Positions 1-64,000 of a stretch of DNA of 64,000 nt are shown piece after piece. Location of the stretch: NCBI RefSeq assembly GCF_963921235.1, contig NC_086097.1:172858001-172922000 (forward strand), in the 5' to 3' direction. Each line of letters starts with the position of its first letter. Within the stretch, counting starts at the first letter, position 1. The notes beneath the pieces are model-generated. The model searched no databases. It saw only the letters and a list, made by a program, of their open reading frames with translations, and was not told the DNA's origin. The position numbers and the translations under genes are program-made. Origin of the DNA: Mobula hypostoma (taxonomy: Eukaryota).

Positions 1-928
1 GGCTAAGTTTGCGGATGACACCCAGATAGGTGGAGGAGCAGAGTGTGTTGAAGAAACAGAAAGGTTGCAGGGAGACTTGGTCAGTTTAGGAGAGTGGGCA
101 AAGAAATGGCAGATGAAATGCAATGTTGAGAAATGTACTGTTGTACATTTTGGAAGAAGAAATAATTGGGCAGATTATTATTTGGATGGGGAGAAAATTC
201 AAAAATCGGAAGTGCAAAGGGACTTGGGGTTCCTCGTGCAGGATACCCTAAAGATGAACCATCCAAGTTGGATCAGCAGTAGGGAAAGCGAATGCTATGT
301 TGGCATTCATTTCAAGAGGAATAGTGTATGAGTAAGGAGGTGTTGATGAGGCTCTATGGGGCATTAGTGAGACCTCATTTGGAATACTGTGTGCAGTTTT
401 GGGCCCCCTATCTTAGAAGGGATGTATTGATGTCGGAGAGAGTTCAGAGAAGATTTACAAGGATGATTCCTGGAATGCAGGGCCTAACATATGAGGAGCA
501 TTTGTCAGCTCTTGGACTGTATTCATTAGAGTATAGAAGAATGAGAGGGGATCTCATGGAAACATTTCGAATATTGAAAGGGTTGGACAGAGTAGATGTG
601 GAAAGGCTGTTTCCCTTGGTGGGTGAGTCCAGGACAAGAGGCCAAAGTCTAAGAATTAGAGGGTACCCATTTAAAACAGAGGTGAGGAGAAATTTTTTTA
701 GCCAGAGGGTCGTGGATTTATGGAATTCGTTGCCACATACAGCTGTGGAGGCCCGATCATTAAGGGTGTTTAAGGAGGAGATTGATAGGTATCTAATTAG
801 TCAGGGTATCAGGGGATGTGGGGAAAAAGCTGGAAATTGGAAGTAGATGGGAGAATAGTTTAGCTCATGGTGGAGTGGTGGAGCAGACTCGATGGGGCAA
901 ATGGCCTACTTCTGCTCCTTTGTCTTGT
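1..928 (+). mobile_element. CR1-clade LINE, 3' portion (ORF2 C-terminus plus 3' UTR), frameshifted
   Basis: KFADDT at the start. ORFs 65..331 and 328..846 carry LVRPHLEYCVQFWAP and RNFFSQRVVDLWNSLP, typical of CR1 ORF2. CR1 3' end CCTACTTCTGCTCCT near 906-920. Confidence 0.9.
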
Positions 929-3094
929 GAAGATATCCTGAAATGGGAAGGTGAACAGCTAGAGGTCGTGGTATATTTTGGTACAAATGACATAGGTAGG
1001 AAAAGAGGGTAGGTCCTGGAAACAGACAACAGGGAGTTAGGAAGGAAGTTGAGAAGCAGGACCTCAAAGTAATCTTGGGATTACTGCCTGTGCCACGTGA
1101 CAGTGAGTATGGGAATAGAGTGATGTAGAGGATAAATGTGTGGCTGAGGGATTGGAGCAGGGGGCAGGGATTCAGATTTCTGGATCATTGGGACCTCTTT
1201 TGGGGCAGGCGTGACCTGTACAAAAAAGATGGGTTGTACTTGAATCCAAGGGGGACCAATATCCTGGCGGGGAGGTTTGCTAAGGCTGTTGAGGAGAGTT
1301 TATACTAAAATTGCTGGGGGGTGGGAACCAAACTGAAGAGACGGAGAAAGGAGTGGTTGGCTCACAAATTGAGAAAGCTTGTAGACAGTGAGAGTGGGAG
1401 GATAGGCAGCTGATAGAGAAGGGATCCGCTCAGGCTGATGGTTTGAGATGTGTCTATTTTAATGTGAAGAATCATGAACAAAGCGGATGACCTTAGAGTG
1501 CAGATCAGTACTTGGAGCTATGATGTTGTGGCCATTACAGAGACTTGGATGGGTCAGGGCAGGAATGGCTACTTCGAGTGCCAGACTTTTCCGAAAGGAC
1601 AGAGAGGGAGACAAAAGAGGTGGGGGCGTGGCACTGCTGATCAGAGATAATGTCACGGCTGCAGAAAATGAGCAAGTCATGAAGAGATTGCTGAGTCTCT
1701 GTGGGTGGAAGTTAGGAACAGGAAGGGGTCAAAAACTCTACTGGGTGTTTGCTATAGACCACCCAATAGTAACAGGGACATCGAGGAGCAGATAGGGAGA
1801 CAGATTCTGGAAAGATGCAATAATATTAGGGTTGTTGTGGGAGATTTTAATTTCCCAAAATTGATTGGCATCTCCCCGGAGCAAGGGGTTTAGATGGGGT
1901 GGAGTTTGTTAGGTGTGTTCAGTAAGGATTCTTGACGCAATATGTAGATAACCCTACGAGAGGAGAGGCTGTATTTGATCTGATATTGGGAAATGAACCT
2001 CATCAGGTGTCAGCTCTCTCAGTAGGAGAGCATTCTGGAGATAGTGATCACAATTCTACCTCCTTTACCATAGCATTGGAGAGGGATAGAAACAGACACA
2101 TGAGGAAAGAGTTTAATTGGAGTAAGGGGAAGTATAAGGCTATCAGGCAGGAACTTGGAAGCATAAATTAGGAACAGATGTTCTCAGAGAAATGTACAGC
2201 AGAAATGTGGCAAATGTTCAGAGGATATTTGTGTGGTGTTCTGCATAGATATGTTACAATGAGACAGGGAAAGGATGGTAGGGTACAGGAACCATGGTGT
2301 ACAAAGGCTGTTGAAAATCTAGTCAAGAAGAAAAGAAAAGCTTACAAAAGGTTCAAAAAACTAAGTAATGATAGAGATCTAGAAAATTATAAGACTAGCA
2401 GGAAGGAGTTTAAGAATGAAATTAGGAGAACCAGAAGGGGCCATGAGAAGGCCGTGGCAAGCAGCATTAAGGAATACCACAAGGCATTCAACAAGAATAT
2501 GAAGAGCAAGAGGATAAGACGTGAGAGAATAAAATCAATCAAGTGTTTCAGTGGAAGAGTGTGTATGGAGCTGGAGGAGATAGTGGAGGTTACTTAATGA
2601 TACTTTGCTTCAGTATTCACTACGGAAAAGGACCTTGGCGATTGTAGGATGACTTACAGCAGACTGAAAAGCTTGAGCATATAGACACTAAGAAGGAGGA
2701 TGTGCTGGAGCTTTTGGAAAACACCAAGTTGGATAAGTCACCGGGACCGGACGAGATATAACCTAGGCTACCGTGGGAAGCGAGGGAGGAGATTGCTGAG
2801 CCTCTTGCGATGATATTTGCATCATCAATGGGGACGGAAGAGGTTCTGGAGGATTAGAGGGTTGCGGATGTTGTGCCCTTCTTCAAGGAAGGGAGTGGAG
2901 ATAGACTAGAAAATTATAGACCAGTGAGTCTTACATCAGTGGTTGGTAGGTTGATAGAGAAGATCCTGAGATGCAGGATTTATGAACATTTGGAGAGGCA
3001 TGATATGATTAGGAATAGTCAGCATGGCTTTCTCAAAGGTAGGTTATGCCTTACGAGCCTGTTGAAATTTTTTGAGGATGTGACTCAACACATT
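929..3094 (+). mobile_element. CR1 LINE (outer element, 5' part): ORF1 SGNH-esterase C-terminus, ORF2 APE endonuclease and start of RT, decayed
   Basis: VVVYFGTNDIG (esterase block III), then RGGGVALL, GVCYRPPNS, VVGDFNFP, GDSDHN (APE) and NYRPVSLTSVVG, SQHGF (RT). Many stops and frameshifts. Breaks at EDVTQHI. Confidence 0.9.
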
Positions 3095-6000
3095 AACATA
3101 GAACATTGTATAGTACAGCACAGTACAGGCCCTTTGGCCCACTATGTTGTGCCGACCCTCAAACCCTGCCTCCCATATAAGCCCCCACCTTAGATGCCTC
3201 CATGTACCTGTCTAGTAGTCTCTTAAACTTCACTAGTGTATCTGCCTCCACCACTGACTCAGGCAGTGCATTCCACGCACCAACCACTCTCTGAGTAAAA
3301 AACCTTCCTCTAATATCCCCCTTGAACTTCCCACCCTTTACGTTAAAGCCATGTCCTCTTGTATTGAACAGTGGTGCCCTGGGGAAGAGGTGCTGGCTAT
3401 CCACTCTATCTATTCCTCTTATTATCTTGTACACCTCTATCATGTCTCCTCTCATCCTCCTTCTCTCCAAAGAGTAAAGCCCTAGCTCTCTTAATCTCTC
3501 ATCATAATGCATACTCTCTAAACCAGGCAGCATTCTGGTAAATCTCCTCTGTACACTTTCCAATGCTTCCACATCCTTCCTATAGTGAGGTGACCAGAAC
3601 TGGACACAGTACTCCAAGTGTGGCCTAACCAGAGTTTTATAGAGCTGCATCACTACATCGCGACTCTTAAACTCTATCCCTCGACTTATGAAAGCTAACA
3701 CCCCATAAGCTTTCTTACCTACCCTATCCACCTGTGAGGCAACTTTCAGGGATCTGTGGACATGTACCCCCAGATCCCCTCCACACTACCAAGTATCCTG
3801 CCATTTACTTTGTACTCTGCCTTGAAGTTTGTCCTTCCAAAGTGTACCACCTCACACTTCTCCGGGTTGAACTCCATCTGCCATTTCTCAGCCCACTTCT
3901 GCATCCTATCAATGTCTCTCTGCAATCTTTGACAATCCTCTACACTATCTACAACACCACCAACCTTTGTGCCATCTGCAAACTTGCCAACCCGCCCTTC
4001 TACCCCCACATCCAGATCGTTAATAAAAATCACGAAAAGTAGAGGTCCCAGACCAGATCCTTGTGGGACACCACGAGTCACAACCCTCCAATCCGAACGT
4101 ACTCCCTCCACCATGACCCTCTGCCTTCTGCAGGCAAGCCAATTCTGAATCCACCTGGCCAAACTTCGCTGGATCCCATGCCTTCTGACTTTCTGAATAA
4201 GCCTACCATGTGGAACCTTGTCAAATGCCTTACTAAAATCCACATAGATCACATCTACTGCACTACCCTCATTTATATGCCTGGTCACCTCCTCAAAGCA
4301 CTCTATCAGGCTTGTTAGACACAATCTGCCCTTCACAAAGCCATGCTTCCTGTCCCTGATCAGACCATGATTCTCTAAATGCCCAGAGATCCTATCTCTA
4401 GGAATCTTTTCCAACAGCTTTCCCACCACAGACGTAAGGCTCACTGGTCTATAATTACCTGGACTATCCCTATTACCTTTTTTGAACAAGTGGACAACAT
4501 TAGCCTCCCTCCAATCCTCCGGTACCATTCCCGTGGACAACGAGGACATAAAGATCCTAGCCAGAGGCTCAGCATTCTCTTCCCTCACCTCATGGAGCAG
4601 CCTGGGGAATATTCCGTCAGGCCCCAGGGACTTATCCATCTTAATGTATTTTAACAACTCCAACACCTCCTCTTCCTTAATATCAATGTGCTCCAGAACA
4701 TCAACCTCACTCATATTGTCCTCATCGTCATCAAGTTCCCTCTCATTGGTGAATACCGAAGAGAAGTATTCATTGAGGACCTCGCTCTCTTCCACAGCCT
4801 CCAGGCACATCTTCTCACCTTTATCTCTAATCGGTCCTCCCTTCACTCCTGTCATCCTTTTTTTCTTCACATATTTGAAGAATGCCTTGGGGTTTTCCTT
4901 TACCCTACTCGCCAAGACCTTCTCATGCCCCCTTCTTGCTCTTTTCAGCCCCCTCTTAAGTTCCTTTCTTGCTTCCCTATATTCCTCAATAGACCCATCT
5001 GATCCTTGCTTCCTAAACCTCATGTATGCTGCCTTCTTCCACCTGACTAGATTTTCCACCTCACTTGTCACCCATGGTTCCATCACCCTACCATTCTTTA
5101 TCTTCCTCACCGGGACATATTTATCCCTAACATCCTGCAAGAGATCTGTAAACATCGACCACATGTCCATAGTACATTTCCCTGCAAAAACATCATCCCA
5201 ATTCATACCCGCAAGTTCTAGCCTTATAGCCTCATAATTTGCCCTTCCTCAATTAAAAATTTTCCTGTCCTCCCTGATTCTATCCTTTTCCATGATAATG
5301 CTAAAGGCCAGGGAGCGGTGGTCACTGTCCCCCAGATGCTCACCCACTGAGAGATCTGTGACCTGACCCGGTTCATTACCTAGTACTAGATCTAGTATGG
5401 CATTCCCCTTGGTTGGCCTGTCCACATACTGTGACAGGAATCCATCCTGGACACACTTAACAAATTCTGCCCCATCTAAACCCTTGGAACTAATCAGGTG
5501 CCAATCAATATTAGGGAAGTTAAAGTCACCCATGATAACAACCCTGTTATTTTTGCACCTTTCCAAAATCTGCCTCCCAATCTGCTCCTCTGTATCTCTG
5601 CTGCTACCAGGGGGCCTATAGAATACCCCCAGTAGAGTAACTGCTCCCTTCCTGTTCCTGACTTCCACCCATATTGACTCAAAAGAGGATCCTGCCACAT
5701 TACCCACCCTTTCTGTAGCTGTAATAGTATCCCTGACCAGTAATGCCACCCCTCCTCCCCTTTTTCCACCCTCCCTATCCCTTTTAAAGCACTGAAATCC
5801 AGGAATATTGAGAATCCATTCCTGCCCTGGTGCCAGCCAAGTCTCTGTAATGGCCACTACATCATAATTCCATGTATGTATCCAAGCTCTCAGTTCATCA
5901 CCTTTGTTCCTGATGCTTCTTGCATTGAGGTACACACACTTCAGCCCTTCTACCTTACTGTCTTTACACCGTTTATTCTGCTTCTCTTTCCTCAAAGCCT

Positions 6001-6396
6001 CTCTATACGTTAGATCTGGCTTTACTCCATGCACTTCTTTCACTGCTCTATCGCTCTGGGTCCCATCCCCCTTGCAAATTAGTTTAAACCCTCCCGAACC
6101 ATGCGAGCAAACCTACCTGCAAGGATATTGCTCCCCCTCGAGTTCAGGTGCAACCCATCCAATCTATACAGGTCCCACCTTCCCCAGAAGAGATCTCAAT
6201 GATCCAAAAATCTAAAACCCTTCCCCTGCACCAACCCCTCAGCCACGCATTCAACTGCCATCTCCTCCAATTCTTACCATCACTGTCACGTAGCACTGGC
6301 AGCAATCCTGAGAAGGCCACCTTTGAGGTCCTGTTCTTCAGCCTTCTGCCTACTTCTCGAAACTCACACTTCAGGACCTCATCCCTCTTCCTGCCC
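3095..6396 (-). mobile_element. CR1 LINE inserted antisense into the outer CR1; near-complete ORF2 plus ORF1 C-terminus
   Basis: Minus-strand ORFs 5249..6043 (APE: YLNARSI, AITETWL, MGDFNFP, GDSDH), 3746..5206 (RT: YRPVSLTS, DFSKAFDKV, GVPQGS, KFAD) and 3159..3731 (C-terminus). 3' tail (TTCTATGTT) at about 3095-3105. ORF1 DGLHLN motif near 6143-6160. Confidence 0.93.
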
Positions 6397-7596
6397 TTGA
6401 TGAAGGAAAAGCAGTAGATGTCGTGTATATGGATTTCAGCAAGGCATTTGATAAGGTACTCCATGCCAGGCTTACTGAGAAAGTAAGGAGGCATGGGATC
6501 CAAGGGGACCTTGCTTTGTGCATCTAGAATTGGCTTGCCCACAGAAGGCAAAGAGTGGTTGTAGTCGGGTCATATTCTGCATGGAGGTTGGTGACCAGTG
6601 GTGTGCCTCAGGGATCTGTTCTAGGATGCCATCTCTTTGTGATTTTTATAAATGACCTGGATGAGGAAGTGGAGGAATGGGTTAGTAAATTTGCTGATGA
6701 CACAAAGTTTGGGGGTGTTGTGGATAGTGTGGAGGGCTGTCAGAAGTTACAGCGGGACATTAATAGGATGCAAAACTGGGCTGAGAAGTGGCAGATGGAG
6801 TTCAACCCAGATAAGTACGAGGTGGTTCGTTTTGGTAGGTCAAATATGATGGCAGAATATAGTATTAATGGTAAAACTCTTGGCAGTGTGGAGTATCGGG
6901 GATCTTGGGGCCCAAGTCTATAGGACAATCAAAGCTGCTGCACAGGTTGACTCTGTAGATAAGTAGACATACGGTGCATTGGCCTTCATCAACCGTGGGA
7001 TTGAGTTCAAGAGCCAGACGGTAATATTATAGCTATATAGGACCATGGTCAGACCCCACTTGGAGTACTGTGCTTAGTTCTGGTCACCTCACTGCAGGAA
7101 GGATGTGGAAACTATTGAAAGGGTGCAGAAGAGATTTACAAGGATGTTGCCTGGATTGGGGAGCATGCCTTATGAGAATAGGTTGAGTGAACTTGGCCTT
7201 TTCTCCTTGGAGCGACGGAGGATGAGAAGTGACCTGATAGAAGTGTTTCAGATAATGAGAGGCATTGATTGTGTGGATAGTCAGAGGCTTTTTCCCCAGG
7301 CTGAGACGGCTATCACGAGAGGGCACAGTTTTAATGTGCTTGGAAGTAGGTACAGAGGGAATGTCAGGGGTAAGTTTTTTTTGCAGAGAGTGGTGAGTAT
7401 GTGGAATGGGCTGCCAGCGACTGTGGTGGAAGCGGGTACAATAGGGTCTTTTAAGAGACTCCTGGATAGGTACACATAGCTTAGAAAAACAGAGGGCTAT
7501 GGGTAACCCTTGGTAATTTCTAAAGTAAGTACATGTTCAGCACAGCTTTGCGGGCCGAAGGGCCTGTGTTGTGCTGTAGGTTTTCTATGTTTCTAT
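6397..7596 (+). mobile_element. CR1 LINE (outer element, 3' part)
   Basis: Resumes with DEGKAVDVVYMDFSKAFDKV, directly continuing EDVTQHI at 3094. Contains GVPQGSVLG and KFADDTK, and ends in a TTTCTATGTTTCTAT tail. Confidence 0.92.
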
Positions 7597-7599
7597 TTT

Positions 7600-9126
7600 A
7601 GTGATCTTGTATCTAAATTGTTTGATTAAGCATTCTTGTTTGTTTAAGTAATTCATTATGGGTTATATGTATAAATATGTGAATTGCATACATCATCACA
7701 GTACCATATAATACGTACGCACTTCTCACATAAAGTAAAGAACAGAGTTAGACTCACATTTCGGTCTGTCGTGTCTTTCTTTGATTTACTCTATTGTTTT
7801 GAAGTTATAAAGCATAGCAGTGACAAAGAGATATTTTTAAAACAACCCCAATACAACGACTGACCTGTTGAAACACAGCAAGGGAAAAAACAGCACAGCA
7901 CAGGACATGCAGAAACAGTCATGTTTTAAAAAAGGCAGTGCAGCATGGGTTCTTTGGAAGGGAAGACATAATCGAGTTTTTGAAAAGTCATAAAACAGAA
8001 GAATTCACAGACTAATATACAGTAAGCACCAGGTGATAATCCTTAAAAAATCTGAAATGGATGGCAACATTGGATAGATACATTTGATTGCCCCATGGGT
8101 AACTGGCTCAAGTATTCTAAGCAAATTGAAACAAATGAAATCACCAATGTGAAACAAGTACAATTTTGCATTGGGTTTAAAAGCTTGCAACTTGCTTCGA
8201 AGTCTAACTGCTCCAGCCAAGCCAGCAGAAATCAACATTGCTGCTATTGCGAAAGTGATGCAGGAACATTTAGAACTAAAGCTATTGCAAGCAACATACA
8301 TCTATAACATAAAGCTATTGTTGATTTCAGAAAGTTTTAGCAGAATCAGAAAGAAGGGGAGTCCACTTCAGCATACATGGCTGAACTGAAGAGATTGTCT
8401 GAGAATTGTCAGTTTGGTAATGGGCTTAATAATGCACTGAGAAATCATTTAGTTTGTGGAATCTTACAGGGAAGCATTCAAATACAGTTCATAACTGAAA
8501 GTACAACTTACATTTAAAAGTTGAAATTAATATTTCAATCCCACCAACAGAGACGCAATTGCGTTGCAGTCAGGAATGAAAGTGAGTGTAAACAGAATGG
8601 AAGCATCTAAACATAAACCTGCCTGGCCAAATAAATTGTGTTACCATTGTGGCAGGGGCGCACATACACCAGACCAATTTAGGTTTAAAGGCAAAACTTG
8701 CAGAAAATGCAACAAATTAGGTCACATGGAAGGAGCGTGTTGAGCAAACAAAATAAATGATCTGCACAGGAAAGGAAAAAAAAGCTAAAAAGTCAAGTTA
8801 CAGCTTCTAAAGAACACTAATCTGCATGCTGCTAATGAAAAATCTGATAATGATAAGAGTAACACGGGACAGTGTATCTTTGAGGTTTACAATGTGAAAA
8901 CTAGCAATAGAGAAGCAATATGGCTTACACCAGAAATGAATGGCAAATTAATTAAAATGGAATTGGACACTGGTTCGGCTGTTCCAGTCATTCCACAGAA
9001 TGTGTTTTGACATTCGTAACAGTAAAATACAACAACCAACAAGCCACGTTGAGCATATATGTGGTAAAAGCAGGATGAACAGCATTGTGGGGACATGATT
9101 GGCTGAAACAATTACAATTTGATTAT
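7600..9126 (+). mobile_element. Gypsy/Ty3 LTR retrotransposon relic (partial LTR, gag, protease)
   Basis: Broken frames give LGLKACNLLRSLTAPAKP, NQKEGES..AYMAELKRLSENCQFG, zinc knuckles CYHCGRGAH and CRKCNKLGHMEGAC, and protease IKMELDTGSAV. An AT-rich LTR-like segment ends near 7819. A short continuation is probable at about 10654-10810. Confidence 0.8.
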
Positions 9127-10653
9127 CCAAATCAGCATCAGGTTTATTATCACCGGCATGTGATGAGAAATTTGGTAACTTAGCAGCAGTTCAATGCAAT
9201 ACATAATATAGACAAAAAACAAAATAAAATAATAATAAATAAATAAATAAATAATTTACAGTATACGTATATTGATTAGATTAAAAATCGTGCAAAAAAC
9301 AGAAATACTATATACTAAAATATATTAAAAGTGAGGTAGTGCCCAAGGGTTCAATGACCATTTAGGAATCGGATGGCAGAGGGGAAGAAGCTGTTCCTGA
9401 ATTGCTGTGTGTGTGTCTTCAGGCTTCTGTACCTCCTATCTGATGGTAACAGTGAGAAAAGGGCACGCCCTGGGTGCTGGAGGTCCTTAATAATGGACGC
9501 TGCCTTTCTGAGACACTGCTACTTGAAGATGTGTTTGGTACTTTGTAGGCTAGTACCCAAGATGGAGCCGACTAAATTTACAACCCTCTGCAGCTTCTTT
9601 CGGTCCTGTGCGGTTGACATACCAAATCTCTTCAGACTCCTAATGAAGTACAGCTGCTGTCTTGCCTTCTTTATAACTACTTCGATATGTTGGGACCAGG
9701 TTAGATCCTCAGAGACCTTGACACTCAGGAACTTGAAACTGCTCACTCTCTCCACTTCTGATCCCTCTACGAGGATTGGTATGTGTTCCTTCATCTTACC
9801 CTTCTGGAACTACACAATCAGCTCTTTCTACTTACTGATGTTCAGGGCCAGGTTGCTGCTGCGACACCACTCCACTAGTTGGCATATTTCACTCCTGGAC
9901 ACCCTCCCGTCACCATCTGTGATTCTACCAACAATGGCTGTATCATCAGCAAATTTGTAGATGGTATTTGAGCTATGCCTAGCCACACAGTCATGTGTAT
10001 ATAGAGAGAAGAGCAGTGGGGTAAACACACACCCCTGAAGTGCGCCAGTGTTGATCAACAGCGAGGAGGATATGTTATCACCAATCTGCACAGATTGTGG
10101 TCTTCCAGTTAGGAAGTCGAGGATCCAATTGCAGAGGGAGGTACAGCGGTCCAGGTTCTGCAGTTTCTCAATCAAGGTTGTCGGAATGATGGTACTAAAT
10201 GCTGTGCTATAGTTGATGAGCTTAGGTGTTTGTGTTGTCCAGGTGGTGTAAAGCCGTGTGGAGAGCCATTGAGGTTGCATCTGCTGTTGACCTATTGTGG
10301 TGATAGGCAAATTGCAGAGGGTCCAGGTCCTTGCTAAGGCAGGAGTTCAGTCTGGTCATGACCAATCTCTCAAAGCACTTGCATCTACATCCCACTGTAG
10401 GTGTGAGTGCTCCCAGGCAATAGATATTAAGGCAGCTCACATTATTCTTCTTAGACACTGGTAATAATTGTTGCCTTTTTGAAGCAAGTGGGAACTTCTG
10501 CCCATAACAGTGAGAGGTTGAAAATGTCCTTGAATACTCCCACCAGTTGGTTAGCACAGGTTTTACCAGGTACTCTATCGGGACCTTCTGCCATGCGAGG
10601 GTTCACTCTCTTTAAAGACAGCCTAACATCGGCCTCTGAGATAGAGATCACAG
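9127..10653 (-). mobile_element. Rex1/Babar-type LINE, 5'-truncated, inserted in the Gypsy relic
   Basis: [79 protein letters not shown]-rich 3' UTR with TATT repeats. Confidence 0.88.
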
Positions 10654-11624
10654 GATCAGTTCATCGTATTAGCCGGGCAAATCTCCGCAAAAGTTTGCAG
10701 GCAGAAAGGAGCCAAGGAGCAGTCTCACAGCCTTATTCAGTAACCATCCCAAAAAATCATGGTGGATTCTTCATTAGACCCCCTTGAGAGGATAATAATC
10801 CTCAAAGATTCCACAATAAATAAACTAATATAGCGGCAACTGAGCATTGACTGACACAACCTCAGCAAGCTGCATCATAGCTGGTTACGGCAATTGCTCT
10901 GCTCAAGATCACAAGAAACAGCAGAGCTGCGAGCACAGCCCAATCCATCACAAAAACTAGTCCATCCTTCATTGACTCTGTCTACTTTTCCCACAGTGTT
11001 GGCAAAGCAGTCAAATGATCAATTTATCAAGGTTATTTCACCCATCATTCTCTCTTGTTTTCTCTCCCATTGGAGAAGGAAGGACTTCAGGGTGGGATTG
11101 AACGAGATGGATCTAACTGTGTTTCCTGCCAAAGTAAGTACCCTGGACCCTTGCTGCAGGGTCACCTGTTGCAGTTGTCCAGGGGGTGGAAATGCTGGAG
11201 TTGATACAGGAGAAAGCAGAGGCCTTTGTGGGGTGCACTGGAATCCATACTGATAGGATAGCCTCTTCCGTCGGTGCTGCTCTCCAGTGTTTGCTCCGTG
11301 CTGCCCTCCAGTGTTCACTTGGTAGAAGAACAGGTTGGACAGGACAACCTACTATCAATCTACAGGGACTTTGGCTATATAAATATTTTTTTTTGTTGTG
11401 ATTGTATGCTTTCCTGAAATTATAACGATATGTGCTATTTGTGCTATGTGCAGTGTGCTGTGTGCTGTTGGTAATGCATTTTGCACCTTGGCTCCGGAGG
11501 AAAACTTTTGTTTAGCTATATTCATGTATGGTTGAATGACAGTTAAACTCGAACTTAAACTAGAAGTTTCAAATGTTGTTAATGTACTTGCTCAAGCACT
11601 TATTCTAGCAGCTCATTCCATATA

Positions 11625-12138
11625 CAGTACTGTGCAAAAGTCTAAGCCACATATGTATAGGTAGTTTTAAAAGAGTGGAGAGCGAGTTTGTAAATCTGAC
11701 AGGAGCAAAGAACATTGGGAGTGGTGAAGATGAGGCGCTGCAGGAGAGGTGTTGAACAGATGGCAGAGACTGAGTGCCAGGGCCAAGGATACCACTGGTG
11801 CAGACATACCCAGCCCTGGGACAGCAGGTAAGATCATTTTATTCCAAACAATTGGTTTATTAATCATTACAGAATGTCTCTTTATTGCATCTCACTCCCT
11901 CCCCTCTCCCTTCCCCTTTCCCCCCGCTATGATTCCCCTCTCCCTGCCCCCTTCCCATTCTCAGTCCACAATGGACACCCAAATCAGAATCAGGTCTATC
12001 ATCACTCACATATGTCATTAAATGTTTCTTTTTGCAGCAACAGTAAGTGCAATACCTAAAATTACTACAGTATTGTGCAAAAGTCTTAGGCACCCTAGCT
12101 ACATATATGTATGTGCCAAAGACTTTTGCATATCACAA
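11625..12138. mobile_element. Tc1/mariner-type non-autonomous element (CAGTACTGTGCAAAAGT ends) carrying captured sequence
   Basis: TA|CAGTACTGTGCAAAAGTCT at 11625, a second direct copy at 12068, and an inverted end (GACTTTTGCA…) near 12121-12138 followed by TA. It interrupts a minus-strand CR1 fragment. Confidence 0.6.
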
Positions 12139-12899
12139 TACATTTCACTCTGAGTGAAAAAGTTGCCCCTCAGTTTCCTGTTAAGTTTCTCCCCTCTCAC
12201 CTTAAACCTATCCCTCTAGTTCTTGACTCCTCAACTGATCAGAGATCATTTATTGTGCTTCAACAAAACAATATCAATTCAAAATGAACAAGTAGCCAGC
12301 CGGAGAAACTCAATAAGTCTGGCAGCATCTGTTGTGGGAGGGGGGAAGCAATTGTCAAAGTTTCTAGTCAAAACATAGCATCAGATCTGGCAGTGCAGTG
12401 CTGACCTGCTTAATCTCTCTTTGTACAAAAGCCCCTTCCCTGCATCCCAGGAATCAATTTGATATCTGTTCTGCACTCTTTCACATGCACATCCTTTTTT
12501 TAAGGTAGGGAGATCAGACCTGCACACAATATTCCAGGTGTGGTCTCACCAGGACTTTATATAATTGGAGCAAGATGTCTCAAATCCTCTTGCAACAAAA
12601 GCCAATATGCTGTTTGCATTCTAATTGCTTGCAGAGCATATGTATTAACTTTCAGTGATTCATGTACAAAGAGACCCAGGTTCCCTCTGAATGCCAACAC
12701 TCTTCGATCTCTGACCATTTAATCAATACTCCACTTTCTGTTTATCCAACCCGGATTGATATTCTCCTTTTTCTACATTATATTCCATCTGTCATGTCCT
12801 TCCCCTTCAGTTATCCTATCCATGTTCCCCAGATCCATTCTGCATCTCCCTCACACTACCACAATAGTCTTGTATCACTATCTAATTAGGACAGAAAGA

Positions 12900-13550
12900 C
12901 TCAGAAGTGCAGGAACATAGTTGGTCGCGACACAGTTAGGAGGGTGAAAAAGCATTTGACACACTTACCTTTATCAGTCAGGAAACTGAGTACAGGAGAT
13001 AGGAAGGCAAATGTACAAGACATTGGTAAGGCCACATTAGGAGCACTGCATGCAGTTCTGGTTGTCCTGCTTTAGGAAGGATGTCATCAAACTGGAAAGA
13101 GTGCAAAAGGATTAACCGGCACTGGATGGATCGACTTACAGGGATAGATTTATTTTTTTCCTGGAACTTAGGAATCTGAAGGGCAACCTACTTGAAGGTT
13201 ATAAAATCATGAGGGGCAGTCATAAGGTGAATCATCACAGTCTTTTTTTTCCCAGGGGAAGGGAGTATAAAGTCAGTGGGGATAAGTTTAAATTCAAAGG
13301 GGAAGGATTTAACAGGGACTTATTCACACAGAGGCTGGTGGATAAATGGAATAAGATAGCAGAGGAAATGGTAGAGGCAGATCCAATTATGACATTTAAG
13401 AGTTGTTTGAACAGGAACATGGATAGTTAATGTTTGAGCGATATAGACCAAATGCAAGAAAATGTGACTAGCTCAGGTAGGCGTCTTGATTGGCCTGGAT
13501 GAGTTGGGTCAAAGGGCCAGTTTTCCCTGCCATATATCTCTAGAGCTCCA
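12900..13550 (+). mobile_element. Old CR1 3' fragment
   Basis: TTGGTAAGGCCACATTAGGAGCACTG (LVRPHLE-like) and FTQRLVDKWNK in ORF 13209..13430. Confidence 0.75.
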
Positions 13551-14229
13551 TAACCATATTACACAATCCACTCATCTAATTCATTGCTATAGATATAAAC
13601 AGCTGGGGTTCCAGCAATGATCTGCTAGACAACCATTAGTCATGGCCTTCAAATCCAAAAATGGCTAATTAATTTGATCTCCCTGTTTTGTTCCAATTAC
13701 CCCCTCATTTAGTCCATGCCAGTTTATTTCCCCAAATCTCTGAATTCATTTAATAATATTTTGAGTTGTAAATTATCAAAGGCCTTCTGAAAGTCTGAAT
13801 ACACCTTGTGACTGTTTTTTTCTTATCTGCACTGCCAGTTAAAATTCAAAAACTTCAGATTTGTCAAATGTGACCTGTCTCTCATAAATCTATGCTGACT
13901 CTGACCAACACTAATTTTTTCCCCAAGAATCCTGTTACCATTTCCTGAATAATAGATTCCAGTATTTTCCCTAACTAGCTAATTGGTCTATACTTGGGAT
14001 TCTCTCTCCCTCTTGTCTTAATAGTAGGGTAACAATTGCCAACTTCTAATCTATGAGAACCATTTTAGAATCAATGTCATATGAGAAAATGCAGTATATT
14101 ATCAAGATTTCATTTTTTGTAAGATCTGAAAACAAATGTAATCAGTAAACCTGTTTAGCACTAAAATGTTCATGGAAAATGCTCCAAACAATGAGTCAAA
14201 GAATGATAAACCAATACAGCAAGTAAGTA

Positions 14230-15431
14230 TATAGGTCCAACCAGTCCATGCTGGCCATCCAGCTAGTCGCAGCTTACTGCATTCAGCCCATGTTCCTCTG
14301 AGCCCCATCCCTCCTTGTGCCTCTGCAAGTGCTTTTTAAACGATACCACTGTACCTGCCTCAATGACTTCCTGTGGCAGCTTGTTCCACAAGTCAACATT
14401 GTCTGTGTGGAACACTTGCTCCTTGGGTCCTTTTTCCCAGAATCTTGCCCCTCTCACTCTAAGCCTCTGCCCCCTAGGTTTTGTCTCCCCTACCCTGGGG
14501 AAAAGTTTGTTAGCATCCATCTCATTGATACTTCTCACAATCGTAAGTCCTTCCATAAGGTTGTACCCTCATTTGGAGAGATTTGAGAGGGTGAAAGGTA
14601 TGGATCTCCAATTAGAAGGGAGGATGAAGGTTTACATCCAGTAACCAGTAACCTTGTAATCACATAAACTATGGACAATGGGAATAGAAATGGTTATTCA
14701 TCCAAACCAATTTGATGAGCAGGTCAAGAAGCATCATAAGATTCAGGTTGACATCTGCTTTGATTTTCCATGTGTTGGTCTTTGAACAACTCTTTCCACA
14801 CTCTTCTTTGACCTTCTCCATCTTCTGCTTCTGAGAAGAGATTTAAGAAAACAGAGGCAGGACTAGGATATTCAACCCCTATCACCTGCCCTGCCATTCA
14901 ATATGGACACGGCTATTCTGCTCTAAGCCCCACTTTCTCCTCTGTCCATGTTTCTTCATAGCCATCAATTCCCTTATCTTTTTCTTATACCATAAGATAT
15001 AGTGGCAGAATTAGGCTATTAGCTCCTTCGAGTCTGCTCTGACATTTAATCAAAGCTGGTTTTTTTCAACACCATTCTCCCAAAATTTCCCCATAATCCT
15101 TAACCATCTTAGCAATCAGCAACCTATCTATCACTGCATTAAATACGCCCAATGAGTCAGCCTCCACAGCCTTCTGTGGCAACATATTCCAGAGGTTCAC
15201 CACTCTCTAGCTGCAGATCTTTTCCATTTATTCTGAGACTATGCCCTCTGATCCTAGACTCTTTCTCTAATAGAAATACGCTCTCTGCTTTCACTGTAAC
15301 TAGACCTTTCAATATCAAGTGAAGTTTCCATGAGATTCCTCCTGTCCTGAACTCCATCAAGTACGAGTTCAGAGCCATTAAACATTCCTCATACGTTAAG
15401 CTTTTTACTCCTGGGACATCAACCTCTAGAT
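14230..15431 (-). mobile_element. Cluster of old CR1 3' fragments
   Basis: ORFs 14263..14556 (LFPRVGETKPRG..LWNKLPQEV) and 15157..15459 (ESRIRGHSLRI). Boundaries are approximate and some non-repeat sequence is interspersed. Confidence 0.65.
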
Positions 15432-16425
15432 CAGGGGTGGCCAACCTTTTGCATTCCATGCGTCAATTTTTTCACGCATGAGTTCAGATGCGCCGTACTA
15501 CCCTTGTACCCCATTCAATTCTTGTGAAAATATGCTATTATAGACATATTTAGCATTTTTACATGATATATTGATTTAATATAAAAACAAGATAAACAAT
15601 ACTTAATGAGACTTTTGAGTCTGTTTTGATTTCGCCAAGCTTTTAATGTTTGGAGTTAAATTAGTTACTGAGAGCAGCAGAGAATTCTTCAAATTTGATT
15701 CAGTCAATTGCGACCTCATTTTGTTTTTAATCAATTTCATGGCTGAAAATGTTTTCACAAACAATGCACAATGGTTTTCCTGATGGACCCACTATAAATA
15801 AGAACTCATTTTCCCACTGTTCATTGAATTTATGCTTACTATCACTTTCTGTTTTTCTTTTGCACTGTGATGAGTAACTGAATGTAAAAACAAGACTTAA
15901 TTTTCGAAAAAGTACCAAACTGCAAATGTTCACAAAGGACGAACAAAGCACAACTCCGTAGCGCACGAATGTCAATTGTAAACTGACTGGCAAAAACCTG
16001 TGACGCACCGCTGGTGCAGACGCCTGGCACCTCAGGATCAAACAAATATCAAACGTGTATTGAACAGTTATGGACGACTGCAGAACAAAAGTCCTTCTTT
16101 CCTAGTTTGACTCATTGAACATTTTTAAAAAATTGAAAACAGATTAATGTGAAGGAAGATAACATTCGCCAAAAGATGTGCACGAAATAATAAAATCACT
16201 AAAAATAATTGCTAAGTTTTGGATTTGTTCTCAGTAAGACCCATTTCTAGCTCTAAGCTACTTGAATTCCTGTTATAGACTTTTGTTTCTACAAATCAGT
16301 TTTTGGTTAATACTTCTTGCATGAGTAGGCTTACTTTTTTATTATTATCACTGGGATGCAATGCACCACTTCTAATCATCCAATGCACCACTTTTGCCGC
16401 ATGCACCATAGGTTGTCCATCCCTG
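15432..16425 (-). mobile_element. hAT DNA transposon (Charlie/Buster/SPIN-like), internally deleted
   Basis: TIRs CAGGGGTGGCCAACC and GGTTGTCCATCCCTG. 8-bp TSD CTCTAGAT (15424-15431) / CTGTAGAT (16426-16433) with central TA. Transposase N-terminus KRKTESDSKHKFNEQWENEFLF…PLCIVC is joined to C-terminus FSAMKLIKNKMRSQLTESNLKNSL…QTQKSH*. Confidence 0.9.
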
Positions 16426-16433
16426 CTGTAGAT

Positions 16434-18300
16434 GCTCTCCATGGCCAACACATCCTCCTGTGATATCGGGCCCAGAATTGCTCACGACATTTTAAATGTG
16501 ATCTTATAAAGCACTAGCAGTCCATCTTGCTTCTGCTTTAACCACCTTTAGAAATCCAGCCTCCACAACCCTCTAATCTAAGGCATTTCAGAGGTTCACC
16601 ACCCTCAGTGAGAAATCCCTACATAACCTGGTTTTAAATGATTGCTCTCCAAATTGTGGAACCATGACTCCTTGATCCCAGTGCAGAACAAAAAACCATG
16701 AGAATCTTAGCGTTGTAGAGTCATACAGCACAGACTCAGGTCTTTCAGCGCCAATGGTCCATGCCAACCAATATTCCCACCTAAACTAATCCCATGTACC
16801 CATATACCTGTCAACCTTTCCTACCCATACCTGCTGAAACCATTTCATCTAGTAGCTCACTCCATATACAGACCACCCACTGGATGAAAAGTTTGCCCCT
16901 CGGGTTTCTATTGAACCTATTCCCTCTCACCCTAAATCTTTGCCCACTCATTCTTGATGCTCCAAACCTGGGAAGAAGACTGCCACCTATGCCTTCATGA
17001 TTTTATGCACCTCTATAAGGTCACATCTCAATCTCTTATGATCCACGGAAATAAGTCCCAACCTTTCCAACACCTCTTCATAAAGAGATGAAGGAAACCA
17101 CTAAAGCTGTCTCATCCAACATTCACCCTGTCTGTGCTACTCATTATTTAATATATTAATCTTAGTTCTTTTTAGTTTATGGAAATGCTCCTCTCCCCAC
17201 CAGTCTGAGGCTAGTTGGGGAGGAAGTTTCCTCCCCTTTGTTTTGGTCCCTTGTTGTGGACCCCATTGAAGGAAATTCTACTAATCTTTTCAACTACACC
17301 TTAAACACCTTGATCAGGTTACCCCCTAACTTTAACTTCTCAGGGGAAAATGAATTCATAATTAACCTAACCAGCCCTGATATCATTCAAATCGAACAAT
17401 GTTGTTTTACAACTCGTTCCCAAGTCAAGACCTTAAGACATGGGAGCAGAATTAGGCCATTTGGCCGATGTAGTCTGAACTGCCATTCCATCATGGCTGA
17501 TTTATCATCTCTCTTAACCCCATTCTCCTGCCATCTCTCCATAACCTTTGATGCCTTGATTAAACAAGAACTTATCAACCTCTGGCTTAAATATACCCAA
17601 TAATTTGGCAAGTACAGCCAAATTAGAACCCCTTCAGTCTTCTAAACTCCAACAAGTACAGGCCCAGAACCTCAAATGCACCTCATATGTTAACCCCTTC
17701 AATACTGCGATAATTCTTGTGAAATTCCTCCGGACCCTCTCCAATGCCAGCATATTCTTTCTTAGAAAAGGGGCCCAAAATTCCTCACAATACTCCATGC
17801 AGTCTGACCAATGCCTTATAAAACCCCATTATTATATCCTCGCTTTTGTATTCTAGTTCTCTCCAAATGAATGCTAATATTGTACTTGCCTTCCTCATCC
17901 ACAAGTTTACCATTACAGATTCCTGACAATGACTCTGAGTCCCTTTGGACCTCTGATTTTTTGATGTTTCACCCCATTTAGAAAATACACAATGACTTCA
18001 TTCCTTCTGCCAAAGTGCATGACCATGTATTGTTCCATCTGCCACTTCTTTGCCCACTCTCACAGTTGGTGTAAGTACTTCTGCAGACACTCTGCTTCCT
18101 CAACACTACCTGCCCCGCCATCTAACTTTGAATCATCTACAGAGCATCATTTTCCAGGGGTCCAATGTTGACTCTCATCTCTCTTTTACTCTTTATATGG
18201 TACATCTAAAAATAGCTTTTTGCATCCTCTTTTATATTATTGGCTAGTTTACCTTCATATTTCATCCTTTCTCTCTTTATGACTTTTTTTGTTGCCTTTA
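16434..18300 (-). mobile_element. Several decayed CR1 fragments
   Basis: Antisense CR1 3'-end motifs (GCAGAATTAGGCCATT, CTCTCACCCTAAATC, CTCTCCAATGCCAGC). The first fragment continues the CR1 interrupted by the hAT element. Confidence 0.65.
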
Positions 18301-19929
18301 GCAGGGCTCTGTTCTTGTGAACTATTTTCACACAGTACCCAGCATATCCATCCTGCCCGTATCTCCAACACTCATTTGTATGTATGGGTGTACATTAGTT
18401 GGGTGTTCACAATGTGGCGAGGACCTGAGCCTTCGGGACCATTGTTTGCTTCTTGAGCTACAATTTCCAGACACAACATTTGAGTCAAATGGTGTCCAAC
18501 AAAATATAGCTAATTGTTTGTATAGCACGAGGAGATTATCAAGTGAAGGCCGCAGATTATCTAAGGATGGTTTGAAAACTGCCAAGGTCTGGGGAAGATA
18601 GACTCTCTGTTCTCTCAATCAATGTCAAGACTAAGCTGAGATTCCAACTATAATATTAGACACATTGGGCATTGGGTTGTTTTCCTTGAAGCAAGAAGGT
18701 TGAGAGGACATTTTATAGAGTTGTACAGAACTATGGCAGGTTTCAAAATGCCAAAGAGAAGAAAGCTGATCCCATCAGTGAATACTCCAAGGATAACAAC
18801 ATATAAAACTTAGACAAAGTCTGGGGGAGGGGAGAGCATATGCATGTATTTTTACACTGAGAATCTGCCTGTAAGGGTCATGGAAATAACATTAATCATC
18901 TTCTTCAAAAGAGGTTTGGATAGACAGTTGTAAGAGATTAATTTTCAGGGCTCATTTGGAGAAATAGGACTAATAATGCTTTATCAGGAGATAGAACAAA
19001 GTTGATGGTCTAATTGGTGTCTTGTGGCTCACATTCTAGTCACATGTGATAAAGAAGCAATGACAGCTAGGGATCGGTGGATAGTCCTCTTCCCTTTGTA
19101 GACTCTCTAGAAACCCAAGCACAGATAACAGGGCTGACATTCCAGCGTAGTGCAGAGGGATTAAGGAATTAACACAGTGCCCAGGGATTGCTGCTAGTGC
19201 CAAGGGAGTAACAGTGCTGAAGGATTAACACAGTGCCAAGGGAGAAATGCACTGTTGGCAATTGATAATTGGGAAATTAGTTTATTACTGTAACACATAC
19301 CAAACCAATACCAGGGAAAAACTTTGTTTTGCATACCATCGATGCAGGATGGGTATTCACTGTCCAGGGTCTGGTGGTGGGGGGGTGGGGGGGGGTTGTT
19401 TTTTGCCAAGCTCAGCTTTGCAACACAGCAGCTGACAATTCCAGGGATCAAAGAGTTGTTTTAAGTAAGATAAACTTCCTATCAATAATCTTTTCTCAGC
19501 TTCTTGTTGTAAAAAGAACCAGTCTTCATTTTGTAATGTAAATTGTAAGCAATAATCATCAATCTGAAGTTAAGAGGACAGCTTTACAAACAGCACTGTC
19601 TATAGAGTACTGGCTGCTGGCCACAGCACATGGTTGATTGCACAAGTGATGTACTGTAAGACAATGGGTTTATATTAATTGGGCCTACATCAAACTGGGT
19701 AATACTGGCTAAGTTATTTAGTTCAAGGAAGTTTGTAGACTAGACTGATACTATCTCTTAGCACATCAAATAGCTGATCTATCAATAGTTGGGAGATTTG
19801 TATACTCAGAACATCAGCCCTTCTCACAGCATTCATTTTGGGGATCAGGGATCTCTGTCTCCAGAAGCTTCTACACCATCGGTGTAGTCACCAAGAAGCA
19901 AAAATGTATTAAGGAGTAGCAGTTGTTAG

Positions 19930-20088
19930 GAATATATTTGTGTGCTGTAGCACTTTTTTATTCGCAGTTATTTTGTAAATAACACTATTCTTTGCATTTC
20001 TAGTCAGATGCTAAATGCATTTCATTGGCTTTGTATCTGTACTCGGCCCAATGACAATAAAGTTGAATCTAATCTAATCTAATCTAAT
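19930..20088 (+). mobile_element. LINE 3' end with (TCTAA)n tail
   Basis: …AATGACAATAAAGTTGAATCTAATCTAATCTAATCTAAT: a polyA-like signal followed by a pentamer tandem tail. Confidence 0.55.
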
Positions 20089-21069
20089 GTCAAGGGATGA
20101 CAAGAAGAATGACAGAAACAGAGATGACTAGTATCCATTCCTCTGCCTTCAATTTCTGCGATGGATGACTCATTCAACTGCGACTTGTTGGTATGTCTTT
20201 TTACTTTATAGGAATTGTACCTGTGTTTTAGAAATCATTTGTAATTTGGAAATATTTAATAAGATAGAAATCCTTTATGAGTTGTAAAAGCACTTCAAGA
20301 ATCTTACCTAAATTTAAATATGTATCACTAAAAATAAATGAATTGTGTTTAAACTGCTTCACTAGCTGGAAGTAATAGTGGGTATTGGCAGCTAAACTCG
20401 CCATGGAGGATAAACAGGGAAGTGATCCAGCTTTTGAAAAGTAGGTGGCTACAGTATAACCTCCCATTAGTGAGGTTACCTGTAGCCACGCACATCGGAT
20501 AGGGCTTAAGATCTTTATTTGAGTTCATAACCTTGCAGACAGCAAACCCATTACAGTCACTTAATTTTCTTTCATTTCTCGGCTTGAAACGTTGACTATA
20601 CTTTCCATCGATGTTGCCTGTCCTGCTGAGTTCCTGCAGCATTCTGTGTGTGTTGCCATTTTCTTTCATTACAACAGTGCATTGAGATAGTACAATGGAA
20701 AACAATAACGGAATTAATAGCAAGGTGTTACAGTTACAGTAAAAGTGAAGTGTAGGCAGACAATAAGGTACAAGGCTATAGCAAGGTAGATTGCAGGGTT
20801 AAGAGTCAATCGTATTGGACTACGGAACCATTCAATAACCTTACAACAGAAAGATCCTTGAGCCTGATTGTATGTGCTTTCAGACTTTTGTATCTTCTGC
20901 CCAAACAGAGGGGGTTGAAGAGAAGATTTCTGGGTAGGGAAGGGCCTTTGATTCTGTTGACTTCTTCACTGAGGCAGCAAGAAGAGTAAAACCGAGCCCA
21001 TGGATGACAGACCAGTTTCTGTGATGTGCTGAGCTGTGTTTAATTCTCTGCAGTTTCTTGTGGCCATAG

Positions 21070-21655
21070 GCTATATTGAATAAGCTATGCTACAGCTTCA
21101 TAAAACCTTAGTTAGATGGCATCTGGAGTATTGTATTCAATTTTGGTTGCTCCAGTATAGGAATGACGCGGAGGCTTTGGAGAGGATGCAGAAGTGATTC
21201 AACAGGTTGCTGCCTGGATTACAATGCATGAGCTAGAAAGAGAGGTTGGACAAACTAGAGTTGTTTTCTCTGGAACTAGAGGCTGAAGGGAAACCAAACA
21301 GAAATTTATAAAATACTGAAAGGCACAGATAGACAGCCAGTATCTTTTACTCAGGGCTGTAATATCCAATATCAGATTACATGTATTATTAGTGGAAGAG
21401 GATATATTCAAAGGAGATGTGCGGGGCACGATTCTTACATAGAGTGGTGGGTGCCTAGGATGCAATGCCAGGGATGCAGGTGGAGGCAGATATGATAGGC
21501 TTTCACATAGGCATATCACAATACAACAAATGGAGAGATATTGATCAGGTGCAGACAGAAGTGATTAGTTTAATAAGGCATTATTATCTCAATTAGTTCA
21601 GCACAATATTGTGGGGTGAAGGGTCTATTCTTGTGCTGCAAGTTCTATGTTCAAT
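21070..21655 (+). mobile_element. Old CR1 3' fragment, preceded by a minus-strand Rex1-like fragment at about 20680-21070
   Basis: CATCTGGAGTATTGTATTCAATTTTGG (HLEYCIQFW) and a TTCTATGTTC tail near 21645. Confidence 0.7.
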
Positions 21656-21732
21656 GTACTGAGTGTGTGCAAAAGCTGAAATATTAGGACATGGTGGTTT
21701 TGCCTGTTGTACTGTTTTGTGAAAGGAATATA

Positions 21733-22233
21733 CACTCAGTAGCCACTATACTGGGTACATCTGTACATTAATGCAAATATCTAATCAGCCAATCATGTGG
21801 CAGCAACTCAGTGCATAAAAGCATGTACATATGGTCAAGAGGTTCAATTTTGTTCAGACCAAACATCAAAATGGGGAAAAACTGTGACTTTGATCATGAA
21901 ATGATTGTTGGAGCCAGATGGGGTGGTTTGAGTATCTTAGAAACTGCTGATGTCCTGGGATGTTTACACAAAACAGTCTCTAGAGTTTACAGAGAATGTG
22001 ATGAAAAAAGAACAAAAAACATCCAGAGAATGGCAGTTCTGGAATCAAAAACATCTTGTTGCTGGGAGAAGTCAGAAAAGAATGGCCAGACTGGTTCTAG
22101 CTGACATGAAGGTGACTGTAACTCAAATAACTATGTGTTACAACAGCGGTGTGCAGAAGAGCACATCGAACTTGAAGTGGATGGCCTACAGCTGCAGAAG
22201 ACAGGAGGTATCTGATAATGTGGCCACTGGGTG
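21733..22233 (+). mobile_element. Tc1-like non-autonomous element retaining transposase N-terminus
   Basis: Degenerate TIRs CACTCAGTAGCCACT and TGTGGCCACTGGGTG after TA. Encodes MGKNCDFDHEMIVGARWGGLSILETADVLG..TVSRVYRE (HTH). Homologous to 52847-53397. Confidence 0.8.
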
Positions 22234-22789
22234 AAAGTGCTGCAAAATTTGATGGAACATTGTGAATACCAGGTGGTCAGTGACGTTTTAAGTAATTGCC
22301 ACCATTTGCATTGGCTTAAGAGAACTTTCTGGTACTTGTTCACACAAAGAATGGGGTCTATGTGGAAAGAGCCACAGGAGGAAGTGGTTGATACTGGAAC
22401 TATAACATTTAAAATACACTTGGACAATTATATGAAAAGAAAAGGTTTAGACTCTAAACTTCAGAGGGACCAGGCTCAAATGTGGGCAAAGGTGACTAGC
22501 TTAGATGGGCAACTTGGTCGGCATGGACAAATTGGGTTGAAGGTGTTGCATTACTCCATGACTATATTTTTGTTTGGCAGATGTGCTTTTGTCCATCCTT
22601 AATTTCTTCTTAAATTAAGTGACTCTGTGGCTCATTTCAGAGGGTAGTAAAGAGTCAATGTAGTTGTTCTCACACAGAAGCCAGGCTGCGTAAATATTCA
22701 TCAATAGACCGCAGCGAATCAGATGGATTTTCCAACAGTTCCTTTGTCTCATGATCGTCAGCACTGATGCTAGTGTTTTTTTTTAATCT

Positions 22790-22940
22790 AGCCATTGCAA
22801 TTTATGGGAGCTTGCTATGTACAAAATGACTGCTGTTTCCTACGCTACACCAATGACTATACTTCAAAGGTATTTCAGTGATTAAAAAATTCCTTTGGAA
22901 TCCCTGAAGTAAAAAAAAACTACGAAAATTGCATGCCTTT
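22790..22940 (+). mobile_element. DeuSINE (SacSINE1/AmnSINE1-like) 3' fragment
   Basis: GGGAGCTTGCTATGTACAAAATGACTGCTGTTTCCTAC…TGACTATACTTCAAAG resembles the recalled DeuSINE 3' consensus. Confidence 0.55.
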
Positions 22941-24884
22941 TGCTTCCATACCCACTTCTTTTTTGTGAACAGCAGGAGCAAATATATCTACCTGAAAATG
23001 CTTTGACAATTTGGAAAATGGGTCATTATAAAATTCAAGTCCAACAGGTAATTGGTCACAAGTCAATGTTATTATCTGGTAGTACAGTGAAAAAATAATG
23101 GAACATTTTCCAGTCTCAGACACAAACTTCAACCTTGGAAGCAATATCAGAAAATTGTTGACGGACCAGAAAATGCATCTGCACTTATCCAGGATTACAT
23201 ATTGAGCGAGGTTATGTGGAATTCTGCTGCCAAACATCTGAAACTTTTTCAGTTTTTATAACAAACTATCTGACTTCACCTCCAGCATATAAGGAAACAA
23301 TATGAAATGAACCTTAGTCGATGTTGTACAAATATTTTTATTTAGACACAGATTATTTAAGGAAAGAAATCAAAACCAGATGTTGGGAATACGTTTCAGG
23401 GAGGTGCTTTCAAGAGGCCTGACAGCTTCACAAAGTATGGCAGACCTCAAGCGTGACTGGACTGAAGCCACACCTCACTCAGGACGATGTCAGACAGCCA
23501 TCAGTGATATGGCAACTGATAGAAAGACCAAATGCCTCAGCCACTGAGTATGCTGAGTATATTTAACATGCAGGTCCGTTCCGGTTTTAATCTGGCTTTA
23601 ACAAAGTTGAAATGGGCTTTGCATCATGTGTGCATGCATGTCTATCTTTCTGTGTACAACTGAGATTTATATATCCTATTGTGAACATCTGCATTGTTTC
23701 ATCTGCCCAGCACTGCCCTGCATCTGTTAACTTTTATGATTTGGCTGCTTTTCCCATCCATTCTTACCAAAAGCTTATTGTTTTACACATGGATTCAACA
23801 TTGCAGTGTTCTTTGCATCATTGTTGTATCTGAATGTTAGTTGGTTATGTTTTTGTTTTGGGTGGGAGGGCAGAGGAAGGAGGAGGTCCAGTGGGTGGGT
23901 GAAAAGACTGGCAGGAAGGAATTGTCTATGAGTGGGAGTGGTAGAAGGACGAATGTTAGTTGATGGATCCACAGTGGTACATCAGCTCTAAGGCATGAAC
24001 TGTAAATGGATGTTGGGGATATCTATGGGATGATGCTCCAATCAGGTGGAGCAATTATACCCATGTCATTGTGGTAAGTGTTGATGGTTACGAATACCAA
24101 GGAAGATACTTCATAAAAGACTTCATGACAGTAGACAAGGGAACGTTCATCCCTGTCACCAAATGATGAATAAGACTCCAACATTCTCCAGTTCAAGTAT
24201 GCAAATTTTGCATAAGTGATATTAAAACATGAAGTCCACGTACTCTGATAGTACAGTAGGTCTCTGGGAAGTTAGTGCACAATCAACCAACATTAAGACA
24301 ACATATTTAAAAACTGGGTTTAAGATAAATTTTGGTTGGGGGTTACACAAAAGCATCAATTTAAAAATTCTTTGAGGCTCAAAATGTTTAGAATACCCAT
24401 GATGTCTTGCTACATATCCAGCATTCCATGGGACACATTAATCATCCAGTCCCTTTGAACTATTGTGCCAAAATTGAAGCGCAGATTGACTGTTTTAATC
24501 TGGGCTAGATAGAAAATATCTAGATAGAAAATGTTTGTTTGACAGCAACTCTTCAATGAAGACCACTTCTGACAAGAATTCTCAGGACTGTAGAGGGGTG
24601 TACTTGGGTTCCAGTGGTTTCTGTGAGTTCAGAGCTGATAGCAGTGCTGGACTTTTTCTGATTTAGAAGGATTGGCTTCTCTCAGTTTTCATGGTCGACC
24701 ACAACATTTCTGGTCCTCAATTCTGCCCGTTTCTTTGTGCATCTTCAGAAAGGCTTGGACAGCAGGTCTTGAAGCTCCTGTCTGTTGTGATATTTCTACT
24801 TGGGAGAGTCCTTGCAGATGCAGGATAACCACCTTGTGTCTTATTGCTATGCTCAATCTTGCCATAGTGTAAACATTGATGATT

Positions 24885-25466
24885 TAAAACCATAAGACAT
24901 AGGAGCAGAATTAGGCCATTCAGCCTTTGAGTCTGCTCTGCCATTCCATCATGGCTGATTGCAGATCCCACTCGACCCCATACACCTGCCTTCTCGTAAT
25001 ATCCTTTGATGTTCTGATCAATCAGGAAACTATCAATTTCCAGTCTAACTATGCCAATGAACTTGGCCTCAACCAGTGTCTGTGGCAGAGCTTTCCACAG
25101 ATTTACTACTTTCTGGCTAAAAAAATTCCTTCTTACCTTTGTTCTGAAAGGTTGTCCCTCAATTTTGAGGCTGTGCCCTCTAGTTCTGGATACCCCCACG
25201 GAAGGAAACATCCTCTCCACATCCATCTTATCTAGTCCTTTTAACATTCGGTAGTTTTCAATGAGATCCACCCCCCTCCCCGCCCCCGCATTCTTCTAAA
25301 TTCCAGTGAGTACAGGTCCAAAACTGCCAAACGCTCCACATATGCTAATCCTTTCAATCCCGGAATCATCCTCGTGAACCTCCTCTGGACTCTCTCCAAT
25401 GACAGCACATCCTTTTCAAGATATGGGACCGAAAACTGTTGGCAATACTCCAAGTGTGGCCTGACT
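24885..25466 (-). mobile_element. CR1 3' fragment
   Basis: ORFs 25241..25453 (LERVQRRFTRMIPGL) and 24717..25271 (SRTRGHSLKI..RRNFFSQKVVNLW). Confidence 0.85.
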
Positions 25467-26005
25467 TTGAAGGTTAAACTGTGATATCTGCCACACCCTC
25501 ACCTTTTAGTTTGGTTGTCCTTCGCCCTGCTTGATGCTTTCTACACATGTTTTTGTTTTAGTTAACCAGTTTAGTTCATTCAACTCATTAAGTCATTGAT
25601 CATTAGCATCCTGTTTGTTATCTTTGTTTAATCATGTACTGAGCTATATACCTACAAAGTATTCAAGTTTTTATTAGAAAAGTAGTCAGTTACTTAATAT
25701 GTTACTTTCTTTAATGAAATAAAAATATATCAGTAACATTTCTTATTTTGGAAAATGAATGTTTGGAAATCTAAAATTTGCTCTTTTCTACTGACAGACT
25801 AATGCAGAAGACAAAAATTAAACATCTAAAACAAAATGTATACGAAAAATCTAGGGTGACCAGTGCTGTATTTCTTTGTTCCTGTTCCTACAATCCCTTG
25901 ATATTAAAATTCATATCCAGCACTTAAAGCCATTCATGACTTTTTTCTGGCCTTTCCATTTCTCCCAATTTTCTTGATCTCTTCCAACCCCCCAAAATCT
26001 ACAAC

Positions 26006-26199
26006 ACATTCGGGAAAAATGAAAGATCTTGAGGTATGGACAATTGAAAGCATGCTAGCAATCGTGAAACAGATAAGATGGGGAGTGAACAGGTGATCCC
26101 ATTTCTGGTCACCTGTTCACTCCCCATTTTATCGGTTTCACGATTGCTAGTATGCTTTCAGTTGTCCATATCTCAAGATCTGTCATTTTCCCGTAATGT
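26006..26199 (+). repeat. Long imperfect inverted repeat (93-nt arms, 8-nt loop); candidate hairpin RNA
   Basis: 26006-26098 is the reverse complement of 26107-26199 apart from about 7 substitutions and a small register shift at the base. No TE motif recognised. Confidence 0.9.
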
Positions 26200-27250
26200 A
26201 TCTCTGAAGTGTTACTTATATGGAATGTAATTGGCAAGAGGAATGTATGTATCGGTGCCATACGGACATATGTGTTGGGCAAGACACTGTGCATCATAAG
26301 AACAGCGCACAACCAACCCAATGCCAATTCTGGAGATTCCTTCTCTGGCCTAGACTGGATGAGTGGGATCATAATAGCAAGGACATTAGGCCCATTGAGC
26401 TAGTTCTGGATTTAGTGCAATCGATCCAGTTGCATGCACTGGCTTTCTCTTCTTGGTCCTGTATTTTTGTACCTCTTTGGATTCTTTGCCAACCACTTTA
26501 AATCTGTGTGGTAATCAAGTGATCCAAGGTTGGAGACAGGATGGGGACAAAATCAACTGACCATAATTTTGCACAACCGTGAAGCCCATCCAGCACATGA
26601 CTTCCTCTATCAACTTCTCACCACCTTTGTTTCAAATCAACAGAGGTTCTTCAACAGATACTTTCGTTGAAACTTGCTGGCAATATTTCAAGTTATTGAG
26701 ACTATTAATTAGTATGACATACTATGACCAACCGAAGGACTAACGACTGTGCAGAGTCCAAAACATTGATACAGTGACAGGGTCAAGTACGGTGTCACAT
26801 AACTCTGTCAATACGGACAACAGAAAGAGCCGGAAGTATAGCTGTTCAGTTTGGAGGAGGTGGATCAAGGTTTGTGAGGCAGTGAGATCAAGTCATGGAC
26901 CAAACTTGAAGGGAAATTGGCTCAATAGGTAAAGGAAAAAAAGATGGGAAATGGTCAAAGGGCAGGGTTCATTAGCTGGGACAGAATAGTCCACATCTGA
27001 AGGATTGTGTGCAGTTCTGGTGTCCTATTACAGGAAGAATGTGGAAGTTTCAGAAAGATTGCAGAAGAGATTAACCAGGATGTTGCATGGATTAGAAAGT
27101 ATTAATTATAAGGAGTGGTTGGACAAAAATTGTTTTCCCTGGAGTGCCAGAGGCTGAGAGAAGATGTTAAAGGAGTTTATAAAATTATAAGAGGAAGAGA
27201 GTAAGTAGTTTGAATTTCTCAGGGTAGAAGTGTCAAGTACTGGAGGGCAC

Positions 27251-27471
27251 CACACATAAAATGCTGGAGGAACTCAGCGGGCCAGGCAGCACCCATGAAA
27301 AAGAGTAAACAGTCAATGTTTCGGACTGAAATATGGAAGTCCTGATGAAAGGGCTCGGCCCGAAATGTTGACTGTTTGCTCTTTTCCATAGATGCTGCCT
27401 GGCCTGCTGAGTTCCTCCAGTATTTTGCGTGTATTTATCTTGCTTTTCAGCATCTGCAGACTTTTTCGTGG
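27251..27471 (+). mobile_element. Short Penelope-derived fold-back insertion with hammerhead motif, inside a CR1 fragment (about 26990-27700)
   Basis: 16-bp TSD AAGTACTGGAGGGCAC (27235-27250) / AAGTACTAGAGGGCAC (27472-27487). The inverted arm 27251-27330 is complementary to about 27355-27432. PLE-type tail CAGCATCTGCAGA. Confidence 0.85.
27338..27373 (+). ncRNA. Minimal type I hammerhead ribozyme motif (Penelope-associated, slightly decayed)
   Basis: AGTC-CTGATGA-AA-GGGC(TCG)GCCC-GAAA-TGTT-GACT. Helix I is AGTC/GACT, followed by core CUGAUGA, helix II, GAAA and the NUH triplet GUU. Confidence 0.6.
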
Positions 27472-27842
27472 AAGTACTAGAGGGCACAGCTTTAAGGTGA
27501 GAGGAAGGAAAATTAAAGGAGATGTCCAAAATGTGTTGCCGGGGTGCTGGTGGAAGCAAATATGATCAAAGCATTTAAGAAGCTTTTAAACAGGCACATG
27601 AATGTACAGGAGTATGAACTACATGCAAGCAAGGGATTAGTTTAATTTGTCTTCGTAGTCAGCAGAGACATTGTGGGCTGAATGACCCATTACTGTTCAG
27701 TGCTCCACATCCCAAAGAGCAGGAGGTGATTCTGTATTTCACTGCTAAGGGCAGTGTAATGGACAATTAATGGAAATGCTTTTTAAATGCCCTTGATTGG
27801 GGAGCCAGCAAGCAGCGAGTTCCAGATGAGCTCAATGCCTTC

Positions 27843-28972
27843 TAGTCGTATTCATAGTCATACTTTATTGATCCTGGGGGAAATTGGTTTTCGTTACAGT
27901 TGCACCATAAATAGTTAAATAGTAATATGTAAATTATGCCAGGAAATAAGTCCAGGACCAGCCTATTGGCTCAGCGTGTCTGACCCGCCAAGGAAGGAGT
28001 TGTAAAGTTTGATGGCCACAGGCAAGAATGACTTCCTATGATGCTCTGTGTTGCATCCCGGTGGAAGGAGTCTCTGGCTGAATGTACTCCTGTGCCCAAC
28101 CAGTACATTATGTAGTGGATGGGAGACATTGTCCAAGATGGCGTGCAACTTAGACAGCATCCTCTTTTCAGACACCACCGTGAGAGAGTCCAGTTCCATC
28201 CCCACAACATCACTGGCCTTACAAATGAGTTTGTTGATTCTGTTGATGTCTGCTACCCTCAGCCTGCTGCCCCAGCACACAACAGCAAACATGATAGCAC
28301 TGGCCACCACAGACTCGTAGAACATCCTCAGCATCGTCCGGCAGATGTTAAAGGACCTCAGTCTCCTCAGGAAATAGAGACGGCTTTGACCCTTCTTGTA
28401 GACAGCCTCAGTGTTCTTTGACCAGTCCAGTTTATTATAGTCAATTCGTATCCCCAGGTATTTGTGATCTTCCACCATGTCCACACTGACCCCCTGGATG
28501 GAAACAGGGGTCGCCGGTACCTTAGCTCTCCTCAGATCTACCACCAGCTCCTTAGTCTTTTTCACATTAAGCTGCAGATAATTCTGCTCACACCATGTGA
28601 CAAAGTTTCCTACCGTAGCCCTGTACTCAGCCTCATCTTCCTTGCTGATGCATCCAACTATGGCAGAGTCATCCGAAAACTTCTGAAGATGACAAGACTC
28701 TGTGCAGTAGTTGAAGTCCGAGGTGTAAATGGTGAAGAGAAAGGGAGACAAGACAGTCCCCTGTGGAGCCCCAGTGCTGCTGATCACTCTGTCAGACACA
28801 CAGTGTTGCAAGCACACGTACTGTGGTCTGCCAGTCAGGTAATCAAAGAATCCATGACACCAGGAAAGCATCCACCTGCATCGCTGTCAGCTTCTCCCCC
28901 AGCAGAGCAAGGCAGATGGTGAACACACTGGAGAAGTCAAAAAACATGACCCTCACAGTGCTCGCTGGCTTG
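27843..28972 (-). mobile_element. Rex1/Babar LINE, young 5'-truncated copy
   Basis: ORF 27963..28871 (302 aa): STGAPQGTVLSPFLFTIYTSD, QKFSDDSAIVG, KKGQSRLYFLRRLRSF. Near-identical to 43938-45234. Confidence 0.92.
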
Positions 28973-30560
28973 TACGCTCGCTTTGACTGTCAGAACATGT
29001 CTGAAGCTGATGTGCGAACAGCCTTCAGGAGTGTGAATCCACAAAAAGCATCCATCGCAGATGAGGTAACTACTAAAGACCTATGCTGATCAACTGGTTT
29101 GAGTGTCCACTGAGATCTCTAGCCACTCGCTTCAGCAGTGCATGGTAACCACCTGCGTCAAGCAGGCTTCAGTTATACCGGGGCCCAAGAAGAAAGTGGT
29201 GACCTGCCTCGAGGACTATCACTCAGTCGCACTTACATCCTTGGTGATGAAGTGTTTTGACAGGCTAGTGATGAAACATATCAACTCCTGTGACTTTGTT
29301 CCAGTAGGCAAATTGGAATGGATCCAAGGTCCACAGTAAATGCCATCTCACTGGCTCTTCACTCAACCCTGGAACATCTGAACAACAAAGAGGCACACAT
29401 CAGGCATTCAATACCATCTTCCCCTCAAAACTAATCATTAAGCTTCAAGACCTTGGCCTCAATACCTCCTTGTGCAACTGGATCCTTGAAATCCTCACTT
29501 GTAGACATCAGTCGGTTCTGATTGGCAACATCTCCTCCACAGTTTCCATCAGATAGGTGCACACAAGGTTGTGTGCTTAGCTCCCTGTTCTACTCACTTT
29601 ACACTTATGACTCTGCAGCTAAGCACAGCTTCAATGTCATATTTAAGTTTGCTGATGACACCACTCTCGTAGCCTGAAATAAAGGTGGTGACAAGTTAGC
29701 ATATAGGAGGGAGATTGAAAATCTGGCTGAGAGGTGACACAACAACAACCTCTTACTCAATATCAGCAAGACCAAAGAGCTGATTATTGAGGTAGAAACC
29801 AGAGGTACATGAAGTATCAGAGGAGGAGGGGGGGTCAGCAACTTTAATTGCTCGTGTTAGCATTAGAGAGACCCTGTCCTTAGACATTTGTGAAGATTCA
29901 GCACGACATCTAAAACTTTAACAAATTTCTGTAGACGTGTAGCGGAGGGTATATTGACTGGCTGCATCATAGCCTGGTATGGAAACACCAATGCCCTTGA
30001 ACAGAAAATCCTACCAAAAATAGTGGATACAGTCCAGTATATCACGGATAAAGCCCTCCCATCATTGTGCACATCTACACGAAGCATTGTCGTAGAAAAG
30101 CAACATCCATCATCAGTGACCCCCACCAATCAGGCCATACTATCTTCTTGCTGCTGCTATCAAGGAGAAGGTACAGGAGCCTCAGGACTCTCACCACCAG
30201 GTTCAGGAACAGTTATTACCCCTCAACGTTCAGGCTCTTGACCCAAAGGGGATAACTTCACTTGCCCCATCATTGAAATGTTCCTAAAACCAATGGATGC
30301 ACTTTCAAAGATTCTTCATCTCATGTTCTAGATATTTATTGCTTATTTATTATTATTTCTTGCTTTTTGTACTTGGACAGCTTGTTGTATTTTCCACACT
30401 AGTTGAACACCCAAGTTGATGCGGTCTTTCACTGACTCTATTACGGTTATTATTCTATTATGGATTTATTGAGTATGCCCGCTAGAAAATGAATCTCCGT
30501 GTTGCATATGGTGACATACATGTACTTTGATGATACATTTTCTTTTAGCTTTGAACTTGA
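28973..30560 (+). mobile_element. Older Rex1/Babar LINE
   Basis: YARFDCQNMSEADVRTAFRSVNP, VALTSLVMKCFDRLV, KFADDTTLV, LTGCIIAWYGN, RFRNSYYP. 3' tail TTTGAACTTGA. Confidence 0.85.
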
Positions 30561-30741
30561 ATTTTGAGTGCTCAGATAAGGGATCCTTAAACTTTTGCAG
30601 CAAGTTTTGAAGCTCGAGCATTGAGTTCCTCTCCCACTCCACTGCCAGCCACCACAAACGCCACTGCATCTCCATCCAGCCAAACTTCTCCTCCAACCAA
30701 TCAAACAAATACATGTATGCAATTCAATTCTCACTTTAAAA

Positions 30742-30747
30742 TTTATT
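30742..30747 (-). promoter_or_regulatory. Candidate polyadenylation signal (AATAAA) of VPS13B
   Basis: TTTATT on + strand about 390 nt past the stop. On the minus strand it is followed by a GT/T-rich stretch (TGTATTTGTTTGATTGGTTGG). A repeat begins shortly beyond. Confidence 0.45.
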
Positions 30748-31137
30748 TATCTTAAATATTTTCAGTTATATTACCAATTCTTTTTGCTGAAATGAGTATT
30801 GGAGAATAATAAAACCTAACAGGTGACAGCAGCTGGCAGAATTACCTCAGTGTTCCAGGGTATCAAAAGGTACCAGGGTATTAATAGCATCAGTGGCCAC
30901 ACCCTTTCCATTAATCATAGTATTTACATATTTGATTAACTGGACTTCTTATCAAGATAGGCAAATTAACTAAATTCCCATAAATAAACTGACCCAGATC
31001 ACACATTTAATTAAAGATTCTTATGAATGAATTCTGGTGCACTTAACTGAATCTAGCTAAGAACATTAAATCAGATAGAGGTCAGCATTTTGCATTGCTT
31101 GAAAATAATTATCTTTGACTTCGCCACCGATGTGGGG

Positions 31138-31386
31138 CTAGTGAAATCCCTTTCGCAGTGCCTTGTTTTTCACCATAGCAAACTTGCTCACAAATACACT
31201 TCCAAAGTGCTGATCGACCAGATATTGGTAAATTTTGGTCTTGACAGCTGGAGGATCAGCCACAACCACCTGGGCAGCCTGCTGCATGGCTGCACTGCTG
31301 GGAATGATGAAATGCGACGTCCTTGTGACATAGTCCACCAGTCGCTCATACTGCTGCTCAGAAAGCCTCTCTCGGATACCATCCCC
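31138..31386 (-). CDS. VPS13B: VPS13B terminal coding exon with stop codon
   Basis: GDGIRERLSEQQYERLVDYVTRTS…YLVDQHFGSVFVSKFAMVKNKALRKGFH*, matching the VPS13B C-terminus (…MVKNKALRKGFP). TAG acceptor at 31388-31387, TAG stop at 31140-31138. Confidence 0.96.
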   Translation of the reverse strand, partial: GDGIRERLSEQQYERLVDYVTRTSHFIIPSSAAMQQAAQVVVADPPAVKTKIYQYLVDQHFGSVFVSKFAMVKNKALRKGFH

Positions 31387-31712
31387 CTATTCAAGAGAAA
31401 ACAAAATTAATTGGCCAATAAAACATGATCAGTGGGTAGAATAACACAGCATAGAAATTTCTCCTTCAGCCCTCAGAATCTGCTCTGACCATCAAGCACC
31501 CACTTACACTAAGCTAGAAGCCTGAAGGCTCAAGAATAGATAACTCCCTTTGACCATTTGGTTCTTGAACCAACTTGCACAACCCTAATCCTTACCTCAG
31601 TACAGCAACACGATGACCACTTTTGCCCCATCATGGACTTCGTTCTAATTGTGTTCATTTTCATTTAGTTTTTTTACAATTATGTTGGCAAATTAAGCTT
31701 TTCTATCAATAT

Positions 31713-31845
31713 TGTGGGAGGAAACCACAGCACCAGGAGAGAACCAATGTGGTCACAAGGAGAATGTGTGAAGATCACAGTTAGCACTGGAGGTCAGTAT
31801 TGAACTATGAGGAAACAGCTCTGCTAGCTGTGTTACTGTGGCACC
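31713..31845 (-). mobile_element. tRNA-derived SINE fragment (V-SINE/HE1-like)
   Basis: TGTGGGAGGAAACC…CACAAGGAGAATGTG…GAGGTCAGTATTGAAC is the antisense of the V-SINE core and B-box region. Confidence 0.55.
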
Positions 31846-32469
31846 TCTCATACAGTACATTGGTCTATTGAAAATGCAAACTAAATCAATACTGCCCATA
31901 CCACACCTTTAACCAGAGGCAAGAGCCAAAATGTCCTGCATTAAAGTACTAACTCAGCATGGTCAGTGGCCTCAGTTACCTTCCCCTGGCCTTACAATTC
32001 TGCAGTGGGTTTTTCAGATCCTACAGACTGAAATAAGTGAATTCAGGGGTGAATAAATACAGTAGAATATCCATTCTCTTGATGAGGATTTGGCTTCATT
32101 TTTGTAACACTGATTTGATGTTTTACCATTATTCACGCTCAGCAATATTTAGGATGCCTGCCTGAGAAACAACAATATTCCAAAGGTGAGCATGCTAAAT
32201 CCTGAGGGTGGCAGGGTTTAGGATGTGAATACAGTCTAACAGTCAGAAAACAATGATACCGATCTGCACTGTCCACTCAGAGCAAACTGCTCAGCAAGTG
32301 GCCTTTGGACTAATCAAACAGCTTCTGACAGCTCTTCAGTTGTCTGCGTATCTCCAATCATCAGAGGCATATACAGCAGAAACTTATTAAAAAGCATACT
32401 TAAAGTAATAAAATATTCAATTATAAATACATAAAGCTACTGTAATTTAATTAGCAACATCAAAAACTG

Positions 32470-32870
32470 AGTAGACAGAGACTGTTTTCCCTGGAGTGAA
32501 GGAGGCTGAGGGGTGACCTTATCTAGATTTATAAAATCATGAGGGTCATAGATGAGATCATTGGTCACAGACCTTTTCCCCAGGGTAAGGAAGCCTAAGA
32601 ATGGAGGGCGTAGGTTTAAGGAGAATGGGGAAAGATTTAAAGGAGACTTGAGAGGCAACAAATTTTTCCTCACAGACAGTGATATGTATGTGAAACAAGC
32701 TGCAAAAGGAGGGGTACAGGCAACTATAATTACAAAGGTTAAAACTCAATCAGATAGCAACATGCACAGGAAAGATTTTGAGAGGAATATGGGCCAAATC
32801 CAAGCAAATGTTAGTAGCTATAGTAGACATGAACAAAATGGGTCAAAGGATATTTTTCATTCTGTATAAT
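32470..32870 (+). mobile_element. Old CR1 3' fragment
   Basis: AGGCTGAGGGGTGACCTTAT (RLRGDL) and LFPRV..RFKGDLRGNKFF in ORF 32552..32869. Confidence 0.75.
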
Positions 32871-33149
32871 GCTCTGCCTCTCGAGCAAACTAAATGAACA
32901 AAACCAATGAATTTCCCTGTGCTGACCTGTTGAAAGGGTATAACTGGTGGCCAAAGAGAAAAATGATTAGGCCTAAAATGATCCCATCCCTCATTAGTTA
33001 CAAAATTATAAATACTAAAGTACTAATACTAGAAATGGAATTTCAATGTTGCCTTCTCCTGAAGCTCTTCATTTAACCTGTTCACTACAACATTTTACTC
33101 TTTGATCCTTGTGTGTATATCTAATTTCTCTTTCAAAGCATGGAAGCAA

Positions 33150-33667
33150 CCAATGCTTGTGGTAACAGATTCAGCAATGCCCTTGGATGGAAAATCTTAC
33201 AAAAGGTAGTGGATTTGGCCCAGTACACAATGGGTAAAGCCCTCCCAACCACTAAGCACACCTGCATGAAACACTGTTGTGGGAAAGCAGCATCCATCAT
33301 CAGAATCCTCACCACCCAAGCCATTCTCTCCCTTTGCTACTGCCATCAGGTAAAAGCACAAGTGTCACAGGACTTGCATCACCAGGTTCTAGAACTGTTA
33401 CTACCCCTCAAACATCAGGCTCTTGGAATAAAAGGGGATAACTAGACTCACTTGCCCCATCAGTGAAATATATCCACAGCAATGATCCCACTTTAAGGAC
33501 TCTTTATGTTATTATCTCACATTCTTGTTATTTATTGCTATTTATTTATATTTGCACATTTTGTTGTCTTCTGCACCCTGGTTGATCTTTCATTGATCCT
33601 GTTATAGTTGCTACTCAATAGATTTGCCCACAACAAAATGAATCTCAGAATTGTATATGGCGAAATA
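33150..33667 (+). mobile_element. Rex1/Babar 3' fragment, interrupted by the Tc1 element; tail resumes at 37283-37320
   Basis: NALGWKILQKVVDLAQY..KAASII. The 3' UTR is collinear with 30250-30560, and GATAATAAAATTTACTTTGAACTTT follows the Tc1. Confidence 0.8.
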
Positions 33668-36600
33668 CAGTGCCCATAAAAAGTATTCACCCCCTCCCCC
33701 TTAGAATTTTTCTTGTTTTATTGTTTTACAACATTGAATCACAGTGGATTTAATTAGGCCTTTTTGACAAAGATCAACAGAAAAGGACTCTTCCATGTCA
33801 AAGTGAAAACAGATCTCTCTAAAGTGATCTAAATTAATTACAAATATAAAACACAACATAATTGATTGCATAAGTTTTCACCCCCTTCAATTGAGCATTT
33901 GGTAGATGTATCATTGGCCGAATTGGTCTTGAGTTTGTGTGGATAAGTCTCTATCAGCTTTGTACATCTGAACACTGCAATTTTTCTCCATTCTTCTTTA
34001 TAAAGCTACTCAAGCTCTGTCAGATTGCATGGGGATCCTGAGTGAAGAGCCATTTTCAGGCCCAGCCACAAAATCTCAGTTGGACTGAGGTCCGCTTTAA
34101 TATGACACACCAAATCATCTCAGGTACAACCAACTGGTTTTAGAAGTCACATAATCAGTTAAATGGAGATCTGTTTTGGAGATCTGTGTGCAGTCAAGGT
34201 GTTTCAATTGATTGTAGTAAAAATACACCTTTATCTGGAATGTCCAACTGTTGGTGAGTCAGTATCCTGGCAAAACCTACACCATGAAGACCACAGAACA
34301 CTCCAAGTAACTCTGCAGAAAGGTTATTGAAAAGCACAATCCAGGAGATGGATACTTACAGACAGAAACAGGTGAATTGATTATGGGGAACAAGGACATG
34401 GCAGACCAATTGAATAACTACTTTGGTTCTGTCTTCACTAAGGAGGACATAAATAATCTTCCAGAAATAGTAGGGGACAGAGGGTCCAGTGAGATGGAGG
34501 AACTGAGGGAAATACATGTTAGTAGGGAAGTGGTGTTAGGTAAATTGAAGGGATTAAAGGCAGATAAATCCCCAGGGCCAGATGGTCTGTATCCCAGAGT
34601 GCTTAAGGAAGTAGCCCAAGAAACAGTGGATGCATTAGTGATAATTTTTCAAAACTCGTTAGATTCTGGACTAGTTCCTGAGGATTGGAGGGTGGCTAAT
34701 GTAACCCCACTTTTTAAAAAAGGAGGGAGGGAGAGAGAAACCGGGGAATTATAGCCTGACATCGGTGGTGGGGAAAATGCTAGAGTCAGTTATCAAATGT
34801 GTGATAACAGCACATTTGGAAAGCGGTGAAATCATCGGACAAAGTCAGCATGGATTTGTGAAAGGAAAGTCATGTCTGACGAATCTCATAGAATTTTTTG
34901 AGGATGTAACTAGTAGAGTGGATAGGGGAGAACCAGTGGATGTGGTATATTTGGATTTTCAAAAAGCTTTTTGACAAGGTCCCACACAGGAGATTAGTGT
35001 GCAAACTTAAAGCACATGGTATTGGGGGTATGGTATTGATGTAGATAGAGAATTGGTTGGCAGGCAGGAAGCAAAGAGTGGGAATAAATGGGATCTTTTC
35101 AGAATGGCAGGCAGTGACTAGTGGGATACCGCAAGGCTCAGTGCTGGGACCCCAGTTATTTACAATATATATTAATGACTTAGATGAGGGAATTAAATGC
35201 AGCATCTCCAAGTTTGCGGATGACACGAAGCTGGGCGGCAGTGTTAGCTGTGAGGAGGATGCTAAGAGGATGCAGGGTGACTTGGATAGGTTAGGTGAGT
35301 GGGCAAATTCATGGCAGATGCAATTTAATGTGGATAAATGTGAGGTTATCCACTTTGGTGGCAAGAACAGGAAAACAGATTATTATCTGAATGGTGGCCG
35401 ATTAGGAAAAGGGGAGGTGCAACGAGACCCGGGTGTGATTATACACCAGTCATTGAAAGTGGGCATGCAGATTCAGCAGGCGGTGAAAAAGGCGAATGGT
35501 ATGCTGGCATTCATAGCAAGAGGATTCGAGTACAGGAGCAGGGAGGTACTACTGCAGTTGTACAAGGCCTTGGTGAGACCACACCTGGAGTATTGTGTGC
35601 AGTTTTGGTCCCCTAATCTGAGGAAAGACATCCTTGCCATAGAGGGAGTACAAAGAAGGTTCACCAGATTGATTCCTGGGATGGCAGGACTTTCATATGA
35701 TGAAAGACTGGATCGACTAGGCTTGTACTCTCTGGAATTTAGAAGATTGAGGGGGGATCTTATTGAAACGTATAAAATCCTAAAGGGATTGGACAGGCTA
35801 GATGCAGGAAGATTGTTCCCGATGTTGGGGAAGTCCAGAACGAGAGGTCACAGTTTGAGGATAAAGGGGAAGCCTTTTAGGACTGAGATTAGGAAAAACT
35901 TCTTCACACAGAGAGTGGTGAATCTGTGGAATTCTCTGCCACAGGAAACAGTTGAGGCCAGTTCACTGGCTATATTTAAGAGGGAGTTAGATATGGCCCT
36001 TGTGGCTAAAGGGATCAGGGGGTATGGAGAGAGGGCAGGTACAGGCTTCTGAGTTGGATGATCAGCCATGATCATACTGAATGGCGGTGCAGGCTCGAAG
36101 GGCCGAATGGCCTACTCCTGCACCTATTTTCTATGTTTCTATGGATACAAGAAAATTTCCAAGACACTGAATATCTCTTGGGGTACAGTTAAGTCAATCA
36201 TCAAGAAATGGAAAGAATATGGCATAGCTGTAAATCTGCCTAGATCAGGCTATCCTCAAAAACTGAGTGACGTTGCAACAAGGGGGCTAGTGAGGGAGGC
36301 CACCAATAGAATTATGACAACTCTGGAGGGGTTACAAGCTTCAGTGGCTGAGATGGGAGAGTCTGTATACAACAACTGTTACTTGGGCACTTCACCAGTT
36401 GCAGCTTTATGGAAGAGTGGCAAAAAGAAAGCCACTGTTGAAAAAAAAACTCAGATGAAATCTCAGCTAGGGTTTGCCAGAAGACATGTGGAGGATTCTA
36501 AAGTCAGGAGGAAGAAGGCTGTATGATCTGATGAAACCAATATGGAGCTTTTTGGCCATCAGACTAAACACGTTGTTTGGTGCAAGCCAAGCACTGTGCA

Positions 36601-37282
36601 TCACCAAATATACATCATCCCTACCATGAAGCATGATGGTGGCTGCATCATGCTGTGGGGATGCTTCGCTGCAGCAGGCCCTGGAAGGCTTGTGAAGGTG
36701 GAGGGTAAAATGAATGCAGAAAAGTACAGGGAAATTCTGGAGGAAAACTTGATGCAGTCTGCAAGAGAGCTTTGACTTGGGAGATTTGTTTTCCAGTAAG
36801 ACAATGACCCTAAGCATAAAGCCAAAGCTACACAGGAACGGCTTAAAAACAACAAAGTTAAGGTCCTAGAGTGGCCAAGTCAGATTCCAGACCTCAATCA
36901 AACTGAGAATTTGTGGTTGGACTTGAAAAGGCCTGTTCACTCACAATCCTCATGCAATATGCTAGAGCTTGAGCAGTTTTGTAAAGAAGAATGGGGAAAA
37001 ATTGCAGTGTCAGATGTGCAAAGCTGATAAGAAACTTATCCACACAGAATCAAGACTGTAACTTCGGCCAATCATACATCTTCTAAATACTGACTTGAAA
37101 AGGTGAATACTTATGCAATCAATAATTGTGCTTTATATTTGTAATTAATTTGTATCACTTTGACACACAAGTCTTTTTCGTTGATCAATATCAAAAAAGC
37201 CAAATTAAATCCACTGTGATTTAATGTAAAACAATAAAACACAAAAACTTCCAAGGGGGGTGAATACTTTTTATAGGCATTG
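33668..37282 (+). mobile_element. Tc1/mariner transposon (Passport-like, IR/DR type), full-length but decayed, carrying a CR1 insertion
   Basis: TA|CAGTGCCCATAAAAAGTATTCACCCC … GGGGTGAATACTTTTTATAGGCATTG|TA. Transposase from ATG at 34283: MKTTEHSK…GDGY/KKISKTLNISWGTVKSIIKKWKEYG, SDETNMELFG, KHDGGCIMLWGCF, QDNDPKH-like, WPSQIPDLN, ending SKY* near 37092. Several stops. Confidence 0.95.
34356..36140 (+). mobile_element. Young 5'-truncated CR1 LINE inside the Tc1 transposase
   Basis: 8-bp TSD ATGGATAC (34348-34355 and 36141-36148). ORF 35057..36052 is an open 331-aa RT C-terminus. TTTCTATGTTTCT tail. Confidence 0.95.
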
Positions 37283-37744
37283 TATATATAATTTGATAAT
37301 AAAATTTACTTTGAACTTTCAGGGTTAAGGATTTTCTGATTTCTGTACTGGAATTGGTAGTGATTACCCTTGAATCCTTGGCTCCTCAGCAAGGATTAGT
37401 CTCCCAATTTGATACCATCTTTTCTCCACTGCACAGAAACTTAAGTTGACTTCATGAGCAATGTTCAATCATGTGGGATAATTAATGGAACCAGCAAATT
37501 AAAAGCAATGTTAGCAGCACAACTATTCAATGTTGGGTAAGATACATGAATGATCATAATTTTAACCTAGTTTAATTTCAATAAGGGACTCAGTAGATTT
37601 ACTGTATTACTTACAAAAGGGAATGATGGCACAGAGGTTAAATTATTGGACTAGTAAATCATAGGCCTGAACTAATGATCCAGGGGTATAAGTTGAAATC
37701 CCAGCATGGCTATTGGGACATTTACAGGAAAATCTTTTCAGTTG

Positions 37745-38153
37745 GAACATAGAACATAGAATAGTACAGCACAGTACAGGACCTTCGGCCCACAATGTGC
37801 TGACCCTCAAACCCTGCCTCCCATATAAGCCCCCACCTTAAATTCCTCCATATAACTGTCTACGTAGTCTCTTAAACTTCACTAGTGTATCTGCCTCCAC
37901 CACTGACTCAGGCAGTGCATTCCACGCACCAACCACTCTAAGTAAAAAACCTTCCTCTAATATCCCCCTTGAACTTCCCACCCCTTACCTTAAAGCCATG
38001 TCCTCTTGTATTGAGCAGTGGTGCCCTGGGGAAGAGGCGCTGGCTATCCACTCTATCTATTCCTCTTATTATCTTGTACACCTCTATCATGTCTCCTCTC
38101 ATCCTCCTCCTCTCCAAAAAGTAAAGCCCTAGCTCCCTTAATCTCTGATCATA
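37745..38153 (-). mobile_element. CR1 3' fragment, same subfamily as 3095-6396
   Basis: Nearly identical to 3095-3505 (AACATAGAACA…CCCTCAAACCCTGCCTCCCATATAAGCCCCCACC…). Confidence 0.9.
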
Positions 38154-38686
38154 TTGTATGTGATACCTGAATTACGTCAATGGGATTGATTCTTAGCTGC
38201 ATTCTTAAGTGGTTGAACAAACCCTCCTGCTGTATCAAATCTCCATGTAAACTCACATTATGAATGATTGTCACCACCTCAATAAAAAGGTTCTGATGAA
38301 GAGTCTTTGACCTGAAATGCTAATTCTACTTCTCTCTCCACAGATGCTGCCTAGTCTGCTGAGAATTTCCAGCAACTTTTTTTTTATATTTCGTATTTTC
38401 CAGCATCTATTTTACCATCTCATCAAAGTTATTTGGTGGGGAAAAATTCCTGTCAACTCAAGACGCCTATTCTTCAGACACCTAGGAATATTTTCCTGAT
38501 GTCTGACACCAGGCTTACGGGTTTTAACTAAGAGAGTAACTCATATTAGTATAAGAAGCTGAGACAAAAGATTCGCAATTTAAAATCATACAAGATAGTA
38601 ATATTCCTTCAAGGATAAATAATGAGCAGTGATCAAACCCAAGGCTGCCCTCTTCCCAGGAAAGTTCCAATTCAGATTCACTATAC

Positions 38687-38936
38687 CTCACTGTCATAAG
38701 ATACCCTTTGTTGTTTGAGCATGATGTAGAGTAAGTTCTCTGTCTTTGGATGTAGGCTGCATTCGATCTCGGTGACTGGAAATGCCTGCTGCTGTGTATC
38801 CTCGCTAACGCTGACCACGAACAGCACCTCAGAGGTGAGCAGAAGGCATCCTTGGTATTCCTGTCCGGAGTTGCTCACTATTACAACTTCCAGGGCCATA
38901 AAGACTTCAGGTCTGCCCAAAGACTGGAGCATTTTC
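38687..38936 (-). CDS. VPS13B: VPS13B penultimate coding exon (PH-like domain)
   Basis: KMLQSLGRPEVFMALEVVIVSNSGQEYQGCLLLTSEVLFVVSVSEDTQQQAFPVTEIEC…SYDSE. CAG acceptor, GTATAG donor. 250 nt, phase 2 to 0. Preceded by a 184-nt intron. Confidence 0.96.
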
Positions 38937-39120
38937 CTGTCAGAACATAAAATGTTGAACAGATACCATTAATATTTTTTATTTAAAATTCCAGAACCAA
39001 AACATTTTGTGTAAGAAACAAATCTTTCCAAGATAAATGACCTGTTAGCTTGATACAAAGCCAGACTAATGTAATGAATAATGCTATCATAAAAATGACT
39101 GACTGCCAGAATACTCTTAC

Positions 39121-39223
39121 CAGACATATTTGACGTGGCTGTTTGGGGCCTGGTCAGTCTGCTGCTCAGTGGGGTGAAACCTCTGCTTGGGAAGTTGACA
39201 AAGTCCAGCTCCATGTAAAATAC
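39121..39223 (-). CDS. VPS13B: VPS13B coding exon
   Basis: Manual translation GILHGAGLCQLPKQRFHPTEQQTDQAPNSHVKYV(W). TAG acceptor, GTAAG donor. 103 nt, phase 1 to 2. Confidence 0.95.
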
Positions 39224-40094
39224 CTAGAGCAATAAAGACGAGATTCTTACTTGTATTTAACTCGGCAGCAATGCGGTGCTGAAATGATGTAATGTGTTTG
39301 GAACAGACTGATAGGGATATTCATCTCTTTAACCACAATTACGTAAAAGGCAGAACTATATAATAGTGTCAAAAATTAAAACATATAAAGCCAATCTCAT
39401 AAATGCTAAGGGAAAGCATTGTCGGACTGCCAGGATGGGTGAGGTGTTGGGAGAGTTTCCCAACTAACAGAGCAAATACGGTCATTTAAAACTAATGGTT
39501 GATTTCTATATACTATGACAACTACATTAGCTCAACATTCAAGTATGATAATTTTGCTTGTATTGTAGTTCTCAGTTGTATGGTTATGAGAAACAATCTA
39601 ATTTCCCAAATATATCCATTTCTTATTATGGTCACGGGGTTATCTTTAAACCAAATCAACAGAATTGCACGATTTAAAACAAATTTTAAAAAAACATGTT
39701 TTGTATTCAAAACACATATGAGGTTGAACATATGAAGCTTTCTACCCCTCTTCCCCCAACCCAATTGTTGCAGAAGCTCAGGACTTTAGTTTACATTGAG
39801 TTCTGATGTACAGTACAAATCTGCATTGGTGTCTTCTGACTGTTAAACTGTAATTACTTCATAAACCTCACCCACCCTCTACACTTTCAAAGTTCTCCTG
39901 TGGAATATTATTATGTCTCTGATAGGCATCTTATGTTTGGTGAGCATATATGCTGAGCGTCAGATTATTCACCCTTGCAGAAACTCATTGGTCTTTGGTA
40001 CCTTGCCCATCTGTAACTTAAATCGTAATTTAACCCTCACTTCAGAGTCTAAAGGATCTGAAAGATCTAACAGAAACTAGACGAACAGATCTAT

Positions 40095-40810
40095 ACTCCC
40101 TCACCTCCATTCAGGGCCACAGACAGTCCTTCCAGGTGAGGCAATACTAAATATGCAAGTCTCTTGGAGTCATGTACTGCATCTAGTGCCCTTCGATGTG
40201 GCTTCCTCTATATTGCTGAGAACCAACATAAATTAGGGGGCCGCTTTGTCGAGCAACTCTGCTCCATCCGCCTGAAGTGAAATTTCTCAGTGGCCAACCA
40301 TTCTAATTCCTATCTCCAATACCATTCTGACATGTCAGTCCATGGCTCCCTCTTCTGCCATGATGAGACCACTCTCAGGGTGGAAGAGCAACACCTCATA
40401 TTCTGTCACGAATATCAAATTTTCCTTCCAGTAATGGTTTCTCTTTTTCTTTTCCCCTCCCACTTCGCTCATATTCTATTCCCTACTCTGTACTCTTACC
40501 TGTTCTCATCTGTCTATCACTTCTCCTTGGTGTCCCTTCTTCTTTCTTTTCTCCTATGGTTCACTTCCTTCTCCTATCAGATTCCGTCTTCTCCAGCCCT
40601 TGACTTTTCCCACTCACCTGGCTTCAGCTATCTCCATCTAGCTTGTCCTCTTTCCCGTTCTCCCACCTTTTTATTCTGGTGTCTACCCCCTCCTTTCTAG
40701 TCCTGATGAAGGATCTTGGCCTGAAACATCAACTGTTTCATGTATATTCATTTTTCCATAGATGTTGCCTGACCTGCTGAGTTCTTCCAGATTTTGTGTG
40801 TGTTGCTTTG
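40095..40810 (+). mobile_element. Penelope-like element 3' part: decayed GIY-YIG endonuclease plus pseudo-LTR with hammerhead motif
   Basis: Broken frames give SIQG..QSFQVRQ, GVMYCI, RCGFLYIAE (YIG-like), GRFVEQL, VANH, EEQHLIF. Pyrimidine-rich 3' UTR, then AGTC-CTGATGA-AGG..CCT-GAAACATC at 40699-40735. Confidence 0.85.
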
Positions 40811-40820
40811 GTCTCTTTCG

Positions 40821-41135
40821 ATGTAGTACTGAGGATGTGCTGTAATATTGCAGGTGCCACTTTCAAAAGACACACTAAACCATGGTGTAATCTGCTCTCT
40901 CAGTAGATGTAAAACATACCAAAACTTGCTTACAAAGAACAAGGGAGATCTCAAAGCGGCCTGGTCAACGTCACAGAAACAAACATCTGGTCATCATCTC
41001 ACTAATCTGTGGGACTGTAGTGCAAATTAATCACCCTGTTGTCTAATCTGCAACAGTGACCAACATTTCAAAAATACGTAATTGGCTGTTAAGAGTGCTG
41101 GAATACCCTGAGCTTGCGAAAGCTGCTCACTCTGT
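40821..41135 (+). mobile_element. DeuSINE (SacSINE1/AmnSINE1-like), decayed
   Basis: GTAGTACTGAGGATGTGCTG…CAGGTGCC…TAAACCATGG…TCTGCTCTCTCAG…CTGGTCATCATC…CAACAGTGACC…ATTGGCTG follows the recalled Deu-domain SINE consensus in order. Confidence 0.7.
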
Positions 41136-41585
41136 TTATTGATTTGTAAGTTTAACAGTATTGAGTTCATTTTTGAGAATATCAAATTTCTATTCTCATC
41201 CAAGTCTACACATACTTGATACCAGGCACAGATTCTCAAACTGTTGGGAGTGGACATCTGAGCTGATTTTCTCCTTCCTAACACAGTGGCGATGAACTTC
41301 AATGCCATGTGGCAGTCAAATTAGTGAGAGGCTGGAAAACGCAGCTGGGATTTTCCAATTCTGTGCAAAGCAGCCCTTCAATGGGTGAAAGACTGAAGCC
41401 TTTGGGGCTGGGGAAGGAAGCGCGACATCTAATTTTCGATATTCACAAATAGCTGCTGCAAGTACCATGCTATAGCTAGCTAGAGTGAACATGAATGGAT
41501 AATACCCGTCAGTCAAGCTTGACCATCTTGTTCATAACAGAGATTAATTTTGTCCATATACTGTGTCTGCAACTATCCTCTATAC

Positions 41586-42047
41586 ACTCAACACACACAA
41601 AATGCTGGTGGAACGCAGCAGGCAAGGCAGCATCTATAGGAAGAAGTACAGTCAATATTTCGGGTCCAGACCCTTTGTCAGGACTAACGGTAAAAAGAGA
41701 TAGTAAGAGATTTGAAAGCGGAAGGGGCAGGGGGAGACCTGAAATGATAGGAGAAGACAGGAGGGGGAAGGATGAAGCCAACAGCTGGGAAGTTGATTGG
41801 CAAAAGGGAAACAAGGCTGGAGAAGGGGAAGTATCATAGGATGGAAGGCCTTGGAAGAAAGAAAGGGAGAGGGGAGCACCAGAGGAAGATGGAGAACAGA
41901 CAAGGAGTTACTGTTAAGAGGGAAAGAGAGAAAAAAAAACTAAACCTCAAACTAAAGGCGTAGCCATGGGCACCCATATGGGTCCCAGCTATGCCAGCCT
42001 TTTTGTTGGCTATGTGGAACAGTCCATGTTCCAAGCCTATACTGGTA
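41586..42047. mobile_element. Penelope-like element: inverted pseudo-LTR (minus, 41586-41940) joined to an RT fragment (plus, 41941-42047)
   Basis: The minus strand carries AGTC-CTGACAA-AGGGTCTGGACCC-GAAA (mutated hammerhead) and the PLE tail. The plus strand encodes QTKGVAMGTHMGPSYASLFVGYVEQSMF, a Penelope RT motif. Confidence 0.85.
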
Positions 42048-42698
42048 AAATTCGGAGCCAATGGATAAATTTGGCTATATTCCCAAGTGCAGTGAGAAAT
42101 TTAAGTTGCATCCATTCCTGAGAACAGAGAAAATGAAGCAAAGATGTTCTCAAAGTCTCCTTGAAAAATGCAGGAACCTAACTTGAGTTGTATTTTTTTG
42201 GTATTGGTTACAATGAAAAGCTTTGTCACCCAAACAATTCATGCCATCTATAATTATACTGAGAAATAAAAAGAAATCAGAATACAGAGTTGCAGGTAGA
42301 CAAATAATGTGCAAGGGCCATTAAGTTCAAAGTAAATTTATTATCAGAGTACGTATACGTCACCATATAGACCTGTGGTCAGTCTCAATAAATCTTATAG
42401 AATAATAACCATAACAGAAACAATGAAAGACTGCCCAACTTGGGCGTACAACCAGAGCGCAGAAGACAACAAACAAGACTAAAACACCTCTTTTGTTTCA
42501 GAGAGAAATGAGATTTATTGGGAGATCCAGAGTGCAAGAGTTTATCTCTTAACATTTGAGAGGCCTGTTCAAAAATCTAATAAGAGCAGGATAGAACCTT
42601 CTCTTCAATCTGGTGGCAAGTGCTCTCAAGCTTCTGTTCCTTTTAAAAGACCTTTGCCCATGGCTACACAAACTGGAGCAGAAGCCTGCAAGATGGCA

Positions 42699-42959
42699 CT
42701 GAGAACCTCGGGTATCTTTATAAGTTCTGAAAGGTGTACACCACTTTCCTTACTACCCATTCCAGCTGCAGCTGAGTCTGTAAGCTGAGAACCTCGGGTT
42801 TCTTCAGCATAAGTTCTGAAAGGTGTACACCACTTTCCTTACTACCCATTCCAGCTGCAGCTGAGTCTGTAAGCTGAGAACCTCGGGTATCTTTATAAGT
42901 TCTGAAAGGTGTACACCACTTTCCTTACTACCCATTCCACCTGCAGCTGAGTCTGTATG
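42699..42959. repeat. Minisatellite, 3 units of 86-89 bp
   Basis: Units start at 42699, 42785 and 42874 (CTGAGAACCTCGGGT…CAGCTGAGTCTGTA) and are nearly identical. Confidence 0.95.
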
Positions 42960-43937
42960 CTGCACACTAACCAGCTTAGAACCCACAGAAGTGAAGGAGA
43001 AGCACTTCTGTATAGAAGATTAGTCAGATCTGAAAATTCCTCTACTGAGGTTAGACAGCTGAAAATTCCAGTGAAATTAAGTTCTTGTCAAGAGAGATTT
43101 CAGGCGATAAATTAAATGCGGAGTTGACATAAAGAATGGTCATTGAATAGTGGAATAAGCATGAAGGTCTGAATGATTGAAACATGATTGCATTTATCTA
43201 GGATCTGAAAAACTGCCATTATACACAGAAAATATTCATCTTAACCAATCTAAGGAGTGCCAGGCTTCGCATGGTGTATTACTGAGCCAAACACAGCAGG
43301 GAAATTCCATGTTTGTTCTATGGTTTGTTTGACAACCAACATAACTTTTGTTAACCTTACAAGTACATGCAGAAAGTGGTACTCAAATAACCTCAGTTGG
43401 AAATGCAAAACTACACTGCAACTAGTGAAATCAAACTGAAACTGAAAACCTCAGGTAGTACCCTCTCAAAGTAAAGGTCAACTTGCTCCGTGGAATCCTG
43501 AACAAAGCAAGAAATGTTGCTCTAATTGCATCAAAACAGGATGATATTATCCAAAGCAGGTCGCCTTTCCCAGTAGGTCCACCCCAGAGTTTGCAGTTCA
43601 TTCAAGTGAGGTCACCAACCTTCACTAAAAATATATTTTATTTTACTTCATTTTAATTAAAATTAGTATTTTAACTAATTTATAAATCTTAAATGTATAT
43701 TAAAGTTTTTATAACAATAACTAACTTCCTCTTGGTAGATGCAACTATTCAACCATTCGTTATTTCAATCAAATTTCCCTGATTTTTTTCCTGGATTCAT
43801 AGCATCTATTTATTGCTGTGTCACTCATCCATTCTTTAATTATCGTTTCGAACTGTACAGCCCATATCCTAAAGCTCATCAAGTCCTGTTCATAAATCAA
43901 CTCTGTGCTCTCTGATCTGGAATGGCTCCCAGTTACT

Positions 43938-45234
43938 TAGTAGTAGTAGTAGTCGTAGTAGTCGTACTTTATTGATCCTGGGGGAAATTGGTTTTCGTTA
44001 CAGTTGCACCATAAATAATAAATAGTAATATGTAAATTATGCCAGTAAACTATGAAATAAGTCCAGGACCAGCCTATCGGCTCAGGGTGTCTGACCCTCC
44101 AAGGGTGGAGTTGTAAAGTTTGATGGCCACAGGCAGGAATGACTTCCTATGACGCTCTGTGCTGCATCTCGGAGGAATGAGTCTCTGGCTGAATGTACTC
44201 CTGTGCCCATCCAGTACATTATGTAGTGGATGGGAGACATTGTCCAAGATGGCATGCAACTTAGACAGCATCCTCTTTTCAGACACCACCGTGAGAGAGT
44301 CCAGTTCCATCCCTACAACATCACTGGCCTTACGAATGAGTTTGTTGATTCTGTTGGTGTCTGCTACCCTCAGCCTGCTGCCCCAGCACACAACAGCAAA
44401 CATGATAGCACTGGCCACCACAGACTCGTAGAACATCCTCAGCATCGTCCGGCAGATGTTAAAGGACCTCAGTCTCCTCAGGAAATAGAGACGGTTCTGA
44501 TCCTTCTTCTAGACAGCCTCAGTGTTCTTTGACCAGTCCAGTTTGTTGTCAAATTGTATCCCCAGGTATTTGTAATCCTCCAGCATGTCCACACTGATCC
44601 CCTGGATAGAAACAAGGGTCATCAGTACCTTAGCTCTCCTCAGCTCTACCACCAGCTCCTTAGTCTTTTTCACATTAAGCTGCAGATAATTCTGCTCACA
44701 CCATGTGACAAAGTTTCCTACCGTAGCCCTGTACTCAACCTCATCTCCCTTGCTGATGCATCCAACTATGGCAGAGTCATCCGAAAACTTCTGAAGATGA
44801 CAAGACTCTGTGCAGTAGTTGAAGTCCGAGGTGTAAATGGTGAAGAGAAAGGGAGACAAGACAGTCCCCTGTGGAGCCCCAGTGCTGCTGATCACTCTGT
44901 CAGACACACAGTGTTGCAAGCACATGTACTGTGGTCTGCCAGTCAGGTAATCGAGAATCCATGATACCAGGGAAGCATCCACCTGCATCACTGTCAGCTT
45001 CTCCCCCAGCAGAGCAGGGCAGATGGTGTTGAACGCACTGGAGAAGTCAAAAAACATAACCCTCACAGTGCTCGCTGGCTTGTCCAGGTGGGCATAGACA
45101 GGGTTCAGCAGGTAGACGGTGGGATCCTCAACTCCTAGTCGGGGCCGGTAGGCGAACTGGAGGGGATCTAAGTGTGGCCTGACCATAGGCCGGAGCAGCT
45201 CCAGAACAAGTCTCTCCAGGGTCTTCATGATGTG
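43938..45234 (-). mobile_element. Rex1/Babar LINE, young 5'-truncated copy
   Basis: ORFs 44509..45228 ([42 protein letters not shown]) and 44074..44445. (CTA)n-type tail at 43938-43965. Confidence 0.93.
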
Positions 45235-45734
45235 GATAAAATCCTAATTATTAAATCCTTCTATATTCTTGGTCTATTTTATATTTTAATCACTTTAATA
45301 CATTTTAATAATGCAGCATCATAGCTGTAGAGAAGCATTTTGACAGCTTGGCAGTTCTTGAATATATCAGATCTCTCCCAAGTCTGGTTTCTTGTGCCTC
45401 CCCTTTTGTGATTCGTTTACTTAATGGAAAAGATGCCAGTCCAGGTCCTGTAGGACAACTACTCTGCATATAACTGCAAGAAACTGCAGAGAGTTGTGAA
45501 TACTGCTCAGCACATCACGGGAAACAGCCTCTCCTCCATGGACATTTTTCTTCTCCCTCCAACTCCCCTTCTATCAGGAAGAAGATACAAAAGCCTGAAA
45601 GCATGTATCACCAGGTTCAAAGACAGCTTCTATTTTTCTGTCATAAAGCTATTAAATAGTTCCCTAGTATGATAAGTATGGATTCTTGATCACACAATCT
45701 ACTGTGTTATAATTTTATGATATTAAAAAAAAAT

Positions 45735-46042
45735 CCCTTCCTCACCCCTCCTAATCCCCACTCTGGCTCCTTACCTCTTCTCACCTTCCTATCACATCCC
45801 CCTGGTGCCCTTCCTCCTTCTCTTTCTCCTGAGGTCCACTGTCCTCTTCTATCAGCACTTTACCTTTCCCACCTACCTGGCTTCACCCATCACCTATGAG
45901 CCATCCTCCTTCCCGTCCTCCCACTTTTTTATTCCGGCATCTTTCCCCTTCTTTTCCAGTCCTGAAGACAGATCTTGGCCTAAACTGTCGGCTGCTTGTT
46001 CATTTCCATGGATGCTGAGTTCTTCAGCATTTTGTATATGTT
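45735..46042 (+). mobile_element. Decayed Penelope pseudo-LTR, inserted in a Rex1 3' fragment (about 45455-46235)
   Basis: Pyrimidine-rich UTR resembling 40480-40700, then CCAGTCCTGAAGACAGATCTTGGCCTAAA, a degenerate hammerhead region. Confidence 0.65.
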
Positions 46043-46550
46043 ATTATGATTTTGTTATTATTTACCTGCACTGCACATTTTCTATAACTGCTACATTTTA
46101 TTCTGCATTGCGATTGTTTTACCTTGTTCTATTTGAATGCACTGTGTAATGAATTGATTTATATGAACAGTATCCAAGAAAAGTTTTTCACTGTATGCCA
46201 GCATACTCTATGTAACAATAATAAACCAATATCAATACCTTTAAAGGCCAAAGTCCTGCTATAATCTTGAATCCCTCCTCTAAATATCTTTGAATCTCTG
46301 CCTCCTTTGAGATATTACTTTAAATTTACTGTGCCAAGACTGCCCCAATACCTCTTGAAAGGATTTGGATCAAATTTTGTTTCCTAATATTCATGGAAAG
46401 GTGTTCTGTGAGTGCCAGTTGTTGTGTTGGTTGTCAGTGAACATGGAATGGTTTGTGTTTGAATCATAATGTTTCTGGGAAGGGAGGTAAATACTAGATG
46501 TGTTTGTACAAAGGAGCGGTGCGATGATAATAACAATTGGGAACACTTAC

Positions 46551-46721
46551 CATAGCCAGTCTGGGAGACAAGCTCCGCAGCCCCACCTATTGGTTTGGTG
46601 AGAACTCCCACAATCCCCTTGCCCACTCCTGAGATGACATCCTTGGCTTTGCGGCCAGCTGAAACCTCTGATGTCTTCTGGAAATTCTGCATTGGCTGAT
46701 CCACAATACCAGCAATGGCAC
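46551..46721 (-). CDS. VPS13B: VPS13B coding exon (ATG2_C-like region)
   Basis: GAIAGIVDQPMQNFQKTSEVSAGRKAKDVISGVGKGIVGVLTKPIGGAAELVSQTGY. CAG acceptor, GTAAGT donor. 171 nt, phase 1 to 1. Confidence 0.97.
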
Positions 46722-49059
46722 CTGGAATGTCAAAGTGAAAAGGTAACAATGCAACCTTGCCTTCTCTGCAGATATGCCATATGGCTCTCACTCATACTCT
46801 AAGAAAGTAGAGCAAAAGATATAGGAGAAGAATTAGGCCACTCAGCCCATCGAGTCTGCTCACCATTTAATCATAAATGATTTTTGTATAACCTCAATTT
46901 CCCACCTTCTCCCTATGATACTTAATCCTTCTATCATTCAAAAATCTATCCATCTCTTCCTTAAATACACCCAGTAACTTGGCTTCCACAATCCTCTATG
47001 GCAATAAATTCCACAGATTCACCACCCACTAGCTGAAGGCATTCTTTGTTATCTCTCTTTTAAAGCGACATCACTTTATTCTAAGGCTTGTTTGAATTCT
47101 CCCTCTACCACAATGTAATTTTACTCCTTTGGCTGAGAGATTGGGCATTCTTGGCCAGTAGTATGGCAGGGGAAAAAATTGTCTTTGGTCACCTGTGATA
47201 AGTGTTAATCAGTCACTGATGATATTCACCTCTGCTGACTACTATGCATTGATTTCAATTGTTGGGGGTTAATCACAAAAGTATTCAGTGCTGGTAACCA
47301 AAGATGAATTTCCCCCAGTATATGTCCTGCATTACTGCCACAGGAGACACTCCCTCTAGGGGTAAATTATATAAGAAGGAAGCCCCTGAGCTTTTGGTCC
47401 CATTTCCTCCCTATTTTACCTTTTTAGGTAGATATAACTTTCCTTTTGAGAGCTACTACTGAAGTCATTCCCACCCATCCTTTCCTTTCCACAGTTTTCT
47501 CCTGAGTTAAATGATTCCCCTACAAGGAAGGAGAGAGATATTCTTGGGACTGCTACCCACTTTGCCCATGACAGCCAATCAGTCCCACTACCCTATCCAT
47601 TTTCTACAACACTGCTTACTTTACCATTGCAAGAAAGTACCCAGTTGTCTTCTGACAATTATTACAGGATCTGTTTTCAGCATCTTTTCAGGCTGCCTAT
47701 TTCAAAACATGACAGCCTGCTGGATTTTTAAAAAAATCTCTCATCACGCCTGGTTGTTCACCCAAATGTGCGTTCTTGGGTTACCAAGCCAGCCACACAT
47801 GGAAACTCTTTGGCTATATTTCCTCTCAACGCTCTTCATAATTTTGAACACTTCTACCCAAGTTTTCCCGAACCTACCTCGGAGAATATTCCTTACAACA
47901 GCTGCATTTCCCGCTACCCTGGGAAAGCAGCCAGCGTAATCAGAGAATCCACCCACCCTGGACATTGTCTCTTCTCACCCTGTCCATTGGACAGAAGATA
48001 TAAAAACCTGAGAACTCATACTACCAAGCTCAAGGACAGCTTTTACTCCTCGTTTATAATACTCTTGGATGGGCCTCTGGTCCTTGCTCCTTACTGTCAC
48101 CCAGCACTGCACTTTTTCTGTAACAGTAATACTATATTCTGCATTCTGTTATTGCTTTGCTCTTTGTACTACCTCAACGTACTAATGTTTTGTAATGACA
48201 TGTACGGATGGTATGCAAAACAGTTCTTCATTGTACATGTGACAATAATAAACCAATTACCAAAAAATTAGATACAATAACATGCTTTAATGTCTGCCCA
48301 TTACCTGTCAACTTTCTCCATTATGAACTAATTTGTAATGTTGTCATTGGAACTGTCTCTGTAAATTATCACACCTTAATTATAGCCACGCAACAGTAGT
48401 GTTGTGGCATCGTGGTTTCCACACACTGTAGAAAATTGTTCACAGTGGCGAACAACTCATGTCCCTTAATTTCTCAAAATGCAATGCTTTCTCTTCATAC
48501 ATATCCATGAAAATGCCAAGTAGTAAAGGCAGAATCTGGAGGGGAGGGAGGGGGGAGTAACTTGTTACTTCCTGAGAGTGTAATGGTGTGGGTGGGGGTT
48601 TTGTTGGGGCGGTGGGGTGCAGAGGCTCTTACAACAGTAATGAAGTATCTAGAAGAATAGTCAAATTGCCTAAGGCATGGAATTGCCAAGGACAGAAAGT
48701 TGTGTTGGAAGATGGGATTAGTATAAATAAGCAGTTAATGGTCAGCATGGACATGCGGACAAAGGTCTGCCTCTGTGCTAATAATGCCAGCAGAGGGGTC
48801 TCAGCCACAAAACTGGATTTGAGGCTCAGTGCAGCCACAAATTTTATTCCTACCACCGTATTTACTGTTACTGTCTTTATTGTTTACTCCATGAGCTTCA
48901 AAGAAGCAACAAATTTCAATGCACAATGCTGTATATGGCAATAATCTCATATGATCTGAACAATTTTAGCAAATTGGGAAAAGGCTTCAGAGGCTTTGTG
49001 GATTTCCTGCAGAGAAATGCTCTTTAGCCCAAACCTATTCCAGCATCACGTAGTAAAAG

Positions 49060-49620
49060 TCATAGAGCTTACAGCTTGGAAATAGGCCCTTCCACCCAAT
49101 TGGTCCATGCTGATCAAGATGCCCAAGCCAAGATAGTCTCATTTATCAGGATTTGGTCTATAATATTTTAAACCATGTACCAATCTAACTGTCTTTTAAA
49201 AATTGTTATTGTACCTGTCTCAACTACTTCCACTGGTAGCTCTTTCCACATACACACCACCCTTTGTGATAAAAAAAAAAATTGCCCCTCAAGTTCCTAT
49301 TAAGTCTTCCCTCTCATCTTAAACCTATGCCCTCTAGCTCTTGATTCACTAACTCTGGGGAAATAATACTGAACACACTCACCCTATCTATGCCCCTCTG
49401 ACTTTATACCTCTCCATCAGATCACCTCTCAGTCTTTTATGATCCAAGGAAAAAAATATCCTTGTCTGTCTAACCTCTCCATGTAACTCAGTCCATCAAG
49501 TACTGGCAAACTCATTGCAAATCTTTCCTGCACTATTTCCAGTTTAAGATCTTTTCTATAGCATGGCAACCAAAACCTGAACACAATACTTCAAAAGCCT
49601 TCTTCACTGCCTTGTACACT
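49060..49620 (-). mobile_element. Old CR1 3' fragment
   Basis: Antisense CR1 3' motifs (AAACCTATGCCCTCTAG, TATCTATGCCCCT, AACACAATACTTCAA). Confidence 0.7.
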
Positions 49621-50733
49621 TTCAGCAAAACCCGCACTTGTACACCATCTTCTTAATATTAAACTAAAATCAACATTAGCCAACAATGGTCCTTTAAAAT
49701 ATTTTAGTCTATGTTAAGCACCTTGTTTTTAAATAATTGGCTTCCTACTTCCACCAAATCTTATTCAATGTACATTCCATTCAATTCCAGGTTCTCAATG
49801 TTATCTTGGCATATTGAAGTCTGTTCCAATGTTAGGGATGCTCGAATGCATCACTTTTTAATAATTGCTAGTCTAGACAGTCTTAAAGTAAGCAACTCCT
49901 GAACCTTCTCATTATCAAAATAGTCTCTGCCAAATGAATTGCAACTGTTCAAGAAGGTGGCCCGCCAGTGCCTTCTCAACACAAATACTGAAGTTCTTAC
50001 TAGAGACCAGGTCCACCATGTCCTAAAATAATAGCATTGAAATTTCTATATAGAGTATAACTCAAATAAATGGCAACACAGGATTGCAAGACGTTCATAA
50101 GAAATATTTTTTGCATTTCTCTGTCGAACAGCTCCTCCCAGATACAAAGAAGTTGATGAAGGAGGGCTTTCACAAAAATGATTTTTTAGCATTTGTCTTT
50201 ATTTAAGAATCGGTTTGAAATTAAATGGTCACATCAGGACACTTTCAAGATAAATTTGCTCTAAAATTGCCACACTGACATGTAAATCTGCTTCATAAGC
50301 AAAGCATGGGGGTTAAACTGCAATATTTTATTGAGATTAATATATTCATTTTCCTGAAGGGAGCAAAATCATTTCAGGGCAGGTGGGGGATCTGGGTTCC
50401 TTCATTATGAACTGATTTTCTTCAAAGTTTACACAAAACTTAAAACCGTATAAACAAAGCTGAAGTGCTTCAACATAAATGGTAGGCACATCGTAGACAC
50501 ATTTACAGTCATCAATAACTGAGCCCACATTAAAGGGCCAGTGGTGAAACACAGTCTGCTTTATAATGCATGGGCTCCAGTGAAGGGGTTATTAGTTTTC
50601 TGATACAGTACAGATTCAAAACCTCAACAGGCACTGGGTTTGGGGGGTCTAATTTCAAAATTTACTCTGATGAGCTCTTGAGTTTTACATTTACATTTTT
50701 GATTTATTAGCAGCCTCGTCAATATTGCCATAC

Positions 50734-50904
50734 CTAGCAGACTGATTCCCAGCCGGGACAATCCCTGCTTCAGACCTTCCCCCAGGCTGTCTGGAAGCTG
50801 CCTGCGCCATTCCTCCTGCCGGGTATAGTGCTCTTCGTCCAGGGACAACCGATCCATGTTCCTGGCCAGACTTGTAGCTAGATTAGTGATCGATGTCAGA
50901 GTAC
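50734..50904 (-). CDS. VPS13B: VPS13B coding exon
   Basis: GTLTSITNLATSLARNMDRLSLDEEHYTRQEEWRRQLPDSLGEGLKQGLSRLGISLL. CAG acceptor, GTATGG donor. 171 nt, phase 1 to 1. Confidence 0.97.
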
Positions 50905-51415
50905 CTGAATAAAAATACACAAAATGCCATGAGACGATAGCATTGTATTCAATCAAAGTATCTGTTCCTATAATCAGGTACTTCTTCCTACATTTCATTA
51001 ACTAATAGGTGTTCTGGGAAGTATTGAAGTCATAGAATTGTTTTCTTTCTCTTTTTACTTCATACAACAACATATTCAAAGTTTAAAGTTCAAAATAAAT
51101 TTATTATCAAAGTACATTTATGTCACCTTATACAACCCTGAGATTCTATAACGACACAAATAAAGGTTTGTTAGCATTTAACCCATAACCTTCTAAATCT
51201 TTACTGTTATGGGCCAGGCATGGACAAATAGGACTAGTTTGGCTGGATATCTTGGTGGGCATGGGCAGTTGGGCCGAAGGACCTGTTTACATGCCAGCTG
51301 TCTCCATGACTCTAAATAAGATTGCATTTGAACAAATATGATCACATTCCAAGTGTGTGGAGATTACATGCAAAGTACAGTAAAACTCAATTAAACTGGT
51401 TTATTGAGGATTATG

Positions 51416-51634
51416 CAAACAACAGGAATTCTGCAGATGCTGGAAATTCAAGCAACACACATCAAAGTTGCTGGTGAACGCAGCAGGCCAGGCAGCATCT
51501 ATAGGAAGAGGCGCAGTCGACGTTTCAGGCCGAGACCCTTCGTCACGAAGGGTCTCGGCCTGAAACGTCGACTGCGCCTCTTCCTATAGATGCTGCCTGG
51601 CCTGCTGCGTTCACCAGCAACTTTGATGTGTGTT
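51416..51634 (-). mobile_element. Very young Penelope-derived palindromic insertion in a VPS13B intron
   Basis: Perfect 90-bp arms (51454-51543 and 51545-51634) with a 1-nt spacer. 17-bp TSD GTTTATTGAGGATTATG at 51399-51415 and 51632-51648, overlapping the arm end by 3 nt. PLE 3' tail at 51416-51453. Confidence 0.92.
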
Positions 51635-51885
51635 TATTGAGGATTATGGTAGTGGTGGACCAGCAGATTCTTCCGATTACCAGATCTTATTTCAATTTAT
51701 ACTTCAATATTCCTTTGAGTTACTATTTTTTTCTATGCTGTTTGGTACAGTAGCACAAATTTTCCAGTAAGTCCATTAAATTTCAAAGCAGTGTGGAAAA
51801 CAGAATCATGTGAGATTAAAGGGGGTGCTGAAACTGAGACCTTTATAAGTTTAAAGGGAGCACAAGAAATGGTGTCCTAAGGAGA

Positions 51886-52049
51886 TTAAAGAGAGAACAG
51901 GAACTGGGGCCCCAGTGAGTTTAAATAGAGCACAGGAACTGGGGCCCCAGTGAGCTTAAATAGAGCACAGGAACTGGGGACCCAGTGAGTTTAAATAGAG
52001 CACAGGAACTGGGGACCCAGTGAGTTTAAAGAGAGCACAGGAACTGGGA
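51886..52049. repeat. Minisatellite, about 4.7 units of 35 bp
   Basis: Unit TTAAA(T/G)AGAGCACAGGAACTGGGG(C/A)CCCAGTGAG(T/C) at 51886, 51921, 51956, 51991 and 52026, with degenerate units upstream. Confidence 0.95.
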
Positions 52050-52846
52050 TTTCCATCTATTAGAGTGAGTTTTAAGATAAGAGTTCTTTGTGCTAGAAGG
52101 AGCACAAGAGAAAGCACCCAGTGAGCCGCATGCCTAATCACTGGGACTTCCAAACAAAGGGACAGTATATTACCAGAGCTCTACTGTTAGAATGGTTTAT
52201 CAAGTTGGAAGTAGAGGTAATATAATCTGGCACATCTAGCAGATACAGTAAATTAAAATTCTGAATGCATCAGCTGTTGACTGACAGGTAGAAATCTCAT
52301 CACATTAGCAGCCAGAATTTGGAACACAAAAGTAAACTACGCTGACAATCTAGTGCTGATCTAGAACACTTCATCATTGGAAGTGCAATATTGTATAAGG
52401 AACCTTAAATTCAGTTCCATATGCTTCCTCTGATGAATATTGAAGACATTATAACACTAAAAGAAAATTTATGTGGCCAAAACCAATATCTGTCCCTCAT
52501 TTAACATATGTTTTTACATAAAGGGTGGTACCTATATGGAATAGGCTGCAAGGGGAAATGGTTACAATAACAACTTTTTAAAGTCACTTACAAAGGTGTA
52601 TGGATTGGAAAGGTTTAGAGAGATGTGGGTCAAATGCTGGCAAGTGGGGCTAGCTTGGATGGGAAAACTTGGTCAGCATGGGCCATTTCGGCTAAAGGGC
52701 CTGGTTCCATATTTTATAACTCTGTGACTACAACTTTATTACAACAAAAGCATAAATGGCATTGACACATGTAAGAGTAAGGCACATTGAATGCAAAGAT
52801 AGACATGAACCAATTGTGTTTCCTCTGTGTATTTTTATAAGATATA

Positions 52847-53397
52847 GACTTATTGGCCACTTTATTAGGTACACCTGTACACCTGCTTGTTAATGCAAGG
52901 ATCTAATCAGCTAATCATATGATAGCAACTCAATGCATAAAAGCATGCAGACATGGTCAAGAGGTTCAGTTGCTGCAGAGCAAACATCAGAATGGAATAG
53001 AGAAGAAATGTGATCTAAGTGACTTTGACTGTGGAGTGATTGTTGGTACTGGATGGGATAGTCTGAGAAACACTGATCTCCTGGGATTTTCACACTCAGT
53101 GGTCTCTGGAGCTTACAGAGAATGGTGCAAAAAACATCTAGTGAATAGCAGTTCTATGGGCAAAACTACCTTGTTAATGAGAGAGGTCAGAAGAGAATGG
53201 CCAGACTGGTTCAAGATGACAGGAAGAGGACAGTAACTCAAATAACCACGCACTACAACAGTGGAGTGCAGAAGAGCATTTCTGAACACACATCGAACCT
53301 GAAGTGGATGGGCAACAGCAGCAGACGATCATGAACATACACTCAGTGGCCACTTTATTAGGTACCCCCTATACCTAATAAAGTGGCCACTGAGTGT
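52847..53397 (+). mobile_element. Tc1-like non-autonomous element with terminal TIR hairpin
   Basis: TIR (CACTCAG)TGGCCACTTTATTAGGTAC. Transposase N-terminus KKCDLSDFDCGVIVG..DLLGFSHSVVSGAYREWC. An internal TIR copy at 53339-53364 pairs with the right TIR at 53372-53397. Confidence 0.85.
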
Positions 53398-53948
53398 GTT
53401 TTAAAATTTAAAAAAACTTTGGTTGTTATCATATCTTTCATCTTGTGAGTTTGTTGTGCAGCAATGGTAACCGTTCCACACTGAACCAGTGACCATTCCT
53501 TGGGTAGTACTACATTGGACTCAAAAAGCTTTGTAATACCCAACAATTCTTAAATGTTTGGATGGGAGGTGTTTGGAGGGATATGGTCCGTGTGCAGGTC
53601 AGTGGGACTAGGCAGAAAATGGTTCGGCACAGCCAAGAAGGGCCAAAAGGCCTGTTTCTGTGCTGTAGTTTCTATGGTTCTATGGTTCTATGGTATCTTT
53701 ATCAAGGGAAAGAAATTGTCGACATTTTCAGTCATGATGCAGGGTTTCCTTCTCACCCCACATTAAACTAGTGTTAAATTATCATTTTCTTCTGTTTTAT
53801 ACAGCATGACAAACTGTAAGAATTGTAGGATAATGTACCATGGGACTGAATGTCAAAACCAGAGTACAATGTACAGCCACTGTAATATAACACACTTACT
53901 GGTAGCCACTGGGGGTGAATACCCAGCAATGGTGAGAAAAAGTATTAC

Positions 53949-54125
53949 CTTTGGAAATGTGTTTTACAAAAGAAGTTGTTCCCCTGGAGACTCCACTGAC
54001 AAAGGCTCCTGGACCACGGGTCAATCCCTCATACGGAAGCCGGAAAAAGTCTGCTATCCCATTCCCTATGCTTCGCACCAAATTAGCTGGACTTCCAAGG
54101 ATTTCCAGAGAGCCAACGACCCAGC
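53949..54125 (-). CDS. VPS13B: VPS13B coding exon
   Basis: GWVVGSLEILGSPANLVRSIGNGIADFFRLPYEGLTRGPGAFVSGVSRGTTSFVKHISK. TAG acceptor, GTAAT donor. 177 nt, phase 1 to 1. Confidence 0.97.
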
Positions 54126-54329
54126 CTACCAGGTATACAAATGAAAAGGTGTGTAGGAAATGGCTACGCAAATGAAGATATTAAACTTAAGTAAACAAAT
54201 ATTGTAGTGAACTAAGCATTAGAAATGGCAAATTATCTTGGTGAATGATGTAGTTATACTTACTGGTGGATTAACAGGCCACAAAGTGACTTAGCCATGA
54301 CCATTACTACAGCAAGATGCAACAGTCCA

Positions 54330-54990
54330 GAGAGCAGTACAACACAGGAACATGCCTTTTGGTCCATAGTGTATGTGCTGACCATGATCCCATTAAAATT
54401 GATTCCATCTGCCTGTACATGATCAACTTCTTCCATTCCATTCATGTTCACATGTCTGAATGCCCCTTAAATGTCATTATCATATCTGCTTCCAACACCA
54501 TCCCTGGCAGCCCATTCCAGCCACCTACCACAGTCTAAGGGGCAAAAAACACTTACCCCACACATCTCCCTTAAATTTCTTCCTCTCTCACCTTAAAGTT
54601 ATACACCTCAGCATTTGACATTTCTACTCTGGGAAAGAGACTCTGAGTGTCTGCTGTGTCTTTGCATCTTATAATCTTATAAACTCCTATCAGTCTCCTG
54701 TCAACCTGCCAAGTTGCTAACCTCTTCTAATATTAATACTCTCTAATCCAGACAATATCCTGCTGAGCTTCTCTACATCCTTTCCAGCACCTCCACATCC
54801 TTCCTGTAATGGGGTTACCAGAATTGAACACAATACTCCAAATGTGGTTTAACCAAAATTCTGTACAGTTGCAGCATGACTTTCTGACTCTAATACTCAT
54901 TGCTAAGACTGATGAATGTAAGCATGTCATACGTCTTCATTATCACCTGATCACTTATGTGCCATTTTCAGGGAGCTACAAACCGGGCAT
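54330..54990 (-). mobile_element. Old CR1 3' fragment
   Basis: Antisense of HLEYCVQFW (CAGAATTGAACACAATACTCCAAATGTGG) and CR1 3' UTR motifs. Confidence 0.75.
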
Positions 54991-56199
54991 CCAATTTCAG
55001 CAGACTGGATTGGCTCCACAATCCATACCATGAGGAAGTACCATTTACCCCAGCAGGCTCAAGGCTCCATTCCCTGGGAGATTTCAGAAGTGTTGGTTCA
55101 AACCCTGCATCTTCAAATGCAGAGGCAGGAATGTCAACCGAAGTCAAATCAAAAGCTAGATCATTTTAGAATACCTGTCACTGTGTACTTCATAGTGCAG
55201 GGCACAACGTAACAAACAAGCTGAAGAAGGTGATCTAGCTTTTTAGCCAGGTCCACTATTCAGTAGGATCATAGCTAAACAAGACCCATGTTGAGACCCA
55301 TTCATGGATTCCTCAGTTCCTCCAATCTCCCAACAATTCCTTATGGGGTGCAATATTTCTCCTTATTTATGAACAGTGTTGGTCTCAACAATGTTAATTG
55401 AGAAGTTAACAATGAATTCCATAGTTTTGTGTCTCCCGATGAAAACCTGCATTTTGGGATGCAATTGCTGAACTTGGAAATCCTAATATTTGCACTGCAT
55501 TTTAATGTGATTTCCGGTAAATAGATTCCCAAGGCAGGCCCAAAGTACAGCAAGTTTCACCATTATATAAATGAAATGATCCTTGTTAATGTTCTGGACT
55601 ATTTGAGATTACTTGTGAAGAGATCCCGACCCTATGAATTGGGTCTACTATATAGAAGGTACGGGGACCAATAGTACAACTTCAAATTCTACTCCCATGA
55701 AGGAGATTAACTATTTCACTACAGAGACATAGTTTACTCTCCTTCTCATTAATTTTAAACAAGAGCTTGTAACTATTTCTGGGCTTGTGAAAAAGCAAAA
55801 GATTATGGAGAGTTATGTATGAACCAGAAAATACACAGAGCCCATCTTTCACCTTTAATACTGATGTAAATTGGGCAAGATCAGACTAGGTATTTTGGTT
55901 GGGAAGTTTAACAACACTTCAACATAATGGAAATTTAGAATCTCTTCCACAAATGAGAGATGATGCTGGGACAATTTTAAATCCAATATTGATAACAGTA
56001 TTGTTAACCAATGGGGTATGAGTAAGAATAGTCAGATGGAGTCTGACCTTGCAGGGTGGAAGATCAAAGGCATCAATTCATCTACCTGTTCCTAAGTATG
56101 AGGCACACAGTCACTGTCCAAAGCCATTTCTCACTTTTCCAGCCCTGGCTTGAGGTAAGAGTCCTTTCCCAGGATAGAAATGTCAAACTTCCGACTTTC

Positions 56200-56545
56200 T
56201 GTTAACCCTCCCCACCACTGAGAACATTCTCAAAAGGTGGTGCTTTAAGATGGTGGAATCCATCACTGAGAACCCTCACCATCTGGGCCATGACCGCTTC
56301 TCATGACTATGACTATCATCAGGAAAGAGGTAGGCGAGCCTGAAGACCTACATTCAATGTCTGAGGAACAGCTTCTTCCCTCCGCCATCAGAATTTTATG
56401 TGGTCCATGAACCCTACCCTATTAATCCTTTTTTTGCACTATTTATTGATTTGGTAATTTATAATAATTTTTGTCTTCACACTGGACTGCTGTCACAAAA
56501 CAACAAATTTTACATCATGTAAGTCAGTGATAATAAACCTGACTC
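56200..56545 (+). mobile_element. Rex1/Babar 3' fragment abutting a VPS13B splice donor
   Basis: AGGAACAGCTTCTTCCC (RNSFFP) and the family 3' end GTCAGTGATAATAAACCTGACTCT. Similar fragments occur at about 58030-58450, 60930-61290 and 62780-63470. Confidence 0.75.
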
Positions 56546-56556
56546 TTTGTACCAAC

Positions 56557-57386
56557 CTGCTCGAAATAATGCTCCTGCAGCATAGTGCATGGCGAGTGCA
56601 TGGATCAGCTGCCTTGGAGTGGTGTAGATAGGCCCTCTCTCGAAGAGTGAGAAGGAAAGAGGAGCATGATCCGAGGCAATGTATAGCTTTATGGAGGCAT
56701 GGACACTGACGAGCAAGCTCACAGCCTGGATGGTCAATCGTTGAAGTTTGATCGGATTCACTAGTGCATGCGTTGCATTCATTACTTGCTCAGGCACGCA
56801 GAGGTCAGCTGCTGAAACAGACGATATCCTTGTTTGCTTTTGGTTCACCCCAGTGTCAGGGATATACGTGTTAAACAGAGTTTTTACATAATAAACAAAT
56901 GTGTCTTCCACATAGAGCCTGGCAGGTTTCAATTCAAAGTTAATTTCATTCATGGTGAACATAAAGTTCTGTTCTCTCAGTTGGATGCAAGCTTTTAGAA
57001 AACACTTGTGCTTGTATTCATCAAGGTCTTTGACTGAAAGTGTTGAACTGAAGCCAGTTCTCCACTGTGGGCTTTCAGATTTCAACTCCTGGCACAGCAG
57101 GGCAGGGAAGTGAAAGCTGGTCCTGTGATAAAGTTGGTTGTCAATCTGCAGGTCCCCAATGCACACTTCCAGCATGTAGAGCTCTGAAAGGCCATGACTG
57201 GGCTCTGCTCGAAATTCCCGTGCCAGAGGCCTCGAGCGGTTCACCAGCGGTGCAAGGTTCAACAGAATGTTGTCCAACGTCAGCCTCAGCAGTTCTGATG
57301 ATTTACACTGATAGGTTACATCATCATTTATCGTCAGACTTGCCTGAGTAACGAGCACTCGCAGTGCAACAGCCTTTTTTAGCATC
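56557..57386 (-). CDS. VPS13B: VPS13B large coding exon (C-terminal region)
   Basis: Lies within ORF 56510..57478: ELLRLTLDNI, DLQIDNQLY, FELKPARLYVEDTFVYY, ASDHAPLSFSLFERGP, HALAMHYAAGALFRA. CAG acceptor at 57388-57387, GTTGGT donor at 56556. 830 nt, phase 2 to 1. Confidence 0.97.
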
Positions 57387-59134
57387 CTGTGCAAACAAAT
57401 GTTAAAAATTAATGTACACTTTAGTAATACAAAAGACAAAAAATATTTAAGAGCCTTAGAAGATATGAGGCATGTCATTTAATTTTCCAACGTTTAAGGG
57501 AATTCTCCTGAGAATGAATGGGAAATGTTAACAGCAATTTTCTCAAGCACTGTGCACAAAGCTCTTTGAACTATTTCTCATGAACCCACGAACAAGGATC
57601 ATACCAGCTATTCATAAAGATTGCCATCTTCCTGGAACTTACATCACTTCTTCCTGGCGGCCACAAAGATATTTTAAACTTTGTTGTACCAGAAAGCCCC
57701 AATATGTTTTGTGCTTTCTTTTAAACAGAATGAATTTATGGGTTGTTTTGGTTCAGCAATTCCAGGGATGTGATTTACATTTGGAATGAGTTAATTTTTC
57801 CTGGAAGTGTCCATGATTTCAAAAACTAAACTGTTTTTTTGTTGTAACTTCATAACATATTAATCTTAGAACTGTCCTGATATCTCTTCAGATGGCTTTA
57901 TCAGCCACTGTTGAATGTGGAGAAAGATGAACATAAGAAAATAAAAGTAGCAGTGGGCCACTTAGCACTTCAAATTCTCCTAACATTCAATACGATCACA
58001 GTAAATGTGAGTAAAAAGGAGGCACAAATGCACTGGGTTGGAAGAAGCTTCAGAGGGTAGTGCCAGTTCCACCACAGGCACATCCCTTCACATCATCAAG
58101 GATATCTTCCCAAGGTGGCGCCTCAAGAAAGTGACATCCATCACAAAGGACCCACATCATCCAAAACATGCCCTCTTCTCATTACTACCATTAGGAAGGA
58201 GATATAGGAGACTGAAGACCCACATTCAACATTTTCGGAAAGTATTTTTCCCTCTGAAACCAAGTTTCTTAATGGTCTATAACAATACCTTGCTATTCCT
58301 CTTTTGCACTATCTATCTATATAATCTGTCAACTTATTTATTTATTTAGTAACTTACAGTAATTTGTTATGTCTGCATTGTACTGCTACCACAAAACAAT
58401 TAATTTTGCAACTTATGTCAGTAACAATAAACCTGATTCTGATCCTGACTCTGGCCTCATTGTCTCTGTGCCTGTTCCCCATAGCCTGCAATCTCCAGAT
58501 CTTTCAGGAATTTATCTACCTGCTCTTCAGATACTTCTAATGAGCTAGCTTCCACAATTCTCTAGAATGAAGAATTCCAGAGACTCAAGAAGAAATTTTT
58601 ATCTACCTCCATTTTAAGTTCATTTATATGACCCCTTGTTTAAGTCTTTCCCATAAATGAAAACATCTCAACAACTAACTTTGTCATACCGACACTAGGA
58701 TCTTAGAAATTTCAGTAAGATCACAAGAATATATTTTAACTCTTGGCAGAAACTAGAAACTGTCGACAAGCAAAAACATTTTGATGCCTGGACGACATAC
58801 ACTTTAATCAAAGGCAGTGCACTTTACTCAAATTCACTCCAGAAGTCTAATGGATTTCAAAAATACTTAATTTTAAAAGCAAAACATAATGTTGTATTGC
58901 TTTTCTGGCATATACAACTTAGGGTATATTTCTACCCCAGCATATTTACAAAGAAAATTTCATGAGGATGCAAAGCAGAACTTCTCTTATCATTGTTCAT
59001 ACATGTTGTTTTTGGGATGTGTCCTGCTATAGAGGTACAGTGTGCAATTAGGAAAAGTAAATGGAAATAAAGTCCTTTTGCCAAGGGGTTGGAGTACAAA
59101 GTAAAATCAAGGTTAAGTTTGTGGAATTAATTAC

Positions 59135-59253
59135 CCATGAAGACTGGTCATAACAGGGCCAGCTCTGCCCTCTGGTGCCATGGTCATGGTTATGGTGCTG
59201 GAGTCATGAATGATGTCCACATACACGCAGCCGTAACCAGGAAGAAACACTAC
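59135..59253 (-). CDS. VPS13B: VPS13B coding exon
   Basis: Translates VVFLPGYGCVYVDIIHDSSTITMTMAPEGRAGPVMTSLH(G), matching VPS13B VVFLTGFGYVYVDV…APEGKAGP. Pyrimidine tract plus AG, GTAATT donor. 119 nt, phase 0 to 2. Absent from the ORF track. Confidence 0.93.
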
Positions 59254-59744
59254 CTAAAAGAGAAAAATGGATGAAAAAATAATGAAAAATAGGTTTATTT
59301 ATTTTCAAGCTGAATCCCTCCAGCAATCATCGAAATCTGTTTTACTTGCTGAAGGATTGAGTTGCATAGTTTCTTTGACTAAACATCATTTGGTGACATT
59401 GTCATCGTAACAGAAGCAATGTTTTTCGTGAATAGCATACACAGTATAAAAAATAAAAAGATATCTACAGTGTATAAAAAATTACTTTGATATTAAACCC
59501 GTATTTTTTTGGCCAACAACATGACAAATCCCATTGCTTTAAGGATTAGCTGAATAAAATGTTAGTCTATTTTGTTCAGGAAACAGGGATTTGAGCAATA
59601 ATCTCTCAAATGTAGGGTCTCAAGAATACATTGGGGAGGGGGGCCATCAAAAAATATAGACATGCAAAATCAAGGTCTAAGTCGTGCTGTGTTGTGTTAT
59701 CTACTCCTACTTGATGGAGCACAGTAATAAGGTCTGCCTGAAAT

Positions 59745-59905
59745 ATTAGCTCTACCCTCAGTGGGTCGAGCAGCATCTGTGAGAGAAAAGGAATCACAAA
59801 TGTTTCAGTTCAAAACCTTCCATCAGGTCCTTTCCTTCCACAGAATACTTGACCCACTGAAGTCCTCCAGCAGACTGTTTGCTGTTCAAATTCTAGCATC
59901 TACAC
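59745..59905 (+). mobile_element. Old Penelope-derived fold-back fragment
   Basis: An inverted arm GTGGGTCGAGCAGCATCTGTG…CATCAGG (antisense CCTGATG) is followed by a sense arm CCACAGAATACTTGACCCACTG…CTAGCATCTACA. Confidence 0.55.
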
Positions 59906-62900
59906 AGGCTCGTGTCTCCAGCTCTCTTTCTCTTTCCACAGATACTGCCTGACCTTCTGAGTGCTTCCACTGTTTTTAGATTTTCGGATATTGCAGCTTT
60001 TGATTTTCATTTACTGTTAAGTTCACTTCCAGGAAAGAAATTTTGTGTTCCAATGAAAGGTCTTTGATCTGAAACATTAAATCTGTTTCCCTTTGCCTAA
60101 CTTGATGAGCTTTCTGTTTCTATTATAATGGTTGCACAGTCATCATCAGTGCTGACGTGCTAAGTGAGCGCAGTGTGGACAGCAGTGTGGCTGTCAAAAA
60201 GATGAAAAGTTAACTATGTTATCCCTCCTTAATCATTAACCAGTGGTTCTGACTAGAAAGTATTCCATATGAATGTGTTGGAGGAAGGGTGTGGAGGAGT
60301 TGTCTATGGTTGGCCCAGACTGACACTGATATTGGCAGAAGCTGATTATCACTCATCTCATTTATGAGAGGTGGCAATTTGGACAAGGTGCCAGAGAAGC
60401 CTCCTTTTACGGAATGACATTTGTGACAATTCCAGATAAAAGCAGTTAAAAAGATCTTTAGACATACTATTACTGTATCAATTCTAATTAAACAAAATTC
60501 AATTCTTTCAAGAAAAACAAGGAAATTTTATGAATATAACTTCTTTCCAAAAGACAACACAGACTATCAGTTTGATAGATTCTCTCTCTAGATTCAATGT
60601 TATTGATGATGTACAGGACCTTTTAATTTCTATTCCTGTATTTTTCAGACAAGTGCTCCAGGAATGCCTGCTCTAGACTTCCCTAATCAGACATTCTGAT
60701 AACCCCACCATTCCAAGATTCTACACCATGGATTTCACTGTCTGACATACAAAGATTTCCTCTTTGCCGGCTCAAGTACTTCAGATGGCAAATGTGCTGT
60801 CAGGCTAACTCAAGGCTTAACAGGGAAAAGCTGTCAGAACCACCTCATGGCATAAAGCTGTCTCAAATAGGGTGTACTCCTGGGTTCCAAGAGGCTGTGT
60901 TACAAGCTCAAGGCTCTTATTTAAAGATCATAGGAGGCTCCAATGCACAAGATCACAAGAGGCTGCAGATGGTATTGGTTTCCATCACAGACACAATCCT
61001 CCCCTCCATCAATAAAATCTTTAAGAAGAATTGCCTCACAATGGTAGCATCCATCTCTAAGTATTCTTACCATCCAGGGCATACCCTCTTCTTGTTACCA
61101 CCAATGGGGAGGAGGTACGGAAACATGAAGACTCAAAATGAACATTTTAGGAACAGCTTCTTTCTCTACACCATCAGATTTCCAGATGGTACATGAATCC
61201 TGAACATTACCTCAATATTCCAATTTTTGCAGTATTTATTTTTTAATTTATAATAATTTTATATCTTTGCTTTGTACCTGTGGAAGAAAATTAAATTTTA
61301 AATTGACTTCTGTGTCAAGCTTGACTAGCTAAGTACTGCCCAAGATTTGGGTCATGATGATGACAGGATAAGACATAGACTCCAACTTGCTTGTGCTAGC
61401 TAACAATAGGTCATGCCAATAATGAAGTATTGCTGACTTTTGTCTGAGAAACAAAGTGACTTATAGCCTGTCTGGCTAAAAGGGGAACTCAATATGGACA
61501 TGCAGTTCTAATTTTGTCAACCACATGGAAATATTTGTAGACTTGCAGACACCTAACAAGTGTTTCTTGAAATCACTGACCAAGTATTTTTGGCTGTTGG
61601 CTATTGCCCAAAATTTACTGTACAAATTTAAGATGTAACATGACATTGGCAGAGTCATAAGACAATGGCTCCCTCGGTCATATATACCTTATACCAAGGT
61701 CTCTGTCTATATTTCTGTTTGCTAAAAGGATAAAATCTCTTATAGTAATTTGGCAACAACATTCTTTTACAATAAAATATGGTAAATCAGGGTAAACTCT
61801 TCTATAGTACTGCTGTCACAAAATAATAAAGTTCACCTCATACAAGACAGTGATAATAAACCTAATTCTGATTCTAAAGATGCTCTCAGTAAAACTCAAG
61901 TTTTGTGTAGCAGTGAAGGATTAATGGGCCACAGTGTGTTGACAATCTACTGCCTGTACAGGGTAAGGAATAATCACTGATATTCACAGCAGTCATTAAA
62001 TGGGGAACAAGTAACAGAACTACTCAGTTACCAACATCACATTTGTGGTTTGAAGAGGTTTGTGTGGTCCTACTGTGCAAGACATTGGTGAGGCCACACA
62101 TGGAGTACAGCATTGTTGCCCGATTATATTAAAGACTATTAAACTGGTTAGAGTGCAGAGAAGATAAAGATAAAGATACTGCCAGGACTCAAGGGTTTGA
62201 TTTATAGAGAGAGGTTGGGTGAGCTAGGACGTTATTCCTCGGGATGTTGGAGACTGAGATGTGATCTTACAGAGGTGTATAATAAAATCATTAGGAAAAT
62301 GGATAGGGTGAACATATACACAGTCTTTTTCCCAGAGAAGGGGAACTAAAAACTACAGGGCATAACATTTATCATGAACACATTGACCTAGGCAAGGTGA
62401 AAGTGTTCTATTGCATTGTAGAGCAGATCAGCTTTTGGAGCATCTGGAGGTGAGTCACTCACCTCGCCTCTGACCTATTCTTACGGCTGTAGCATGTTTA
62501 TGGCTGCTCTTGAACACCAAATCACTCAATGGTCTCAATTCTCAATTCCTCATGAACATCTTTCTCCAAATAGTGGTAAAAATGTGAAATACTTTGCTCC
62601 ATGGGAAACCTCAGGCAAACAGCACAGCATAAGGAGCAGTTATCAAAGGACATGAGAGAAAAATGGAAAAAAAGGTCATGGCTGAGGACTGGGGAAACTT
62701 GTGTGAAGCATGAATCTTAAAATAGTCCAGTCAAGATGAAAAATCTATGTGTACTGCAGACTCAACATGTCATCAGATAAACTGGAACCCAGTCACGTGA
62801 GATATTGCAAGGAATGCTGAGTAATATTATGGCCAAGAAAGCTCACCATGCCTCTATTTCCTTGGGAGGTTAAAGAAGTTCAGCACAATCCTGTCGACTT

Positions 62901-63569
62901 TTACCAGTAGTTATTGATGCACCATAGAAAACATTTGATGTGAATGCATAAAGGCCTCAGGAAATGCAAATGACCTCAAGAAACTGCAGAGAGCTGTGGA
63001 CACAGCTCAGCATATCACAGGAACTAGACTTCCCTCAACTGACTATCCATATTTCTCACTGCCTCAGTAAAGCAACCAGCATAATCAAAGACCCCACCCA
63101 CCCCAGACATCTTTTCTTCTCACTTCTCCCATGAGGCAGAAAATACAAAAGCTTGAAAGTACATACCATCAGACGCTTGGACAGCTTCTGTCCCACTGCT
63201 ATCAGACTCCTGACAGACCACTTGTACAATAAGATGGACTCTAGACCTCACAATCTAACATGTTATGATCTTGCAGAGTATCGCTATGATCTTCCACACT
63301 TGCACTGCACTCTTTTGATAGCTCTTACACATTATTCTGCATTGCTAATGTTTACCTTATTCTTGCTCAAGGTACTGTGTAATGATTTGATGTGTATAAA
63401 CAGAATGCAAGACAAGCTTTTCACTGTATCTTGATACATGACAATAACAATAATTATTGCCAATGCCAATAACAATAAGTAGATTCCTGATGAAAACACA
63501 TAGTGTGGGCTCCATAGCCCAGCAAATAAAAACTCAAATGAACATATATCACTGAGAAAATATTCTCAC

Positions 63570-63769
63570 TTGAGTCCCAGGACTGTTCAGGTCAATGATG
63601 TCACTCCATTCCTCTGGGAGATCTGACGACGACGTCATGCTGAGATGGACTCCAGGAAGGCTGTCTTCAGTTTTGCAGTCAGGAAAATTCCATACATGAT
63701 GGTAAAGTTCATGGTGAATTGAAGATTCACTGGGGATTTTCCGACAGTAAACTGTGCACTTTGGGACAT
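63570..63769 (-). CDS. VPS13B: VPS13B coding exon (first exon in window; gene continues upstream beyond 64000)
   Basis: Manual translation (D)VPKCTVYCRKIPSESSIHHELYHHVWNFPDCKTEDSLPGVHLSMTSSSDLPEEWSDIIDLNSPGTQ resembles recalled vertebrate VPS13B (…KIPSECSIHHELYH…EWSDAIDINSQGTQ). AG acceptor at 63771-63770, GTGAG donor at 63569. 200 nt, ends phase 0. Confidence 0.93.
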
Positions 63770-64000
63770 CTAAAATAGGGCATAATTAACCCAGATTAAG
63801 CAAAAGAAAAACATGATATTCTAGGCAAGTACACAGGGAAGAAAGAAACTGTGATCACAGAAAGGAGGCTTGTATAGAACATTGACTCCAAAGATCAGAT
63901 AGGCCAAATTAATTTGAAAAAGTTGCAGAAAATTCTATAGTCTTTACAAATCAAAGTATAACAAAAAGTAAAATGCCTTAAAATTTAAACATTTAAAACA

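Follow-up and report, generated by a model that had tools for sequence, protein, structure and literature searches.

What leaves an exact palindrome between two copies of a direct repeat in the intron of a gene, and does such a structure matter to the gene that carries it? The locus that raises this question, at 51399-51648 of a 64-kb window (by which we mean the whole stretch of DNA that was analysed), had been placed in an intron of VPS13B by a first-pass annotation, and this location is borne out by protein comparisons. The large exon has VPS13B as its best match (E 1.4e-97, among 41 matches), tblastn with the VPS13B protein P0001 gives nine ordered blocks that are collinear on the minus strand, and the leads of an atlas search with the large exon are all of the VPS13/ATG2/Hobbit type. 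A Pfam search with seven fragments of the window gave no real match. According to the tblastn blocks, the host intron measures 3,044 nt (50905..53948, minus strand) and is bounded upstream of the insert by an exon at 53949..54125 (minus strand; tblastn 88% to P0001) and downstream by an exon at 50734..50904 (minus strand; tblastn 93% to P0001, with splice motifs), leaving 511 nt between the insert and the intron acceptor and 2,317 nt between the insert and the donor. The same intron holds a hairpin whose 26-bp stem is perfect and whose loop measures 7 nt (53339-53397), seemingly made of Tc1/mariner-type MITE ends fused to each other, a further short repeat of very high copy number (51075-51146) that is common to all four runs examined, and a 35-bp tandem array of about seven units (51810-52054) located 160 nt from the right-hand target-site duplication (TSD) of the insert.

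The palindrome consists of two arms of 90 nt each (51454-51543 and 51545-51634), which are exact reverse complements of each other around the single nucleotide C51544, where the assembly reads CTTCGTCACGAAG. Each arm contains six CpGs, all intact, and the comparison of the arms thus confirms the exact arms, the 1-nt spacer and the unmutated CpGs that had been described from the letters. The flanking 17-bp direct repeat, GTTTATTGAGGATTATG, is exact and occurs only twice when both strands of the 64-kb window are searched (51399..51415 and 51632..51648, plus strand); a chance match of 17 nt at one given place has a probability of 2e-10. Between the two copies lie 216 inserted nucleotides, namely an unpaired tail, a sense arm and an inverted arm. 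The 38-nt tail (51416..51453, minus strand), which is absent from the earlier annotation, is a 3'-terminal extension of a Penelope-like element (PLE) that is carried by the sense arm only and is seen as well, again on one side, in a further copy at 27k; the X9 loose ends before 51415/51416 mark the outer end of the element family. It is followed by the sense arm, a pseudo-LTR (pLTR) end that is 5'-truncated within the hammerhead CUGACGA box (51454..51545, minus strand, the same strand as the VPS13B pre-mRNA), and by a tail-less inverted arm that stands head-to-head with it (51545..51631, plus strand). As the final 3 nt of the right arm (GTT, 51632-51634) are letters of the TSD, whose first 3 nt therefore match the inner end of the element too, the inserted part of the inverted arm is 87 nt long and is followed by a 3-nt microhomology; A51545 fits both arms, which amounts to a 1-nt microhomology at the centre. 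The minus (pre-mRNA) strand is predicted to fold into a single long stem of -204.2 kcal/mol (z -28.7), and 0 of 200 shuffles were as stable.

Four of 24 sequencing runs were compared: X1 and X9 from organism A (X1 is possibly the assembly's own sample and hence not independent, X9 comes from another study and may be RNA), X5 from organism B, a close relative, and X11 from an outgroup. In X5, one contig of 594 nt covers 51108-51400 and 51634-51850 at consecutive positions, with 293 and 217 letters on either side of a skip of 233 nt. As this skip equals 216 + 17, that is, the element and one TSD copy, X5 represents the empty site. The palindrome in the VPS13B intron is thus flanked by a true 17-bp TSD. 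Over the flanks, organisms A and B differ at 6 of 663 positions (~0.9%). In X1, contigs of 326 nt (51113-51438) and 329 nt (beginning at 51612) show no differences from the assembly; the difference counts of X1 are flagged as incomplete, and 5% of the sampled words are missing from this run. The element enters these contigs in opposite orientations from the two unique flanks, each contig including no more than about 23 letters of it, which is under the 31-letter bridging threshold. X9 and X11 have no coverage at the junctions, and none of the contigs listed for the four runs spans the 1-nt centre, which is read from the assembly. The unique flanks, the TSD and the presence of both outer-junction orientations in X1 exclude a fold-back chimera of the whole element.

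The arm matches five other places in the window, two of which link it to PLEs. The region 40097..40808 (plus strand) is a degenerate related PLE 3' end with a GIY-YIG remnant, a pyrimidine-rich UTR, a hammerhead and the inner end, in which the decayed GIY-YIG end (40097-40406) lies upstream of the hammerhead copy on the same strand. Its endonuclease fragment matches P0042 with an E value of 1.8e-25 and gave 32 matches in an exhaustive protein search; a word-indexed protein search gave six candidates, none of them significant. Two PLE fragments of the window had no match in Pfam, and four of ten homologues had Pfam GIY-YIG matches, which are weak and below the cut-off. The window's nearest relative (83% over 93 nt), at 41587..42046 (minus strand), comprises a tail-less arm and UTR and is joined to an inverted PLE reverse transcriptase (RT) fragment (41966-42046, plus strand); its UTR and the inverted RT motif match P0070. 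We note that 41587-42046 as a whole has the appearance of a non-overlapping, twin-priming-like inversion. The proteins nearest to the neighbouring element fragment come from rays, a skate and sharks, which suggests a ray-like cartilaginous fish as the host. By eye, P0042 and P0070 carry a CX2-5CxxC linker motif before the GIY-YIG domain and a CCHH motif inside the endonuclease, both of which are given for Neptune and Nematis (PMC8557442). These motifs are seen in the homologues, the window's own endonuclease fragment beginning after the linker, and it would take an RT phylogeny to separate Neptune from Nematis, the RT sequence in the window amounting to 27 aa. From the endonuclease end at 40k and the P0070 match at 41k we conclude that, as judged from sequence, the arms at 51k are the hammerhead-bearing pLTR end of a Neptune-like PLE, its EN+ character being read from the relatives in the window. 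The Penelope origin and the inverted partial pLTR of the first-pass annotation are upheld through these relatives and through P0042 and P0070, and the locus has the anatomy of an EN+ PLE insertion, with an inverted 5'-truncated pLTR placed head-to-head, a 38-nt tail at one end and a TSD with an empty site. Family copies were also sought in public collections, where a first scan gave none and later scans gave 32 and 8 loci, all 40 of which were discarded as chance matches of 20-33 nt. Pieces of PLE endonuclease are contained in three further proteins, P0043, P0055 and P0071 (a RecQ5 isoform, a DUF4518 protein and an RTP3-like protein from ray, skate and shark), and may represent exonisation or gene-model errors.

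The symmetry axis falls inside the CUGANGA box of the hammerhead. Neither strand keeps an intact core, just as had been proposed, the CTGACGA of the family appearing as GTGACGA on the minus strand and as GTCACGA on the plus strand. Behind 51545, the loose ends of X1, X5 and X9 go on with GGACT; the family thus continues there, and its core is AGTC-CTGACGA. In the remnant of the minimal hammerhead (51515..51546, minus strand; compared by eye with PMC4209133), C3 is read as G and the 5' strand of stem I is missing, stem II, GAAAC and GUC/GACU being kept. The insert hence has an incomplete minimal hammerhead, and its whole region is locked in the long stem; in an Anolis ribozyme, the change C3G abolishes cleavage (PMC11167929). 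By eye, the family hammerhead has all parts, that is, CUGANGA, stem II, GAAA, a palindromic stem III and stem I, and CUGANGA is intact in three of eight aligned arms (27k sense, 38k and 40k). The 27k sense arm retains the form CUGAUGA. Stems I and II form in the 27k copy, with a z score of only -1.4. A search of the window with Rfam gave no matches at gathering scores and, at E values up to 10, hairpin-type matches below threshold, with no hammerhead among them. In both long copies, a pyrimidine tract and TAG stand directly before the hammerhead TCCTGA (40690-40700 and 41686-41700). Both arms of the insert end 3-4 nt after the position that this tract and AG have in the 40k and 41k copies. One might speculate, by analogy with the Penelope element of D. 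virilis, that the tract and AG are a splice acceptor near the 5' end of the RNA; in D. virilis, an intron ends at helix I (PMC4209133).

How routine is such a structure? An older copy at 27235..27487 (plus strand) has the same architecture, with a tail-less inverted arm and a sense arm that carries hammerhead and tail. Its 16-bp TSD has one mismatch, its arms are 86% alike, and it is apparently inserted in the 3' end of what we take to be a CR1-like repeat. A single-arm, tail-less copy at 20564-20672 ends at the inner site and has its own TSD of 13-15 nt, and all inverted arms (51k and 27k) and single-arm copies (20k, 40k and 41k) end at family position 35-38. No convincing TSD was found at the features at 26k, 38k, 40k, 41k and 53k. 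Typical PLEs are accompanied by an adjacent inverted 5'-truncated copy and have a one-sided tail of 30-40 bp (PMC8557442), and inverted pLTRs in a head-to-head arrangement, with TSDs and a palindrome at the junction, have been described (PMC3846280). The inverted palindromic shape is routine for the PLE family, and the 1-nt centre is the sole somewhat unusual trait of the insertion at 51399-51648. Among the joints of the family in the contigs, 15 of 482 were listed, and 14 of these are of the inverted type, one of them symmetric and 13 asymmetric by 28-87 nt; some could be library fold-backs. One arm ends within 51535-51545 in 13 of the 14 listed inverted joints; an inversion hot spot at the CUGA box was nevertheless not counted, as the compared stretch holds the family only to 51545 and 15 of 482 joints are listed. 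Other repeats of inverted form in the window are a palindrome at 26006-26199, with arms of 91 nt that are 90% complementary, a 12-nt spacer, no TSD and no match to the PLE arm, and a long imperfect inverted repeat at 1000-7500 (arms 71-81% alike), formed by opposed LINE copies with RT frames. Three other identities of the 51k structure were considered and rejected. A MITE or foldback DNA transposon is at odds with the 38-nt unpaired tail at one end and with TSDs of 13-17 bp that vary between copies. Non-LTR retrozymes are head-to-tail tandem monomers with hammerheads (bioRxiv 10.64898/2026.07.22.740005), whereas the copies at 51k are single and head-to-head. Lastly, a miRNA precursor finds its only echo in Rfam miRNA matches that are all below the gathering scores and reflect the hairpin as such.

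We conclude that the palindrome is very probably an insertion of a Neptune-like PLE pLTR end that took place in the lineage of organism A after its split from organism B, in the course of a subfamily burst. A diagnostic variant, C at 51512, mirrored at 51576, is present on both arms of the insert. At 51512, the non-T share of the contig depth is 32% in X1, 40% in X9 and 2% in X5. For the variant class, the depth ratio X1/X5 reaches 26 at one and 19 at the other of the mirrored positions, compared with 1.15-1.36 for the common allele (six of eight positions tabulated) and 1.26 for a control repeat; contig depth does not equal copy number, and X9 agrees with X1 on the variant share. These data support a burst of the subfamily in the lineage of organism A since the split. 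A second variant, G to A at 51491, has shares of 15% and 11% in organism A versus 4% in organism B and possibly marks another post-split subfamily, distinct from the one at the 51k locus. As the outgroup X11 has no coverage at the site, the polarity of the insertion is given by the TSD and the variant shares. With 0.45% change on each lineage, 180 nt stay free of substitutions with a probability of 0.44, which falls to 0.29 or 0.17 when CpGs are given a 5- or 10-fold higher mutation rate. Arms without a mismatch are thus compatible with any age up to the split, and the claim of a very recent insertion stands in so far as the insertion post-dates a recent species split; the arms, with probabilities of 0.17-0.44, fail to show more. 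Similarly, the suggestion that the family is probably still active agrees with the variant shares as far as a burst since the split is concerned, and activity today goes beyond them. The X1 contigs cross both junctions without branching at the TSD, a pattern more in keeping with homozygosity than with a newly arisen polymorphism, bearing in mind that contig building can prune branches.

With regard to how the palindrome was made, we lean moderately towards a mechanism in which the two strands of the target each primed reverse transcription at one of the two start sites of the element. The GIY-YIG endonuclease would cut the two strands 17 nt apart, as suggested by the TSD, and each free 3' end would prime reverse transcription on the element RNA, a reaction known in vitro for another PLE (PMC11167929). 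Priming at the outer start site would lead to a cDNA with arm and tail, and priming at the inner start site, aided by the 3-nt microhomology, would give the tail-less arm. Both cDNAs would stop at the hammerhead CUGACGA box and would afterwards be joined head-to-head through the one shared base and filled in. Both arms continue for about 27 nt beyond the position at which the ribozyme is predicted to cut, which argues that the ribozyme was not used. We prefer priming from both ends because family position 35-38, at which the single-arm copies end, is also the start of the inverted arm; a start at an RT start site is not predicted by a fold-back, and the 20k copy, with its own TSD there, marks the inner site as a 3' end in its own right. 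In vitro, the PLE protein of Anolis can nick and extend the two strands of its target, and for this element a pair of RNA start sites on either side of the tail, a dimer model and the use of uncleaved RNA have been reported (PMC11167929). The product is probably a dead, non-coding intronic palindrome that is neutral or nearly so. More tentatively, and with rather less assurance than for this locus, we propose that inverted pLTRs of PLEs are generally built by two-strand priming at the sites that bound the tail, with cDNAs ending near the 5' edge of the hammerhead. In a search of the literature outside subscription papers, no printed statement of a two-end-priming model for inverted pLTRs was found.

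It is also conceivable, though in our view less likely, that the first cDNA folded back at the CUGACGA box, served as its own template over 87 nt and was joined to the second target end via GTT; in a variant of this reading, an antisense RNA primes itself, as has been proposed for rotifer Penelopes. The 1-nt centre is easier to produce by such a fold-back than by two-end priming, the microhomology of 3 nt at the right junction fits it as well, and it is close to the published reading of junction palindromes as products of self-priming (PMC3846280). It also accounts more simply for the absence of any difference between the arms, although identical arms are expected in either case when one subfamily dominates. 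Among the 15 listed joints, an exactly symmetric one is found at 51502 in contigs of X1, X5 and X11; this joint, however, coincides with a naturally occurring palindrome of 6 nt and may have arisen as a fold-back artefact of the library, and the asymmetry of the other 13 of the 14 listed inverted joints speaks against a fold-back. Moreover, self-priming leaves unexplained why the arm stops at the inner site, where TSD-flanked single-arm copies end. Priming of both target strands remains the reading we prefer, by a moderate margin.

A different possibility concerns the centre only, in that the inversion is real and the 1-nt centre is due to an assembly artefact or to later trimming or conversion, the true junction being longer or asymmetric. 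The lack of a listed contig across the centre, the words missing from X1 and the general difficulty of assembling palindromes (PMC8557442) leave some room for this. We regard it as improbable, given that the flanks, the TSD and the outer-junction orientations in X1 exclude a chimera of the whole element and that a base fitting both arms, such as A51545, is what a natural joint is expected to have. Palindromes promote slippage between direct repeats, and an older, shared insertion could thus have been deleted precisely in organism B by TSD slippage, with the arms kept alike by conversion. The outgroup X11 has no coverage at this site, which leaves some room for such a history, yet the variant of the insert is common in organism A and makes up only 2% of the depth in organism B, and the TSD copies are identical and the CpGs all intact, which makes a shared origin very unlikely. 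The same low standing is given to a retained, functional hairpin that would regulate VPS13B via ADAR editing, small RNAs or splicing. In its favour, the pre-mRNA strand is predicted to form a stem of some 89 bp that contains 40 adenosines and lies 511 nt from the acceptor, and the site is probably homozygous in X1. On the other hand, the hairpin is absent from the sister species, such hairpins recur as a by-product (27k copy, contig joints), the intron contains a second perfect hairpin (53339-53397), and the Rfam miRNA matches carry no more than the hairpin itself. The pyrimidine-AG stretch of the element was not copied either, so that no obvious new splice acceptor came with the insert. Some ADAR editing of the predicted stem is plausible on general grounds, the Dicer cleavage and DNA cruciform that the first-pass annotation also raised are hypothetical, and a neutral by-product is the default reading of the insert in VPS13B.

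As a single locus, the insert carries little weight, since it is a defunct intronic fragment whose architecture is already in the literature. What it offers is a clean specimen, with a proven empty site, base-exact outer junctions and a lineage-specific subfamily marker, and it points to a recent PLE burst in a cartilaginous fish. The formation of inverted pLTRs has been described as unresolved (PMC8557442), a question that might be brought closer to an answer by collecting such young insertions across the genome. A young, very abundant subfamily together with empty sites in a sister species about 1% away makes two-end priming and self-priming testable on many insertions.

Several known systems resemble the structure at 51k. 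In the 5' inversions of L1 that arise by twin priming, two primers from one staggered cut lead to an inversion with a TSD and microhomology at the joint. L1 twin priming inverts a non-overlapping part of one RNA, whereas at 51k one stretch of 87 nt occurs in two copies; in this respect, the 41k copy is more L1-like. The Poseidon element of Anolis carolinensis shares two RT starts that bound the tail, an AT-rich target, an uncleaved RNA template and the C3G change (PMC11167929). It belongs to the Poseidon clade, while the element at 51k is Neptune-like, and in the text consulted and three supplementary text files that study does not link two-strand extension to inverted pLTRs. The minimal hammerheads of PMC4209133 have, as here, a short stem I, an unpaired base before stem II and a palindromic AC/GU for stem III. 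Dual motifs on opposite strands lie 100-700 bp apart in that work, which names no shark or ray family in the text consulted; those at 51k overlap at the symmetry axis and are both dead. Closest are the EN+ PLE insertions of PMC8557442 and PMC3846280, which share the head-to-head inverted pLTR, the tail at one end, the TSD and the junction palindrome. Compared with these, the insert at 51k has no ORF between its arms (216 nt in total), its TSD is 17 bp long instead of the 8-10 bp of the rotifer examples, and its junction is symmetric to 1 nt and lies inside the hammerhead core.
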